Counted from the first letter of the stretch, positions 1-64,000 are shown. The stretch: 64,000 nt of DNA from Alphaproteobacteria bacterium (GCA_965243135.1 OZ251539.1:1120001-1184000), one strand, 5' to 3'. Made by a program: numbers and translations. The notes: generated by a model not told the origin, from the letters alone.

Positions 1-1241
1 AGCCTCGTCTCACGGAACTACTTGGAGAATTCCGTATCGTCTATCTGACGGGACCCCGGCAGGCCGGGAAAACGACGCTTGCGCGTTCGATCTCCCGCGA
101 CCTGGGGCTGGAGTATTTCACGCTGGACGATCAGGCCACTCTAGCGTCCGCACAGACCGACCCGCGGGGATTCGTTCGCTCGTTGGGGCGGAAGCGCGCT
201 GTGCTGGACGAATTCCAATACGTCCCGGAATTGATCCCGGCCATCAAGGAAATATCCGACGGGCTCGGGCCGAGCGAGAAAGGCAAGTTTCTGCTGACGG
301 GTTCGGCGGACATTTTCCGCTCGGCCCGAACGCAGGAGACCCTGCCTGGGCATATGGCGAAGTTGGAGTTGCTGCCCCTCTCCGTAACCGAACTGCACGG
401 TCGGCGACTGAACGTCGTCGATTATCTGTCGGCCGGCGAGTTCGAGGATCTCGCGACTGCGCCGGCGACGCGGGAGGACATCGCCACTCTGGTTCTGCGC
501 GGCGGGTACCCGGAGGCGCAGGATAAGGGCCAGCGCAGCAGACAGGCATGGTTCCGATCCTATATCGAGGGCCGCCTCTACAAGGATTTCGAGACGCTGC
601 ACGCAGCTCGCGGCGATTACTTTTCCAGACTGCGCGCGTTGACGCCCTGGCTTGCCGGCGTCAGCGGCAATCTGTTGAAGTATTCAAATATCTCCAACGA
701 CCTGGATCTGGATGACAGGCTGAGCAAGCGCTACGTCGAAATACTCGAACTCATGTACATCGTTCGCCGCGCGCCGGCCTGGTTGAGAGGCAGGGCGAGA
801 CGTCTCGCGACGCGCATGCCCAAGCTTCATTACGTCGATACGGGGCTGGCCTGCCATCTGCTGGGCTTGCGCAACGAGCGGCAGCTATTGGAAAGCCGCT
901 ACTATGGCGGTCTGCTCGAAAGCCTGATCTGCATGGAGCTCTGCAAGCATGCCGCTTGGGCGGAAGAGGAAGTCAGCCTGTGGCATTTCAGGGACAAGAG
1001 AAAGCGGGAGGTGGACATCGTGCTCGAGCGCGGCGACGGGCGGGTCATCGGCGTCGAGGTGAAGGCATCCGCCAGCGTCAGGGGGGAGGATTTCAGGGGG
1101 CTCGCGGCATTGGCGGAGTTCGCCGGCGACGCCTTCGAGCGGGGCGTTCTGTTCTACGGCGGCGAACGGGCGTTGCCGTTCGGTTTCGGCGGGAGGCGTT
1201 TTCACGCTCTGCCCCTGGGAATGCTCTTGCCGCCCAGTTGA
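1..1241 (+). CDS. ATP-binding protein, AAA_14 + DUF4143 family (5' truncated by window edge)
   Basis: Frame is open from nt 3: Walker A LTGPRQAGKTT, Walker B VLDEFQ, LTGS, GGYPE, PKLHYVDTGL, and C-terminal REVDIVLE...IGVEVK nuclease-like motif. Confidence 0.85.
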   Translation, partial: PRLTELLGEFRIVYLTGPRQAGKTTLARSISRDLGLEYFTLDDQATLASAQTDPRGFVRSLGRKRAVLDEFQYVPELIPAIKEISDGLGPSEKGKFLLTGSADIFRSARTQETLPGHMAKLELLPLSVTELHGRRLNVVDYLSAGEFEDLATAPATREDIATLVLRGGYPEAQDKGQRSRQAWFRSYIEGRLYKDFETLHAARGDYFSRLRALTPWLAGVSGNLLKYSNISNDLDLDDRLSKRYVEILELMYIVRRAPAWLRGRARRLATRMPKLHYVDTGLACHLLGLRNERQLLESRYYGGLLESLICMELCKHAAWAEEEVSLWHFRDKRKREVDIVLERGDGRVIGVEVKASASVRGEDFRGLAALAEFAGDAFERGVLFYGGERALPFGFGGRRFHALPLGMLLPPS

Positions 1242-1413
1242 CTGCGGATTCCGCGTCCGGGGCGCCGCCGCATGTCCGGCGTCGGGCATCCGCGGCGCGG
1301 TGCCGGTTCCCGAGCGCGCGACCGCTTGCGCTGGCGGCCATGCCGTGCACAACTACCGTTTACCGAGACAGCGGCCGCAGGCTTCGGAACCGGCGGCGCG
1401 AAGGGAGACCGGC

Positions 1414-2229
1414 ATGACCGAAATCGGGTACATCGACTACGCAACGCTGGATGTCGACAAGAACGTCACATACGAAAGTCTGAGGGATCGCGTGGTGATC
1501 ATTACCGGCGCCGGGCAGGCGATCGGACGAGGCTACGCGCACTACTTTTCGGCGCAGGGAGCGGTCCCCGTGATCGCCGACCTCGATGGCGGCAATGCGG
1601 AAAGGGTGAAGGAAGAAATCGAGGCGAAGGGCGGCAGGGCGCTCGCTCTGGAGGTCGACGTGGCGGTGGAATCGTCGGCGAACCAGATGGCCGACGAAGC
1701 CCTGTCCGCTTTCGGCCGGATCGACGTCCTGATCAACAACGCCGCCGTTTTTTCCCGGATCACGATGGCGCCGTTCTGGGAACTGCCGGGCGACGAGTGG
1801 TTGCGCGCGGTGGACGTCAACGTGAACGGCGCCTTCTGGTGCTCCCGCGCCGTGGTTCCGCACATGATCGCATCGCGGTGGGGACGCATCGTCAACATTT
1901 CCTCGGGCACGACCGTACTCGGACGCCCCAACTACCTGCATTACATCACGACGAAGTCGGCGGTGATCGGCATGACCCGGTCGATGGCGCGCGAACTGGG
2001 ACCCTACGGGATTACGGTGAACACGTTCTGGCCCGGCGTGATGCAGACGGAAATCGAACGTCCGTCCGTGCCGCGCGAGATGTTCGCGAAGTTCACCGAG
2101 GCGCAGTGCATTCCGCGGCAAGGCACGATCCACGACCTCGCCAAGGCAATGCTGTTCCTGTGTTCCGACGAAGCGGCCTACATCACGGGCCAGGGAATGA
2201 TCGTCGATGGCGGACACAGCTTCCTGTGA
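1414..2229 (+). CDS. Short-chain dehydrogenase/reductase (SDR)
   Basis: TGAGQAIG, NNAA and YITTK motifs; GGGAGA RBS before ATG 1414. Confidence 0.9.
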   Translation: MTEIGYIDYATLDVDKNVTYESLRDRVVIITGAGQAIGRGYAHYFSAQGAVPVIADLDGGNAERVKEEIEAKGGRALALEVDVAVESSANQMADEALSAFGRIDVLINNAAVFSRITMAPFWELPGDEWLRAVDVNVNGAFWCSRAVVPHMIASRWGRIVNISSGTTVLGRPNYLHYITTKSAVIGMTRSMARELGPYGITVNTFWPGVMQTEIERPSVPREMFAKFTEAQCIPRQGTIHDLAKAMLFLCSDEAAYITGQGMIVDGGHSFL

Positions 2230-2815
2230 CTGGTCTTCCTATTACGAGAAGACCGGAGACCGTCCGCCGCGGCGAACGTTGCTGGCGGCGTTGGACGCGT
2301 TCGATGCGGAGGGCCGACCGCGAAATGCGCGCGCCGTCGATCTCGGATGCGGATCCGGACGCGACGCCGTCGAAATTCTCCGGCGCGGCTGGCGGCTTCT
2401 CGCGGTGGACGCCGCGCCGGAGGCGATAACCGCATTGCGCGCCCGCCGCGACCTGCCGGCCGGCGCCCGCGTCGACGCGTTGGTGTCGCGGCACGAGGAG
2501 GCGCTCCTCCCGCCCTGCGATCTCGTCAACGCGTCGTTCTCGCTGCCGCTATGCTCCGCAGCCGCGTTTCCGTCCGTGTGGAACAAGATCCTCGCCGCGC
2601 TGCGGCCGGGCGGAAGGTTTTCGGGGCAGTTGTACGGCGACCGCGACTCGTGGTTCGGGAATCCGGGCATCACCCATTTGCGGCGCGCCGAGGTGGACGA
2701 GTTGCTGTCGGGTCTTGAGATCGAGTTGCTCGAAGAAGAAGAGGAGGACTCCGTGACGCCGCGCGGAAGGCGGAAGCACTGGCATATTTTCCATATCGTC
2801 GCGAGGAAAGGATGA
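2207..2815 (+). CDS. Class I SAM-dependent methyltransferase (TehB-like)
   Basis: VDLGCGSGRD motif I, LRPGGRF, HWHIFHIVARK C-terminus; overlaps the SDR 3' end. Confidence 0.85.
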   Translation: MADTASCDWSSYYEKTGDRPPRRTLLAALDAFDAEGRPRNARAVDLGCGSGRDAVEILRRGWRLLAVDAAPEAITALRARRDLPAGARVDALVSRHEEALLPPCDLVNASFSLPLCSAAAFPSVWNKILAALRPGGRFSGQLYGDRDSWFGNPGITHLRRAEVDELLSGLEIELLEEEEEDSVTPRGRRKHWHIFHIVARKG

Positions 2816-2865
2816 ACGCCGCCGCCGTCCCGGCACCTTGACTCACCGACCAACCCATCCCCATA

Positions 2866-2891
2866 CCGCCCTCGCGACAGGGATTGCCGAC
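2866..2891 (+). repeat. 26-bp dispersed motif, copy 1
   Basis: CCGCCCTCGCGACAGGGATTGCCGAC; 23/26 identical to 25552-25577. Confidence 0.5.
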
Positions 2892-2956
2892 CCGAACCTG
2901 CGGCGGCTTTTCGCGGAGGCGGCTGCCGAAATGTCCGAACGGGACCTCGCCCGGCT

Positions 2957-4486
2957 TCAGGCGGGCTCGCAATCGAACCCGACGACGTTGCGCTCCTCGC
3001 GGCTGAACTCCACCCCGATCAGGTGGACCGAACGCCCGAGATGGCGGTACTTGTCCGCGTAGCCCTTCTCCCGCAGCTGCGCGATCGCGGTCCCCTCCCG
3101 CCCGCGCTCCACCACCTTGAACTCGAACAGGTAGACGCGCCCGCCGGCGCGAACCGCCATGTCGGCGCGCCCCCGGCTGCCGCTGTCCTCCGCGACCGGC
3201 TCGAGGCCCTCCATCAGGAAGCAGCTGTGGATGACGCTCGCGTAGTGGGCCTCGTACTTCGCGACGGGGCTGGTCGCGTACCACTGGTGCGGGATGGCGG
3301 CGAAAATGCCGCGGAACAGGGTTTCGAGACGCTTGAAGTCGTTCGCCTCCAGCAATTCGCCCAGCCGCAGGTTCTCCGTCTCCTCGCGGGCCTCGACCGG
3401 GAGCAGTTCTCCCAGCAGGGCCTCGCCCAGGCTCCGGCGCACCTCGAGGTTCGGGTAGCCCAGCCTGTAGCGCCCGTCCTCCTCGCCCGCGATGGTGAGG
3501 TAGCCGGTCTGGAACAGAAGCGCCTCGATCGAGACATTGTCCACGTCGACGGACGAAAGCAGGCTCTCGCTGCCGGTCATGCCGTCCAGGCGGGGAGTGG
3601 GCAGGTCGCGGCGCGCCAGCGTCTCGACCAGGAAGGTCGGCGTGCCGCTCTGGAACCAGTACGGGCGGAACTCGCGTCGCCGAAACAGCAGCAGCAGACC
3701 GAACGGGTTGTAGACCTTCTCCGGCCCGCGCCAGTTGTAGCCGTTGTACCAGCGCCGGATCTCGTCCCGGTCCAGGCCCTCGAGTTCCGGGGCGAAGACC
3801 GCGTCCAGTTCGTCGTCCGTGCAGCCGCAGATGTCCGAGAACTCCGGCTCCAGCGTGACGTCGATCAGGTTATTCAAGCCCGAGAACAGGCCCGATAACT
3901 TGCTCACCCCCGTCAGGAAAACGAAACGGAGCTGCTCGTCGCAGTCCTTGATCACTCCGTACAGGTCGCGCAGGAAGCCGCGGTTGGCCAGCGCCAGCTC
4001 CCGGTCGCCGAGCGCGTCCAGGATCGGCTTGTCGTATTCGTCCACCAGCACGGCCGTCCGCTGCCCGGTGCGCTCGTGCAGCGTCCTTATCAGGCGCCGA
4101 AAACGGACCGCCGCCTCGCCAGCTCCTGGTTCGAGGCCGGCCAGCCGCTCCGTCTCCTCCAGCTGGTCCTCCACATCTTTCCGAACGCGGTCCGGGACGA
4201 CGAAATTGCGCCCGCCGAAGCTGAGCCGCACGACCGGGTGGCGCGCCGACCAGTCCCACCTGCCGTGCACGGCGAGATCCCGGAACAACTCCTCGCTTCC
4301 CTCGAACAGCTCCTGCAGCGTGTCCACCAGCAGGGTCTTGCCGAACCGGCGCGGACGCGACAGGAAGTAGTACTTGCCGCCCTCGACGAGGCGGCGCGCA
4401 TGCTCCGTCTTGTCGACGTAGTAGCAGTCCATCTCGCGGATCTCCCGGAGGGAGGAAAAGCCGATCGGAAGCATGCGTCTCGCCAT
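2957..4486 (-). CDS. AAA-ATPase-like + PD-(D/E)XK nuclease (PDDEXK_9) protein, intact copy A
   Basis: LPIG..F..IR, YYVDKT, SRPRRFGKT (Walker A), VDEYDKP (Walker B), WYNGY, YNPF, GRADM...YLFEFK nuclease motif; 509 aa from ATG 4486. Confidence 0.9.
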   Translation of the reverse strand: MARRMLPIGFSSLREIREMDCYYVDKTEHARRLVEGGKYYFLSRPRRFGKTLLVDTLQELFEGSEELFRDLAVHGRWDWSARHPVVRLSFGGRNFVVPDRVRKDVEDQLEETERLAGLEPGAGEAAVRFRRLIRTLHERTGQRTAVLVDEYDKPILDALGDRELALANRGFLRDLYGVIKDCDEQLRFVFLTGVSKLSGLFSGLNNLIDVTLEPEFSDICGCTDDELDAVFAPELEGLDRDEIRRWYNGYNWRGPEKVYNPFGLLLLFRRREFRPYWFQSGTPTFLVETLARRDLPTPRLDGMTGSESLLSSVDVDNVSIEALLFQTGYLTIAGEEDGRYRLGYPNLEVRRSLGEALLGELLPVEAREETENLRLGELLEANDFKRLETLFRGIFAAIPHQWYATSPVAKYEAHYASVIHSCFLMEGLEPVAEDSGSRGRADMAVRAGGRVYLFEFKVVERGREGTAIAQLREKGYADKYRHLGRSVHLIGVEFSREERNVVGFDCEPA

Positions 4487-4492
4487 CTTGGC

Positions 4493-4521
4493 AGGATAGA
4501 CCGCCATGCCGGAGCCATCAA
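4493..4521 (-). promoter_or_regulatory. Sigma70-type promoter, leaderless architecture
   Basis: TTGATG-N17-TATCCT-N6-ATG; same spacing in the paralog at 29678. Confidence 0.65.
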
Positions 4522-5071
4522 GGAGATGGCGGCCGCGCGGCGGCAGCTTCCGCCGGCGGACGGGGCGTCACGGCGCTCGTCTTCCTTCCCGGAGTTCTTT
4601 TCCGGCGCCGACGTTTTCTCGCCGGCCCGCGGCGCGTCCCTTTCGCCGGGCTTTCGCCCGGCGCGGCCGTTCGCTGCAGGGGCGGCCGTTCGCTGCAGGG
4701 GCGGCGTCCGGGCGGGAGGCAGCGAAAACGGCGGTTTGCCGCGCCCGGGGCAATGGTTCAACTCGCGTTGCGCATGCGCCGAAGCCGGCCGCGCGCTCGC
4801 CGACACGCTGGGCAACTGCAACGCGGCTCTCGCTCCCGGAGCGGTGGTCGTCGCGGAAAACGTGCCGCCGCTGCTCGCGGCCGCGGTGCATTTCGAAGAG
4901 AACGCGCAGGCGTTGCGTGTGGCTACGTCGCTTGGAACCGTGCGGCCTTTGACGGGCGCGTTCAATTCGCGCTTCGACCGAAGCGCGCATGTCGCCAAGC
5001 TTTGGGGATACTGCGTCGGGCGCGCCAGCAGGCGCCATGCCTCGAAATTTCCGGAACGGAGGAAGAGGAAC

Positions 5072-5145
5072 TGGAGCGGGCGAAGGGAATCGAACCCTCG
5101 TCGTAAGCTTGGGAAGCTTCTGCTCTGCCATTGAGCTACGCCCGC
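5072..5145 (-). tRNA. tRNA-Gly(CCC), copy 1
   Basis: GCGGGCGTAGCTCAATGG...CTTCCCAAG...GGTTCGATTCCC...CTCCA; 74 nt cloverleaf with encoded CCA. Confidence 0.95.
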
Positions 5146-5157
5146 ATAGCGTTGCCG

Positions 5158-5185
5158 AGTCTATGCCGTCTCGGCGAAATGGCAA
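5158..5185 (-). promoter_or_regulatory. Putative promoter of tRNA-Gly copy 1
   Basis: TTGCCA-N16-TAGACT, 12 nt upstream of the tRNA. Confidence 0.5.
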
Positions 5186-5248
5186 GAGGCCGGCGCGCCG
5201 ACGAGGCTGGCTCGCGAACTCGGCGCCGCAGGACGTTCAGCATGAAGG

Positions 5249-5322
5249 TGGAGCGGGCGAAGGGAATCGAACCCATGTCGTAAGCTTGGGAAGCTTCTGC
5301 TCTGCCATTGAGCTACGCCCGC
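5249..5322 (-). tRNA. tRNA-Gly(CCC), copy 2 (T-stem mismatch)
   Basis: Identical to copy 1 except GA->AT at the start of the T-stem. Confidence 0.9.
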
Positions 5323-5330
5323 GCATCTGG

Positions 5331-5358
5331 AAATTACCCGCACCCTGCGAATCGACAA
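5331..5358 (-). promoter_or_regulatory. Putative promoter of tRNA-Gly copy 2
   Basis: TTGTCG-N16-TAATTT, 8 nt upstream of the tRNA. Confidence 0.45.
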
Positions 5359-5797
5359 GCGCCCGGCAGGCGCGGCGCGGGGATATCTGTGGATATCTTG
5401 GGAATTGCGCATGACGGAGCCGTTCTTGCCGTCGGTCGCGCAAGGAATCGCTCCGCACGTCGTCCTTTCTCAGTCCGGCGCGCGGCCTGCGCCATCCTTC
5501 CTCGGCCCGCATGGATCGCTCGCTTTCGTATATAATTTTCGGCATCGTCTCGTTACCGCAATTCCTTGAGGAACGACGGAATGAGGAAGGCGCTTTCCTT
5601 GCCGCGACGCGAACCCGATGGGTTCCGCGAGAAGAGCGACTGAGCAAGAGGCCGCGCTGCGAGCCTGTCGGAGGGGCGGGGCCTCGTCCGCTGTAGTCAC
5701 GGCCGCCGCCGCCGCTTATCATGTTTCGTCGGGGGCAGGCGTTGCGGGGATGCGCTTCGGCGGCCGGCTGCCGCGCAAGAGGTCGAGGGAGAATGGA

Positions 5798-6652
5798 ATG
5801 AAAATTTGCCGTTTCAACGACGACCGGCTGGGGCTGGTGGAAGGCGAGGAAATCGTCGACGTAACCGCGGCGCTTGACGTCATCCCGCCCGCGAGATGGC
5901 CGGCGCCGCCCGGCGATTCGCTGATCGCCAACCTCGAGGCGGTCAGCGCCAGAGTTCGCGAACTCGCTCCCTCGGGCGCGCGGCGCGCGGTTGGCGAGGT
6001 CAGGTTGAACAGTCCGGTCGCCAACCCTACGAAGGTCATCGGAGCGCCGGTCAACTATCACGCCCACAAGGAAGAATCGATCAAGGACGAGGGCGTCAGC
6101 TTCGGACGGGAAATCAAGACCATCGACCATTACGGCCTGTTCCTGAAGAATCCGGTTCTGACGGGCCCCGCCGATGGCGTGGCGCTGCATTTCACGGACC
6201 GCCGCAACGATCACGAAGTCGAATTGTCCATGGTGATCGGCAGGACGGCGAAGAACGTGGGTTACGACGAGGCGCTCGATTACGTGGCCGGATACGCCAT
6301 CGGTCTCGACATGACCGTGCGCGGCACCGAGGAACGCAGCCTGCGGAAGGCCATCGACAGCTATTCCGTGCTCGGGCCCTGGCTGGTGACCGCCGACGAG
6401 ATCGCCGATCCCGACAAGCTCGGCTTTTCGATCAGGGTCGGCGACGAGGAGCGGCAGAACTCGAACACCGAAAAGCTGATTTTCGACTGCAGAAAGCTGA
6501 TCGAGTACGGGTCCAGCTTCTATACGCTCTATCCGGGCGACGTGATCATGACGGGCACGCCGGAAGGCGTGGGACCCGTTCGTCCGGGAGACGTGATGCA
6601 CTGCCGCTGCGAGGGCGTCGGCAGCATGGACGTCGCCGTTCGGGCGGCCTGA
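5798..6652 (+). CDS. Fumarylacetoacetate hydrolase family protein
   Basis: NY..H..E, DHEVEL, IGLDMTVR, RKAID, LGPWLVT, LYPGDVIMTGTPEGVG. Confidence 0.92.
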   Translation: MKICRFNDDRLGLVEGEEIVDVTAALDVIPPARWPAPPGDSLIANLEAVSARVRELAPSGARRAVGEVRLNSPVANPTKVIGAPVNYHAHKEESIKDEGVSFGREIKTIDHYGLFLKNPVLTGPADGVALHFTDRRNDHEVELSMVIGRTAKNVGYDEALDYVAGYAIGLDMTVRGTEERSLRKAIDSYSVLGPWLVTADEIADPDKLGFSIRVGDEERQNSNTEKLIFDCRKLIEYGSSFYTLYPGDVIMTGTPEGVGPVRPGDVMHCRCEGVGSMDVAVRAA

Positions 6653-7050
6653 TGGCGGAACGTCTGGTCGGGCGGCTCGCGACCGGCGTCGGCATGGGCA
6701 GGACGTTCACCCGGCTCGACTGGGCGCGTCGGCAGTTTATGGAAAAACTCGGAATCGATCCCTTTCCGGGGACGCTCAACGTCATCGTCGACGACCCGGA
6801 TTCGATGCCGGTGTGGGTCCGGCTCAAGCGGACGGAAGGCGTTCGCATGAACAACCCGAACGACGGACCGCAAGATTGCGACGCGAAGTGCTGGCCGGCG
6901 TTCATCGGCGGCAAGATCGAGGGCGCCATCGTTTTTCCCCTCGTCGAGAACTATCCGCCTGCGCAGATCGAACTGATCGCGGAAGTCGACATGCGCGAGG
7001 CGCTCGGCATCGAAGACGGCGATGCCGTGGCGCTGACGGTGAACGCGTGA
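6652..7050 (+). CDS. Archaeal-type CTP-dependent riboflavin kinase-like protein (DUF120)
   Basis: G.LATGVGMG..F, QFMEKLGIDPFPGTLN, IELIA...MREALGIEDGD; TGATG-coupled to the upstream gene. Confidence 0.8.
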   Translation: MAERLVGRLATGVGMGRTFTRLDWARRQFMEKLGIDPFPGTLNVIVDDPDSMPVWVRLKRTEGVRMNNPNDGPQDCDAKCWPAFIGGKIEGAIVFPLVENYPPAQIELIAEVDMREALGIEDGDAVALTVNA

Positions 7051-8123
7051 CGATTTCCCGGGCGACCGCCGAGCTTTGGGTCTTTCCGCTTTCCGGCCCG
7101 ACCGGCGGGTCCGGCATTACCGCGGTCGACGTCGTCGTGGTCGACCTCGAGGATTCCGGCGGCGCCTCCGGAACCGGTTTCTCCTACGTGCTCGGAGGCG
7201 GCGGGCGTACGGTCCTGTCGGCGGCGAGGGACATGTTGGGACGGTTCGTGGAGGGCGGCGAGCCGCTTCCGCCTCCAGCGCTCTGGCGGAGGCTCGCCGG
7301 TTCTCTTAACCGGCTCGGACGCGGCGTCGGCTATCTGGCCATTGCGGCCATCGACGTCGCGATGTGGGATCTCCATGCGCGTCGTCTCGGCATGCCTCTG
7401 GCGGAAGCTCTCGGCGGCGAAGCGCGGATTTTGCCGGTATACGGTTCGGGCGGCTTTGGGCCGGCGCAGTCGCCGGAAGCGGCGGTGTCGCGCGCTCTGG
7501 AGTACGAGGCGATGGGATGCCGCGCGGTGAAGCTCCGCGTCGCCGGCGAAGCTCCCGACGTTCGCCGCATCGAAGCCGTCGCCGGGGCTCTGCCCGACCA
7601 TGTCCGCATCATGGCGGACGCGAACGAGAAATGCGATCTCTTGCGCGCTCGGTGGCTGGTCAACGCTTTGGCCGATGTCGACGCCCTGTGGCTCGAAGAA
7701 CCCTTGCCGGCGCACGATACCGCCGGATTCGCGATGCTGGCCCGGAACAGCCCGGTTCCGATCGCCGCCGGGGAGCATCACCAAGGGGTTGTCGAACTGG
7801 CTCCGTTGATGGCGGAGCGCGCCGTATCCGTCGTTCAACCCGACCTCGCCATGATGGGAGGGATAACGGAGTGCCTGCGCGTCGCGCAAATCGCCGAATA
7901 TCACAACCTCGTGGTCTCGCCGCATTTTCTGCCGGCATTGTTCGTTCACGTCGCGGCCGCGGCTCCGGCGATACGCTGGCTGGAGGACTTTCCATTGCTG
8001 GAGCCGTTGTTCGACTCGCCGGCGACGATGAACGGCGAAGGGAACGTCGCGCCGCCGAAGGAGCCGGGGCACGGGCTGGTCTGGGCGGACGGCGCCCGGC
8101 GCGAATACCGCGTGGACGCATGA
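7047..8123 (+). CDS. Mandelate racemase/muconate lactonizing enzyme family enolase
   Basis: AAIDVAMWDL, MADAN, WLEEP, IAAGE, QPD..MGGIT, SPH; GTG start overlapping the upstream stop. Confidence 0.9.
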   Translation: MTISRATAELWVFPLSGPTGGSGITAVDVVVVDLEDSGGASGTGFSYVLGGGGRTVLSAARDMLGRFVEGGEPLPPPALWRRLAGSLNRLGRGVGYLAIAAIDVAMWDLHARRLGMPLAEALGGEARILPVYGSGGFGPAQSPEAAVSRALEYEAMGCRAVKLRVAGEAPDVRRIEAVAGALPDHVRIMADANEKCDLLRARWLVNALADVDALWLEEPLPAHDTAGFAMLARNSPVPIAAGEHHQGVVELAPLMAERAVSVVQPDLAMMGGITECLRVAQIAEYHNLVVSPHFLPALFVHVAAAAPAIRWLEDFPLLEPLFDSPATMNGEGNVAPPKEPGHGLVWADGARREYRVDA

Positions 8124-8980
8124 GGCTCTGCCGTTACAACGACGACAAGCTGGGGCTGGTCAAGGGCGACCAGTTGATCGACGTTACCCTGGCGCTGGAG
8201 GCGATTCCCGAGACGCGTTGGCCGAGGCCTCACGGCGACGCGATGATCGCGCATCTCGAGGCGGTCCAGGAGGGCGTTCTCGCCAACCGGAAAAACGGAT
8301 ATGTGCAGGGAGTGGCCAATGTCGTTCTGCGCAGTCCGGTTGCCAATCCGGCCAAGATTATCGGCGCGCCGGCCAATTACATGGACCATGTGGCCGAGGC
8401 GCGCCGCGACCCGGGCATCAATTTCGGCCGCGAAACCAGGACGATCGAAGCCTGCGGCCTGTTCTTGAAAGCGAATTCGTCGCTGGCGGGAGCGGGCGAG
8501 GGGATCGACCTCGGCGGCGGCGGCAGGCGCGTCGATCACGAGGTCGAGGTCGCCGCGATCGTCGGGCGGACGGCGAAGAACGTCGTTCGGGACGAAGCGT
8601 TGGACTGCGTGGCCGGTTACGCGATCGGCCTCGACGTGACGGTGCGCGGAGTCGAGGATCGCAGCCTTCGCAAATCGCTCGACTCCTTCGCCTTGCTCGG
8701 TCCCTGGATGACCACGGCCGACGAAATCGATGACCCCGACGATCTCGGCTTCCGGCTTGCGGTCAACGGCGAAACCCGTCAGGAGTCGAATACGCGGCAT
8801 CTCGTCTTCGGTTTCCGCAGGTTGATCGAATACGCTTCCCGCTTCTACACCCTCTATCCCGGCGACATTCTGATGACGGGAACTCCCGCGGGCGTCGGTC
8901 CGTTGGAGGACGGCGACCGCATCGCATGCGAAGTCGACGTAATCGGCCGAATGGAGGTCGAAGTGCGCCGCAAACGCTGA
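8120..8980 (+). CDS. Fumarylacetoacetate hydrolase family protein (second paralog)
   Basis: DHEVEV, IGLDVTVR, LYPGDILMTGTPAGVG; ATGA overlap. Confidence 0.92.
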   Translation: MRLCRYNDDKLGLVKGDQLIDVTLALEAIPETRWPRPHGDAMIAHLEAVQEGVLANRKNGYVQGVANVVLRSPVANPAKIIGAPANYMDHVAEARRDPGINFGRETRTIEACGLFLKANSSLAGAGEGIDLGGGGRRVDHEVEVAAIVGRTAKNVVRDEALDCVAGYAIGLDVTVRGVEDRSLRKSLDSFALLGPWMTTADEIDDPDDLGFRLAVNGETRQESNTRHLVFGFRRLIEYASRFYTLYPGDILMTGTPAGVGPLEDGDRIACEVDVIGRMEVEVRRKR

Positions 8981-9180
8981 TCCTCGCTTCGGCGACGGCA
9001 GGCGGGTACGAAGCATGGCGAACTTCGCCGATTCGCTCGCCCCCTCTGCGTCCGCGGGTTCGGACGCGCCGGAAACGGAAGCGGCTTCGCTCGCGTCCGC
9101 CGAGACTCCGACGGTCGGGTCGCGACAGCGCGCCGCCGGAGGGGCTGCGCCCCGCAGGGCGCGGCCGTTTCCGGGAGATC

Positions 9181-10404
9181 CTATCGATCGAAATCGAAGA
9201 TCCGTTTCGCGTTGAGTCCGAGAATGTTTCGCTTGGCCTGCTCGTCGAGGAACGGCAGATCCCAGATCACGCTCGGCGTGTCGAAATCGTAGTGCGGCCA
9301 GTCCGAGGCGTAGAGCAACTGGGTTCGCGCGTTGATCATCTCGAAGGTCAGTTCCAGCGCCTTGGGATGGTCGGTCTCCATGGGCTGACAGGTGTAGTAC
9401 ATCTCCTTCATGTACTCGCTCGGCATCTTCTTGAGCACCGGCGCTTCGGACGAGCGCATCAGGTACGTGTGGTCGAGCCGCTGCATGAGCCACGGAACCC
9501 AGGCGAGGCCGGACTCGATCCAGACCACGTCGAGTCCGGGAAACCTCTCGGGCAACCCGTTCATGATCCAGTTGGTCATGTGCACCACGTTGCACCACAC
9601 GAACGACAGCGCGTGCATGGACCCGAAGCGGTTGATCTGCATCATGAAGGGATCCTGCCAGTAGTATCCGGCGTGGAAGCCGATGGGCAGGCCGCGCTCC
9701 TCCAGCGCCCGATAGACCTTCATGTAGTGATTGTGGTGGACGGCCTTGTAACGCACCGAAGTCACCATGAACCCGACGCAGCCCGGCGCGTCCCCGAATT
9801 CCTCGATGGTTTCGAGCGCCGACTCCGGATCGTTGAACGGCAGAAACATCATGGTCTTGAGCCGTTTGTCCTTGGTCAGGATGTTGTCCACCTGCCAGCG
9901 GTTGTAGGCCTTTCCGAGCACCGCTTCCATGTCGAACTGGGGATGCATTCCGAGAAACAGCATGGGCGTCGGGAACACGATCTGCACATTGATGCCCATC
10001 GCCTCGTAGGCGCGTTTGGCGAGCACGAGATCGCGATGCCCGCCCGCCGCCTTGATGTCGCTTTCGTCGACATGTTCGCCGCGGGCCGCCTGGTGCGGAA
10101 TGCGGCCGCCGACGTCCTGATAGCGCATCGCCAGATCGCCGTTCAACCCGTAGGGAGGCGTGCCGGATCGATGGAACACCATCTCGCGCGCGTTCTCCCG
10201 AACGACCGGATCGTCGATGTAGCCGATGATCTCGCGCCACGATTCGGTTTCGGTGTGATGCGAATCGATGTCGACGATGAACACGTCGTCGAAGTTGCGT
10301 TCGTCCGCCTGCTTGCGCGCCTTCGCCAGGACGTCGCGCGAATCCGTGTAGGTCGTGATTTCCCTGACGGTGTTTTCCCGTACCGGTTCGATGCCCGTAT
10401 CCAT
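9181..10404 (-). CDS. Amidohydrolase_2 family protein (candidate amidohydrolase-related dinuclear oxygenase)
   Basis: DIDSHHTE, AYNRW, GFHA, ERFPGL...WIESG..W, YASDWPHYDFD. Confidence 0.85.
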   Translation of the reverse strand: MDTGIEPVRENTVREITTYTDSRDVLAKARKQADERNFDDVFIVDIDSHHTETESWREIIGYIDDPVVRENAREMVFHRSGTPPYGLNGDLAMRYQDVGGRIPHQAARGEHVDESDIKAAGGHRDLVLAKRAYEAMGINVQIVFPTPMLFLGMHPQFDMEAVLGKAYNRWQVDNILTKDKRLKTMMFLPFNDPESALETIEEFGDAPGCVGFMVTSVRYKAVHHNHYMKVYRALEERGLPIGFHAGYYWQDPFMMQINRFGSMHALSFVWCNVVHMTNWIMNGLPERFPGLDVVWIESGLAWVPWLMQRLDHTYLMRSSEAPVLKKMPSEYMKEMYYTCQPMETDHPKALELTFEMINARTQLLYASDWPHYDFDTPSVIWDLPFLDEQAKRNILGLNAKRIFDFDR

Positions 10405-10450
10405 CAGACTCTCCCGTTGGTTCTCCGGCCCGCGGCCGGATGCCGTTGCG

Positions 10451-10765
10451 TCATGCCTCCTCGCCCGGCCGCGGCCTTCCGAACCACATGGCGAGGTCGA
10501 ACGTCGATAGGTTGACGGCGCGCAGCATGTCCGAACAGGTCATTACGACGTCCGTCGCCGTCACGTCCTGCTGGCCGGTATAGGGCGAGAAGAAGCGCTC
10601 TTCCATCTCGACCTTGTTGGCGAACAGCCTCGTGCCCGCGGTCAACAGCCGCTGCACCGTTTCGTCCGGTATGGCCTCGGTGTCGCCGTCGTCGAGCGCC
10701 CTGCGGGCGATGTTCAGCGCCGTCGCCGCCGCGGCGTCGAGCGCCGCCAGTTCAGACGGCGACAT
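10451..10765 (-). CDS. Small hypothetical protein of the amidohydrolase/Rieske operon
   Basis: 104 aa ORF between Rieske and amidohydrolase genes; VTATDVV...MLRAVNLSTFDLAMW; GGAG RBS. Confidence 0.7.
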   Translation of the reverse strand: MSPSELAALDAAAATALNIARRALDDGDTEAIPDETVQRLLTAGTRLFANKVEMEERFFSPYTGQQDVTATDVVMTCSDMLRAVNLSTFDLAMWFGRPRPGEEA

Positions 10766-11120
10766 AGACTTCTCCGTCCCTGACCGACACCGCATAGGGC
10801 TTCAGGCGAACGTTCCTGCTGCCCGGATGGCGGCCCGTCTTCACGTTGTATTCGAAGCCGTGCCAGGGGCACACGATGTGCACGTCGGTCTCCGAGAACT
10901 TGAGGCCGTGCGCCGTCTTTTCGGTCTCGTGGATGATCTCTTCGACCCGGTTGATGATCTTCCCCTGGCACGCGGGGCCGCCTTGGTGGGCGCAATTGTT
11001 CTCGTAGGCGTAGAATTCGCCGTCGACATGGAACACCCCGATTTCCAGATCGCCTTGCGCGATGATTCTGCGATCCCGGTCTCCGAATTCTTCGGTCCTT
11101 CCCACGTAAAGTTCCGCCAC
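10752..11120 (-). CDS. Rieske [2Fe-2S] ferredoxin
   Basis: NNCAHQGGP...VCPWHGFEY; GTG start with AGGAG RBS. Confidence 0.9.
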   Translation of the reverse strand: MAELYVGRTEEFGDRDRRIIAQGDLEIGVFHVDGEFYAYENNCAHQGGPACQGKIINRVEEIIHETEKTAHGLKFSETDVHIVCPWHGFEYNVKTGRHPGSRNVRLKPYAVSVRDGEVYVAV

Positions 11121-11257
11121 TTTCGCTTCTCCTTCTGCCGAAGCCGCCTTGCGGTTCAGACGCGCTTTCGGAGATCGTACAACAAACGCGGGGAAACGCC
11201 AACTTCGGGCGCCGCGCGGCGCGACGGAGCGGCGCTTCGGCGCGGAAGAGGCCCGGC

Positions 11258-12238
11258 TCAGGCGGCGGCGATTTCCGAGAGCAACGCCGGGTCGACGTTG
11301 CCGCCCGACAACACGACGCAAACCGTCCGCCCGGCGACGTCGGGCCTGCCGCGAAGCGCCGCCGCGAGCCCCGCCGCGCCGCCGGGTTCGGTCGCCAGGC
11401 AAGCGTCCACAAGCGCGGCTTTCATCGCCGCCTTCACTTCCGCGTCCGACACGGCGACCGCGCCGGCCAGCAGCGCGCGATTGATCTCGAACGTCAGTTC
11501 TCCCGGCGTCGGAACCAGCAGCGCGTCGCAAATCGACGCGGCGCCGGGCGGATTGGCGGTCCGCGCGCCGGACTCCAGCGATCGCCGGGTATCGTCGAAT
11601 CCCTCGGGTTCCGCGGCGTAGATCTCGACATCCGGCCAACTGTCGCGCAACGCGATCGCGCATCCGGCGACGAGGCCCCCGCCGGAGCACGGGACGATCG
11701 CCATGCTTGGTACGACGCCGATTTCGGCGCATTGCTCCACGATTTCGAGACCCACCGTGCCCTGGCCGGCGACGACGTCGGCGTGGTCGTAGGGCGGTAT
11801 CGGAACCGCGCCGGTGCGGGCGGCGATCTCGGCGGCGGCGGCCTCGCGCTCTCCGCGTTCGCGGAGCACGACGGTCGCGCCGTAGGCCTCGGTCCTGTCG
11901 ATCTTGATGCGGGGCGCGTCCGACGGCATCACGATCGTCGCGCGGATTCCCAGCCGCCGCGCCGCGGCCGCGACGGCCTGCGCGTGATTGCCGGACGAAA
12001 AGGTCGTCACGCCGCGGGCGCGCTCCGCGCCGGACAGTTGCGACATGCGGTTCCAGGCGCCCCTGATCTTGAACGCGCGCATGGGCTGGAACGTCTCGCA
12101 CTTGAGGAGAAGGCGCGCCCCGGCCCGGTCGTTCAGCGCCTCGAATTCCAGCAAGGGCGTCCGGACGGCCACGCCCTCGAGCCGGGCCGCGGCGGCGCGA
12201 ACGTCGGCGATCGACGGGAGGCGGTCAGCGGACGGCAA
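11258..12238 (-). CDS. PLP-dependent threonine/serine dehydratase family
   Basis: AFKIRGA, FSSGNHAQ, AGQGT, SGGGL, LSGGNVD; start approximate (TTG). Confidence 0.88.
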   Translation of the reverse strand: MPSADRLPSIADVRAAAARLEGVAVRTPLLEFEALNDRAGARLLLKCETFQPMRAFKIRGAWNRMSQLSGAERARGVTTFSSGNHAQAVAAAARRLGIRATIVMPSDAPRIKIDRTEAYGATVVLRERGEREAAAAEIAARTGAVPIPPYDHADVVAGQGTVGLEIVEQCAEIGVVPSMAIVPCSGGGLVAGCAIALRDSWPDVEIYAAEPEGFDDTRRSLESGARTANPPGAASICDALLVPTPGELTFEINRALLAGAVAVSDAEVKAAMKAALVDACLATEPGGAAGLAAALRGRPDVAGRTVCVVLSGGNVDPALLSEIAAA

Positions 12239-13076
12239 GGAACTCGTCCAGCACCGCGCGCGCTTCCGGTTCGCCCAGGGTCGGCGCATGGCCCGTTCCC
12301 GGAATTTCGCGCGCGGTCAGATCGGGCTTCGCTTTCCGCATGCGCTCGAAGCAGGCTCGCGAAAGGATATCCGAACGCTCCCCGCGCAGGAGCAGGACCG
12401 GCACGTTGCGCAGCGTTCGGAACAGGGGCCACATGTCGGGGATCTCGTAGGAGGGCCTGAGCATCGGCTTCGCGACGTTCACGTCCCAGTCGAAACGCAG
12501 CTTGCCGTCCTCGCACCGGCGAAAGGTGTTCTGCGCCATCCGCAGCCACGAGGCTTCGTTCTGGAACGCGAGATTCGGCATCGCCCGCTTGATCGTCGCG
12601 ACCGCTTCTTCCCAGTCGCGCTGCGGGCGGTCCTTGCGAATGTAGCGAAGGATATGGCCCATGCCTTCCGTTTCCACTTCCGGCCCGACGTCGTTCAGCA
12701 CGGCGCCGGCCAGCGCGCCCGGCTGGGTCGCGCCCATGGCCATGGCCAGAATTCCTCCGAGGGAGGTGCCGACGACGACGACCTCGTGAACGTTCAGGGC
12801 GGCGAGAAGGTCCTGAATGTCGCGCAAGTAGGCGCGCGGATCGTAGTTTCTCCAGTTCCGATCGTAGTCCGAGCGGCCGCGTCCCCTGTAATCCGGGCAT
12901 ATCGCCCGCCGGCCGTCGCCGCTTTGCCATTCCGCGAACGAATCGAAGTCGCTGGAATTGCGCGTCAGCCCGCCCAGGCACAGCAGCGCGGGACGCGCGT
13001 CGAGCGGATCGCCGTAATCCCGGACGTAGAGGGAAAGGTCGTCGTGGGACGCGACGCGGCGTTCGCGGAACGGCAT
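12225..13076 (-). CDS. Alpha/beta hydrolase
   Basis: GLTRN, DYRGRGRS, GTSLGG nucleophile elbow, GHAP. Confidence 0.9.
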   Translation of the reverse strand: MPFRERRVASHDDLSLYVRDYGDPLDARPALLCLGGLTRNSSDFDSFAEWQSGDGRRAICPDYRGRGRSDYDRNWRNYDPRAYLRDIQDLLAALNVHEVVVVGTSLGGILAMAMGATQPGALAGAVLNDVGPEVETEGMGHILRYIRKDRPQRDWEEAVATIKRAMPNLAFQNEASWLRMAQNTFRRCEDGKLRFDWDVNVAKPMLRPSYEIPDMWPLFRTLRNVPVLLLRGERSDILSRACFERMRKAKPDLTAREIPGTGHAPTLGEPEARAVLDEFLAVR

Positions 13077-13081
13077 TGCGG

Positions 13082-13756
13082 TCAGAGCCCGAGAATTTCC
13101 GGCAGTTCCGTCAGGGTCCCGATCTCCGCCCGGGGCGGGGCGGGCAGCCGTTCGGGCGGCTCGCCGGTCCGGTTGATCCAGACGGCCGCGAAGCCGAACG
13201 CGCCGGCTCCGTGGACGTCCCAACCGTTCGAGGAGAGGAAAGCGATTCGCTCGGGAGGGACCTTGAGTCGGTCGGCGGCCAACCGGTACGCGGAGGGGTG
13301 GGGCTTGTACATGCCCGCGCTCTCCACCGAGAGAATCAGGTCGAACATCGGATAGACGTCCGCGTTCTTGGCCGCGGCGATCAGCATCGACATGTCGCCG
13401 TTCGACAGGATCGCCGTCTTCCTGCCGCCCGCCTTCAGCCGGCCCAGCGCGTCGCGGGCGTCGGGATAGGCCGCGAGCCGGAGATAGAGCTCCATCAAGC
13501 GCGCCCGCAGCCCCGGATCCTCCATGTCGAGCCGATGCATGGCGTAGTCCAGCGCGTCGCCCGTAATTTGCCAGAAGCTGTCGTGCCGTCCCATCAGGCT
13601 TCTGAGCCAAGTGTAGCGGAGCTGCCTTTCGCGCCATATGGCGGACAGGGCGTCGGCCTCGTCTCCGAGTTCGCCCCTGAGCCGCGCCGCCGCCGAATGG
13701 ACGTCGAACAACGTGCCGTAGGCGTCGAATACGCAGGCTTCGATTTCGTCGAACAT
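13082..13756 (-). CDS. Haloacid dehalogenase type II
   Basis: FDAYGTLFD, ILSNG, YKPHP..Y, SSNGWD. Confidence 0.92.
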   Translation of the reverse strand: MFDEIEACVFDAYGTLFDVHSAAARLRGELGDEADALSAIWRERQLRYTWLRSLMGRHDSFWQITGDALDYAMHRLDMEDPGLRARLMELYLRLAAYPDARDALGRLKAGGRKTAILSNGDMSMLIAAAKNADVYPMFDLILSVESAGMYKPHPSAYRLAADRLKVPPERIAFLSSNGWDVHGAGAFGFAAVWINRTGEPPERLPAPPRAEIGTLTELPEILGL

Positions 13757-13813
13757 GGAAAGCCTCCCCTGCCGGGTCGAATCTAGCTTGGCTCCCGGAG
13801 GGCGGCAACGACG

Positions 13814-15865
13814 CTATCGGCGAAGGTCCTCGACGATCGTCGCGACGGCTTTCTTTTTTCCCGACATCGCGCGGTAGACCTGCAGGGCTTCCAGCACGCG
13901 CTGAACGTAGTTCCGGGTTTCCGGATAGGGCAGAGCCTCGATCCAGTCGATCCAGTCGAGGACGCCGCCGCCGCGGGGGTCGCCATACTTCCCGATCCAG
14001 CGCGTCACGGCGGCGGGACCCGCGTTGTAGGCGGCGATCGCGAGCGCGTACGAGCCGTCGAAGATCCCGAGCATCCGCGAGAGGTAGGCGCGCCCAAGCC
14101 GCAGGTTGTAGGCGGGATCCGCGGTCAGGCGATCGCGCGAAAAACGAATCTTCAATCCGCGGGCCGTTTCGCGCGCCGTTTCGGGCTTGATCTGCATAAG
14201 CCCGCGAGCGTTCGCGGAGCTGATCGCGTCGGGCCGGAAGTTGCTTTCCTGGCGGATCAGGGCGAGGACCAGCTCGCGCTCCGCGGGCGCGCCGGCGATC
14301 TTCATCGCCGGATAGGCGATTTCCGGAAGGCGCAATCCTTCGCGATAGGCGCGGCGGCCCGCCAGCACCGCGATGTCGGGATGTCCGACGGCCGCCGCCA
14401 GGCGGGCGGTCTGCACGAGCCGCTCGGGGTCGGGGGTCAACAGCCGGCGGAGGAACGGCCGGGAACGGTCGGCGGCGCCGATCTCCTTCAGCATGAGCGC
14501 GGCGCGAACCCGCTCGTCGCGGCGAAAGCGGACGGTTTGCGCAGGGGTGGGGCGGACGTCCTGCCGCTTCAGCGCGAGAGGGAGGCCGGCTTCCGCGATC
14601 GCGAGTAGGCCGTAGAACGTCGTTTCGTGGCGGCCGGCTTCGCGAAAGCGGGCGGCGGCCGTTTTTCGATCGTTCGCCTCCTTCGCCGCCCGTCCCGCCC
14701 AATAGGCGGCGCGCGCCTTGCTGATGGGGCGTTTCACGCTTCGCCGCATCGTCTCGAAATGACGGGCCGCGGTCTCCGGCTTGCGGAGAAAGCGCAACGC
14801 GATCCACCCGAGAAACCACTCCGCGTGCGCGAAGCGCGCGCCTTCCGAGAAGCCGTGCCCGGCGGCGAGCCGATAGGCCTTCGACGCCTGGCCTTCGACG
14901 ATCAGTTCGCGCGCGGCGATGGATCGTTCCGTCCACCATTTTTCCGGATGCGGGGCGGTCGCGGGGACCTTTCGAAGCAGATCCAGGGCGCTTTCCGCGA
15001 GGCCTTTGCGGCGCCGCCAGCGGACCCTTTCGTAGACGAGGCCGGGGTGATCCCGCAGCGACGCCGGCACCCGCCGGATGAGGCGGTCCACGCCGCCGCG
15101 GAGAGCGCTCAGCGCCATCCGGGCTTCGGCGAGGGCCCGGACCGGCCTCGCGACCCGGCGAACGACCCGCTTGGCCTGGGCGAAGCTGCCGCGCCACAGC
15201 AGGCGGTCGAGGCGCGCCGCGTGATCGGATTTGCGGAGATGGCGACCGAACCGCCGGCGGAAATCGCGATCCTGCGTCCTGCCGAACGCCGAGGAGATCC
15301 AGGTTTCGCGAACCAGCGAACGGACGTCGCGACCGGCCGCGATGGAAGCGTCGATCAGCCGCAAGCGACCGTCCGTGGTCGTGGGCGGATGCTTTTCGAA
15401 CCATTTCAGGAGGTCGCGGGCGGACGCCTCGCCGATCGGAGATCTTTCGGCGGCCCGGCGCAGGACCGGCAGGCGCGGCCATTCCGGATTGCGTTCGACG
15501 AAGGACGCGATTTCCGAGAACGTCCGGCGGGTGTCCGGCCGCGTCATGTCGAGCCAGAGCAGCACCTTGGCGGGCAGGCGTTCCCGCGCGGAGCGGGCCA
15601 GCCGGTGCGCCTTCGGCCAGTCGTTCCGCTCCGCCGCGGCGAACGCCAGGGAATAAGCGGCCTTGTCGGCTTTCGACAGCAGTTCGCCGGCGGTCGGCGC
15701 GCCGCACAGGCAAAGGGCCGCGGTCGCGAGAAGAGTCCGGCATCGCCGGAACGACGCTCGACCGGCGACCGTTCGCGGCGCGGTCCGCGCCGTTCCCGCG
15801 CCTTTCGACTTCCGCGGCCGTTCCTGCCGCGCCGAACGGGCGGGCCCGCATGTTTCGCTCGACAT
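13814..15865 (-). CDS. Soluble lytic murein transglycosylase (Slt family); start uncertain
   Basis: IRQESNF, GLMQ, AAYNAG, PYPETRNYVQRV; divergent from dapA as usual in Alphaproteobacteria. Confidence 0.9.
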   Translation of the reverse strand: MSSETCGPARSARQERPRKSKGAGTARTAPRTVAGRASFRRCRTLLATAALCLCGAPTAGELLSKADKAAYSLAFAAAERNDWPKAHRLARSARERLPAKVLLWLDMTRPDTRRTFSEIASFVERNPEWPRLPVLRRAAERSPIGEASARDLLKWFEKHPPTTTDGRLRLIDASIAAGRDVRSLVRETWISSAFGRTQDRDFRRRFGRHLRKSDHAARLDRLLWRGSFAQAKRVVRRVARPVRALAEARMALSALRGGVDRLIRRVPASLRDHPGLVYERVRWRRRKGLAESALDLLRKVPATAPHPEKWWTERSIAARELIVEGQASKAYRLAAGHGFSEGARFAHAEWFLGWIALRFLRKPETAARHFETMRRSVKRPISKARAAYWAGRAAKEANDRKTAAARFREAGRHETTFYGLLAIAEAGLPLALKRQDVRPTPAQTVRFRRDERVRAALMLKEIGAADRSRPFLRRLLTPDPERLVQTARLAAAVGHPDIAVLAGRRAYREGLRLPEIAYPAMKIAGAPAERELVLALIRQESNFRPDAISSANARGLMQIKPETARETARGLKIRFSRDRLTADPAYNLRLGRAYLSRMLGIFDGSYALAIAAYNAGPAAVTRWIGKYGDPRGGGVLDWIDWIEALPYPETRNYVQRVLEALQVYRAMSGKKKAVATIVEDLRR

Positions 15866-16046
15866 TTCGGGGGCCTGCGAACCTCCGGCGGCTTCGTCGC
15901 GCCGCCAGGGCCCGGACGCCCGCGCGCACGATGAGAGCCGCCTACTTACGCCGTTTCCTTCGCGAACGCGAATTCTCCCGCCGCCGCTTGCCGGAGATTC
16001 CCGCGGGCGCTAGTCTGCCGGACGTCGAAATTTCTTGGAGGCTGCC

Positions 16047-16919
16047 ATGTTCAGCGGTTCCATCTGCGCGCTGATCACGCCGTTTCGCGACGGCGCCGTC
16101 GACGAAAAGGCCTTCGGCGCGCTGGTCGAGTGGCAGATCGAAGAGGGCACGCACGGGCTGGTGCCGGTGGGCACGACCGGAGAATCGCCGACCCTCAGCC
16201 ACGCGGAGCACAAGCGCGTCGTCGAGCTTTGCATCGAAGTCGCGGACGAGCGCGTGCCGGTCATCGCCGGCGCAGGCTCCAATTCCACGGCCGAAGCGTT
16301 GGATCTGGCGATGCACGCGAAAAGCGCCGGCGCCGACGCGGCGCTGGTCGTGACCCCTTACTACAACAAGCCAACGCAGGAAGGCCTCTACCGCCATTTC
16401 GAGGCGCTCGACGGCGTCGGGCTCCCGATCGTCATCTACAACATCCCCGGCCGGTCGGTGATCGACATGTCGGTGGAAACCATGGCCCGTTGCGCTCGGC
16501 TGGAGAACGTCGTCGGCGTGAAGGACGCGACCGCCGCCGTGGGCCGCGCGACGCAGCAGAGGATCGCCTGCGGCGAGCGATTTTGCCAGCTTTCCGGCGA
16601 GGACGTCACGCAGATCGGCTTCCTCGCGCAGGGCGGCGACGGGTGCATATCGGTAACCGCCAACGTCGCGCCGAAGCTGATGTCCGAAATGCACGAAGCC
16701 TGGCGGGGCGGCGACGTGGGGGAGGCGCAGCGCATCAACGAGCGGCTTACGCCCCTGCATGTCGACCTGTTCTGCGAGTCCAATCCGGGGCCGGTCAAGT
16801 ACGGCGCGAGCCTCCTGGGCAGATGCGCGGAGGAGGTTCGGTTGCCGCTGGCTCCGCTCGGCGCCGACGCGCGCGGGAAGGTGGAGCGGGCGATGCGGCA
16901 TGCGGGCCTGCTGAACTGA
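16047..16919 (+). CDS. dapA: 4-hydroxy-tetrahydrodipicolinate synthase
   Basis: GTTGES, PYYNKP, YNIPGR, GVKDAT, NPGPVK. Confidence 0.96.
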
Positions 16920-17383
16920 TGCCCGACGCCGCGCAGCGGCTCGTCGTCAGGAACCGGAAGGCCCGGCACGACTACCGCATCGAGGAAGCCGTCGAAGCGG
17001 GACTCGTGCTCACGGGGAGCGAGGTCAAGGCCTTGCGCGAAGGGCGCGCGAACATCGCGGAATCATACGCCCGCGCCTCCCGGGGAGAAATCTGGCTGAT
17101 CGACGCCCACATCCCCGAATACCGGCAGGCGGGGCGGTTCAACCACGAGCCCCGCCGGCCGCGGAAGCTCCTCTTGAGCAAGCGCGAAATTTCCAGGCTG
17201 GCGGGCGCGGCGGACCGGGAGGGCATGACCCTGGTTCCGCTGAGCCTCTATTTCAATTCCCGGGGCATCGCCAAGCTCGAGCTGGGCCTCGGCAAGGGCA
17301 AGCACCGCTTCGACAAGCGGGAGGACAGCAAGAAGCGCGACTGGCAACGCCAGAAGGCGCGGCTGATGCGGGAAAAGGGCTGA
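16919..17383 (+). CDS. smpB: SsrA-binding protein
   Basis: [25 protein letters not shown]. Confidence 0.96.
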
Positions 17384-17435
17384 GCGGCGGCCGGCTCGCC
17401 GCGCCGTCTCCGGGCGCCGCGGCGGCGGACGGGAA

Positions 17436-18080
17436 TCAGCGCGCGCGCAGCCGTCGCGAGACCGCCCGGAAGACGTCCTCGAACATCTTTTCGGTCAGGC
17501 GGCCGGTGTTGGTGTTGTAGCGCGAGCAATGATAGCTGTCGGCGAGGACGACTCCGCCCGCCAGGTCGTGCGTCGCGCCGTGGGCGAATTTGCGCGCCGC
17601 GCGGCGTTCGCCGAAGGCCGCGAGCGCAGTGTCGTGAGCGACGACGCCGAGCGCGACGACGGCTTTCAGCCGCGCCATCGCCGCGATTTCCGAAACGAGG
17701 AAGCGGCGGCAGGCGGCGATCTCGGCGCCCGTCGGCCTGTTCTCCGGAGGGACGCACCGGACGCCGTTGGCGATCCGGCAATTGACCAGGGACAGGCCAT
17801 CGTCCGGCCGGCGGTCGTAGGTTCCCCGAGCGAATCCGAACTTGATCAAGGTCCGATACAGGAGGTCGCCCGCGAAATCGCCGGTGAAGGGACGTCCGGT
17901 GCGGTTCGCGCCGCGCAGGCCCGGCGCCAGCCCGAGAACCAGGAGTTCGGCGCCGACCGGCCCGAAGGACGGCACCGGAGCGTTATGCCAGCCCGGGAAC
18001 GCCGCCGCGTTCCGCGCGCGATAACCGGAGAGCCGCGGGCACGCCCCGCAATCGGGCGGGGGCGCCTCCGGGAGGATCAT
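17436..18080 (-). CDS. Uracil-DNA glycosylase, family 5-like Fe-S type
   Basis: C..CPRL, GLAPG..GANRTGRPFTGD, RCVPP.N.P, SYHCSRYNTNT. Confidence 0.9.
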   Translation of the reverse strand: MILPEAPPPDCGACPRLSGYRARNAAAFPGWHNAPVPSFGPVGAELLVLGLAPGLRGANRTGRPFTGDFAGDLLYRTLIKFGFARGTYDRRPDDGLSLVNCRIANGVRCVPPENRPTGAEIAACRRFLVSEIAAMARLKAVVALGVVAHDTALAAFGERRAARKFAHGATHDLAGGVVLADSYHCSRYNTNTGRLTEKMFEDVFRAVSRRLRAR

Positions 18081-18718
18081 GCGTCCTCGAGGACTTCTCC
18101 GTCGTCGTAATCCGGGTCGGGGTTGGCCGGCGTCGGTCCTCGGGACGGCGCCTTGCGGACGAAGGCCGGCATGTCCTCGGCGTCGCGGCGTGCTTCGCGG
18201 GCGATGGATTGCGAGATGTCCTGAAGCTCCACGAACGTGTCGGCCTGGCGCCGCAGCTCGTCCGCCGTCATCGGCGGCTGCGACCGAAACGTGCTGACCA
18301 CCGAAACCCTGACGCCCCGCCGCTGAACGGCCTCCACCAGGCGGCGAAAGCCCCCGTCGCCGGAAAACAGGACCGCGTGATCGATATGCTCCGCCATTTC
18401 GAGCATGTCGATCGCGAGTTCGATATCCATGTTGCCCTTGAACCGGCGCCGGCCGGAAGCGTCGACGTGCTCCTTTACGGGCTTGGTGACCATGGTGTAG
18501 CCGTTGTAGTCCAGCCAGTCGATCAGCGGCCGGATCGGCGAATATTCGTTGTCTTCGGCGAGCGCCGTGTAATAGAACGCCCGCAACAGGCGTCCCTTGG
18601 CGCGGAACAGCTCCAGGAGGTTCTTGTAGTCGATGTCGAAGCCGAGGGCGCGGGCGGCCGAATACAGGTTGGGGCCATCGATGAACAGCGCGAGGCGCTC
18701 GTTCTCGTTGAAATGCAT
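18077..18718 (-). CDS. NYN domain protein (LabA/DUF88)
   Basis: FIDG.N, KGNMDIELAID, FSGDG, LRRQAD. Confidence 0.92.
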   Translation of the reverse strand: MHFNENERLALFIDGPNLYSAARALGFDIDYKNLLELFRAKGRLLRAFYYTALAEDNEYSPIRPLIDWLDYNGYTMVTKPVKEHVDASGRRRFKGNMDIELAIDMLEMAEHIDHAVLFSGDGGFRRLVEAVQRRGVRVSVVSTFRSQPPMTADELRRQADTFVELQDISQSIAREARRDAEDMPAFVRKAPSRGPTPANPDPDYDDGEVLEDA

Positions 18719-18814
18719 GGTTTCAATCCTTGGCAGCGAACTGGACGGGATCGGCGATGCGATCGTACCGAACCAAACATATTACCTTTTTGCCTGCGTA
18801 CAAGGGGCGAGGCG

Positions 18815-19312
18815 ATGATTCTCGTCGGGCTGGGATCGAATCTTCCGCATCCGGACATCGGCTGCCCCCGCCGGGTCTGCGAAGCCGCTCTCGGCGCGCT
18901 GTCCGCGGGCGGCGCGACCGTGGAGCGGTTGTCGCGATGGTACCGCAGTTCCCCGCTGCCCGCTTCCGACCAGCCGGACTACGTGAACGGCGTCGCGGCG
19001 GTCGCGACGGCGCTGGACCCCGTAGGCCTGCTCGCCGCGTTGCACGGCGTCGAAGAGCGGCTCGGCAGGACGAGATCCGTCCCCAACGCGGCCCGCGTCC
19101 TGGATCTCGACCTGCTGGCGTATCGCGAAATCGTCAGAACCGGGCCGGAACCTCCCGTTCTGCCGCACCCCCGGCTTGCCGGAAGAGCCTTCGTGCTGTT
19201 GCCGCTCCGGGACGTCGCGCCGGCTTGGCGGCATCCCGCGACGCGGCGGGATATTGCGGACCTGATTCGATCCCTTCCTCCGGAGCAGCGTTGCGTTCCT
19301 TTGCCGCGATGA
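18815..19312 (+). CDS. folK: 2-amino-4-hydroxy-6-hydroxymethyldihydropteridine diphosphokinase
   Basis: [25 protein letters not shown]...RAFVL.PL. Confidence 0.93.
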
Positions 19313-19382
19313 ACCGCCGCTTGCCTGGGGCCGCGGAAAGCCCTATGTTCCGGCCGCTTCCCGAAACTGGAGAATGGAAAAA

Positions 19383-19838
19383 ATGGCGCGGGTTACGGTC
19401 GAAGATTGCGTGGTGAAGGTGCCCAACCGTTTCAAGCTGGTGATGATGGCGGCGCAGCGGTCGCGCACGCTTTCCGTCGGCGTGGAGCCGACCCTGGATC
19501 GCGACAACGACAAGAATCCGGTCGTGGCGCTGCGGGAAATCGCGGAAGAAACGGTTGCGCTCGGGGAAGTCGAGAACGCGCTGATTTCGGGACTTCAGCG
19601 CCACACCGACATCGACGAGCTGGTCGAGGACGATCAGCTCGCCATCACCAACGCCTTGCACGAGGAGTTCGCGAAGCTCGCCGACGCCGGCGAGATCGTG
19701 AAGCCTCCGGTGCAGGAAGAGCACGAGGTTTCCGGGGAGGAGGACGAGGTTCCCGGGGAGGAGGGCGAGGCCGGGTGGTCGGCGTTCGAAGGCGGTTTTC
19801 AGGACGTCGATCCGGAGGAAATCGCCGACGAGGACTGA
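19383..19838 (+). CDS. rpoZ: RNA polymerase omega subunit with acidic tail
   Basis: [26 protein letters not shown]. Confidence 0.95.
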
Positions 19839-19891
19839 CGAGCCCCCGGCATGGCGGGCGGACGGTCGCGCTTCTCCGCCGGCGTTGCGGC

Positions 19892-22036
19892 ATGATGGGG
19901 CAGGACGAGCTGATCGAGCGCGTGCGCGCCTACGATCCCGGCGCCGACGAAGAGGCGTTGAACAGGGCCTACGTCTACTCGATGGCGGCGCACGGCTCCC
20001 AGAAGCGCGCGTCCGGCGCGCCCTATTTTTCCCACCCCGTGGAAGTCGCGGGAATACTTGCCGGATACCGTCTGGACACGGCGTCGATCGTGACCGCCCT
20101 CCTTCACGACACCGTCGAAGATACGCTGGCCACGCTTCAGGAGATCCGCGCGCTGTTCGGCGACGAGGTCGCCCAGCTCGTCGACGGCGTGACCAAGCTT
20201 TCGAAGCTGGAACTGCAGTCCGTCGGCACCGAACAAGCCGAGAACTTCCGCAAGCTGCTGCTGGCGATTTCCGAGGACATCAGGGTTCTCCTGGTCAAGC
20301 TGGCGGACCGGCTCCACAACATGCGGACGTTGCGCCACATCGAGTCGCTGAAGCGGCGCACCCGGATCGCGCGGGAAACGATGGACATCTACGCGCCGCT
20401 GGCGGCGCGCATCGGCGTCCAGGAAATCAAGGAGGAACTCGAGGATCTGGCGTTTCGCGAGCTCTATCCGGACGAATGCGAATCCATCGCGCGGCGTCTC
20501 GACTACCTGCGGAGCGAGGGAGACGAAATCGTCGTGCGCATTTCCGACGAAATCGCCGGCATCCTCGTCGAAGCCGAAGTCGAGGCGTGGGTTTCCGGTC
20601 GGGTGAAGAGGCCGATTTCGGTTTGGCGCAAGATGCAGCGCAAGCACGTTCCCTTCGAGCGGCTCACGGACATCATCGCCTTTCGCGTCGTCGTCGCCTC
20701 GGTGGAGGACTGCTACAAGGCGCTGGGCGTCATACACACCAATTACCGGGTCGTTCCCAACGAGTTCGACGACTACATCTCGACGCCGAAGCCGAACGGC
20801 TACAAGTCGCTGCACACGGCCGTGGTGGGGGGCGACCACGACCCGATCGAGGTCCAGATCCGGACGACCGAAATGCACGACGTGGCGGAACTCGGCGTCG
20901 CGGCCCACTGGCAGTACAAGCAGGGCGCGGCGCTGACCGAGGGCAAGCGATACCGTTGGGTGAGCAATCTGCTCGACATCCTGGAGAGCGCCTCCAGCCC
21001 CGACGAATTTCTCGAGAACACGAAGCTCGAGATGTACGCCGACCAGGCGTTCTGCTTCACCCCCAAGGGACATATAATCACGTTGCCTCAGGGCGCCACG
21101 CCGATCGACTTCGCCTATGCGGTCCACTCGGAAATCGGCGACAGGTGCATCGGCGCCTACATCAACGGCAAGATGGCGCCGCTCAGGACCGAGTTGAGAA
21201 ACGGCGACCAGGTGGAAATCGTCACCTCCGCGGACGGGGCGCCTTCCCCCGTCTGGGAGCACTGGGTCGCGACCGGCAAGGCGCGGGCGCGCATCCGCAG
21301 ACACGTCAGGAAGCTGGAGCGCGGAGAATTCGTCCAGCTCGGCCGGGCGATACTGGATCCGATATTCCAGGCGGCGTCGCCGGGCATGCCGAAACGGATC
21401 CTCGAGCGGTTCGGGACGGCGAGCGAGGACGATCTCGCCGAGATGGTCGGCCGCGGCGACATTCCCATCAAGAGCGTGGTGTCGGCCGTCGTGCCGCCCG
21501 AGGCCGCTTCGAGGCTGAAGCTCGGCAAGGACAGGCGGCCCGGCGTTTCGAGCATGGCGATTCCGCCGCGCCCGGACACTCCCGTGGCGATACCGCTGCG
21601 GGGGCTGGAGCCCGGGGTGGCTGTCCATTACGCCAATTGCTGCCATCCGCTTCCCGGCGACCGGGTCGTCGCCATCCTCACGCGCGGAAAGGGAGCCTCG
21701 ATCCATACCCGTGACTGCGAGACGCTGGAGAGCTTCGCCGACATGCCGGAACGGTGGCTGGACGTCGCCTGGGACCTCGGGTCGGCGGGTCCCGAGCTCC
21801 GCGTCGGACGAATCGAACTCGAGGTGGCCAACGAACGGGGGGCGCTCGGCGCGCTCACCACGCTGATCGGCCGCCACAACGGCAACATCAGCAATCTCAA
21901 GATCACCGCCCGGTCGGAGGATTTCTTCCGGATGGTGATCGACATAGAAGTCGAGAGCGTCCGGCATCTTGGCGACATCGTCGCGGCGCTGCGCACGCTG
22001 CGGGCGATCGCGTCCGTGGACCGGGCGAAGAGCTGA
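19892..22036 (+). CDS. spoT: Bifunctional (p)ppGpp synthetase/hydrolase
   Basis: [30 protein letters not shown] (FTPKG, DFAY) and ACT domains. Confidence 0.95.
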
Positions 22037-22833
22037 TGACGTTCGGAGGAAGTCGCGGAGAGCCTGCGGCGGAGGGACGCCTGAGGCTCGGCGTCAACAT
22101 CGATCACGTGGCGACGATACGGAACGCGAGGGGCGGACTGCACCCCGATCCCGTTCGCGCCGCCCGCGCCGCCGCCCGCGCGGGCGCCGACGGCATAACG
22201 GCCCATCTTCGCGAGGACCGTCGGCACATGACGGACCGGGACATAGCGCGCCTGGTCGACGGCATCGAACTGCCGCTCAACCTTGAAATGGCGGCGACCG
22301 ACGAAATGCTGGACGTCGCGTTGAGGCATCTTCCGCAGGCGGCGTGCATCGTCCCCGAGAAGCGGCAGGAACGGACGACCGAAGGCGGGCTCGACGCGAT
22401 CGGGGATCGCGAGCGCCTCGCGCCTTTCGTCCGGCGGCTGGCGGAGGCCGGCATCCGGGCGTCGCTGTTCATCGAACCCGACCCGGCGCAGATCGACGCG
22501 GCCGCCGCGCTCGGCGCCCAGGTCGTGGAGTTGCATACCGGCGCCTATTGCGAGGCCGAGGGCGCGGAACGGAGGCGGCGCTTCGCCCGGATCCGGGCGG
22601 CCGCCGCCCACGCCGAGGCGGCCGGGCTGGAATGCCACGCGGGTCACGGCCTGAGCTACGATTCCGTCGCGCCGATCGCCGGCATCCCGACGATCGCGGA
22701 ACTGAACATCGGGCATTTTCTGGTTGGCGAGGCCATTTTCGGCGGACTGGAAAGCGCCATTGGACGCATGCGCGTTCTCATGGACGGCGCGCGCGCCGGC
22801 GCGGCCCGGAACGAAGCGGGAGGTTCCGCATGA
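22036..22833 (+). CDS. pdxJ: Pyridoxine 5'-phosphate synthase
   Basis: [35 protein letters not shown]. Confidence 0.96.
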
Positions 22834-23246
22834 TCGTCGGAATTGGCAGCGATCTCGTCGATATTCGCCGGATCGAGCGGACGCTCGAGCGTTTCGGGGA
22901 TCGCTTCACCCATCGCTGCTTCACCGAGGTCGAGCGCCGAAAGAGCGATCGCCGCCGTCTGCGCGCGGCGAGTTACGCCAGACGCTTCGCCGCGAAGGAG
23001 GCCTGCGCCAAGGCCCTGGGCACCGGGTTTCGCAAAGGCGTCTTCTGGCGCGACCTCGGCGTGGCGAACCTTCCCGGCGGCAAGCCGGCCATGGAACTGA
23101 CCGGCGGGGCGCTCTTGCGGCTGCGCGAACTCGTTCCGGACGGGATGCGCCCCCGCATCGACCTCACGATTACCGACGAGCCGCCGCTCGCCCAGGCGAT
23201 GGTCATCATCACGGCCGTTTCCGCAACGACCCGAGCGCGATCATGA
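22830..23246 (+). CDS. acpS: Holo-ACP synthase
   Basis: [21 protein letters not shown]. Confidence 0.95.
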
Positions 23247-23977
23247 CATCGAAGAAATCCGGCGGATTCTGGGAAACCGTAAAGACGCTCGTCTACGCCG
23301 TTCTGATCGCCCTTTTCATCAGAACGGTCGCGTTCGAGCCGTTCAACATACCGTCCGGCTCGATGGTTCCGACCTTGCTGGTCGGCGATTATCTGTTCGT
23401 GTCCAAGTATTCGTACGGATACAGCCGGTACTCCTTGCCTTTCGGACTGCCGCTCATTCCGGGGCGGATCTTCGGCGACCTCCCGGAACGCGGCGACGTC
23501 GCGGTGTTCAAGCTTCCGAAGGACAACTCGACCGATTACATCAAGCGCATCGTCGGGTTGCCGGGCGATCGCATCCAGGTGGTGCGCGGCCGGTTGCTCG
23601 TCAACGGCGCGCAGGTCGATCGCCGCCGGGTGGAAGACTATCCCGTCGGGTTGTTCGGGTCGGGCGCGCCGCAATTCGTCGAAACCCTTCCCGGCGGGAA
23701 GGCGCACCTCATCGTCGAACGCCGGGGAGACTTCGGCAGCCTGGACAACACCGCCGTCTACACGGTGCCGGACCGTCACGTCTTCGCGATGGGCGACAAC
23801 CGCGACGATTCGCTCGACAGCCGGGTGTTGGGACAGGTCGGTTTCATACCCGTCGAGAATCTCGTGGGCCGCGCCGAGTTCCTTTTTTTCTCGCACGATT
23901 CGTCGGCTTATCTCTGGGAGATCTGGAAATGGCCGACGGCGATCCGCTGGTCCAGACTCCTCCAGGGCATCGAATGA
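23243..23977 (+). CDS. lepB: Signal peptidase I
   Basis: [25 protein letters not shown]. Confidence 0.95.
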
Positions 23978-24621
23978 CGGCGATCGAATCCTTGCTCGGC
24001 TACAGGTTCCGCGATCCCGGCTTGCTGGAGAAGGCGTTGACCCACGCCAGCGCGGACGGGTCCGACCGAAGCCAGAACCGCCTGGAGTTCCTCGGGGACC
24101 GCGTTCTGGGCTTGATCGTCGCCGAGATGCTGCTGGAGCGGTTTCCGTCCTCCTCCGTGGGCCGGATCGCGCGCCGGCACGCCGACCTCGTCAGCGGCAG
24201 CACGCTCGCCCAGGTCGGCCGCGACCTTTCGTTGCCGGAATTCCTTCGCGCCGACGGAACCGAAGCCGCCGCCAGCAGTTCCGTGATCGCAGGTTGCTGC
24301 GAGGCGGTCATTGGCGCGCTCTACCGCGACGGCGGGCTGGAGGCCGCGCGGTCCTTCGTTTGTCGTCGCTGGGCGCCCCTGATCGGCGAAGCGGAACCCC
24401 GGTCGCCCAAGACCGACCTTCAGGAATGGTGCCAGGCAAGGGGGTTGCCGTTGCCGGAATACGTTCTGGTCGACAGCTCCGGACCGCCGCACGAGCCCGT
24501 CTTCACGGTCGAACTCGCGGTGGAGGGGCGTCCGCCGGTTCGGGCGGCCGGCCCCGCCCGGCGCGCGGCCGAGAGGCGGGCCGCCGAGAAAGCGCTCGAC
24601 CGGATCGGCGCGGAAACATGA
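23974..24621 (+). CDS. rnc: Ribonuclease III (divergent active-site residues)
   Basis: ALTHAS, RLEFLGD, dsRBD PKT.LQEW, GPPH.P.F; lepB-rnc-era synteny. Confidence 0.92.
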   Translation: MTAIESLLGYRFRDPGLLEKALTHASADGSDRSQNRLEFLGDRVLGLIVAEMLLERFPSSSVGRIARRHADLVSGSTLAQVGRDLSLPEFLRADGTEAAASSSVIAGCCEAVIGALYRDGGLEAARSFVCRRWAPLIGEAEPRSPKTDLQEWCQARGLPLPEYVLVDSSGPPHEPVFTVELAVEGRPPVRAAGPARRAAERRAAEKALDRIGAET

Positions 24622-25535
24622 CTTCGCGGTCCAGGTGCGGCTTCGTCGCATTGCTGGGAGCGCCCAATACGGGCAAGTCGACGCTGATGAACGCGATGGT
24701 CGGAGCCAAGGTCTCCATCGTGACGCCCAAGGTCCAGACGACGCGCACCCGGATTCTCGGAGTCGCCGTCGTCGGCTCCACCCAGGCCGTATTCGTCGAC
24801 ACGCCCGGAATTTTCCGAGCGAAGCGGCGATTCGACCGGGCGATGGTCGCCGCGGCATGGGGCGGCGCTTCGGACGCCGACGTCGTGACCGTCCTGATCG
24901 ACGCCAAAGCCGGCGTCGGCGGCGACACGCGGCGCCTGGTCGAAAGGCTCGCGGCGGAGGGCAGGCAGGCTGTCTGCGTTCTCAACAAGATCGATCTCGT
25001 GCGCCGGGACAGCCTGCTGGCGCTTGCCGACGATTTGCGGCGCAGGGGGCCGTTCACGGACTTTTTCATGATCTCGGCGGCGAACGGCGACGGGGTCGAC
25101 GATCTGAAGGCGGCTCTCGCCGCGCGGCTTCCGGAGAGCCGCTGGTTGTTTCCGGAGGACCAGCTTTCGGACATGAACGATCGCCTGTTCGCGGCGGAAC
25201 TGACGCGCGAAAAGCTGTTTCTCAATCTCCATCAGGAACTTCCGTATTCGCTGACCGTGGAGACGGAGAGCTGGCGGCCGTTCAACGACGGAAGCGTCAG
25301 AGTGGAGCAGGTCGTCTATATTGAACGCGGGAGTCAGAAAGGCATCGTGTTGGGCAAGGGCGGAGCGCGAATCAGGCGCGTTCGTACGCAAGTGCAAGAA
25401 GAGCTTCGCGCGATCCTCGGGTGCGAAGTGCATCTTTTCCTGTTCGTCAAGGTCCGCGAGAACTGGCATGACGATCCCGAACGCTATCGCGACTGGGGGC
25501 TCGATTACGCCCTGTCCGGCCGCATGCACCGCTGA
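24618..25535 (+). CDS. era: GTPase Era
   Basis: GAPNTGKST, QTTR, DTPG, NKID, KH domain. Confidence 0.96.
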   Translation: MTSRSRCGFVALLGAPNTGKSTLMNAMVGAKVSIVTPKVQTTRTRILGVAVVGSTQAVFVDTPGIFRAKRRFDRAMVAAAWGGASDADVVTVLIDAKAGVGGDTRRLVERLAAEGRQAVCVLNKIDLVRRDSLLALADDLRRRGPFTDFFMISAANGDGVDDLKAALAARLPESRWLFPEDQLSDMNDRLFAAELTREKLFLNLHQELPYSLTVETESWRPFNDGSVRVEQVVYIERGSQKGIVLGKGGARIRRVRTQVQEELRAILGCEVHLFLFVKVRENWHDDPERYRDWGLDYALSGRMHR

Positions 25536-25551
25536 TGACCGGCCGGCCCTG

Positions 25552-25577
25552 CCGCCCTCGCGACGGAGATTCCCGAC
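25552..25577 (+). repeat. 26-bp dispersed motif, copy 2 (left border of era-recO island)
   Basis: CCGCCCTCGCGACGGAGATTCCCGAC, starting 17 nt after the era stop. Confidence 0.5.
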
Positions 25578-25617
25578 TGCTCGCGTCGCGTTTCGGACTC
25601 GATGGGGGCGGTAACGG

Positions 25618-26799
25618 ATGAATGAATGGAGGGACGGAATACCGGCCGTTTATCGGCCGGGATACGAACAAGCTCGGGCCGACAACCGGGATTTGGCCGA
25701 AAACTACGTAAGGCATACGCTTATCGGCGATCCGGAGGCCGACGCGGTGGCGGAGGCGCTGGCGGAATTCGACCAAGAGGAAGCGTATCGATTCATCCAC
25801 GCCGGAATGGAGCGGCAGGAAGCCGTTCTGCGGAACGCCCCTCCGGTCATGGGCGATTTCTTCGATCGGATCTCCGTTCCGCCCTCCTGGTTCGACCCGG
25901 CGACCTTGCGTCCGGGGATGTTGGCGTATCACCGGAACTCGGATCTGTTTATCGCCGCCCATGTGGCCGGAGTGCTCGTCGAGGGTTTCTCCACGACCAT
26001 CAGCCTGCCGTTTTTCCGGACGGGGAGGCTTACCGACTACGGCGTGCGGCGGCTTCGGCAGAATAACCGCCACCTCATCGAGATCTGCCTGCCGGGCGGT
26101 CTGGAACGACACGGAGACGGCTGGAAACTGTCGGTTCGAATCCGCCTGATACACGCCCAGGTAAGGCGCCTGCTTCGCAATGCGGAAGACTGGGACGCGG
26201 ACACCTGGGGCATGCCTCTCAGCGCGGCGCAGATGGCCTTCGCTTCCGCGGCGTTTTCCGCGCTGCTTTTGCGGAAAGTCGAAATGCTGGGGCTGCGCCT
26301 CGACAGAGCCGCCCGCGACGGTTTCATGGATATTTGGCGCTACACGGCATGGCTATTCGGCGTGCCGGAGGAGATACTCTTTCGCAATTACGACGACGCG
26401 ACGGAACTTTGCCGCGTAGGCTTCATATGCGAACCGCCGCCCGGACTGGAAGCGATCGCCATGGCGAACGGCCTGATCAACTCCGCGCCCCTTATCGTCG
26501 GCGCTACGGATCCGGCCGAACGGCGGGCCTTCACGAGTTTCGTGTACCGGGTTTCCCGCGCTCTCGTCGGCAATGCGCTGGCCGATCAACTCCGGTTTCC
26601 CAAGCAGCGGACCGCGGGTCTGCTGATCGCCATGCGCTGGCAGCTCAGGTTCCGGAGGCTGTTGGACCGGCTTGCGCCGCGCCGCGCCGACGCCCGCCAT
26701 TCCAAGAACTTCGTCACCCTGCTGGAACGCGCCGTCGTCGACGAGGCGGGCATCGGCTATCGCTTGCCCGACGATCTCGATGCGGCGAGCCCGTGGTAA
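25618..26799 (+). CDS. Oxygenase MpaB/DUF2236 (Lcp-like) family protein
   Basis: GDPEADA, VRIRLIHAQVR, WD...WGMPLS..QM, WRYTAWLFGV; no signal peptide. Confidence 0.8.
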   Translation: MNEWRDGIPAVYRPGYEQARADNRDLAENYVRHTLIGDPEADAVAEALAEFDQEEAYRFIHAGMERQEAVLRNAPPVMGDFFDRISVPPSWFDPATLRPGMLAYHRNSDLFIAAHVAGVLVEGFSTTISLPFFRTGRLTDYGVRRLRQNNRHLIEICLPGGLERHGDGWKLSVRIRLIHAQVRRLLRNAEDWDADTWGMPLSAAQMAFASAAFSALLLRKVEMLGLRLDRAARDGFMDIWRYTAWLFGVPEEILFRNYDDATELCRVGFICEPPPGLEAIAMANGLINSAPLIVGATDPAERRAFTSFVYRVSRALVGNALADQLRFPKQRTAGLLIAMRWQLRFRRLLDRLAPRRADARHSKNFVTLLERAVVDEAGIGYRLPDDLDAASPW

Positions 26800-27094
26800 G
26801 ACAGTTCGGGGCGCTCCCTCGGGGAACGTTCGGCCGGACGGTTTCCGGGCCGAGGGCCGCGCCGTTCATGGAGACGCCGTTGACTTGTTCGAATCCGCGA
26901 GGCTACTTTTCGCGCATGCAGCTTCGTCAGTTCCATGCCGTCGGCGTCCCGCCCCTCGGGCGGCCCCCGTTGCGGAGGCCCGATGACCGGTTGGCGGCGG
27001 GCCGGGCCCGCCGGAACTTCGCCGCCCTGCCGGAACGCCCCCGGTTGGACGGCGCGGGCTGCCGCTTGTCCAACCGCGCCGGCCTCGCGATTTC

Positions 27095-28291
27095 TTGTTA
27101 GACTTGGACCGGGTTCCGGCGACCCCGGGGGGTGCCCGACCCGACGACTCCCCGGCGGTGGACGCGCGCGGCGCGGCCAGGTTCCATGACCTGGACGTAC
27201 TCCGGGCCTCCGCCATGTTCCTGGGCGTATTGCTGCACGGCACCTTCTTTCTCCTGCCCTCCAAATGCTGGCCGGTGCAGCTCGAATATGCGGACACGAC
27301 CGCTATCGTCGCCAATCCGTACGGCTACGCCCTCCTGTTCATTCATGGGTTCCGGATGCCGGTGTTCTTCATGCTCAGCGGCTTTTTCACCGCAATGTTG
27401 TGGCAGCGACGGGGGCTGCAAGCGTTGGGCCGGCACCGCCTCAAGCGGATCGGTCTGCCGCTGCTGGCGTGCATGCTCACCATTATCCCGATCACCCATT
27501 GGATCATCACCTTCGCCGCCGGCCATACCGGAAAGGAACTCGCCGGCTGGTGCACTGCGGTGACCTGGCCGCCGCTGGCCTGGATGGGCGGTTTCTACCA
27601 CCTCTGGTTCCTCTGGTACTTGCTGCTGATGGCGGCGGCGTTCATCGTCATCGCCGGGCTGGGGGCGCGGTTCCGCCATGCCCTGTGGTGGCTGGCCGTT
27701 CCGCTGACCATGGCGCCCCAGTATTTCATGCGGAGCATCTTCGGCGCCGACAATCCCACCGAGGTGCTGCCCGAACCCTTCGTGTTCGCGTATTACGGCA
27801 CCTTCTTCCTGTTCGGGGTCTTCTTCTACCAGCGCAACATACAGGTGCGCCGGTGGTGGACCGTCGCGGTGCTGCCGGCGCTGTTGGTTTTCCCGCCGGG
27901 CGTGGCCTTCTCTTACCCCGAAGCCTTCGGTCTGGATGCGGCGGCAGTATGGGTGAACGGCGCGTCGGCGGCGTTGCAGGCCGCTTTTTCCTGGCTGATG
28001 TGCTTCGGTCTGATGGGGCTGTTCCGTTGGGTCGCGTCGCAGGAGCGGTTCTGGATGCGTTACATGTCCGATGCCTCCTATTGGATCTATCTGGGGCATG
28101 TCCCCCTGATCATCGCCGGGCAGTTGCTGATCGCGGACTGGCCCATCAGCGCGCACCTGAAGTATCTGATCGTCTGCCTGAGCGTCCCCGCCTTCCTGCT
28201 GCTGGTTTACCAGTACGGGGTCCGTTATACCGTCATCGGAACCATGCTGAACGGACCGCGCCGCCGCGTCCGCCCGGAAGCGCCGTGTTGA
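27095..28291 (+). CDS. Membrane acyltransferase, Acyl_transf_3/MdoC-like; start uncertain (27095-27158)
   Basis: RFHDLD.LRA.AM.LGVLLH, HGFRMPVFFMLSGFF, HLWFLWYL, ASYWIYL.H; many TM helices. Confidence 0.88.
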   Translation: MLDLDRVPATPGGARPDDSPAVDARGAARFHDLDVLRASAMFLGVLLHGTFFLLPSKCWPVQLEYADTTAIVANPYGYALLFIHGFRMPVFFMLSGFFTAMLWQRRGLQALGRHRLKRIGLPLLACMLTIIPITHWIITFAAGHTGKELAGWCTAVTWPPLAWMGGFYHLWFLWYLLLMAAAFIVIAGLGARFRHALWWLAVPLTMAPQYFMRSIFGADNPTEVLPEPFVFAYYGTFFLFGVFFYQRNIQVRRWWTVAVLPALLVFPPGVAFSYPEAFGLDAAAVWVNGASAALQAAFSWLMCFGLMGLFRWVASQERFWMRYMSDASYWIYLGHVPLIIAGQLLIADWPISAHLKYLIVCLSVPAFLLLVYQYGVRYTVIGTMLNGPRRRVRPEAPC

Positions 28292-29331
28292 CGTCGGCGG
28301 CCTCGTCCATTCCGCCGGTGTTCGTGCTGGGCTCCGGACGGTGCGGTTCGACAATGGTGTCGGACATCCTCAACCGCCATCCGCGCGTTCTCAGCCTGTC
28401 AGAGTTCTTCAGCAGCGTCGGGATGGGATCCTTCCGCTTCCGCCGGGTCACCGGCCGCCGGATGTGGGATTCGTACAGTCGGCAGTCCGCCCGCAGCCGG
28501 CTGCTCCTGCGGGGAGAATCCGACGAGGTGCTCTATCCGTTGGACGACCCGGGCGCCCGCTTCAGCCGACACGACGTGCCGCCCATCATGGGGGTCGCGC
28601 TGCCGCATCTCGGCGACAGGGTGGGGACGTTGTTCGATGAGCTGGAGCCGGTGGTCCTTAGCCAGCCCAAGCAGCCGCCCGCCGCCCACTTCCGGTACCT
28701 GTTCGAGTGGCTGTGCCGACGCCTGGACCGGAGCGTGTGGGTTGAACGCTCCGGGGGGTCGCTGATGTTCGGCTACCGGCTGGTGGACGAGTTTCCCGAC
28801 GCGCGGGTTATCCACGTCTACCGCGACGGGCGGGATACGGCCATCTCCATGAGCCGCCATTACGTCTTCCGCACCGTGGTGGCCACCATCGTGGCGCTCC
28901 GGCGCTGGGGCGTCGACGTCAACGCCTCGATGGTCCGGGGCAGGCGCTGGGACAACGCCGGCCTGTGGCTGGAGGCGCTGACCAGCAAGTTCTTCAACCC
29001 CGACCGGCTGCCTTACGACCGGCTCACCCTGTCGGACTTCGCGGCGTTCTGGAGCGCGATGATCGAGCGGGCCCACCGGATGTTCGGCGATTTCCCGTCC
29101 GAGCGCCTGCTGAACGTCCGCTTCGAAGAGGTGCTGGCCGATCCCGAAGCCCAGACGAGACGCATCATCCGGTTCATTTCCCCCGGCCTGGAAGACGAGG
29201 CATGGGTGCGCGAAGCGGCCCGGATCCCGCGGCCCGCGCGGTCCCGCTTCAAGCAACTGGGGGCCGAAGAACTGGCGCTGCTGACCAAGGGATGCCGCCC
29301 CGGGCTGGAACGTCTCGGCTACCCGCTCTGA
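28288..29331 (+). CDS. Sulfotransferase
   Basis: 5'-PSB VLGSGRCGST, 3'-PB IHVYRDGRDTAIS, VRFEE; TTG start overlapping the upstream TGA. Confidence 0.88.
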   Translation: MTSAASSIPPVFVLGSGRCGSTMVSDILNRHPRVLSLSEFFSSVGMGSFRFRRVTGRRMWDSYSRQSARSRLLLRGESDEVLYPLDDPGARFSRHDVPPIMGVALPHLGDRVGTLFDELEPVVLSQPKQPPAAHFRYLFEWLCRRLDRSVWVERSGGSLMFGYRLVDEFPDARVIHVYRDGRDTAISMSRHYVFRTVVATIVALRRWGVDVNASMVRGRRWDNAGLWLEALTSKFFNPDRLPYDRLTLSDFAAFWSAMIERAHRMFGDFPSERLLNVRFEEVLADPEAQTRRIIRFISPGLEDEAWVREAARIPRPARSRFKQLGAEELALLTKGCRPGLERLGYPL

Positions 29332-29340
29332 CGAACGCGC

Positions 29341-29510
29341 CCCTTCAAGTTTGACGTGCGATATTCCGGATGTGGTGGCTGACCGGCCGTTTGCATGTTG
29401 CGGAAAGGTCAGGCGATGCGATTAATCTCTGTGAGTTCAAAAACGGAGATTGGGCCAACGCCTACCATCACCTGACCCGCGACGAACGTTGCCAGATTGA
29501 CATTCCGCTA
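29341..29510 (+). mobile_element. IS30-family remnant: left end plus transposase N-terminal fragment
   Basis: CCCTTCAAGTTTGACGTGCG end; GGAG RBS then ANAYHHLTRDERCQI, resembling the IS30 HTH N-terminus; no start codon and no continuation. Confidence 0.6.
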
Positions 29511-29677
29511 TCAACTCCGTGTCGAACGCGCTCGCCTCCTGCGAGCGGGCAAGATTTTCGCGGAGCGACAGGTTCGCTCGCCCTCGCGCTTTTCCCCGCC
29601 GCCCGACCGTACCGCCGCGGAAACTGCCGGCTGCTTGTCGCGCGGCGCGGCGCGGGACAGCCGCCACCGCCGACTTC

Positions 29678-29706
29678 TTGACGGCTCCGGCGCGGCGGCC
29701 TACTCT
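29678..29706 (+). promoter_or_regulatory. Sigma70-type promoter, leaderless architecture
   Basis: TTGACG-N17-TACTCT-N6-ATG(29713); no SD sequence. Confidence 0.7.
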
Positions 29707-29712
29707 CGTCGA

Positions 29713-30703
29713 ATGGCGAAACGCATGCTTCCGATCGGCTTTTCCTCCCTCCGGGAGATCCGGAGGATGGACTGCTACTACGTCGACAAGACGGACCATG
29801 TCCGCCGCCTCGTCGAGAGGGGCAAGTACTATTTCCTGTCGCGTCCGCGCCGGTTCGGCAAGACCCTTCTGGTGGACACGCTGCAGAAGCTGTTCGAGGG
29901 AAGCGAGGAGCTGTTCCGGGACCTCGCCGTGCACGGCAAGTGGGACTGGTCGGCGCGCCACCCGGTCGTGCGGCTCAGCTTCGGCAGGGGCCATTTCGTC
30001 GTCCCGGACGGGGTTCGGATAACCGTGGAAAGGCAGCTGGCGGCGGCGGAGAGGCGCGCCGGCCTCGAACCGGGTCCCGTCGAGGCCTCGAACCGTTTCG
30101 GGGAATTGATCGAGGCCCTGCACGAGCGTACCGGACAGCAGGCGGTCGTGCTGGTGGACGAGTACGACAAGCCGATCCTGGACGCGCTCGGCGACCGGGA
30201 ACTGGCGCGGGCCAACCGGGACTTCCTGCGCAGCCTGTACGGGGCGATCAAGGACTGCGACGAGCAGCTCCGTTTCGTTTTCCTGACGGGGGTGAGCAAG
30301 TTATCGGGCCTGTTCTCGGGCCTGAACAACCTGATCGACATCACGTTGGAGCCGGAGTTCTCGGACATTTGCGGGTACACGGACGCGGAACTGGACGCGG
30401 TCTTCGCCCCGGAACTCGAGGGCCTGGACCGGGACGAGGTCCGGTGCTGGTACAACGGCTACAACTGGCGCGGGCCGGAGAGGGTCTACAACCCGTTCGG
30501 CCTCCTGCTGCTGTTTCGGCGGCGCGAGTTCCGCCCGTACTGGTTCCAGAGCGGCACGCCGACCTTCCTGGTCGAGACGCTGGCGCGCCGCAACCTGCCC
30601 ACTCCCCGCCTGGATGGCATGATCGGCAGCGAGAGCCTGCTCTCGACCTTCGACGTGGACAGGATCTCGGTCGAGGCGCTTCTGTTCCAGACCGGCTACC
30701 TCA
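29713..30703 (+). CDS. AAA-ATPase-like/PD-(D/E)XK protein copy B, exon 1
   Basis: Near-identical to copy A up to FQTGYL; homology stops at the GTGCG intron start. Confidence 0.92.
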
Positions 30704-31571
<868 letters not shown>

Positions 31572-32104
31572 CCATCGCGGGCGAGAAGGACGGGCGCTAC
31601 AGGCTGGGCTATCCGAACCTCGAGGTGCGCCGGAGCCTGGGCGAGGCTCTGCTGGGAGAATTGCTCCCGGCCGAGGCCCGCGAGGAGACGGAGCGTTTGC
31701 AGCTGAGCGAACTGCTGGAGGCGAACGACTTCGAGCGCCTCGAGACCCTGTTCCGCGGCGTCTTCGCCGCCATCCCGCACCAGTGGTACGCGACCAGCCC
31801 CGTCGCGAAGTACGAGGCCCACTACGCGAGCGTCATCCACAGCTGCTTCCTGATGGAGGGCCTCGAGCCGGTGGCCGAGGACAGCGGCAGCCGGGGGCGC
31901 GCCGACATGGCGATCCGCGTCGGCGGGCGCGTCTACCTGTTCGAGTTCAAGGTGGTGGAGCGCGGACGGGAGGGGACCGCGATCGCGCAGCTGCGGGAGA
32001 AGGGCTACGCGGACAAGTACCGCCATCTCGGTCGTTCGGTCCACCTGATCGGGGTGGAGTTCAGCCGCGAGGAGCGCAACGTCGTCGGATGCGAGACCGC
32101 CTGA
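31572..32104 (+). CDS. AAA-ATPase-like/PD-(D/E)XK protein copy B, exon 2 (nuclease domain)
   Basis: Splicing gives A|CC ATC GCG = TIAGEKDGRYRLGYPNLEVR, in frame; spliced product 507 aa. Confidence 0.92.
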
Positions 32105-32109
32105 ACGGC

Positions 32110-32485
32110 TTCCCGTCGGACACGGCCGCCTCCGCGAAAGAACGCCGCTCGCGACGCGGGTTCGGGCTGCGCTCCGTCGAAGGTGGCAGCGCTCGTTGCT
32201 CGCGCGGCGCTCGACCGGTAAGCGCCTGAAAAGTCGCGGGAAGGCGTCCGCCCGGAGGGCCGGCGTAAGGCGCTGCGGCTGCGAAGAGCGCCGCGCAGCG
32301 GCCTTCGGGGAGGGACGCTTGACTCGCCTGCCTTGCGTGCTGACCGGCTGTGTTGCGCTTCGGAATTGACAGGGTGGCTTCCGGGCCGGAGCCCACACCC
32401 GACCAAGCGTCGTGCGCGGGTGCGGTCCTCGAACCCGGCTGCGGCTTCCACCCCGACGGAACGTGGTGCAAATGCCAGGACAGGG
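32110..32485 (-). mobile_element. Putative IS110-family remnant: structured non-coding left end plus decayed transposase C-terminal fragment
   Basis: Nested stems 32372-32453; ends GCACGCAAGGCAGG as I recall from alphaproteobacterial IS110 left ends; followed by frameshifted ALFAAAAP...FQALTGR...EQRAL. Confidence 0.45.
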
Positions 32486-32588
32486 TCGGCTAATGTTCGG
32501 CTTGCCCCGTGCGCCCGTCTGACGGCGCGCATCGACAGGCAGTTGCGCAGGTTGCGCTGCCTTTGACCGGCGGCTAACCCACCACGGT

Positions 32589-32614
32589 CTGCCCACACGA
32601 CGGAGATCGCCGAC
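32589..32614 (+). repeat. 26-bp dispersed motif, copy 3 (right border of era-recO island)
   Basis: CTGCCCACACGACGGAGATCGCCGAC; 21/26 identical to 25552-25577. Confidence 0.45.
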
Positions 32615-32619
32615 CGTCG

Positions 32620-32642
32620 CGTTGCGCTTCAAAGTTGACGGG
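32620..32642 (+). mobile_element. IS30-like right inverted repeat
   Basis: GTTGCGCTTCAAAGTTGACGGG reads VALQS*, a typical IS30 transposase end; 16/23 match to the reverse complement of 29341-29363. Confidence 0.5.
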
Positions 32643-32825
32643 AACTCGTCTTTCGGAAGCGGAATAGTACGCCCCCTATCAACTCGGATCGGTTGGCCGG
32701 TGAGTCAAGGTGTCGCCACGGGCGCAAAGGGCGGCCGCCAAGTGTATTCTGGAGCCGGAGACGCGGAAAACGGAGTGCGCCGAGGCGCGACGGCACCTAA
32801 TGGAAAACGCAGGTTCCTGAGACCT

Positions 32826-33569
32826 ATGGACTGGAAGGATGAAGGCTTCGTGCTGTCGGCCCGCAAGCACGGAGAAAACTCCGCCATCGTCATGCTGCTC
32901 ACCCGGGACAACGGACGCCACGCGGGACTCGTGCGCGGCGGCGGGAGCCGGCGCGCGCGGGGCGTGTACCAGACGGGGAATCTGGTCAGCGCGCGATGGC
33001 GGGCGCGCCTTGACGAACATCTCGGCGCCTATTCCTGCGAATTGCTGTACCCCTACGCGGCGCAACTGTTGGGCGAACCGCTGCAACTCCTGGCTCTGGC
33101 TTCGGCGGCGGCGACGCTTGACCAGTTGTTGCCCGAACGCGCGCCGCATCCGGAGGCGTTTGACGCGTTCCGCGCGGTGCTGGAAGCGTTTCGGGCCGAG
33201 GACGGCTGGCTGGAGGACTTCGTGCGATGGGAACTGTCGCTGCTGTCCGCGCTCGGTTACGGCCTCGATCTGTCGCGATGCGCCGCCACGGGCGTCGTCG
33301 ACGGCTTGACGTATGTTTCTCCCCGCACCGGCCGCGCCGTTTCCGCCGCGGCCGGCGAGCCTTGGCGCGGCAGGCTCCTGAAACTTCCTTCCTTTCTGAC
33401 GCAGGATGCCCGCGGCGGAGCGACTCCGGAAATCTCGGACGGGCTGGCGTTGACCGGACACTTTCTCGCCCGTTGCGCCAAGGAAACCGCGGCGCGGCCG
33501 CTGCCCGGGGCGCGTGCGCGACTAATTGACAGGCTGCGCAAAACCTCTACAATATCTGGTATTATCTAA
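32826..33569 (+). CDS. recO: DNA repair protein RecO
   Basis: MDWKDEG.VL..RKHGE, GRHAGLVRGG, LGYGLDLSRCA.TG, YVSPRTGRAVS. Confidence 0.95.
   Translation: MDWKDEGFVLSARKHGENSAIVMLLTRDNGRHAGLVRGGGSRRARGVYQTGNLVSARWRARLDEHLGAYSCELLYPYAAQLLGEPLQLLALASAAATLDQLLPERAPHPEAFDAFRAVLEAFRAEDGWLEDFVRWELSLLSALGYGLDLSRCAATGVVDGLTYVSPRTGRAVSAAAGEPWRGRLLKLPSFLTQDARGGATPEISDGLALTGHFLARCAKETAARPLPGARARLIDRLRKTSTISGII
33526..33553 (+). promoter_or_regulatory. Sigma70 promoter for parC inside the recO 3' end
   Basis: TTGACA-N16-TACAAT, ending 32 nt before the parC ATG. Confidence 0.7.
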
Positions 33570-33584
33570 CCTCGGAGAGATCCG

Positions 33585-35819
33585 ATGACGACCGATTTGA
33601 TCGCCTCGCCGCGGATCGAGAACGTCCCGTTCGCGGATGCGCTGGGCGAACGCTATCTGGCCTACGCGCTTTCGACCATCACGTCGCGGTCGCTTCCCGA
33701 CGTGCGCGACGGCCTCAAACCCGTTCAGAGGCGCCTGCTTTTCGCCATGCGGCAACTCCGGCTCGACCCCGCTTCGGGCTTCAAGAAATGCGCGCGCGTC
33801 GTGGGCGACGTGATCGGAAAGTACCATCCTCACGGCGACGTCGCGGTCTACGACGCCCTCGTGCGCCTGGCGCAGGATTTCTCGGTTCGCTATCCGCTGA
33901 TCGACGGGCAGGGCAACTTCGGCAACGTCGACGGCGACAACGCCGCGGCCATGCGCTACACGGAAGCGCGGCTGACGGATTACGCGATCGCCGTGCTCGA
34001 CGGGATCGACGAGGACGCCGTCGACTTCCGCGAAAATTACGACGGTTCGGAGGACGAACCCGCGTTGCTGCCGGCGAGCGTGCCGAACCTTCTGTGCAAC
34101 GGGGCCATGGGCATCGCCGTCGGAATGGCGACCAGCATACCCCCGCACAACCTGGAGGAGGTGTGCAACGCGTTGCTGCACCTCCTTAAATTTCCGAACG
34201 CCACTATCGCGAAACTCGTCGAACTCGTCCCCGGCCCCGACTTTCCCACCGGCGGGTTGCTGGTCGAGGAGCGCGGCGCGGTCGCCGAAGCCTACGCCGC
34301 TGGACGCGGTTCGTTCCGGCATCGCGCCCGCTGGCGCAAGGAGGAGCTGCCTCGCGGCCAGTACCAGATCGTGGTCACCGAGATTCCCTATCAGGTGTCC
34401 AAGGGACGGCTCGTCGAAAAAATCGCCGATCAGCTCAACGCGAAGAAATTGTCGCTGCTGGGCGACCTGCGCGACGAGAGCGCGGAGGATACGCGGTTGA
34501 TTCTCGAACCGCGCAGCCGTTCCGTGGACGCGGAAATGCTGATGGAGCAGATGTTCCGCCTGACCGACCTCGAGGCCCGCGTTTCTCTGAACATGAACGT
34601 GCTGGATTCGCGAATGGTGCCGCGGGTCATGAGCCTCCGCGAGGTGTTGCGCGCTTTTCTCGATCACCGCGAAGAAGTGCTCGTAAGGCGGGCGCGGCAT
34701 CGCCTCGCGAAAATCGAACATCGCCTCGAGGTGCTCGACGGTTATCTTGTCGCCTATCTCAATCTCGACGAGGTGATCCGCATCATTCGCGAGGAGGACG
34801 AACCCAAATCCGTGATGATCGGCAAATGGGGGCTTAGCGACGTTCAGGCCGAGGCGATTCTCAATATGCGCCTGCGCGCGTTGCGCCGCCTGGAAGAGAT
34901 CGCGATCGAAGAGGAACACCGGAAACTGTCGGCCGAACGGCGCGACCTTCAGGAGATGTTGGCCGACGCCGGAAAACGGAAGGCGGCGATCGCCGCCGAG
35001 ATCGGCGAAATTCGCAAGCGCTTCGGCAAGAAGACGGCGCTGGGCGCGCGGCGCACCGGCATCGAGGACGCGCCGCCGCCCGTCGACGTGCCGCCGCACG
35101 CCTTGATCGAGCGGGAGCCGATCACCGTCATTTGTTCCGAGAAGGGATGGATTCGGGCGGCGAGGGGGCATCTGGCGGATCCGGGAGGCGTCAAATACAA
35201 GGAGGGCGACCGGGAGCGCTTCGTCCTCCCGGCGGAGACGACCGACAGGATCCTGATTTTCGCGACCAACGGCCGCTTCTACACGCTCGGCGCGGACAGG
35301 CTGCCGGGCGCGCGCGGCCACGGCGAGCCCGTGCGCCTGATGGTGGATCTGCCCAACGACCAGGACGTCGTGGCGTTGTTCGTTCACCGGCCCGGCGAAA
35401 GGCTGGTCGTCGCTTCGGCGGACGGACGGGGATTCGTCGTATCCGAAGACGAGGTGGTCGCACAGACCAAGAACGGCAAGCAGGTGCTTAATCTCGGGAA
35501 GCAGGGGGAGGCGGCGGCGTGCGCTCCCGTGCGAGGGGACGCCGTCGCGGTGATCGGCGAAAATCGCAAGATTTTGGCGTTTCCGCTGTCGGAACTGCCG
35601 GAGATGAGCCGCGGCCGCGGCGTGAAGATGCAGAGCTATCGGGATGGCGGGCTGTCGGACGTCACGACCTTCGAACTGAAGAAGGGCCTGTCGTGGAAGA
35701 CGGGGGCGGGAATGCGCACCGAAAGCGACCTCGAAGGCTATGTGGGCCGGCGCGGCCAGGCCGGCCGCGTCGCCATGCGGGGGTTTCCGAGAAGCAACCG
35801 CTTCGGGAACTACGCGTAG
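33585..35819 (+). CDS. parC: DNA topoisomerase IV subunit A
   Basis: [28 protein letters not shown]; 744 aa, no GyrA box. Confidence 0.95.
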
Positions 35820-35825
35820 ACCCGG

Positions 35826-38477
35826 TCAGAAATTCAGGGAGATGTCGCGGTGGACCGACAGGCAGCTCGCGATTTCCGCCGCGGCGTCGCTGTTCAGGCG
35901 CGGTTGCGAGCGGAGCCCGATGGTGTCCCTGATCGCCGTTTCGTAGGAGGACAAGCCGGGCTGCAGTTCGGCCGCCGCCCGGCGCCGCCACTCGACTTCC
36001 GCGGCGTAGCGCTCGAGACCGTCCGCGAGTTCCCGGGCGGCGCGTTTCTCGTCGGGCGTCCGGCGGGCGAGCGCCCGGCGCGCGCGCGAGAAGCGCGATT
36101 TCACCGACGAAGTCCCCTCGATTCCCTCGAACGACCGTTCCGCCGCCTTGAAGCGCTCCGCCGCCTCCGCCGACGGCATGCTGCCGATGACCGTCCTCAG
36201 CGCCGCGAGCTCGTCGCCGATCGCCGCCAGCGCTTCCGCCCCGCCGACGATCCCGAGCGCTTCCGATACCGGTTCGTAGGCGTCGTCGACGGTCCGCCGA
36301 TAAAGTCGCCGCGCCCGGTCCGCCGCCTTGGCGAGCGCAAGATAGGTCTTGCGGGCCTCCTCCCATTCTTCCGGCAGCGACGCCTCGAGCGCGGCGATCT
36401 CGCGCCGGATCTCTTCAAGCCGCGATCGTTGCGCGGATGCCCCGGCGCCGTCTCTTTCCAGTCGGCGCATCCGGTCTTCGACGTCTTCCGCCTCCGTCGC
36501 GAGCTTGCGAATTCGGGTCTGAAGCCTGCGCACCGTGCGATGCAGGGGCTTGTAACCGGGCACGAAGGCGTTCAACTCCGCGTCCGAGGACCGCACCAGG
36601 GCAACTTGTTCGAAGGTCCGGCCTGCGGTTTCGAAACTTTCGGCGAGCTTCGAACGCAGGGATTTCGGAAGATACGAGATGTCCAGCCTCTTCGTCGACT
36701 CGATCGCGTTCAGCAGGGTTTCGCCGCGCGCGTCGTACTGCCTGAACAGCATGTCTTCGAGACATAACTGAAGACGGGGGTTCTTGGGCGGAGGCGCCGT
36801 TTCCGAAGTCAGATAGACCCTGTTGGGCAGATAGTTCACGAGACCCGGCCACACGCCGACGATCGCGAGTCCCGCGAGTTGCAGAACGATGAACGGAACC
36901 ACTCCGGCGTACATCTGGATCGTCTTGACCGAAGGCGGCGCGACCCCGCGGAGATAAAAGAGCGCGAAGCCGAACGGCGGCGTCAGAAAGGAGGTCTGCA
37001 TGTTGACGCCGATCATCACGCCGAGCCAGACGGCAGTCACGTTCGCGGACGTGTCGGCGAGCAGAATCGGCGCGATGATCGGCACGACGACCACGGCGAT
37101 TTCGATGAAATCGAGAAAGAAGCCGAGGATGAAGATCACGGCCATTACCACGACGAACTTCGCGATGAAGCCGCCGGGCAACCCGAACAGGAAATCCCGG
37201 ACGAGATCTTCGCCGCCGAACGCCCGGAAGGCTGCGGTCAGCATCGCGGCGCCGAGCAGGATGATGAAGACCAGCGACGTGGTCTTGGCGGTTTCGATCA
37301 TGACGTGGCGCAGCGTTTCGTCGATGGCGTAGGTTCGCCACAGGCTCCAGGCCACGGCGGCCAGCAACGCCGCGACCGCGGCGGCGGCGAGGATCACGCC
37401 TATCCACTCGGACTGCGTCCGCGTGTTCTTTATGTTGATGTCGTAGAAGTTCAGCAGGAGCACGATGGCGGCGACGGCGCCGAGAGCGAGCAGCGCCGGC
37501 CGGAACGCGCCTTTCCTGTCCGCCGTCAACCGGTATCCCGCCATGACGACCGCGCCGACCGCGCCGATCGCGCCGGCCTGGTTCACGGTGGCGACGCCCA
37601 TGATGATGGAGCCGAGCACGATGAAGATGAGCGCGAGCGGCGGAACCAGCGACAACGCGACCTTCGTCAGGAAGCGGATGTCCATTTGCCCCTGGAACGG
37701 GACGGGAGGAGCGATCTTCGGCCGGATCAGCGAGGACAGCAGAATGTAGACCATGTACAACCCGACGAGAACGAGGCCGGGGAGCAGAGCGCCGAGAAAC
37801 ATGTCGCCGGCGCTGGTGGACGTCAGGCTGAACTCCGAGGGCAGGGCGAATTGTCCGGTCGCCTGCTTGTATTCCGCCTGGCGCAGCGTGCTCGCCTGGT
37901 CGGTGGCGCTCGCCAGCTGATCCGCGAGGATGATCAGAACGATCGAGGGCGGAATGATCTGCCCGAGCGTGCCGGACGCGCTGATCGTGCCCGTGGCGAG
38001 CGCTTTCGAGTAATTGGCGCGCAGCATCACCGGCAGGGAGATAAGCCCCATGGCGACGACGGTGGCGCCCACGATGCCGGTCGTCGCGGCGAGCAGCGCG
38101 CCGACGAAGACGACGGCGATGCCGAGCCCGCCCGGAATCGGGCCGAACAACTGCGCCATCGTGACGAGCAGGTCCTCCGCCACCTTGGACCGTTCCAGCA
38201 TGATGCCCATGAAGACGAACAGGGGAATCGCGATCAGCGTGTCGCGTTCGACCTCCCAGTAGACGCCGCGAAAGTTCGTGACGCCGGCATCCAGCCATTG
38301 CTGCGGTCCGCCGTGGAGAAAATAGGCGTCCGGGTTGCCGGCGAAGAGGTATCCGCACAGAGCCGCCAGGCCGATCGACAGGATCGCCGAGCCGGGCAGG
38401 GCGAAGGCCACGGGATATCCCGAAGCGAGCGCGGCGACCATCGTGCCGATCAGAATTACGAGAAAGAAGATTTCCAC
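35826..38477 (-). CDS. TRAP transporter large permease (DctM) with long C-terminal soluble extension
   Basis: LIAIPLF, SGTLGQIIPPS, SFLTPPFG; ~330 aa helical tail. Confidence 0.92.
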   Translation of the reverse strand: MEIFFLVILIGTMVAALASGYPVAFALPGSAILSIGLAALCGYLFAGNPDAYFLHGGPQQWLDAGVTNFRGVYWEVERDTLIAIPLFVFMGIMLERSKVAEDLLVTMAQLFGPIPGGLGIAVVFVGALLAATTGIVGATVVAMGLISLPVMLRANYSKALATGTISASGTLGQIIPPSIVLIILADQLASATDQASTLRQAEYKQATGQFALPSEFSLTSTSAGDMFLGALLPGLVLVGLYMVYILLSSLIRPKIAPPVPFQGQMDIRFLTKVALSLVPPLALIFIVLGSIIMGVATVNQAGAIGAVGAVVMAGYRLTADRKGAFRPALLALGAVAAIVLLLNFYDINIKNTRTQSEWIGVILAAAAVAALLAAVAWSLWRTYAIDETLRHVMIETAKTTSLVFIILLGAAMLTAAFRAFGGEDLVRDFLFGLPGGFIAKFVVVMAVIFILGFFLDFIEIAVVVVPIIAPILLADTSANVTAVWLGVMIGVNMQTSFLTPPFGFALFYLRGVAPPSVKTIQMYAGVVPFIVLQLAGLAIVGVWPGLVNYLPNRVYLTSETAPPPKNPRLQLCLEDMLFRQYDARGETLLNAIESTKRLDISYLPKSLRSKLAESFETAGRTFEQVALVRSSDAELNAFVPGYKPLHRTVRRLQTRIRKLATEAEDVEDRMRRLERDGAGASAQRSRLEEIRREIAALEASLPEEWEEARKTYLALAKAADRARRLYRRTVDDAYEPVSEALGIVGGAEALAAIGDELAALRTVIGSMPSAEAAERFKAAERSFEGIEGTSSVKSRFSRARRALARRTPDEKRAARELADGLERYAAEVEWRRRAAAELQPGLSSYETAIRDTIGLRSQPRLNSDAAAEIASCLSVHRDISLNF

Positions 38478-38486
38478 GGACGGCGC

Positions 38487-39497
38487 CTACGTCGCGCGTT
38501 GGCCGGCGGACGAGGCCCCGGGCTCTCCGGCGAGAACGGCCGCGTTGCGGAGGGCGTATCCAAGGAACTGCATCAGCATGCTGAGCGCGTAGACCAGCAG
38601 GAACCCGGCCATCAGGTATTTGACGTACATGCCGTAGCCGCTCTGCGAGACTTCGTAGCTGAGAAGCGGAGCGTTGATCAGGTTCGACTTGTCCCACATG
38701 CCGGAGGTCAGGATGATCCAGCAAAGCGGCACGCCGAGGAGGACGGAGCCGGCGACGTTCGACAACGCCTTGCCGCGCGCGCTGAAACCGGCGTAGAGGA
38801 TGTCGACGCGCACATGGCCTTCCTCGATCAACGTATAGGCGCTCGCGAACAGGAAGAGGGCGGCGTACCAGAAACGCACGAGGTCGCCCATGAACGCCTG
38901 CTCGTAGGAAAAGATGAACCGCGCCAGCACGATCTGGAATTCCGCCAGCACGATCAGAAGGGCGAGCCAGGTGAAGCCGAGGGATCTCGAGAAAAACGCG
39001 ATCGCCAGCGCGACGCCGATGAGGGGGTAATGGACGAAATCGCCGCGGTACTGGGACCGTCCGAGATCCTTCGCCGCCTCCTGTCCGACGACGTCGGCGA
39101 GGATGCCCTCCACGCGAAGGAAGGAAATCGTCATGTCCGCGAGGCCGACCAGCAGGACGCCCCAGAACGCGGCGCGGACGATGTAGGCGGCGAAGCCCGC
39201 CAGAACGGCGGCGTCGTCCGCCAGCGACCGTTTGCGGCTCGCGAACGCGATGGCGATCAGGAGCGCCGCCGCATAGAGAAGAAGCTGCGTCCAACCCAGC
39301 CGCGCCGCCGCGCCGTCGAGCGGCGGCGCTTCGCCGCCGGACCAGCCGAGATGGGCGAACAGGTTTTCGATCCCGGGCCAACCGCGCCAGTGGATCAGGT
39401 AGTTGTTGATCGAAAAGGCGATCGCGAAGCCGGCGACGGCAAGGGCGGCGGCCCGCAGGAAGGGGCTTCCTCTCGCGAAGGCGGAAAGGGGGGCCAT
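38487..39497 (-). CDS. TRAP transporter small permease (extended DctQ)
   Basis: FLFASAYTL.E.GHVRVD; hydrophobic. Confidence 0.88.
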   Translation of the reverse strand: MAPLSAFARGSPFLRAAALAVAGFAIAFSINNYLIHWRGWPGIENLFAHLGWSGGEAPPLDGAAARLGWTQLLLYAAALLIAIAFASRKRSLADDAAVLAGFAAYIVRAAFWGVLLVGLADMTISFLRVEGILADVVGQEAAKDLGRSQYRGDFVHYPLIGVALAIAFFSRSLGFTWLALLIVLAEFQIVLARFIFSYEQAFMGDLVRFWYAALFLFASAYTLIEEGHVRVDILYAGFSARGKALSNVAGSVLLGVPLCWIILTSGMWDKSNLINAPLLSYEVSQSGYGMYVKYLMAGFLLVYALSMLMQFLGYALRNAAVLAGEPGASSAGQRAT

Positions 39498-39532
39498 GCT
39501 TTCAGGCGCCTCGCGACGGCCGGCGGCGGTCG

Positions 39533-39563
39533 CGGATAGCGGAGCCGGAGACTCCGCTATCCG
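39533..39563 (-). terminator. Intercistronic stem-loop downstream of the TRAP binding-protein gene
   Basis: Perfect 12-bp stem CGGATAGCGGAG/CTCCGCTATCCG, 7-nt loop, no U-tract. Confidence 0.6.
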
Positions 39564-39581
39564 GTCACATGACGCGCTTTC

Positions 39582-40706
39582 CTAGACGCCGAGAACGCGG
39601 TTGCGCTGGGCGATGTAGGCCTGGTCGGAGATCTTCGACCAGCCGCCGAGATCCTTGCGGGCCGCAAGGAAACTTTCGTGGATGCGCTTCGCGAGGTCGC
39701 TGTGCGCCACGACCGTTTCGAAGACCTCGTCGGCCGCTTCGCCGAAGCTGTCGTAGACGTCGTCGTTGAACTCGCGGAGCTTGACTCCGTGTTCCGAAAC
39801 CAGCTTGGCCAGCGCCGCGCCGTTCTTGGCGTTGTATTCGGACATCATCACGTCGTTTTCCATGCCCGCCGCGGCTTCGACGAGGATCCGGTCCGACTTC
39901 GTGAGCTTGCCCCACCACGACGCGTTCATCCCGAGCGCCAGCATCGCTCCCGGCTCGTGCATGCCCGGATAGTAGTAGTACTTGGCCGCTTCGTAGAACT
40001 TCATGAAGCTGTCGTTCCAGGGACCGACCCATTCCGTCGCGTCGATCGCGCCCGAAACCAGGTTCTCGTAGATCTGGCCGCCCGGGAGCGAAACCGGCGA
40101 GGCGCCGAGCTTGGCCATCACGTCGCCGCCGAGGCCGGGAATGCGCATCTTCAGCCCCTTGAGATCGTCGGAGGAGTTGATCTCCTTGTTGAACCAGCCG
40201 CCCATCTGGACGCCGGTGTTGCCGCACATCACGCCCTTGAGGCCGAATTCGCCGGCGAGCTCGTCCCACAGCTCCTGACCGCCGCCGAAGCGAATCCAGG
40301 CGTTGATTTCGGTGTAGGTGAGGCCGAACGGCACCGCCGTGAAGTACGCCCAGCCGGGATGCTTGCCCTTCCAGTAATAGTCGGCGGCGTGGTAGGCCTG
40401 CGCGTTGCCGGACGCCACCGCGTCGAAGGAATCGAACGCGCCGACGCGCTCGTTCGCGGCGAAATACTGCACCTTGATCCGGCCTTCGGTCATCTCTTCG
40501 ACGCGCTTGGCGAAGCGTTGCGCTCCGGTGCCGAGGCCGGGAAAGTCGCGCGGCCACGTCGTGACGATCGTCATCTCGTTGGTTTTCTGCGCGACGGCCG
40601 GCGCGGGAAAGCTGGAGGCGGCCGCGACGCCCGCGCCCGCAAGAGCCGCGCCCTTGATGAAGGAACGGCGGCCGGCTTCCCCGGCCCCACTCTTTTTCGA
40701 TGTCAT
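39582..40706 (-). CDS. TRAP substrate-binding protein (TakP/DctP-like), Tat signal
   Basis: GRRSFIK Tat motif, GNTGVQMGGWFNKEI, LKMRIPGLGG, DATEWVGP. Confidence 0.93.
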   Translation of the reverse strand: MTSKKSGAGEAGRRSFIKGAALAGAGVAAASSFPAPAVAQKTNEMTIVTTWPRDFPGLGTGAQRFAKRVEEMTEGRIKVQYFAANERVGAFDSFDAVASGNAQAYHAADYYWKGKHPGWAYFTAVPFGLTYTEINAWIRFGGGQELWDELAGEFGLKGVMCGNTGVQMGGWFNKEINSSDDLKGLKMRIPGLGGDVMAKLGASPVSLPGGQIYENLVSGAIDATEWVGPWNDSFMKFYEAAKYYYYPGMHEPGAMLALGMNASWWGKLTKSDRILVEAAAGMENDVMMSEYNAKNGAALAKLVSEHGVKLREFNDDVYDSFGEAADEVFETVVAHSDLAKRIHESFLAARKDLGGWSKISDQAYIAQRNRVLGV

Positions 40707-40783
40707 GTCTTGATTTCTCCCTGTTTGCCCACGCCCCTGCGGGCGGGATCGCGCAGGCATGTTAATTCGCCGGTTTACGGCGA

Positions 40784-41524
40784 TCAACTCCGAAACCCGC
40801 CGGAGCTTCGCGAGTCGAGAACCCTCCAGCCGTCGTCCCGCAGCGCTTCGAGCGGCCGGAAGCGCGCCTTGTAAGCCATCTTTTCCAGCCCTTCGATCCA
40901 GTAGCCGAGATAAACGAACGACAGGCCGAGTTCGCGCGCGCGCCGGACCATCCACAGGATCATGAAGGTGCCCATGCTGCGTCCGCCCGGATCGAAGAAA
41001 CTGTAAACGGCGGAAAGCGCGTCGCGCAACCTGTCCATCAGCATGACCCCCGCCAACGCTCCGTCCGGGTTTCGGAACTCGACCGCGCGCGAGGTCACCG
41101 GCGAGCGCTCGATCATCGCCCGGTACTCCTCGAAACTCATGGCCGACATCTCGCCGCCGCCGTGGCGCGTCCGCTGGTAGAGCGAGAACAGGCGATACTG
41201 TTCCGCCGTCGCGACGGCCTCCAGGTCGGCGGCCGTCAGGCCGGCGTTCTCCCTCAGAACGCGCCGCTGGGAGCGCGCGGCCTCGAATTCGCCGACGACG
41301 ATCCGCACCGGCACGCAGGCGTCGCAGCCGGGGCAGGCGGGCCGGTAGGCGAGCTCGTAGCTTCGGCGGAAACCGGCGCGGGACAGCCGCTCGTAGGCTT
41401 CCTCGGCGTCCGGTCCCGCGAGCTCCGTCACCACCTTGCGTTCCGTCCGGCCCTCGAGATAAGGGCAGGGCAGCAGGCGGGTTCCGAAGAAATACCGGCT
41501 GGGTCGAGCGAGCGGCTGGTTCAT
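40784..41524 (-). CDS. Arginyl-tRNA-protein transferase-like (Bpt/Ate)
   Basis: PCPYL...ERK, GFRRS, YRP.C..C.AC, SAVYSFFDP, YLGYWI, MAYK. Confidence 0.92.
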   Translation of the reverse strand: MNQPLARPSRYFFGTRLLPCPYLEGRTERKVVTELAGPDAEEAYERLSRAGFRRSYELAYRPACPGCDACVPVRIVVGEFEAARSQRRVLRENAGLTAADLEAVATAEQYRLFSLYQRTRHGGGEMSAMSFEEYRAMIERSPVTSRAVEFRNPDGALAGVMLMDRLRDALSAVYSFFDPGGRSMGTFMILWMVRRARELGLSFVYLGYWIEGLEKMAYKARFRPLEALRDDGWRVLDSRSSGGFRS

Positions 41525-41596
41525 GCGCGGTGACGCTTGTGGGACGGCGCAGTATAGGAGTTGCCGCGTCCGCGCGAAAGGCGTTCGCCGCCCGGC

Positions 41597-43372
41597 TCAA
41601 CCGTTTTCCGACCGCGCCATGACGTAGGAGCCGGGCGCGTCCTCGATCGCCCGCAGCGCCCCGGCGCCCGGTTCGCGCGCCGGGGCGTCGCCGCCGCCGT
41701 GCCGCTCGACCCACTTGTTCCAGTCGGGCCACCACGATCCGTCGCGCTCGGTCGCGCCGTCGAACCAGTCCTGCGCCTTCGCGGGCGTCTTCGGATTCGC
41801 GCGGTAGGAATAACGTCCCGCGGCGGGCGGGTTCACGACGCCCGCGATGTGCCCCGACGACGCCAGCACGAACCTGGCGCGTCCGCCGTACAGCTTCGCG
41901 CCCGCGTACACGGATCGCCACGGGGCGATATGGTCTTCCTTGGACGCGAGAACGTAGAGCGGCGTCCGGACCCGGCCGAGATCGATGGGAACGCCGCCGA
42001 GCGCGATGCCGCCGGGCCGCGTCAGCGCGTTCTCGCGGTACATGTTGCGAAGATAGAAGGAATGCATGGCGGCGGGCATCCGCGTCGCGTCGGAGTTCCA
42101 GAACAGGAGGTCGAACGGAAAGGGCTCCTTTCCCATCAGGTAGTTGTTCACGACGAAGGACCAGATCAGGTCGTTGGCGCGAAGCATGTTGAAGGTGGCC
42201 GCCATGTCCGCGCCTTCGAGATACCCCTTCTCCGACATGCGCTCCTCGAGCCTGGCGATCTGCTCCTCGTCGATGAACACGCCGAGTTCGCCGGGCTCCT
42301 CGAAATCCACCAGAGTGGCGAAAAACGTGGCGCTCGCCGCCCGGGAATCGCCTTTGCCCGCCATGTAGGCGAGGGTCGTCGCCGTCAGCGTGCCGCCGAT
42401 GCAGTAGCCGATCAGGTTGACCTTGTCCGCCCCGGTCGCCTCGACGGCGGCGTCGATCGCCGCAAGCGGCCCTTCGAACATGTAGTCCTCGAAAGTCTTG
42501 TCCGCGAGGTCGCCGTCGGGATTGACCCAGGAGATCATGAACACCGTATGCCCCTGCTCGACGGCCCATTTGACGAAGGAGTTCTTCTCCCGCAGGTCGA
42601 GAACGTAGAACTTGTTGATCCACGGCGGCACGATCAGAAGCGGCCTCTCGCGCACCTTTTCCGTGCGGGGCGCGTACTGGATCAACTGCATCAGGTCGTT
42701 CTGAAAGATCACCTTGCCGGGCGAGGCGGCGACCGACTCGCCGATCTTGAACGCGTCTTCGTCGACCATCTTGACGCGCAGCCGTCCCTTGCCCCTCTCG
42801 AGATCGTCGAGCAGATTCGAGAGCCCCCTGGTGAGGTTCTGGCCCTTGCTGTCGATGGTCTCGCGGAGGACTTCGGGGTTGGTCAGGACGAAGTTGGTGG
42901 GCGCCAGGGCGTCCGCGAACTGGCGCGTGTAGAAGTCGACCTTGCGCAGGGTTTCCTTGTCCAGCCCGGAGGTCTCGCGCACGGTGTCGATCATCCACCG
43001 CGACGTCAGCAGGTAGGATTGCTTGATGAAATCGAAAACCGGGTTTTCCTCCCAGTCGGCATGGAGGAAGCGCCGGTCGTTCTCGTCGGGACGGTGCAGG
43101 GGCTCGGCCTCCCGTCCGGACGCGCGGCCCGCGGCATGCCCCCAGAGTTCCATGTATCCGTTCCACAGGTCGATCTGCGCCTGGGCCAGCCGCGCCGGAT
43201 CGGCCAGCATCCGCGAGGACATTTCGACGAACGCGCTGCCGACGTTGAGCGGGTCGCCTTCGCAGCGCGCCATGAAGTCGCTCACGATGCGCCGGCTCCG
43301 TTCCGCGATTTCGCGAATCGCCGCGGTCAGTTCCGCGGCGTCCGGGGCCGGTTCCGCGTTGTCTTTGGTCAT
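41597..43372 (-). CDS. phaC: Class I PHA synthase
   Basis: PPWINKFY.LDL, GYCIGG lipase box, WNSD, DHIAPW, SGHIAG. Confidence 0.95.
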   Translation of the reverse strand: MTKDNAEPAPDAAELTAAIREIAERSRRIVSDFMARCEGDPLNVGSAFVEMSSRMLADPARLAQAQIDLWNGYMELWGHAAGRASGREAEPLHRPDENDRRFLHADWEENPVFDFIKQSYLLTSRWMIDTVRETSGLDKETLRKVDFYTRQFADALAPTNFVLTNPEVLRETIDSKGQNLTRGLSNLLDDLERGKGRLRVKMVDEDAFKIGESVAASPGKVIFQNDLMQLIQYAPRTEKVRERPLLIVPPWINKFYVLDLREKNSFVKWAVEQGHTVFMISWVNPDGDLADKTFEDYMFEGPLAAIDAAVEATGADKVNLIGYCIGGTLTATTLAYMAGKGDSRAASATFFATLVDFEEPGELGVFIDEEQIARLEERMSEKGYLEGADMAATFNMLRANDLIWSFVVNNYLMGKEPFPFDLLFWNSDATRMPAAMHSFYLRNMYRENALTRPGGIALGGVPIDLGRVRTPLYVLASKEDHIAPWRSVYAGAKLYGGRARFVLASSGHIAGVVNPPAAGRYSYRANPKTPAKAQDWFDGATERDGSWWPDWNKWVERHGGGDAPAREPGAGALRAIEDAPGSYVMARSENG

Positions 43373-43456
43373 GCCGGAATCCTCTGCTGCGCGCTTCGCA
43401 AGGATAGCGTATAATGGCCGGCGGGTCGCCGGGAAGATGCGGGAAACTACGCCGTT

Positions 43457-43810
43457 TTGCTGCAGCGCACAATATCGGAGGGCGGCCCGCGGGCCGCGGC
43501 GGAGGGCTGGAGGGCGCTTCGCTTCGGGGCGGCGCGTCTCGTCGTCGCGTTGGCGCTGGTTCCGGCGGGTTGCGCGCGCGACGGGCCTCCGGAGGAGGGC
43601 GTCCGTCCGATTCCCGGGGCCGGCAGGCCCTTTCCGGACCTGTCCACGGTGCCGGAACGCCCGCGGACCGGCGACGCGGAACGCCGCAGAATGATGGAGA
43701 AGCTCGAGTCGGACCGGGAAGAAGCCGAAAGAATCAGGGAGCGGAACGAACGCTCGTCCGCTTCCGGACCGGCGACCGCGCCCGGCAGGAAAAGGGACGA
43801 TGGACCGTAA
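43457..43810 (+). CDS. Hypothetical lipoprotein
   Basis: LVVALALVPAGC lipobox-like, FPDLSTVPERP; start uncertain. Confidence 0.5.
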   Translation: MLQRTISEGGPRAAAEGWRALRFGAARLVVALALVPAGCARDGPPEEGVRPIPGAGRPFPDLSTVPERPRTGDAERRRMMEKLESDREEAERIRERNERSSASGPATAPGRKRDDGP

Positions 43811-45014
43811 CTTTCACCGCATCAAGCTCTTGCCTCCCTACGTGTTCGCGGAGGTGAACGACATGAAGGCGCGCGCCCGCGCCGAAGGACGGGACGTGAT
43901 CGACTTCGGCATGGGCAATCCCGATTTGCCGACGCCGCAGCACATCGTCGAGAAGCTTGCCGAAGCGGCGAACAATCCGCGGACTCACCGATACTCGTCG
44001 TCGCGCGGCATACCGGGGCTGCGGCGGGCCAACGCCGCCTATTACGCGCGCCGGTTCGGCGTGGACGTCGACCCCGAGACGGAAACCATCGTCACGCTCG
44101 GGTCGAAGGAGGGATTCGCCAATCTTGCGCAGGCGATCGCGGCCCCGGGAGACGCCGTCGCGGTTCCCAACCCGACCTATCCCATTCACGCCTTCGGCTT
44201 CATCCTGGCGGGCGCGACCCTCCGTCACGTCCGGATGGAGCCGGGCCTCGACTTCATGGCCGAACTCGACCGCGCCGTGCGATACAGCATTCCGGCGCCG
44301 CTCGCCGTCGTGCTGAACTATCCCTCCAACCCGACCGCGGAGGTCGTCGGTCTCGATTTCTACGAGGAAGTCGTCCGCTTCTGCGCGGCGCGCGGAATAA
44401 TCGTCATTTCCGATCTCGCGTACGCGGAGATCTATTTCGAAGGAGACCCGCCCCCCTCCATCCTGCAGGTGCCCGGCGCGAGGGACGTCGCGGTCGAGTT
44501 CACGTCCATGAGCAAGACCTATTCGATGCCCGGATGGCGAATCGGGTTCGCGACCGGCAACGCCGACATCATCGCCGCGCTCGCGCGGATCAAGTCGTAT
44601 CTCGACTACGGCGCGTTCACGCCCATCCAGGTCGCGGCGTCGGCAGCCCTCAACGGTCCGCAGGACTGCGTCGACGAGGCGCGGGACGCGTACCGCCGCC
44701 GCCGCGACGTTCTCGTGGAGTGCTTCGGGCAGGCCGGCTGGGAGGTGCCGCCGCCCGCCGCGACGATGTTCGCCTGGGCGCCGATCCCGGAACCCTTCGC
44801 CCGTCTCGGTTCGCTCGAGTTCTCCAAGCTGCTGCTGGCCGAAGCCCAGGTCGCGGTTTCGCCCGGGGTCGGGTTCGGCGAGTTCGGCGAAGGCTTCGTG
44901 CGGATCGCGCTTGTCGAGAACGGCCAGCGGATCAGGCAGGCCGCCCGCAACGTCAAGAAGTTCATCGCCAGCGTCGACGCCGAGCGTGCGGTCCGGCACG
45001 CCGCCGTTTCTTGA
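43800..45014 (+). CDS. alaC: Class I/II aminotransferase (AlaC / LL-DAP aminotransferase-like)
   Basis: LPPYVF, GMGNPD, DLAY, SMSKTYSMPGWR.G, KSYLDYG. Confidence 0.88.
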   Translation: MDRNFHRIKLLPPYVFAEVNDMKARARAEGRDVIDFGMGNPDLPTPQHIVEKLAEAANNPRTHRYSSSRGIPGLRRANAAYYARRFGVDVDPETETIVTLGSKEGFANLAQAIAAPGDAVAVPNPTYPIHAFGFILAGATLRHVRMEPGLDFMAELDRAVRYSIPAPLAVVLNYPSNPTAEVVGLDFYEEVVRFCAARGIIVISDLAYAEIYFEGDPPPSILQVPGARDVAVEFTSMSKTYSMPGWRIGFATGNADIIAALARIKSYLDYGAFTPIQVAASAALNGPQDCVDEARDAYRRRRDVLVECFGQAGWEVPPPAATMFAWAPIPEPFARLGSLEFSKLLLAEAQVAVSPGVGFGEFGEGFVRIALVENGQRIRQAARNVKKFIASVDAERAVRHAAVS

Positions 45015-46303
45015 TCCCCCCCCTTCGGGTCGCTGTCGCCGGCCTCGGCACGGTCGGCGCGGCGGTCGTCGACATTCTGCGCTCGAAGCGGGATCTGATC
45101 GCGGCGCGTTGCGGCAGGCTTGTCGACGTGACCGCCGTGTCGGCTCGCGACCGCCGTCGCCGCCGGGAAATCGACCTGTCCGGCTGCGTCTGGTTCGACG
45201 ACGCCGCCGCGATGGCCGCGCAGGCGGATGCCGACGTCGTCGTGGAGCTGATCGGCGGCGAGGACGGCGTCGCGAAAGCGGTTTGCGAAAGCGCTCTCGC
45301 CGCGGGCCGCGACCTGGTGACGGCGAACAAGGCGCTGCTCGCCCGTCACGGCGCGGCGCTCGCCCGCGCGGCCGAAGCGGCGGGAGCGGGCCTCGGCTAC
45401 GAAGCTTCGGTCGCGGGCGGCATTCCGGCGATCAAGGCGCTGCGGGAAGGCTTCGCGGGCAATCGCGTGTCGAGGATACACGGCATTCTCAACGGCACCT
45501 GCAATTACATTCTGACGGCGATGCGGGAGACCGGCCGGAACTTCCCCGAAATCCTCGCGGACGCCCAGCGCCTCGGCTACGCCGAGGCGGATCCGGGATT
45601 CGACATCGACGGCATCGACGCGGCGCACAAGCTCGCGCTTCTCGCCGCCGCGGCGTTCGGCCGCGAAGTGGACTTCCGCGGCGTCCATGTCGAGGGGATA
45701 CGCCGGGTCACCGTCGGCGATATCGAGTTCGCGGGGGAACTGGGCTACCGCGTCAAACTGCTCGGGATAGCCGAGGAAACGGAGGAGGGCGTCGAACAGA
45801 GGGTCCATCCCTGCATGGTGCCGGTCGACGCCCCGCTGGCCCATGTCGAGGGCGTCTTCAACGCCGTCGTCGTCGAGGGGGATTCCGTGGGCAGGGGCAT
45901 GCTGGAGGGACGCGGCGCGGGGGCCGGGCCGACCGCGTCCGCCGTCGTCTCCGACATCGTCGACTTCGCGAGAGGTGTTCGCCTGCCGGCGTTCTCGCTT
46001 CCGGCGTCGCGGTTGCGGCCGGCCCGCGCGGTGCCCATGGGCCAGCGGACGGGCCCCTGCTACGTGCGGCTGTCGGTCGTCGACCGGCCCGGCGTGATCG
46101 CCGACGTCTCGGCGGCGCTTCGCGACGAGCGGGTGTCCGTGGAATCCTTCATTCAGAGAGCGCGCTCGCCGGAGGAGTCGGTGCCGGTGGTGCTCACCCT
46201 TCACGAGGCGCGCGAGGACTCCGTGCGGCGCGCGCTCGACCGAATCGGGGCCTTGGACACGGTTTTGGAACGACCCTGTATGATCAGGATAGAAAATCTT
46301 TGA
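45011..46303 (+). CDS. hom: Homoserine dehydrogenase
   Basis: GLGTVG, VTANK, EASVAGGIP, GILNGT.NYIL, C-terminal ACT; TTG start approximate. Confidence 0.94.
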   Translation: MIPPLRVAVAGLGTVGAAVVDILRSKRDLIAARCGRLVDVTAVSARDRRRRREIDLSGCVWFDDAAAMAAQADADVVVELIGGEDGVAKAVCESALAAGRDLVTANKALLARHGAALARAAEAAGAGLGYEASVAGGIPAIKALREGFAGNRVSRIHGILNGTCNYILTAMRETGRNFPEILADAQRLGYAEADPGFDIDGIDAAHKLALLAAAAFGREVDFRGVHVEGIRRVTVGDIEFAGELGYRVKLLGIAEETEEGVEQRVHPCMVPVDAPLAHVEGVFNAVVVEGDSVGRGMLEGRGAGAGPTASAVVSDIVDFARGVRLPAFSLPASRLRPARAVPMGQRTGPCYVRLSVVDRPGVIADVSAALRDERVSVESFIQRARSPEESVPVVLTLHEAREDSVRRALDRIGALDTVLERPCMIRIENL

Positions 46304-46341
46304 ACAGCGGGAGTGCAGTCGGGATGCCGGAAGACGACAGG

Positions 46342-47313
46342 ATGGACCGGAATCTGGCGCTGGAAGCCGTCCGGGTGACCGAGGCGGCGGCCCTGTCCGC
46401 CTCGCGCCTGATGGGCCGCGGCGACGAGCGCGCGGCGGACCAGGTCGCGGTGGACGCGATGCGGGAGGCGCTCGGCAGCCTCGACATCGCGGGCACCGTC
46501 GTGATCGGCGAAGGAGAGCGCGACGAAGCCCCGATGCTGTTCATCGGAGAGGAGGTCGGCACCGGGAAGGGACCGAAGATCGATATCGCCCTCGATCCCT
46601 TGGAGGGCACCACGATCACGGCGAAGGGCCTGACGAACGCCCTGTCCGTGATCGCCATGGCCGAGCGGGGAAACTTCCTCTATTCCCCCGACATATACAT
46701 GGACAAGATCGCGGTCGGAGGCGGATTGCCGGAGGGCGTGGTCGATCTCGACCGGGAGCCCCGCGAAAATCTCGAGCGCCTCGCCGCGGCGAAGGGATGC
46801 GGCGTCGAGGATCTGGTCGCCTGCATCCTCGACCGGCCGCGTCACGAGGAGCTGATCGCAAGGGTCCGCGAAGCGGGCGCCCGCATCATGCTCATCTCGG
46901 ACGGGGACATTTCGGGGGTCATCGCGACGTCCGAGGACGCGAGCGGAATCGATATCTATCTCGGCAGCGGCGGCGCGCCGGAAGGCGTGCTCGCGGCCGC
47001 CGCGCTGCGTTGCATCGGCGGTCAGATGCAGGGCCGCCTGGTGTTCCGCAACAACGACGAACGCGCCCGCGCCGAGCGCTGCGGCATCGCCGACTTCGAC
47101 CGCAAGTACGGCCTTCTCGATCTGGCCAAGGGCGACGTGATGTTCGCGGCGACCGGCGTGACGAACGGCACGATGCTCAACGGCGTCCGCCGATTCTCCG
47201 GCGGCGCCAAGACCCATTCGCTGGTGATGCGTTCCAAATCGGGAACCGTGCGCTACGTCGAAGCCACCCACAACTTCGACCGGAAGACGGGTTTCGACCC
47301 GATGGATTCGTGA
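46342..47313 (+). CDS. glpX: Class II fructose-1,6-bisphosphatase
   Basis: RVTEAAA, VIGEGERDEAPML, DPLEGT, GGAPEGV. Confidence 0.95.
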   Translation: MDRNLALEAVRVTEAAALSASRLMGRGDERAADQVAVDAMREALGSLDIAGTVVIGEGERDEAPMLFIGEEVGTGKGPKIDIALDPLEGTTITAKGLTNALSVIAMAERGNFLYSPDIYMDKIAVGGGLPEGVVDLDREPRENLERLAAAKGCGVEDLVACILDRPRHEELIARVREAGARIMLISDGDISGVIATSEDASGIDIYLGSGGAPEGVLAAAALRCIGGQMQGRLVFRNNDERARAERCGIADFDRKYGLLDLAKGDVMFAATGVTNGTMLNGVRRFSGGAKTHSLVMRSKSGTVRYVEATHNFDRKTGFDPMDS

Positions 47314-47344
47314 AGCGCCCGGCGGGCTTGCGCGAAGGAAGGCG

Positions 47345-49135
47345 ATGAGGGCGGAGCCCGCCGCGGCGGCTTCGCTCAAGGTCGAGCGATCCCTCGGCGG
47401 CAAGCGCTGGCGATGGCGCCTGTCGGACGAACGCCGGGCGCTTGCCATCTCGCAGCGCCACGGCCTGCCGGAGCTCCTCGGACGCGTCCTTGCGGCGCGC
47501 GGCGTCGAGATTCCCGACGTGGAAGAGTTCCTGTCGCCCAGGCTGCGGGATCTGTTGCCCGACCCCTCCCATCTTCTGGACATGGATCGGGCGGCGGCGC
47601 GCATTGTCGAGGCGATTTCCGCGGGCGAACGGATCGGGGTGATCGCCGATTACGACGTCGACGGCGCCGCGTCCGCGGCGCTGCTCGTCAGGTTTTTCGC
47701 GGCCTTGGGACGCGAAATCGCCGTTTACGTGCCTGACCGCCTCAAGGAGGGATACGGTCCCAACGCGCCGGCGTTCATGAAGCTGAAGGACGAGGGCGTT
47801 TCCCTCGCGATCACCGTGGATTGCGGCACGACGGCCTTCGGACCTCTCGAAGCGGCATCGGAGGCCGGCCTCGACGTGATCGTGGTCGACCATCACGTGT
47901 CGGAGCCGCGGCTCCCGGAGGCCTTGGCGGTCGTCAATCCCAACCGGCTCGACGAGGAGAGCCCGGTCGGCCAGCTCTGCGCAGCCGGCGTGACTTTTCT
48001 GCTGGTCGTCGCCGTCAACCGGGCCTTGCGCGAGGCTTGGTGGTACGGCGAGGGGCACGACGAGCCCGATCTCATGAACTGGCTCGATCTGGTGGCGTTG
48101 GCGACGGTCGCCGACGTGGTGCCGCTGACGGGCCTGAACCGCGCTATCGTCAGGCGCGGGCTGGCCGTAATGGCGCGGCGCCGCAATCGGGGTCTCGCCT
48201 CGCTGGCGGACGTGGCGAAGATCAGGTCGCCGCCGGACGCCTGGCATCTCGGCTTCGCGTTCGGACCGCGGGTCAACGCCGGAGGGCGGGTCGGAGAGGC
48301 GGGTCTCGGCGTTCGCCTGCTCACGACGGACGATCGCGACGAAGCCGGCGCCATCGCCGTCCGCCTCGACGAGTACAACAAGCAACGCCAGGAAATCGAA
48401 ACCTCGGTGTTCGAGGCCGCGCAGGCGCGCGCCGAGTCCGCGGCCGAAAACGGCGCGCCTCTGATCCTGGTGGCCTCGGAGGGCTGGCATCCCGGCGTTA
48501 TCGGAATCGTGGCGGGACGCCTGAAGGATCTGTTCGGCGTTCCCGTCTGCGTGGTCGCTCTGGAAAACGGCCTGGGAAGAGGATCGGGGCGTTCGGTTCG
48601 CGGGGTGGACCTGGGACCCGCCGTAATCGCGGCCGGACAGGCCGGGCTTTTGATTAACGGCGGCGGGCACAAGATGGCCGCGGGCTTCACCGCGCGGGAG
48701 GACCGGCTTCTCGAATTGCGCGATTTTCTGATCGCGCACGTCGCGAAACAGCTCGGCGGCGCGCCGCTCGTTCCGGATCTCAGAATGGACGGCACCTTGC
48801 TTCCCGGCGGGGCGACGGTCGACCTCATCCGGAAACTGGACGCCGCCGGACCCTTCGGATCGGGCAATCCGCGCCCGCGGTTCGTTCTTCCGACGGTGAA
48901 GCCGATCGGCGCGAGGGTGGTGGGCAACGGTCACGTGAGCTGCGTTCTCGCCGCGGCGGAAGGCGGCGGACGGCTCAAGGCGGTCGCTTTCCGGGAAGCG
49001 GGAACCGCTCTCGGCAATGCGCTTCTCAACAGAAACGGCAGCCTTCTCCATGTCGCGGGCTACCTGAAGGTGGATACGTGGCTCGATCGCGAAACGCCGC
49101 AACTGACGATCGAGGACGCCGCGTGGGCAAGATAG
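47345..49135 (+). CDS. recJ: ssDNA exonuclease RecJ
   Basis: DYDVDG, TVDCG, DHH, PRVNAGGR, GGGHKMAAG. Confidence 0.95.
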   Translation: MRAEPAAAASLKVERSLGGKRWRWRLSDERRALAISQRHGLPELLGRVLAARGVEIPDVEEFLSPRLRDLLPDPSHLLDMDRAAARIVEAISAGERIGVIADYDVDGAASAALLVRFFAALGREIAVYVPDRLKEGYGPNAPAFMKLKDEGVSLAITVDCGTTAFGPLEAASEAGLDVIVVDHHVSEPRLPEALAVVNPNRLDEESPVGQLCAAGVTFLLVVAVNRALREAWWYGEGHDEPDLMNWLDLVALATVADVVPLTGLNRAIVRRGLAVMARRRNRGLASLADVAKIRSPPDAWHLGFAFGPRVNAGGRVGEAGLGVRLLTTDDRDEAGAIAVRLDEYNKQRQEIETSVFEAAQARAESAAENGAPLILVASEGWHPGVIGIVAGRLKDLFGVPVCVVALENGLGRGSGRSVRGVDLGPAVIAAGQAGLLINGGGHKMAAGFTAREDRLLELRDFLIAHVAKQLGGAPLVPDLRMDGTLLPGGATVDLIRKLDAAGPFGSGNPRPRFVLPTVKPIGARVVGNGHVSCVLAAAEGGGRLKAVAFREAGTALGNALLNRNGSLLHVAGYLKVDTWLDRETPQLTIEDAAWAR

Positions 49136-49209
49136 AAGCGCCGGTCTTGAACCCCCGCAGGTCTCGTTTAGGCTGAGAGACGGGCGCGGGCGGGATCCGG
49201 GGACGGCGC

Positions 49210-49833
49210 GTGGTCGCAGGTTGCAAGCACTCGGCATGGCGGCGCATGCGGCGCGGCCTGCGGCTGCGGCTGGTGATTCCGATGATTCGGTCGCGCCAGC
49301 CTCCGGAATACACGGCGCGCGGAGTGGCCGTCGGGCTGATGTGGGCGTTCACGCCGACTTTCGGAGTGCAGATGGCCCTGACCTGCATTCACTGGTACGT
49401 CGCGCGCACGTTCTTCAAGAGGGATTTCAACGTGATCATGGCCATGAGCTGGACATGGATCACCAATCTGTTCACCGTGGCCCCGGCCTATTACGCGTTC
49501 TTTCTGCTGGGCCAGGTCATCCTCGGCCGCTGGCACGACCTTTCCGGCTATCGGAGCTTCCTCACGTTCTGGCGCACGGCGATGGGCGACGCCGGCGGCG
49601 ACCCGACCAGCATGGAAGCCTGGGGCACGTATTTCTCGGTGATCGTCCGCGGCTGGGGCCTGGCGATGGCGGTGGGCTCGGTTCCGATCGCTCTTCTGGC
49701 TTACTTCGTCGGCTATCGCTGGACGCTCAGGGCCGTTCGGCGGTGGCGCAGCATGCGGGGCCGAAGCGCCGCGCGGGCCGGCGGCGGTCCCGCAAAGCCG
49801 GACGGCGGCTCCGAAACCCGGGTCGGGAGGTAA
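49210..49833 (+). CDS. DUF2062 membrane protein; start uncertain
   Basis: P...ARGVAVGL..AFTP..G.Q, WITN..T. Confidence 0.75.
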   Translation: MVAGCKHSAWRRMRRGLRLRLVIPMIRSRQPPEYTARGVAVGLMWAFTPTFGVQMALTCIHWYVARTFFKRDFNVIMAMSWTWITNLFTVAPAYYAFFLLGQVILGRWHDLSGYRSFLTFWRTAMGDAGGDPTSMEAWGTYFSVIVRGWGLAMAVGSVPIALLAYFVGYRWTLRAVRRWRSMRGRSAARAGGGPAKPDGGSETRVGR

Positions 49834-49955
49834 GGCGCGGACGCCGGTTCGCCGACGGGCGGTGCGGCGGGATATTCGGCGTCGCGGCCTGATTTCGCGG
49901 AAAGCTCCGCGACCGCTTGATTGCCGGCGGCTTACGGTATATTTCTACCGGCGAC

Positions 49956-50031
49956 GACCCCATCGTCTAGAGGCCTAGGACATCACCCTTTCAAGGTGAA
50001 GACACGGGTTCGACTCCCGTTGGGGTCGCCA
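49956..50031 (+). tRNA. tRNA-Glu(TTC)
   Basis: GACCCCATCGTCTAGAGGCCTAGGAC...CTTTCAA...GGTTCGACTCCC...GCCA; 76 nt. Confidence 0.95.
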
Positions 50032-50084
50032 GTTCTGGAGTTGCCGCGCCGCCGACCGGAAAGGCGGCGCCGTCCGGGGGCGGC

Positions 50085-50360
50085 ATGACCGATTACTGGC
50101 TCAACAAGCTGATGTTCGATCTTCAGGGGCCCGGCGGCAAGGAGCGATGGGCGGAAGACCGGGAGGAGACGGTCGACCGCTACCCGCTGTCGCCGGAAGT
50201 CCGCCGCGCCCTGCTGGAGGACGATCTGGACGTCATCCAGCCGCTCGTCAATCCGTATCTCCTCCGGTTCTACCTGTTGATCAACGGCTATGACGACGAA
50301 GGCTCCATCAAGGCGTTGAGCGATATCGGGCGGCGTCGGCAGGAGGCGATCCGTGGCTGA
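50085..50360 (+). CDS. Extradiol dioxygenase small subunit (LigA-like)
   Basis: Y.LNKL..DL, Y.LS.E.R.AL...D, VNPYLL; overlaps the LigB-like gene. Confidence 0.7.
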   Translation: MTDYWLNKLMFDLQGPGGKERWAEDREETVDRYPLSPEVRRALLEDDLDVIQPLVNPYLLRFYLLINGYDDEGSIKALSDIGRRRQEAIRG

Positions 50361-51219
50361 ATTCGCAGGGGCGTTCGCGGCGGGGCACGGTCCGAACATC
50401 GCTCGCGGATGGACGAGTCTCAAGTCCGAAACGCGGGAGTGGATCCTGGACCGCTACGGCGAACTGGGACGCCGGCTGAAGGCCGCGGCGCCCGACGTGC
50501 TTCTCGTCCAGTCCAACGACCATTGGGTCAATTTCTTTCTCGACAACATGCCGGCGTTCTGCATCGGGATCGGCGACGAGCACGACGGCCCTCCGGAACC
50601 CTTCATGAAGCCGGTGTTCGCCCACGAGACATGGCCGGGACACGCCGCGCTCGGCCGCCACGTTCTCGATCACGCGCTCGCCTCGGAATTCGATCCGTCC
50701 TATACGATGCGGGTCAAGCTGGATCACGGAATTTGCGTGCCTCTCTGGCAGATGGGGATCCTCCCCGACGTTCCGGTCGTGCCGTTGTTCATCAACCTGA
50801 TGGAAGAACCGTTTCCGACCCCCGCGCGCTGCATCAAGTGGGGCCGCATGATCCGCGAGGCGGTCGAGAGCTTTCCGGAGAACATCCGGGTGGCCATGCT
50901 CGGCACCGGCGGGCTGAGCCATTCGATCGGCGAGACCACCATGGGATGGATCGACGAGCCGTTCGATCATGCCTGCATGGAGCTTTTCCGGTCCGCTTCC
51001 GACGAGAAATTCGCGTCCGACCTGGACCGGATGCTGTCCGCCACCGGCAACGGCGGGGCCGAGTTGCGGAACTGGCTGATCGTGCACGCGGCCGCCGGCG
51101 GCCGCGGCTTCGACCTGGTCGGCTACGCGCCGGTTCCCGAGATTCTGATCGGCTGCGCCCTCGCGGAGTGGAGGACCGCGGAATCGGGCAGGCAGCCTTC
51201 GCCGCAAGTTCCGGGGTAA
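50353..51219 (+). CDS. Extradiol ring-cleavage dioxygenase, LigB family
   Basis: HGP, NDHWVNFF, LDHG..VPL, GTGGLSH, E.RNW. Confidence 0.88.
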   Translation: MAEFAGAFAAGHGPNIARGWTSLKSETREWILDRYGELGRRLKAAAPDVLLVQSNDHWVNFFLDNMPAFCIGIGDEHDGPPEPFMKPVFAHETWPGHAALGRHVLDHALASEFDPSYTMRVKLDHGICVPLWQMGILPDVPVVPLFINLMEEPFPTPARCIKWGRMIREAVESFPENIRVAMLGTGGLSHSIGETTMGWIDEPFDHACMELFRSASDEKFASDLDRMLSATGNGGAELRNWLIVHAAAGGRGFDLVGYAPVPEILIGCALAEWRTAESGRQPSPQVPG

Positions 51220-51417
51220 GGTTCGTCCGCGTTCGAGCGCGGAGACCGGCTGCCGACGTTCCGGCCTCGAGCGCGGCGACTCCGAAGGCCGCGAACGTCC
51301 GGCGGCGGAAGTCCGGCGACGGCGCGCGGGCGAGGCGGACGGCGCCTTCCTTCTTGAAGGGAAGCCCCGGCATGGGGTATCCCTCGCCCGTCCGCTCCTG
51401 AATTCTGGAACCCGACC

Positions 51418-51819
51418 ATGGCCGAGCGCCCGGACGTTCGAAGCAGGATAATGCGCGCGGTCGGGAGCAGGGACACCGGGCCGGAGTTGGCCGTGCGCCG
51501 CCTGACGCATGCGATGGGATATCGTTACCGGCTTCACCGGAGAGACCTGCCCGGCACCCCGGACATGGTCTTTCCCGCCCGGCGGAAAGTGATCTTCGTT
51601 CATGGTTGTTTCTGGCATATGCACTCTTGTCCGAGAGGGCGGGTTCCGAAAACGAGGCAGGACTACTGGCTCCCGAAACTCGAGCGCAACAGGGAGAGGG
51701 ACGCGGAGAACGCGGCCCGCCTCCTCGAGATGGGTTGGGAGGCGCTCGTGGTCTGGGAATGCGAAATCGCGGAGCTCGACTCGGTTCGGTCGTGTATCGC
51801 GGCGTTTCTGGAAAGCTGA
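51418..51819 (+). CDS. vsr: Very short patch repair endonuclease
   Basis: RSRIM.AV...DT.PE, LPGTPD, FVHGCFWH.H.C, N..RD, VWEC. Confidence 0.92.
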   Translation: MAERPDVRSRIMRAVGSRDTGPELAVRRLTHAMGYRYRLHRRDLPGTPDMVFPARRKVIFVHGCFWHMHSCPRGRVPKTRQDYWLPKLERNRERDAENAARLLEMGWEALVVWECEIAELDSVRSCIAAFLES

Positions 51820-51985
51820 CGGCGTCGGAGGAACCGGCCGCTCCGCGGCGTAGGAGTCGTCGGCGACCGGCCCGCGCATGTTGACCTGTCCCGGCTGGTT
51901 CCTGTAGTCTGAACGGCATGAGAAACCGTGAAGGGCGGTTCCCTGCGCCGCAAGATTCCCGCTGCCGGAACGGGGAAGTCGAGGG

Positions 51986-52645
51986 ATGAGGGATTCGCAG
52001 TCCCTGCGCCGGACGATGGTGGACACGCAGTTGCGCACCAACAAGGTGACGGATGCGCGCCTGCTCGCGGCGATGGCCGAGGTGCCGCGCGAACTCTTCG
52101 TCCCCGAGGCGTATCGCGAACTTGCGTATATCGACGAAGACATTCCGCTCGGCGGAGGGCGATATCTGCTCGAGCCGATGGTCTTCGCGCGGCTGGCGCA
52201 AGCGGCGGAAATCGGCGGCGACGACGTGATTCTTGATGTGGGATGCGCGACCGGATACTCGTCGATCGTGCTCGGACGGCTCGCGCGCGCCGTCGTCGGC
52301 GTCGAATCGATACCGGAATTCGTGCAGTCCGCGAACGAAAACCTGCGAAAGGCGGATCAGGACAACGTTGTCTTCGAAAGCGGGGCCCTCTCCGAAGGCT
52401 GGTCGGCCCAGGCGCCCTACGACGTCGTGTTCGTCAACGGCGCCGTAGAGCGGATTCCCGAGCGGCTGGCGGAACAACTCGCGGAAAAAGGCCGTTTGTG
52501 CGCCGTCGCGCGGCCGGAAGCGGGACCGGGCCGTGCGGAAATCGTCATCCGGTCGAACGCCCGGCTGTCTCGCCGGTCGCTGTTCGACGCCAACGTGCCT
52601 GCGCTCGCCGAGTTCGCGCTGAACAAGGGGTTCGTGTTTCAATGA
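51986..52645 (+). CDS. pcm: Protein-L-isoaspartate O-methyltransferase-like
   Basis: MVD.QLR, VPRE.FVP, LDVGCATGYS, PYDV; pcm-tolC-popZ-valS synteny. Confidence 0.88.
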   Translation: MRDSQSLRRTMVDTQLRTNKVTDARLLAAMAEVPRELFVPEAYRELAYIDEDIPLGGGRYLLEPMVFARLAQAAEIGGDDVILDVGCATGYSSIVLGRLARAVVGVESIPEFVQSANENLRKADQDNVVFESGALSEGWSAQAPYDVVFVNGAVERIPERLAEQLAEKGRLCAVARPEAGPGRAEIVIRSNARLSRRSLFDANVPALAEFALNKGFVFQ

Positions 52646-53988
52646 AAAAATTCGCGGGCGCCGTGGGCCTTGCCGCCGCGTTGGCAGGCTTCGAAGCGCA
52701 AGCCCAGACGCTCCAGGACGCGCTCGTCAACGCCTATCGGAACAACCCCGGACTTCTCGCGGCCAGGGCCAGGCTGAGATCCGTCGACGAAAGGCAGCCC
52801 GAGCTCCTGGCGGCGGCGTTTCCGGGGGTCGACTTTGTCGGTTCCTACGGCTGGAGGCGCTTTGACGACAATTCCGGAACCGGTTTCGCCTCGGGCTCGT
52901 CGACGACTTCGCCCGCCACGGCGTCGCTGACCGTGACGCAGCTGCTGTATGCCGGCGGCGTGACCAGGGCGGCGTTGATGCAGGCCCAGAGCAACGTCAA
53001 GGCGGAACGCGCCAATCTGTTCGCGACGGAGCAGAATACGCTCCTCGCCGCCGTCACCGCCTACGCGGACGTGGTCCGGGAGCAGGCGGTCCTGGAACTC
53101 AACGTCGGCAACGAACGGGTGCTGGAGCGGCAACTGGAGGCGACGCGCGACCGGTTCGCGGTCGGCGAGTTGACCCGCACCGACGTCGCGCAGGCGGAAT
53201 CCCGTCTTTCCCGGGCGCGCGCCGACAAGATTGCGGCCGAGGGCAGACTGACCGACTCGCGGGCCAATTACGCCAACGTCGTCGGCGGGCCGCTCGGCGT
53301 TCTTAGCCCTGCGGAGCCGCTGAAGGACCTGCCGGCGACTCTGGAAGAAGCGATCGAGAGCGGGAGGAAGGGCAGTTTCGAGGTCCGGCGGGCGCGGCAT
53401 TCGGAAGATGCGGCGCGCCGCGGAATCCGGATAAACGCCGGAGCGTCGTACCCGAGGGTTTCGGTGTCCAGCGAGCTGTCGACCGACAGGGAGCAGGGCA
53501 ATCGCCGAACGAGTCGCAGCAACGATTTCTCGGTCACCGCCAGACTGACCATGCCCCTTTACGATGGGGGCGCGGTTAGCGCGCGCATGCGCATGGCCGG
53601 GCAGGTGGCGTCGCAACGCCGCGAGGAGTACGCCCAGGCGGTCAGGAACGCGGTCGAGGCCGCGACCGAGGCTTGGCAGCTTTTGCAATCCACGCGCGCC
53701 CAGATCAGGGCGATCGCGGCGAGCGTCGCCGCCGCCGAGATCGCGCTCGAGGGCGTGCGGCAGGAAACCGACGTCGGGTCGCGCACGGTCCTCGACGTTC
53801 TCGATGCGGAACAGGAACTGCTCGACGCCAGGGTGAGCCTCGTTCGCGCGCAGCACGACGAACTGGTCGCAACCTACCGGCTGCGCCGGGCGGTGGGCAC
53901 GCTCACCGCCGAAGACCTCGGCCTTCCCGTGGAGCTGTACGATGCAGGCAGCCGTTACGACGGATCGAGCCTATGGTGGTTGCGATGA
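52642..53988 (+). CDS. tolC: TolC family outer membrane protein
   Basis: Signal peptide, AY..NP.L.A.R, RF.VGELTRTDVAQA, G.RT.LDVLDAEQEL. Confidence 0.92.
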   Translation: MKKFAGAVGLAAALAGFEAQAQTLQDALVNAYRNNPGLLAARARLRSVDERQPELLAAAFPGVDFVGSYGWRRFDDNSGTGFASGSSTTSPATASLTVTQLLYAGGVTRAALMQAQSNVKAERANLFATEQNTLLAAVTAYADVVREQAVLELNVGNERVLERQLEATRDRFAVGELTRTDVAQAESRLSRARADKIAAEGRLTDSRANYANVVGGPLGVLSPAEPLKDLPATLEEAIESGRKGSFEVRRARHSEDAARRGIRINAGASYPRVSVSSELSTDREQGNRRTSRSNDFSVTARLTMPLYDGGAVSARMRMAGQVASQRREEYAQAVRNAVEAATEAWQLLQSTRAQIRAIAASVAAAEIALEGVRQETDVGSRTVLDVLDAEQELLDARVSLVRAQHDELVATYRLRRAVGTLTAEDLGLPVELYDAGSRYDGSSLWWLR

Positions 53989-54078
53989 CCGGTCCCTGCG
54001 GCGCGGCAGGGTCCGGCCAACGGCATTCGACCGGGGCGTAACGCGGGCGCGGTCCCGCGAGCGAAAGGTCGCGTATCC

Positions 54079-54474
54079 ATGAACGGAGAAAAGGCCGGCC
54101 AGTCGATAGAAGGGGCCTTCGAGTCGATCCGGCGGATCATGGCCGAAGACGAGGCCGTCGCGCCGACTACGCCGCCGGAGGAGGGGGTTCTCGAACTGAC
54201 CGACCTCGCCCCGCCGGACGGGGACGCCGCGGACGACCGGGCGCGGCTTCTGTCCGAAGCCGCGAAAGCGGCTTCGACGTCGTCGTTCGGGACGCTCGTC
54301 TCCGAGGTCGCGTCCCGCCGCGACGCTGCTGACTCCTCGGCCGAGGACATGGTGAAGGAGATGATGCGGCCCATGATCCGGGAATGGCTCGACGCCAATC
54401 TTCCGGCTTTGGTCGAAGGGCTTGTGGAACGGGAAATCAGGCGCCTTGCGGAGACGGCCGAGGACCGCGCCTGA
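54079..54474 (+). CDS. popZ: PopZ-like pole-organizing protein (DUF2497)
   Basis: SIRRIM N-terminus, acidic linker, EMMRPMIREWLDANLP.LVE.LVEREI.R. Confidence 0.85.
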   Translation: MNGEKAGQSIEGAFESIRRIMAEDEAVAPTTPPEEGVLELTDLAPPDGDAADDRARLLSEAAKAASTSSFGTLVSEVASRRDAADSSAEDMVKEMMRPMIREWLDANLPALVEGLVEREIRRLAETAEDRA

Positions 54475-54796
54475 CGCGCGGCCCCGACGCGGACTGCAGG
54501 CAGTGCGCCCTCGTTCCGCCTCGAGGAGAGATCGCGGGGCGGCGACCGCCGCGGCTTCGAGAGAGGGGCGCGGCGTCGTCGGGACGATCCGCTTCGGACG
54601 CGTTGCCGCGCCCGCCAAAACCGTTTTCGCAAGAGGGTTGCGGCGTTCCCTTTGGCGAAGGCTCCGGAACGCGCGCTTCTTTCCGCCGGAACGTCGTTGC
54701 CCTTTCCGCCGCGAAAGGCGATAAACCGGCATTGCGCTCCGCCGCCGCGCCCGCCCCGAGGCGGCGCGCGGCGCCGAACTCCGGAAGTTGACGGAC

Positions 54797-57493
54797 ATGG
54801 ACAAGACCTACCGGCCCGAAGAGGTCGAAGGAAGAATTTACGACGCATGGGAGACGAGCGGCGCGTTCGCTTGCGGCCATACGCGAACCGGCGCAGGGAC
54901 CGGCGATTCCTACGCGATCGTCATTCCGCCGCCCAACGTCACCGGCAGCCTTCACATGGGGCATGCGCTCAACAACACGCTGCAGGACATCCTGGTGAGG
55001 TTCGAGCGCATGCGGGGCCGCGACGTGCTGTGGCAGCCCGGCACCGATCATGCCGGAATCGCCACGCAAATGGTGGTCGAACGGCAACTCGCCGAAAAGG
55101 GAATCGGACTCGCCAGGGACGGAAGCGAACGCGGCGAGGGACGGGCGCTGCTGGGCCGCGACGAGTTCGTCGACCGCGTCTGGGAATGGAAAGCGGAGAG
55201 CGGCGACGCGATCACCCGCCAGCTGCGGCGGCTCGGCGCGTCCGCCGACTGGAGCCGCGAACGCTTCACCATGGACGACGGCCTCTCGAAAGCGGTGATC
55301 CGCGTCTTCGTGGACTTGTACCGCGAGGGCCTGCTGTACAAGGACCGGCGCCTCGTGAACTGGGACCCGAAGTTTCACACCGCGATTTCCGACCTCGAAG
55401 TGGAGGCGCGGGAAATCGACGGAAACCTCTGGCACATCGACTATCCCGTCGAAGGCGAACCCGACGGCTTCATTACGGTGGCGACCACGCGCCCGGAAAC
55501 CATGTTCGGCGACACCGGCGTCGCCGTCCATCCCGAGAACCCGAAATGGCGCCGTTTCGTCGGGAAGTCGGCGGTCCTGCCGCTGGTCGGCCGCAGGATC
55601 CCCATCGTCGCGGACGAGTATTCGGATCCCGAGAAGGGCAGCGGCGCGGTCAAGATCACCCCGGCTCACGACTTCAACGACTTCGAAGTCGGGAAGCGCC
55701 ACGGACTCGAAACGATCAACATCATGACGCCGGACGCCCGCCTGAACGACAACGTTCCCGAAAAGTATCGCGGCGCGGACAGATTCGAGGCGCGGAAGCG
55801 GGTGGTCGCGGACCTGAAGGCCGCCGGACTGATGTCCCTCGAGGAAGATCACGCCCACACCGTTCCCCACGGAGACCGGTCGGGCGTGCCGATCGAGCCG
55901 TTCCTGACGGAGCAGTGGTACGTGAACGCGCAGGCGCTCGCGCAGCCGGCCATCGAGGCGGTCGAGCGGGGCGAGACCGCGTTCGTGCCGAAACAGTGGG
56001 AAAAGACGTACTTCCACTGGATGCGGAACATCGAGCCGTGGTGCGTCTCGCGGCAGCTGTGGTGGGGCCATCGCGTGCCGGCGTGGTACGGGCCCGACGG
56101 CGAAACCTTCGTCGAACCGACGGAGGACGAGGCGCGCGGCGCGGCGCGCGCGCATTACGGGCGGGACGTCGCGCTCGAACGCGACCCCGACGTGCTCGAC
56201 ACCTGGTTTTCCTCGGCGCTGTGGCCGTTCTCGACGCTCGGATGGCCGGAAAAGGCGCCGGAACTGGGCCACCACTACCCGACCGCGGTGCTCGTCACCG
56301 GATTCGACATCATCTTCTTCTGGGTCGCCCGCATGATGATGATGGGACTTCACTTCATGGACGGTGTGCCCTTCCGCGAGGTCTACATCCATGCCCTGGT
56401 CCGCGACGAGCACGGCCGGAAGATGTCGAAGAGCAAGGGCAACGTGCTCGATCCCCTCGAGCTTATCGACCGTTACGGCGCGGATTCCCTGCGCTTCACG
56501 CTGACGGCGCTGGCGGCTCAGGGGCGCGACGTGCGGCTGTCGACCGGCCGGCTCGAGGGATATCGCAATTTCGTGACCAAGATCTGGAACGCCGCCCGCT
56601 TCGCCCGGATGAACGGATGTTCGCCGGTCGCGGATTTCGACCCGTCGGCCTGCGCGATGACGGTCAACCGCTGGATCGTCGCCGAAACCGTCAAGGCCGG
56701 CGCCGACATCGTCTCGGCTCTCGAGGGGTATCGTTTCAACGATGCGGCGCACGCCGCGCACAGGTTCGTGTGGCACCGGTTCTGCGACTGGTATCTCGAA
56801 TTCACGAAACCGGTCCTGCAGGGGGAAGAGGGGAAGGAAAGGGAAGAAGTCAGGGCGGTGACGTCGTGGGTTCTCGACCAGGCGCTTCATTTCCTGCATC
56901 CGGTCATGCCGTTCGTCACGGAGGAACTGTGGGCGAAACTGGCGACCGAAGAGGGCCGCGACGGCCTGCTGATCCGGCGGCCCTGGCCGGTTCTGGACGA
57001 GTCCTTGCGCGCGCCGGACGCGGAGGACGAGATGGACTGGGCGATCCGGCTGGTCGGCGGAATCCGCAGCGCCCGTTCGGAAACGGGCGTCCCGCCGTCG
57101 GCGGAGTTGCCGATGACGCTGGTGAACGCCTCGGAATCGACGAAGGAAAGGCTGGAAACCCACATGGCCCAGATCCTTCGGCTGGCGAGGCTGTCCGGCG
57201 TCTCGCATGCGGACGCCGCCCCGGCGGGCGCGATCCAGCTTGTGGTGGACGAGGCGACGGCGGCGCTGCCCATCGGCGGCGCCGTCGACATCGGCGGGGA
57301 AATCCGCCGGCTCGACAAGGCGCTGAAGAAGGCCGACGCGGAAATCGGCAAGATCGAGGGGAAACTCGCCAACGAAGGCTTTCTCGCCAAGGCGCCGCCC
57401 GAGGTCGTCGAAAAGCAGCGCGAGCGCGCCGCCGAAATCCGGCGGTCGCGCGAGAAACTGGCCGAGGCGAAGGAACGCCTCGCCTCCCTTTGA
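54797..57493 (+). CDS. valS: Valine-tRNA ligase
   Basis: PPPNVTGSLHMGH, DVLDTWFSS, KMSKS, C-terminal coiled coil. Confidence 0.97.
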   Translation: MDKTYRPEEVEGRIYDAWETSGAFACGHTRTGAGTGDSYAIVIPPPNVTGSLHMGHALNNTLQDILVRFERMRGRDVLWQPGTDHAGIATQMVVERQLAEKGIGLARDGSERGEGRALLGRDEFVDRVWEWKAESGDAITRQLRRLGASADWSRERFTMDDGLSKAVIRVFVDLYREGLLYKDRRLVNWDPKFHTAISDLEVEAREIDGNLWHIDYPVEGEPDGFITVATTRPETMFGDTGVAVHPENPKWRRFVGKSAVLPLVGRRIPIVADEYSDPEKGSGAVKITPAHDFNDFEVGKRHGLETINIMTPDARLNDNVPEKYRGADRFEARKRVVADLKAAGLMSLEEDHAHTVPHGDRSGVPIEPFLTEQWYVNAQALAQPAIEAVERGETAFVPKQWEKTYFHWMRNIEPWCVSRQLWWGHRVPAWYGPDGETFVEPTEDEARGAARAHYGRDVALERDPDVLDTWFSSALWPFSTLGWPEKAPELGHHYPTAVLVTGFDIIFFWVARMMMMGLHFMDGVPFREVYIHALVRDEHGRKMSKSKGNVLDPLELIDRYGADSLRFTLTALAAQGRDVRLSTGRLEGYRNFVTKIWNAARFARMNGCSPVADFDPSACAMTVNRWIVAETVKAGADIVSALEGYRFNDAAHAAHRFVWHRFCDWYLEFTKPVLQGEEGKEREEVRAVTSWVLDQALHFLHPVMPFVTEELWAKLATEEGRDGLLIRRPWPVLDESLRAPDAEDEMDWAIRLVGGIRSARSETGVPPSAELPMTLVNASESTKERLETHMAQILRLARLSGVSHADAAPAGAIQLVVDEATAALPIGGAVDIGGEIRRLDKALKKADAEIGKIEGKLANEGFLAKAPPEVVEKQRERAAEIRRSREKLAEAKERLASL

Positions 57494-57514
57494 CGCGGGC
57501 GGACGAAACGGGAC

Positions 57515-58408
57515 ATGGCTCCGGTCCGCATCGGCGCTTCCGAAAGGGGCGGAACTTTCTGGTTGCAGGGCGAGGCCCTTGCCGGGGTTCTCGAGCGCCG
57601 CCGCGGGATTCGCTGCCGCGTGGTCGAAGCCGCCCGGGCGAGCGTCGAAAACGCCCGGTCCCTGCATGAGGGCCGGATCGATTTCGGCTTCATGGCGTCC
57701 AACTGGATCGGACGGGCGAAGGACGGCGCGCCGCCGTTCGACGCGCCGATGGACGTTCGCATGGTGGCGCCGGCCAATACCGGCGCGATGTTCTTCATCG
57801 TCCGCGCCGACGGCGATTTGAGGAACGTCCGCGAACTGGCCGGCAAACGCGTGTCGATCGGACCCGAGAACAGCGGCATGGCGCAGCACGCCCATGCAGT
57901 CTTCGGGGCGCTGGGCATCCGGCAAGTCGCGCCGGTCCATCTTTCCTTCGCGGACGGGGGCGCGGCTCTCGAAGCGGGCGAGGTGGACGCCCAGTGGCAA
58001 TGCCCGTACCCGAATCCCGTAATGCGCGATCTCAGCCTCCGCCTCGACGTGCGCGTGCTCGACTACGGTCCGGGCGAAGTCGAACGGGTCATTCGGGAGG
58101 TAGGCTTCTACAGGCCCGCGGTCATGCCGGCCGGGGTCTTTCGGGGCGCGAGCCGCGAGACCGCGCAACTCGCGGTCGTCAACGTCGTCGCCGCCCACGC
58201 CCGCCAGGATCCGGAGACGGTCCGGGCGTTGGTCGCCGCCATGCTTGGCGGTCTCGACGAGCTCGCCGCGGCGAACGCCCTGTTCGCGGGACTTGACGAG
58301 TTGTTCGAACCGTTGCGCGCGGCGGGACCGCAGGCTCTGGAGTTCGGCGGGGTTCCGCTGCATCCCGGCGCGGCGGCCGCTTACCGGGAGGCCGGATACC
58401 TGGACTGA
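57515..58408 (+). CDS. TAXI-family TRAP solute-binding protein without signal peptide
   Basis: GGTF...G, ASVEN, L.GKRVSIG...SG, VPLHPGA...YRE.G. Confidence 0.82.
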   Translation: MAPVRIGASERGGTFWLQGEALAGVLERRRGIRCRVVEAARASVENARSLHEGRIDFGFMASNWIGRAKDGAPPFDAPMDVRMVAPANTGAMFFIVRADGDLRNVRELAGKRVSIGPENSGMAQHAHAVFGALGIRQVAPVHLSFADGGAALEAGEVDAQWQCPYPNPVMRDLSLRLDVRVLDYGPGEVERVIREVGFYRPAVMPAGVFRGASRETAQLAVVNVVAAHARQDPETVRALVAAMLGGLDELAAANALFAGLDELFEPLRAAGPQALEFGGVPLHPGAAAAYREAGYLD

Positions 58409-58537
58409 CGGGGAGGGCTTGTTCGCGCCGTCCGCCGCGAGGCGCGGACGATGCCCGAAATCCTCGCGGGGACCGCGAGTCTATGCACGGCGAAGCCGAA
58501 GCGTTATGGTTCCGTCGAGCGCAAACCGGAGGCGAGG

Positions 58538-60286
58538 ATGTCAAACGGGGCCGGCAAGTCCAGGAAGAAACGGCGGTTCGACAAGAGCAAGCTGCCGAGC
58601 CGTCATACCACGGTCGGCCCGGAGAGGGCGCCGCACCGCAGCTATCTCTACGCGATGGGGCTGACGCAGAGGCAGATCGAGCAACCTCTCGTCGGCGTCG
58701 CGACCTGCTGGAACGAGGCGGCGCCGTGCAACATTTCTCTTTCCCGCCAGGCCCAGGCGGCCAAGCGCGGCGTGACCTCGGCCGGCGGCACGCCGCGCGA
58801 ATTCACGACGATCACCGTCACGGACGGGATCGCGATGGGCCACGAGGGCATGAAGTCGTCCCTCGTCTCGCGGGAGATCATCGCCGATTCGATCGAACTC
58901 ACGATGCGCGGCCATTGCTACGACGCGATGGTGGGGCTCGCCGGGTGCGACAAGTCGCTGCCCGGCATGATGATGGCCATGGTGCGGCTCGACGTTCCGT
59001 CGGTATTCGTCTACGGCGGCACCATACTGCCGGGCAAGTTCCAGGGCCGCCCCGTGACCGTCATCGACGTGTTCGAGGGAGTGGGCAAGTTCGCGGCCGG
59101 CGGCATGAGCGAAGCCGAGCTGCGCGAGCTCGAAAGCGTCGCGTGTCCTTGCGAGGGGTCTTGCGGCGGCCAGTATACGGCCAACACCATGGCTTGCGTT
59201 GCCGAGGCCATCGGCCTCGCGCTGCCGGGATCGTCGGGAGCCCCCGCGGCGTACAAGTCGCGAGACGGCATGGTCCGGGCGTCCGGGGTCGCGGTGATGG
59301 ATCTGCTCGAGAAGAACGTGCGACCGCGCGCGATCGTGACTCGGGAGGCGCTCGAGAACGCGGCCGTCGTCGTCGCCGCCACGGGCGGATCGACCAATGC
59401 CGGCTTGCACCTGCCCGCGATCGCGAACGAGGCCGGAATCAGGTTCACGCTCGACGACGTCGCGCGGATATTCAGGAAGACCCCGTATCTGGCGGACCTG
59501 ATGCCGGGCGGCAAGTACACGGCCGCGGACATGCACCGCGCGGGCGGCGTGCCCGTCGTCATCAAGGAACTGCTGGACAATGGCCTGCTGCACGGCGACT
59601 GCTTGACGGCGACCGGCAAGACGCTCGCGGAAAATCACGCGGGACGCGAATTCCCGGAGAAGCAGAAGGTGTTCTACCGGGTCAGGGACGCGCTGTCGCC
59701 GACCGGCGGCGTGGTCGGCCTCAAGGGCACGCTCGCGCCCGAGGGCGCGATCGTGAAGGTCGCCGGAATGACGAATCTGGTCTTTCGCGGACCGGCGCGC
59801 GTGTTCGATTGCGAGGAAGACGCGTTCGACGCGGTGGTCAACGGCCGGGTCAAGGAAGGCGAGGTGATCGTCGTCCGGTACGAAGGCCCCCGGGGCGGTC
59901 CCGGAATGCGGGAGATGCTTTCGACGACGGCGGCGATATACGGCCGCGGGCTGGGAGACAAAATAGCCCTGATCACCGATGGACGATTCTCCGGCGCCAC
60001 GCGCGGCTTCTGCATCGGCCACGTCGGCCCGGAAGCCGCCGTCGGCGGCCCGATCGGCCTGTTGCGGAACGGCGACGTCATCGCGATCGACGCCCGCAAG
60101 GGCAAGCTCGACGTCGAACTGTCCGAGGAAGAACTCGAACGCCGTCGCGCCAGATGGAAACCGCGCAAGCACGACAGCCGGTCGGGTGCGCTGTGGCGGT
60201 ACGCCCAGACGGTGGGAAGCGCTAGGGAAGGAGCGGTGGTTCATCCCGGCGCGAAGGCCGAGGTTCGCGCCTACGCCGACATCTGA
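58538..60286 (+). CDS. ilvD: Dihydroxy-acid dehydratase
   Basis: [47 protein letters not shown]. Confidence 0.95.
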
Positions 60287-60484
60287 TCACCGGCGGCGAA
60301 ACGCCGCGACCGCGCGCCGCAGGACCCAGGTCAACAGCCCGGCGAAGCCGAAGACCAGGACCGGACCGGCGAGGGAGGCGGCGTCCCGAATCTGTCCGTT
60401 GGCGAACTGCACGATGGCCCACGCCAGGCCGAAGCAGAGGCCGATCGCGACGTGACGCAGAATTTCCTTCGCGACCGGAGGCAC
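60287..60484 (-). CDS. Small two-TM hypothetical protein
   Basis: 65 aa hydrophobic ORF filling the gap directly downstream of xth. Confidence 0.5.
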   Translation of the reverse strand: MPPVAKEILRHVAIGLCFGLAWAIVQFANGQIRDAASLAGPVLVFGFAGLLTWVLRRAVAAFRRR

Positions 60485-60487
60485 GAT

Positions 60488-61261
60488 TCACGCGTTGAGC
60501 GCGCACCAGACCGGCGCGTGATCCGACGCTTTCGGTCTGCCGCGGGGCTTCCGGTCGATGTCGCAGTCCTCCAGACGGTCGGCCGCCTGCGGCGACAGCA
60601 GCAAATGGTCGATTCGGACCCCGAAATCCTGCTGCCACGCGCCGCCCTGATAGTCCCAGAAGGTGTATTTGTGCGGTTCGTCGTGGACGACGCGGTAGGC
60701 GTCGGTCAGGCCCAGATGGACGATCCGCCGCCAGCGGTTCCGGGCTTCGGAGCGGCATAGCGCATCGTCGGCCCATTTTTCCGGGTCGTGGACGTCCCGG
60801 TCGTCGGGGACGACGTTGTAGTCGCCGCCGAAGACGATCGCCTCGTCGAGCGTCAGCCGCTCGCGCGCGTGCGCGTGGAGGCGCTCCATCCAGCGGAGTT
60901 TGTAGTCGAATTTTTCGCCGGGAGCGGGGTTCCCGTTGGGCGCGTAGACGGAAGCGACGCGCACGCCGCCGGTGAACGCCTCGATGTAGCGCGCCTGCGC
61001 GTCGCCGTCGTCGCCGGGCAGGCCGCGCGCGGTATCCTCGATCGGCGTCTTCGACAGGACGGCGACGCCGTTGAAATTCTTTTGCCCGTGGATTTCGACG
61101 TTGTAGCCCCGGTCTTCGATCTCGAGGGCGGGGAAGGTCTGGTCCGTCGCCTTGATCTCCTGAAGGAGAGCGATGTCCGGCGCGAATTCGTCCAGCCATT
61201 CCAGGACGCGCGGCAGGCGGGCGCGTATGGAGTTGACGTTCCAGGTTGCGATTTTCAGCAA
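60488..61261 (-). CDS. xth: Exodeoxyribonuclease III
   Basis: KIATWNVNS, LQEIK, Y.PNG, GDYN, RIDH, SDHAP; start approximate. Confidence 0.94.
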   Translation of the reverse strand: MLKIATWNVNSIRARLPRVLEWLDEFAPDIALLQEIKATDQTFPALEIEDRGYNVEIHGQKNFNGVAVLSKTPIEDTARGLPGDDGDAQARYIEAFTGGVRVASVYAPNGNPAPGEKFDYKLRWMERLHAHARERLTLDEAIVFGGDYNVVPDDRDVHDPEKWADDALCRSEARNRWRRIVHLGLTDAYRVVHDEPHKYTFWDYQGGAWQQDFGVRIDHLLLSPQAADRLEDCDIDRKPRGRPKASDHAPVWCALNA

Positions 61262-61294
61262 GAACGGCTCCCGCAATTCCCGAGGAAAGGGCTT

Positions 61295-61636
61295 TCAGAA
61301 AATCGCGAAGGAGGTTCCGCAGCCGCAGGTGGACACCGCGTTCGGGTTCTCGATCGAAAAATACGAGCCGATCAGTTCGTCCCTGTATCCGATTTCGGAG
61401 CCGGCGAGATATGCCCACGACGTGTCGTCGATGACCACCCGGGCGCCTTCGCGTTCGATCAGGTGATCGTCGTCTTCGACCCGGTCGTCGAAGGTGAAGC
61501 TGTACTGGAAGCCGGAGCATCCGCCGCCGCCGACGGCGACGCGCAGCGTCCGGTTCCCCTGTTCGGCGGCGAGCTGCCGGAGTCGCTTCACGGCCGAGTC
61601 GCTCAGCGTCACCGTGGCGTTTTGTCCGTCGGGCAT
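61295..61636 (-). CDS. erpA: Iron-sulfur cluster insertion protein (ErpA/HesB)
   Basis: GGGCSGFQY, NPNA...CGCGTSF. Confidence 0.92.
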   Translation of the reverse strand: MPDGQNATVTLSDSAVKRLRQLAAEQGNRTLRVAVGGGGCSGFQYSFTFDDRVEDDDHLIEREGARVVIDDTSWAYLAGSEIGYRDELIGSYFSIENPNAVSTCGCGTSFAIF

Positions 61637-61774
61637 TCGATCCTCCCAAGGAAGCATTTAGGGGCGTCGGCGCGGACAGTCAATAGGCGCGGGGAGGCGC
61701 CGGCCCTTCGCGCGTTCCCGCCGCGCGTTCGCAAGCCGATTGCCGCCCGCCGGAACGGCGGTTAGTTTCCCGGC

Positions 61775-62941
61775 ATGAATGGAACGTTGCCATGCCGCGC
61801 GCCTTACGCCTGCGATCCGGCGCGAAGCCGCGGCCGCGCCCACGAAGAACCGGAAAGCCCCATGCGGACCGTCTATCAGAGGGACCGCGACCGCATCATT
61901 CATTCCGTAGCCTTCCGGCGGCTGGAGTACAAGACGCAGGTTTTCGTCAACCACGAAGGCGACCATTACCGGACACGCCTGACCCACAGCCTCGAAGTCG
62001 CGCAGATCGCCCGCTCCCTGTCGCGGTCCCTGTCGGTCGACGAGGATCTCGTGGAGGCGCTGGCGCTCGCCCACGACCTGGGGCACACGCCGTTCGGACA
62101 CGCCGGCGGAGATGCGCTCGACGAGGCCATGAGGCCCTACGGCGGCTTCGACCACAATGGCCAGACCCTGCGCGTCATCACGCTGCTGGAGGCGCGTTAC
62201 GCGGCCTTCGACGGGCTGAACCTGACTTGGGAGACGCTCGACGGACTGGTCAAGCATAACGGGCCGCTGCGCGAACCGCTGCCTTGGGCGGTCGCGGAGT
62301 GCGCCGCCGGAAGCGATCTCGAACTGAACGCCTGGTCCGGCGTCGAAGCCCAGGTCGCGGCGCTGGCCGACGATATCGCCTACCATTCTCACGACATCGA
62401 CGACGGATTGCGGGCGGGCCTCTTCTCCGTGCGCGATCTAGAGGAAGTGCCGGTCGTCGGACCCATCGTCGCCGAGGTGAGGAGGCAGCATCCCGATCTC
62501 GAAGATTCCAGGATGTTCCACGAGATCGGGAGGCGCCTCATCGATCGTCTTGTCTCCGACCTGCTCGCGACCACCCGCGAGCGCCTCCTGGAGGCGCGGC
62601 CCGCGACCGTCGAAGAAGTGCGCGCCTGGGGCGGGCCTCTGGTCGGATTTTCGAAGCGGCTGGAAGCGGAGAACCGGGTTCTCAAGGATTTCCTTCGGCA
62701 ACGCATGTATCGTCATCATCGCGTCAACCGCATGACCGCCAAGGCGAAGCGGGTCGTCGCCGACCTGTTCGACATCTTCATGAGCGAGCCGAAGTGCCTG
62801 CCGGTCGAATGGCGAACTCCGGACGGCGCGGGGGACATCGACCGCGCGCGCCGCGTGTCGGACTACATCGCCGGCATGACGGATCGCTTCGCGCTCGCCG
62901 AGCATTATCGCCTCTTCGATCTTTACGAGGGGAATAAATGA
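61775..62941 (+). CDS. dgt: Deoxyguanosinetriphosphate triphosphohydrolase-like
   Basis: [43 protein letters not shown]. Confidence 0.93.
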
Positions 62942-64000
62942 ACGTATTCAAGGCATTCCGGCAAGAAATCGAAAAAATCGCGGAACGGATGTCGGACCGC
63001 GGCGAGTTGCCCCCGGATCTGCCGCTGGACCGGATAACCGTGGAGCCCCCGCGCGACCCGGCGCATGGCGACGTTTCGTCCAACGTCGCCATGGTTCTCG
63101 CCGGACCGGCCAAGCGCAAGCCGCGCGACCTCGCGGAAGGCGTCGCGGCGGCGCTCCGCGAGAACCCTGACGTGGAGGCCGCCGAGGTCGCCGGCCCGGG
63201 ATTCGTCAATCTTCGCGTCGAAAACGGCTTCTGGCAGGCGCGGGTCGCCGACGTCCTCGAGGCCGGCAGGTCCTATGGCGACAGCGACGTCGGCGGCGGG
63301 CGGCGCGTCAACGTGGAATACGTTTCGGCGAATCCCACCGGCCCGATGCATGTCGGCCACGCCCGCGGCGCCGTGATCGGCGACGTTCTGGCGACGCTGC
63401 TCGGGAAGGCCGGCTACCAAGTCACGCGCGAATACTACGTCAACGACGCCGGCGCGCAGATCGAGGCCCTCGCCCGGTCGGCGCTGCTGCGCTACCGCGA
63501 GGCGCTCGGCGAGAGCGTCGGCGAAATTCCCCCCGGACTCTATCCCGGCGAGTACCTCGTCCCGGTCGGGAAGGCCCTTGCGGATCGCGACGGCGACAGG
63601 TGGGTCGCCGCGCCGGAGGACGAGGCGCTGGCCGCCGCGGGCGACTTCGCTGTCGCCGCGATGATGGCCGCGATCCGGGAGGATCTGGCGGCCCTCGGAA
63701 TCGCGCACGACGTCTTCCGCTCCGAGCGCGACCTTCACGACAGCGTCTCAGCGGTGGTCGGGGAACTGCGGCGGCGCGGCCTCGTTTACGTCGGCACGCT
63801 CGATCCGCCGAAGGGCCGCAAGCCCGACGACTGGGAGGAGCGCGAACAGCTGCTGTTCCGTTCCACGGAGTTCGGCGACGACATCGACCGGCCGTTGAGA
63901 AAATCGGGCGGAGACTGGACGTATTTCGCGGCCGACATGGCTTACCACCTCGACAAGTTCAGGCGCGGCTTCGACCTTATGGTCGATGTCTGGGGAGCCG
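62938..64000 (+). CDS. argS: Arginine-tRNA ligase (3' truncated by window edge)
   Basis: HGD...[45 protein letters not shown]. Confidence 0.95.

What the first reader, a model, noticed from the sequence alone, without database searches (positions are those of the whole stretch)
3480..3512. Unoccupied identical homing site in the paralogous gene
Seen: copy A carries AGACCGGCTACCTCA|CCATCGCGGGCGAG on the minus strand (junction between 3496 and 3495), identical to the flanks of the intron in copy B, including IBS1, candidate IBS2 and IBS3. Inference: the intron targets the conserved LFQTGYLTI motif of a multicopy gene family, which gives it many landing sites. The empty site suggests lost mobility, strand or replication-direction bias, or selection to keep one intron-free copy.
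Basis: partly seen in the sequence, partly recalled or inferred. Interest (0 to 1): 0.7.

Follow-up and report, generated by a model that had tools for sequence, protein, structure and literature searches.

The report
Empty target site of stranded intron
This is one of about fifty intact but unoccupied landing sites, inside a hugely expanded nuclease-ATPase gene family, for a small self-splicing intron that has probably stopped moving because every copy of its helper-enzyme gene in the genome is broken.

Summary
Copy A (window 2957-4507, minus strand) carries the uninterrupted 29-nt sequence that flanks an 868-nt ORF-less group II intron in copy B (30704-31571). The identity is not special, because both genes belong to a family of about 139 DUF1703-type paralogs (PF09820 + PF08011) in this 6.1-Mb genome. 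58 paralogs have a perfect -14..-1 match, and 7 of those are or were occupied.

EBS1 (window 30922-30927) pairs 6 of 6 with IBS1 and covaries in related introns at other sites. EBS2 and EBS3 could not be established.

The introns are 98.7-100% identical while their host exons are only 89-92% identical. Flanks differ from position +7 onward. So the intron spread by retrohoming in trans after the paralogs had diverged.

All five remnants of the intron-encoded protein (IEP) gene in the genome are broken, so the family is probably immobile now. All 7 occupied sites are co-directional with replication by GC skew; copy A is head-on (p about 0.03, dependent on the replichore assignment). Selection for one intron-free copy, and assembly collapse, are rejected.

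This is a new member of a known kind (RmInt1-like, T. elongatus-like).

In passing: repeated DNA here carries an unexplained AT-anchored 5-6-nt deletion signature, which is also what broke the IEP genes.

The parts
2957..4507 (-). Copy A: an intact 516-aa gene of the DUF1703 type (AAA-ATPase_like + PDDEXK_9), with no intron.
   Evidence: ORF and translation. Pfam PF09820 E=2e-55 and PF08011 E=6.7e-16.
3482..3510 (-). Unoccupied homing site, 29 nt. The would-be insertion point lies between 3496 and 3495, in phase 1 of the Thr codon (CTC A|CC).
3496..3501 (-). IBS1 (ACCTCA, positions -6..-1) of the empty site.
   Evidence: Complementary to EBS1 UGAGGU of the copy B intron. Cognate pairing is 6 of 6 in 9 intron copies, with covariation.
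3505..3509 (-). Candidate IBS2 (GACCG, positions -14..-10). Not established.
   Evidence: 5 bp with CGGUC at 30897-30901, but cognate pairings are no better than non-cognate ones.
29710..30703 (+). Copy B exon 1, counted from the ATG aligned with copy A's start.
   Evidence: Translation. tblastn residues 2-338, 84.9% identity.
30704..31571 (+). ORF-less group II intron, 868 nt, GUGCG...CUAC.
   Evidence: There is no RT ORF.
30922..30927 (+). EBS1 (UGAGGU).
   Evidence: Read. Covaries with IBS1 across copies.
30897..30901 (+). Candidate EBS2 (CGGUC), in a patch that varies among intron copies.
   Evidence: Inconclusive.
31430..31462 (+). Domain V: 33 nt, with the AGC triad and a GNRA-like loop. 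A long domain VI follows, running to 31571.
   Evidence: Lies inside the RF00029 match at 31428-31571. The helix itself was read by eye.
31572..32104 (+). Copy B exon 2, including the stop codon. Joining it to exon 1 restores a full-length frame.
   Evidence: the frame stays open across the junction, with 177 codons to the stop. tblastn residues 330-516, 90.4% identity.

Best explanation
Copy A holds a genuine, intact, never-filled (or at least currently empty) target of an ORF-less group II intron.

The intron recognises the sense strand of the LFQTGYL|T codons of DUF1703-type genes through EBS1-IBS1 pairing, and probably further contacts. It has no reverse transcriptase of its own. It was mobilised in trans by the endonuclease-less RT-maturase of sister introns, and it inserted independently into a handful of paralogs after those paralogs had diverged.

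Occupancy is the exception: 7 of 58 perfect sites. Every IEP gene of the family in this genome is now broken by 5-7-nt deletions, an IS insertion or truncation. The intron is therefore most likely frozen, and the remaining sites, copy A among them, simply stay empty.

Copy A is also in the orientation that such introns disfavour, because its target strand is the leading-strand template by GC skew.

Shown here: the site identity, the intron anatomy, EBS1-IBS1 covariation, the copy census, intron identity higher than exon identity, and the broken IEP genes. Inferred: past mobilisation in trans, present immobility, and the role of orientation.
For: - Census. About 139 paralog sites: 58 perfect at -14..-1, 70 with CTGA, which gives a mismatch at IBS1 position -2, and 11 other. 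Of the 148 hits, 9 are an unrelated repeat, as the tree shows.
- Occupancy. 7 of the 58 perfect sites are occupied and 0 of the 70 CTGA sites.
- Independent insertion. Five ORF-less copies are 98.7-100% identical to each other, ignoring gaps, while their host exons are 89.3-92.4% identical. The nearest relative of each occupied gene is an empty copy at 93.7-96.8%. The 3' flanks already differ at +7/+8 (GCG, GTC, GCC), so there was no co-conversion.
- EBS1-IBS1. Pairing is 6 of 6 in 9 copies. Retargeted relatives pair GGAAAC with GUUUCC/GUUUUC/GUUUCU and AGGAGC with GCUCCU, and UGAGAU with AUCUCA.
- No working IEP. The 4 GIIM hits and 6 RVT_1 hits all fall in four frameshifted copies or one truncated fragment. 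The YADD motif is removed by a 7-nt deletion in 3 of the 4 ORF-carrying copies. A 485-aa transposase-like ORF interrupts the one ORF-carrying copy that sits in a paralog.
- An intact 476-aa IEP in a same-genus genome has RVT_1 + GIIM and no endonuclease domain.
- Orientation. 7 of 7 occupied sites against 29 of 51 empty sites are co-directional with replication (Fisher one-sided p=0.028). By clusters it is 7 of 7 against 11 of 21 (p=0.027).
- Precedent. Endonuclease-less RmInt1 prefers the lagging-strand template, and the review describes colonisation and extinction phases (PMC5894124, passages read). ORF-less introns are mobilised in trans in T. elongatus (PMC2882425, passages read).
Against: - Immobility is inferred from sequence only. 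No mobility or splicing data exist, and no RNA run was listed.
- The IEP frameshifts rest on one assembly that I could not check against reads.
- 29 perfect sites in the favoured orientation are also empty, so orientation cannot be the main cause.
- The orientation result disappears (4 of 7 against 17 of 51, p=0.21) if the origin is put at dnaA (45,987) with the terminus opposite, instead of at the skew extremes.
- EBS2 and EBS3 were not identified, so 'perfect site' is defined only by identity to occupied sites.
- Precise intron loss from copy A cannot be excluded.
Confidence: 0.7

Rival explanations
1. Replication-direction bias is the main reason. The intron can only enter the lagging-strand template, and copy A presents its target on the leading-strand template, so it was never a usable site.
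For: All 7 occupied perfect sites are co-directional by GC skew, and copy A is head-on. The IEP type lacks an endonuclease domain. RmInt1 shows such a bias (PMC5894124, passages).
Against: - 29 of 51 empty perfect sites are in the favoured orientation.
- p is only about 0.03 with non-independent sites.
- The result depends on replichore assignment. dnaA lies about 1 Mb from the skew minimum, and the effect vanishes with an alternative origin and terminus.
- RmInt1 also uses the other strand at a lower rate (reference title).
Confidence: 0.15
2. The intron spread among paralogs at the DNA level, by gene duplication or gene conversion, and not by retrohoming. On this reading copy A is just a paralog that never recombined with an occupied one.
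For: Chimeric intron copies exist, with an unrelated 5' flank and a paralog 3' flank at genome positions 1924980 and 1914060.
Against: - Occupied genes are scattered in the paralog tree, and each is closest to an empty copy.
- Exon sequence differs from +7 onward next to nearly identical introns, so there is no co-conversion tract.
- Retargeted relatives at unrelated sites show compensating EBS1 changes, which is the hallmark of RNA-guided insertion.
Confidence: 0.07
3. Selection keeps copy A, or at least one copy, free of the intron because the intron harms gene function.
For: Without a maturase the intron probably splices poorly (inference). Only 2 of 6 occupied genes would give a full-length frame after splicing.
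Against: 51 perfect sites and about 130 paralogs in all are intron-free. There is no scarcity for selection to act on, and nothing distinguishes copy A.
Confidence: 0.03
4. Assembly artefact: copy A is a collapsed or mis-joined version of copy B.
For: None was found. The family is highly repetitive, which in principle invites mis-assembly.
Against: Copies A and B differ at 110 of 1400 aligned exon bases. They lie on opposite strands 27 kb apart with unique sequence between them. The genome is one contig. Contigs of independent runs cover the unique flanks of copy B without differences (runs X1 and X2).
Confidence: 0.01

Closest known systems
RmInt1 of Sinorhizobium meliloti in the multicopy insertion sequence ISRm2011-2 (IIB3/class D, endonuclease-less IEP). 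PMC5894124, passages read.
   Same: - A bacterial group II intron whose natural target lies in a multicopy genetic element.
- The IEP has RT and maturase domains but no endonuclease domain.
- Insertion is biased to the lagging-strand template.
- Relatives are retargeted through changes in EBS.
- The review describes a colonisation phase followed by an extinction phase with degenerate copies.
   Different: - The target here is a protein-coding family of about 139 paralogs, not an IS.
- The copies inside the family are ORF-less, except one with a broken IEP.
- No working IEP is left in the genome.
- Membership of class D was not tested. The best plasmid-borne IEP relatives are 55% identical or less and carry no class label.
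ORF-less TeI3 introns of Thermosynechococcus elongatus, mobilised in trans by TeI4 IEPs. PMC2882425, passages read.
   Same: - ORF-less derivatives outnumber ORF-carrying copies.
[quoted passage not shown]
- One ORF-carrying copy is interrupted by an IS.
- The family has diverged into lineages with different targets.
   Different: - In T. elongatus six IEPs are potentially active. Here 0 of 5 are.
- T. elongatus introns mostly avoid genes. Here one lineage homes into a coding motif.
- The domain IV remnant here cannot be aligned with the ORFs of the sister copies over about 215 nt, so it is not a simple shared deletion.
Extinction dynamics of group II introns in Enterobacteriales. PMC3522654, only the search listing and the start of the abstract were seen.
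   Same: The general model is invasion, proliferation, then decay to extinction.
   Different: I did not compare in detail, because I did not read the paper's text.
DUF1703 (AAA-ATPase_like + PDDEXK_9) expansion in Cardinium hertigii cCpun. PMC6387759, passages read.
   Same: The host gene architecture is the same. The expansion is lineage-specific and the paralogs recombine.
   Different: There are 25 paralogs averaging 39% amino-acid identity there, against about 139 here in two young clades (60-97% identity). The passages I read do not mention an intron.

Membership tests
Bacterial group II intron (ribozyme) | 5' GUGYG and 3' AY boundaries | tested here: met
   GTGCG at 30704 and ...CTAC ending at 31571. 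The same ends occur in all 8 full-length genomic hits.
Bacterial group II intron (ribozyme) | Domain V/VI and domain I-IV covariance-model matches above Rfam gathering scores | tested here: met
   RF00029 51.4 bits against 40, and RF02003 77.3 bits against 49.
Bacterial group II intron (ribozyme) | EBS1-IBS1 pairing with the 5' exon | tested here: met
   6 of 6 pairs in 9 copies. Three other EBS1 types each match their own flank.
Bacterial group II intron (ribozyme) | EBS2-IBS2 pairing | tested here: inconclusive
   CGGUC pairs with GACCG (5 bp) in a variable patch, but cognate duplexes (3-5 bp) are no longer than non-cognate ones (3-9 bp).
Bacterial group II intron (ribozyme) | EBS3-IBS3 (or delta-delta') pairing with the first 3'-exon base | tested here: inconclusive
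   No alignment column covaries with +1 C/T across copies (inspection).
Bacterial group II intron (ribozyme) | Splicing in vivo | not testable with these tools
   No RNA run was listed.
Autonomous mobile group II intron (retroelement) | Intact RT-maturase ORF in domain IV | tested here: not met
   The copy B intron has no RT ORF. All IEP remnants in the genome are frameshifted, interrupted or truncated.
Endonuclease-less, replication-fork-dependent introns (RmInt1-like) | IEP without a DNA endonuclease domain | tested here: met
   The intact relative (G001, 476 aa) has RVT_1 + GIIM only. The G000 remnants end right after the maturase domain.
Endonuclease-less, replication-fork-dependent introns (RmInt1-like) | Insertion bias to the lagging-strand template | tested here: inconclusive
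   7 of 7 occupied against 29 of 51 empty (p=0.028) with skew-based replichores. The effect is lost with a dnaA-based origin.
Endonuclease-less, replication-fork-dependent introns (RmInt1-like) | Phylogenetic class D / IIB3 structure | not tested
   No class-labelled reference was available. The idea that RF02003 corresponds to class D is only a guess from memory.
DUF1703 host gene family | N-terminal PF09820 plus C-terminal PF08011 | tested here: met

The most novel reading that the evidence does not exclude
The intron was frozen not by ordinary decay but by a lineage-specific micro-deletion process. This process removes 5-6 nt anchored on an AT dinucleotide from repeated or mobile DNA, for example through a staggered cut followed by trimming and rejoining. 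It riddled the IEP genes, the dead intron copies (including the EBS1 hexamer in two of them), the old IS copies and many DUF1703 paralogs, while 8 identical young IS copies are untouched. If it is a dedicated or repeat-biased process, it would be a bacterial counterpart of repeat-directed genome defence.
Probability: 0.2. Interest if true: 0.8.

Novelty: new member of a known kind. Interest (0 to 1): 0.42.

Why it matters
This is a clean natural snapshot of the end of a group II intron invasion. It shows an ORF-less passenger intron that colonised a coding motif of a very large paralog family, dozens of perfect sites still open, and no driver enzyme left.

It offers a ready-made test bed of 58 identical targets in both orientations, for asking how replication direction, a single IBS1 mismatch (CTC against CTG) and trans-acting IEPs shape intron spread.

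The exact 25-nt target also exists in DUF1703 genes of many phyla, so the intron could be retargeting-free in many hosts.

The AT-anchored 5-6-nt deletion signature, if real, would be a new mutational or defence phenomenon. It needs read-level confirmation.

Tried and rejected
- Sequencing runs. No RNA holder was listed for the copy B stretch.
- Read laying. I laid Logan contigs of 4 runs on window 28000-34000 at 97% likeness. A joint skipping exactly 30704-31571 appears in X1, X2 and X4, but with only 21-22 letters on the shorter side. It comes from the many empty paralogs and says nothing about copy B or copy A. Contigs of about 100 nt at 97% likeness also cannot show 6-nt deletions.
- EBS2. 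The variable patch after CGAAAC gave no better pairing with its own flank than with other flanks. The regular expression failed and was corrected.
- EBS3. No covarying column was found.
- Folding 30885-30975 alone gave an uninformative structure (z=0.11).
- Rfam RF00029 in the whole genome listed only the window's copy, because 150 of 366 candidates were scored. The census therefore relied on BLAST.
- Intron class. tblastn of the intact relative IEP against plasmids gave identities of 55% or less and no class labels.
- Occupied-junction pattern. There were 0 hits in 40 relatives, in JGI metagenome contigs and in genome contigs. The window's own records may be left out of these collections.
- Deletion hot-spot allele pattern in metagenome contigs. 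There were 0 hits for either the intact or the deleted form.
- Mechanism ideas for the deletions. NucS_C gave only weak partial hits (33.8 and 23.2 bits). Ku was not found. MutS is present. That EndoMS/NucS leaves 5-nt overhangs is recalled from memory, not from a call. No matching 5-6-nt insertions or duplications were found.
- Literature search for such a deletion signature returned nothing relevant (one word set only).
- Earlier notes of this scan hold nothing on the intron or on the deletions.
- One search failed on a search term with forbidden characters, and I did not repeat it.
- I did not consult any paper supplements.

Full report
**1. The observation**

The minus strand of the window reads ...TTCCAGACCGGCTACCTCA|CCATCGCGGGCGAG... 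at 3482-3514. The 15-mer on the exon-1 side occurs only twice in the window at up to 2 mismatches, at 3496-3510 (-) and 30689-30703 (+), against 0.04 expected. The 14-mer on the exon-2 side occurs at 3482-3495 (-) and 31572-31585 (+). On its own that second match is not beyond chance.

In copy B the halves are separated by 868 nt (30704-31571) that begin GTGCG and end CTAC. This insert matches Rfam group-II-D1D4-4 (77.3 bits, gathering score 49) and the domain V/VI model Intron_gpII (51.4 bits, gathering score 40). It has no reverse-transcriptase ORF. The junction falls after the first base of a Thr codon in LFQTGYL|TI. The description is therefore correct.

**2. What the genes are and how many there are**

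Copy A (2957-4507, minus strand) is an intact 516-aa protein with PF09820 (AAA-ATPase_like) and PF08011 (PDDEXK_9).

The window lies at 1,120,001-1,184,000 of a single 6,103,318-bp contig. tblastn and fuzzy matching found the family in enormous numbers. 148 places match the exon-1 side of the site at up to 4 mismatches and continue with either exon 2 or the intron. 9 of these belong to an unrelated repeat, as the tree shows, which leaves about 139 paralog sites:
- 58 have a perfect -14..-1.
- 70 read CTG A instead of CTC A, which is a mismatch at IBS1 position -2.
- 11 differ otherwise.

The paralogs form two clades that largely follow CTC against CTG. Copies A and B are 92.1% identical over 1400 exon bases. 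The uninterrupted 29-mer occurs 9 times in the genome and -14..+6 occurs 50 times. The identity of the site in A and B is therefore plain paralogy.

**3. The intron family**

The 868-nt element has 8 full-length hits in the genome (84-100% identity), several copies with a 1.2-2.7-kb insert in domain IV, and many fragments. The flanks show the following.
- Six copies sit at exactly this codon of different paralogs, with 5' ends at genome positions 1150704+, 4120047-, 1934958-, 3619307-, 2890374- and 2668831-.
- A seventh paralog, at 960838, keeps only the first 7 intron bases and lacks 8 exon bases. This is a deletion scar.
- Two further copies, at 1924980 and 1914060, have a paralog exon 2 on the 3' side only.
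- Related copies lie in unrelated sequence.

The D1 alignment shows a hairpin-loop hexamer, UGAGGU at window 30922-30927, that is complementary to ACCUCA (-6..-1). In the relatives this hexamer changes together with the flank:
- GGAAAC with GUUUCC, GUUUUC or GUUUCU
- AGGAGC with GCUCCU
- UGAGAU with AUCUCA

Cognate pairing is 6 of 6 in all 9 copies scored. This establishes EBS1-IBS1.

A candidate EBS2 (CGGUC at 30897-30901, pairing with GACCG at -14..-10) lies in a patch that varies among copies, but cognate pairings are no better than non-cognate ones. I found no EBS3 column. Domain V can be read at 31430-31462.

**4. How the intron got into the paralogs**

The five ORF-less copies in paralogs are 98.7-100% identical to one another, ignoring gaps. 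Three are identical apart from indels. Their host exons, in contrast, are 89.3-92.4% identical, and the nearest relative of each occupied gene is an empty gene at 93.7-96.8%. Exon sequence next to the intron already differs at +7/+8 among occupied copies.

The intron is therefore younger than the divergence of its hosts, and it arrived without co-conversion of flanks. This fits RNA-guided retrohoming. It does not fit duplication or gene conversion.

Because the intron has no ORF, an IEP must have acted in trans, as shown experimentally for the ORF-less TeI3 introns of T. elongatus (PMC2882425, passages).

After conceptual splicing, only copy B and the gene at 3619307 give a full-length frame. 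The other four hosts are frameshifted elsewhere.

**5. Why copy A is empty**

(a) Empty is the norm: 51 of 58 perfect sites are empty.

(b) No driver is left.
- A six-frame search finds 4 GIIM matches and 6 RVT_1 matches in the whole genome.
- These lie in four ORF-carrying intron copies, whose ORFs are cut into 3 to 7 frames, and in one truncated fragment next to an IS-like element.
- The alignment shows different 5-7-nt (and one 11-nt) deletions in each copy. The YADD motif is removed by a 7-nt deletion in 3 of the 4, and one copy carries a 1658-nt insert with a 485-aa transposase-like ORF.
- A same-genus genome (G001) has a related intron with an intact 476-aa IEP containing RVT_1 + GIIM and no endonuclease domain.

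(c) Orientation.
- Cumulative GC skew has its minimum at 5,155,566 and its maximum at 1,652,647.
- On that basis all 7 occupied perfect sites are co-directional with replication, so the target strand is the lagging-strand template. This compares with 29 of 51 empty ones (p=0.028). By clusters of neighbouring sites it is 7 of 7 against 11 of 21 (p=0.027).
- Copy A is head-on and copy B is co-directional. This matches the bias known for endonuclease-less RmInt1 (PMC5894124, passages).
- However, dnaA lies at 45,987, far from the skew minimum. With an origin at dnaA and the terminus opposite, the association vanishes. I treat it as suggestive.

(d) Selection for an intron-free copy is unnecessary with about 130 intron-free paralogs.

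(e) Collapse is excluded, as set out in section 1 and in the rival explanations.

**6. Elsewhere**

Among 40 relatives, the empty-site pattern (up to 3 mismatches) is present in 4 genomes, with 1 to 16 copies each, against 131 in this genome. The occupied-junction pattern is present in none. The occupied junction also has 0 exact hits in the metagenome and species-representative collections.

The exact 25-nt empty target occurs in 54 stretches from many phyla, including Acidobacteriota, Binatia, Alpha- and Gammaproteobacteria and Thermodesulfobacteriota. As far as these collections show, the intron-in-DUF1703 association is confined to this genome, while its target is widely conserved.

**7. 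An unexplained by-product**

The breaks in the IEP genes belong to a wider pattern.
- In the 139 paralogs the deletion-length spectrum is 1 nt: 10, 2: 31, 3: 5, 4: 5, 5: 67, 6: 127, 7: 10.
- The deletions recur at about 25 hot spots, in both clades and on different flanking haplotypes.
- A third, unrelated 2.3-kb IS-like family shows the same. Eight 100%-identical copies carry none. Copies that are 90-96% identical carry 9-27 each, all 5-7 nt apart from a few of 9-12, and the sharing is nested in step with their relatedness.
- Pairwise self-BLAST shows the 5-6-nt bump in 848 HSPs outside the DUF1703 family as well.
- The deleted oligomers can be written as starting or ending with AT in 25 of 56, 30 of 39 and 11 of 18 distinct events. 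The null means are 3.7, 3.0 and 1.7.
- There is no counterpart among insertions.
- 43 DUF1703 copies from other genomes show an ordinary spectrum, mostly 3-nt indels, except one MAG locus.
- A same-genus genome has a 7-nt deletion at one of the same hot spots in 4 of 4 copies.

Clean identical copies together with nested sharing argue against a polishing artefact, but I could not check reads. I found no mechanism. NucS-like, Ku and MutS searches are reported under Tried and rejected. Two intron copies (2890374, 1924980) have lost exactly the EBS1 hexamer in this way.

**8. Verdict**

The finding is real and its core reading is right, but the empty site itself is ordinary. It is the default state in a frozen intron family. 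The system is a new member of a known kind (compare RmInt1 in ISRm2011-2, and the T. elongatus ORF-less introns). Its unusual features are a coding target in a family of about 139 copies and the complete loss of IEP function. The deletion signature is the most surprising thing seen and deserves its own follow-up.

Noticed in passing
Genome-wide. In the window it affects copy B's relatives. Examples: G000:C1:2889578-2890374, G000:C1:1355648-1357802, G000:C1:2899000-2900600.: Repeated DNA (DUF1703 paralogs, intron and IEP copies, a 2.3-kb IS-like family and other repeats) carries many deletions of almost exclusively 5-6 nt. They are anchored on an AT dinucleotide, recur at hot spots and have no matching insertions. 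Identical young copies have none. The mechanism is unknown and no read-level confirmation was possible.
   Followed up: partly
Whole genome G000. In the window: 2957-4507 and 29710-32104.: About 139 DUF1703-type paralogs, roughly 215 kb or 3.5% of the genome by my arithmetic. Many lie in tandem arrays (for example 1.257-1.291 Mb and 1.906-1.952 Mb) and they fall into two clades. Same-genus genomes show 0-16 matches to the site pattern.
   Followed up: partly
G000:C1:960819-960860: A degenerate paralog keeps only the first 7 bases of the intron (GTGCGCC) at the homing site and lacks the first 8 exon-2 bases. This is a scar of imprecise intron deletion.
   Followed up: partly
G000:C1:1924188-1924980 and 1914060-1914731: Two intron copies, about 10 kb apart, have the same paralog exon 2 on the 3' side. 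One has an unrelated 5' flank and the other is truncated at the 5' end. This looks like recombination between intron copies at different sites, followed by a segmental duplication.
   Followed up: no
Loci L049-L102 (genome contigs): The exact 25-nt target TTCCAGACCGGCTACCTCACCATCG occurs in 54 stretches of genomes from many phyla. Nucleotide-level conservation or horizontal spread of this gene family is therefore remarkable.
   Followed up: partly
G002 loci L035, L038, L041, L047: All 4 DUF1703 copies of a same-genus genome have a 7-nt deletion at the codons for His90-Pro91. This is the same hot spot that carries 5- or 7-nt deletions in 19 of 139 copies here.
   Followed up: partly
G000:C1:2665261-2668831: The only ORF-carrying intron inside a paralog is interrupted by a 1658-nt insert that encodes a 485-aa transposase-like ORF.
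   Followed up: no
window 5075-5145 and 5252-5322 (-): Two nearly identical 71-nt tRNA genes lie 107 nt apart, just beyond the start of copy A.
   Followed up: no
G000:C1:45987-46469 against the skew minimum at 5,155,566: dnaA lies about 1 Mb from the cumulative GC-skew minimum, and the skew-defined replichores are unequal (about 2.6 and 3.5 Mb). This suggests large rearrangements or an origin away from dnaA.
   Followed up: no
window 32306: A contig of a sponge-metagenome run (X6, about 2% diverged in the unique flank) has 5 extra bases (GGGGA) here relative to this genome.
   Followed up: no
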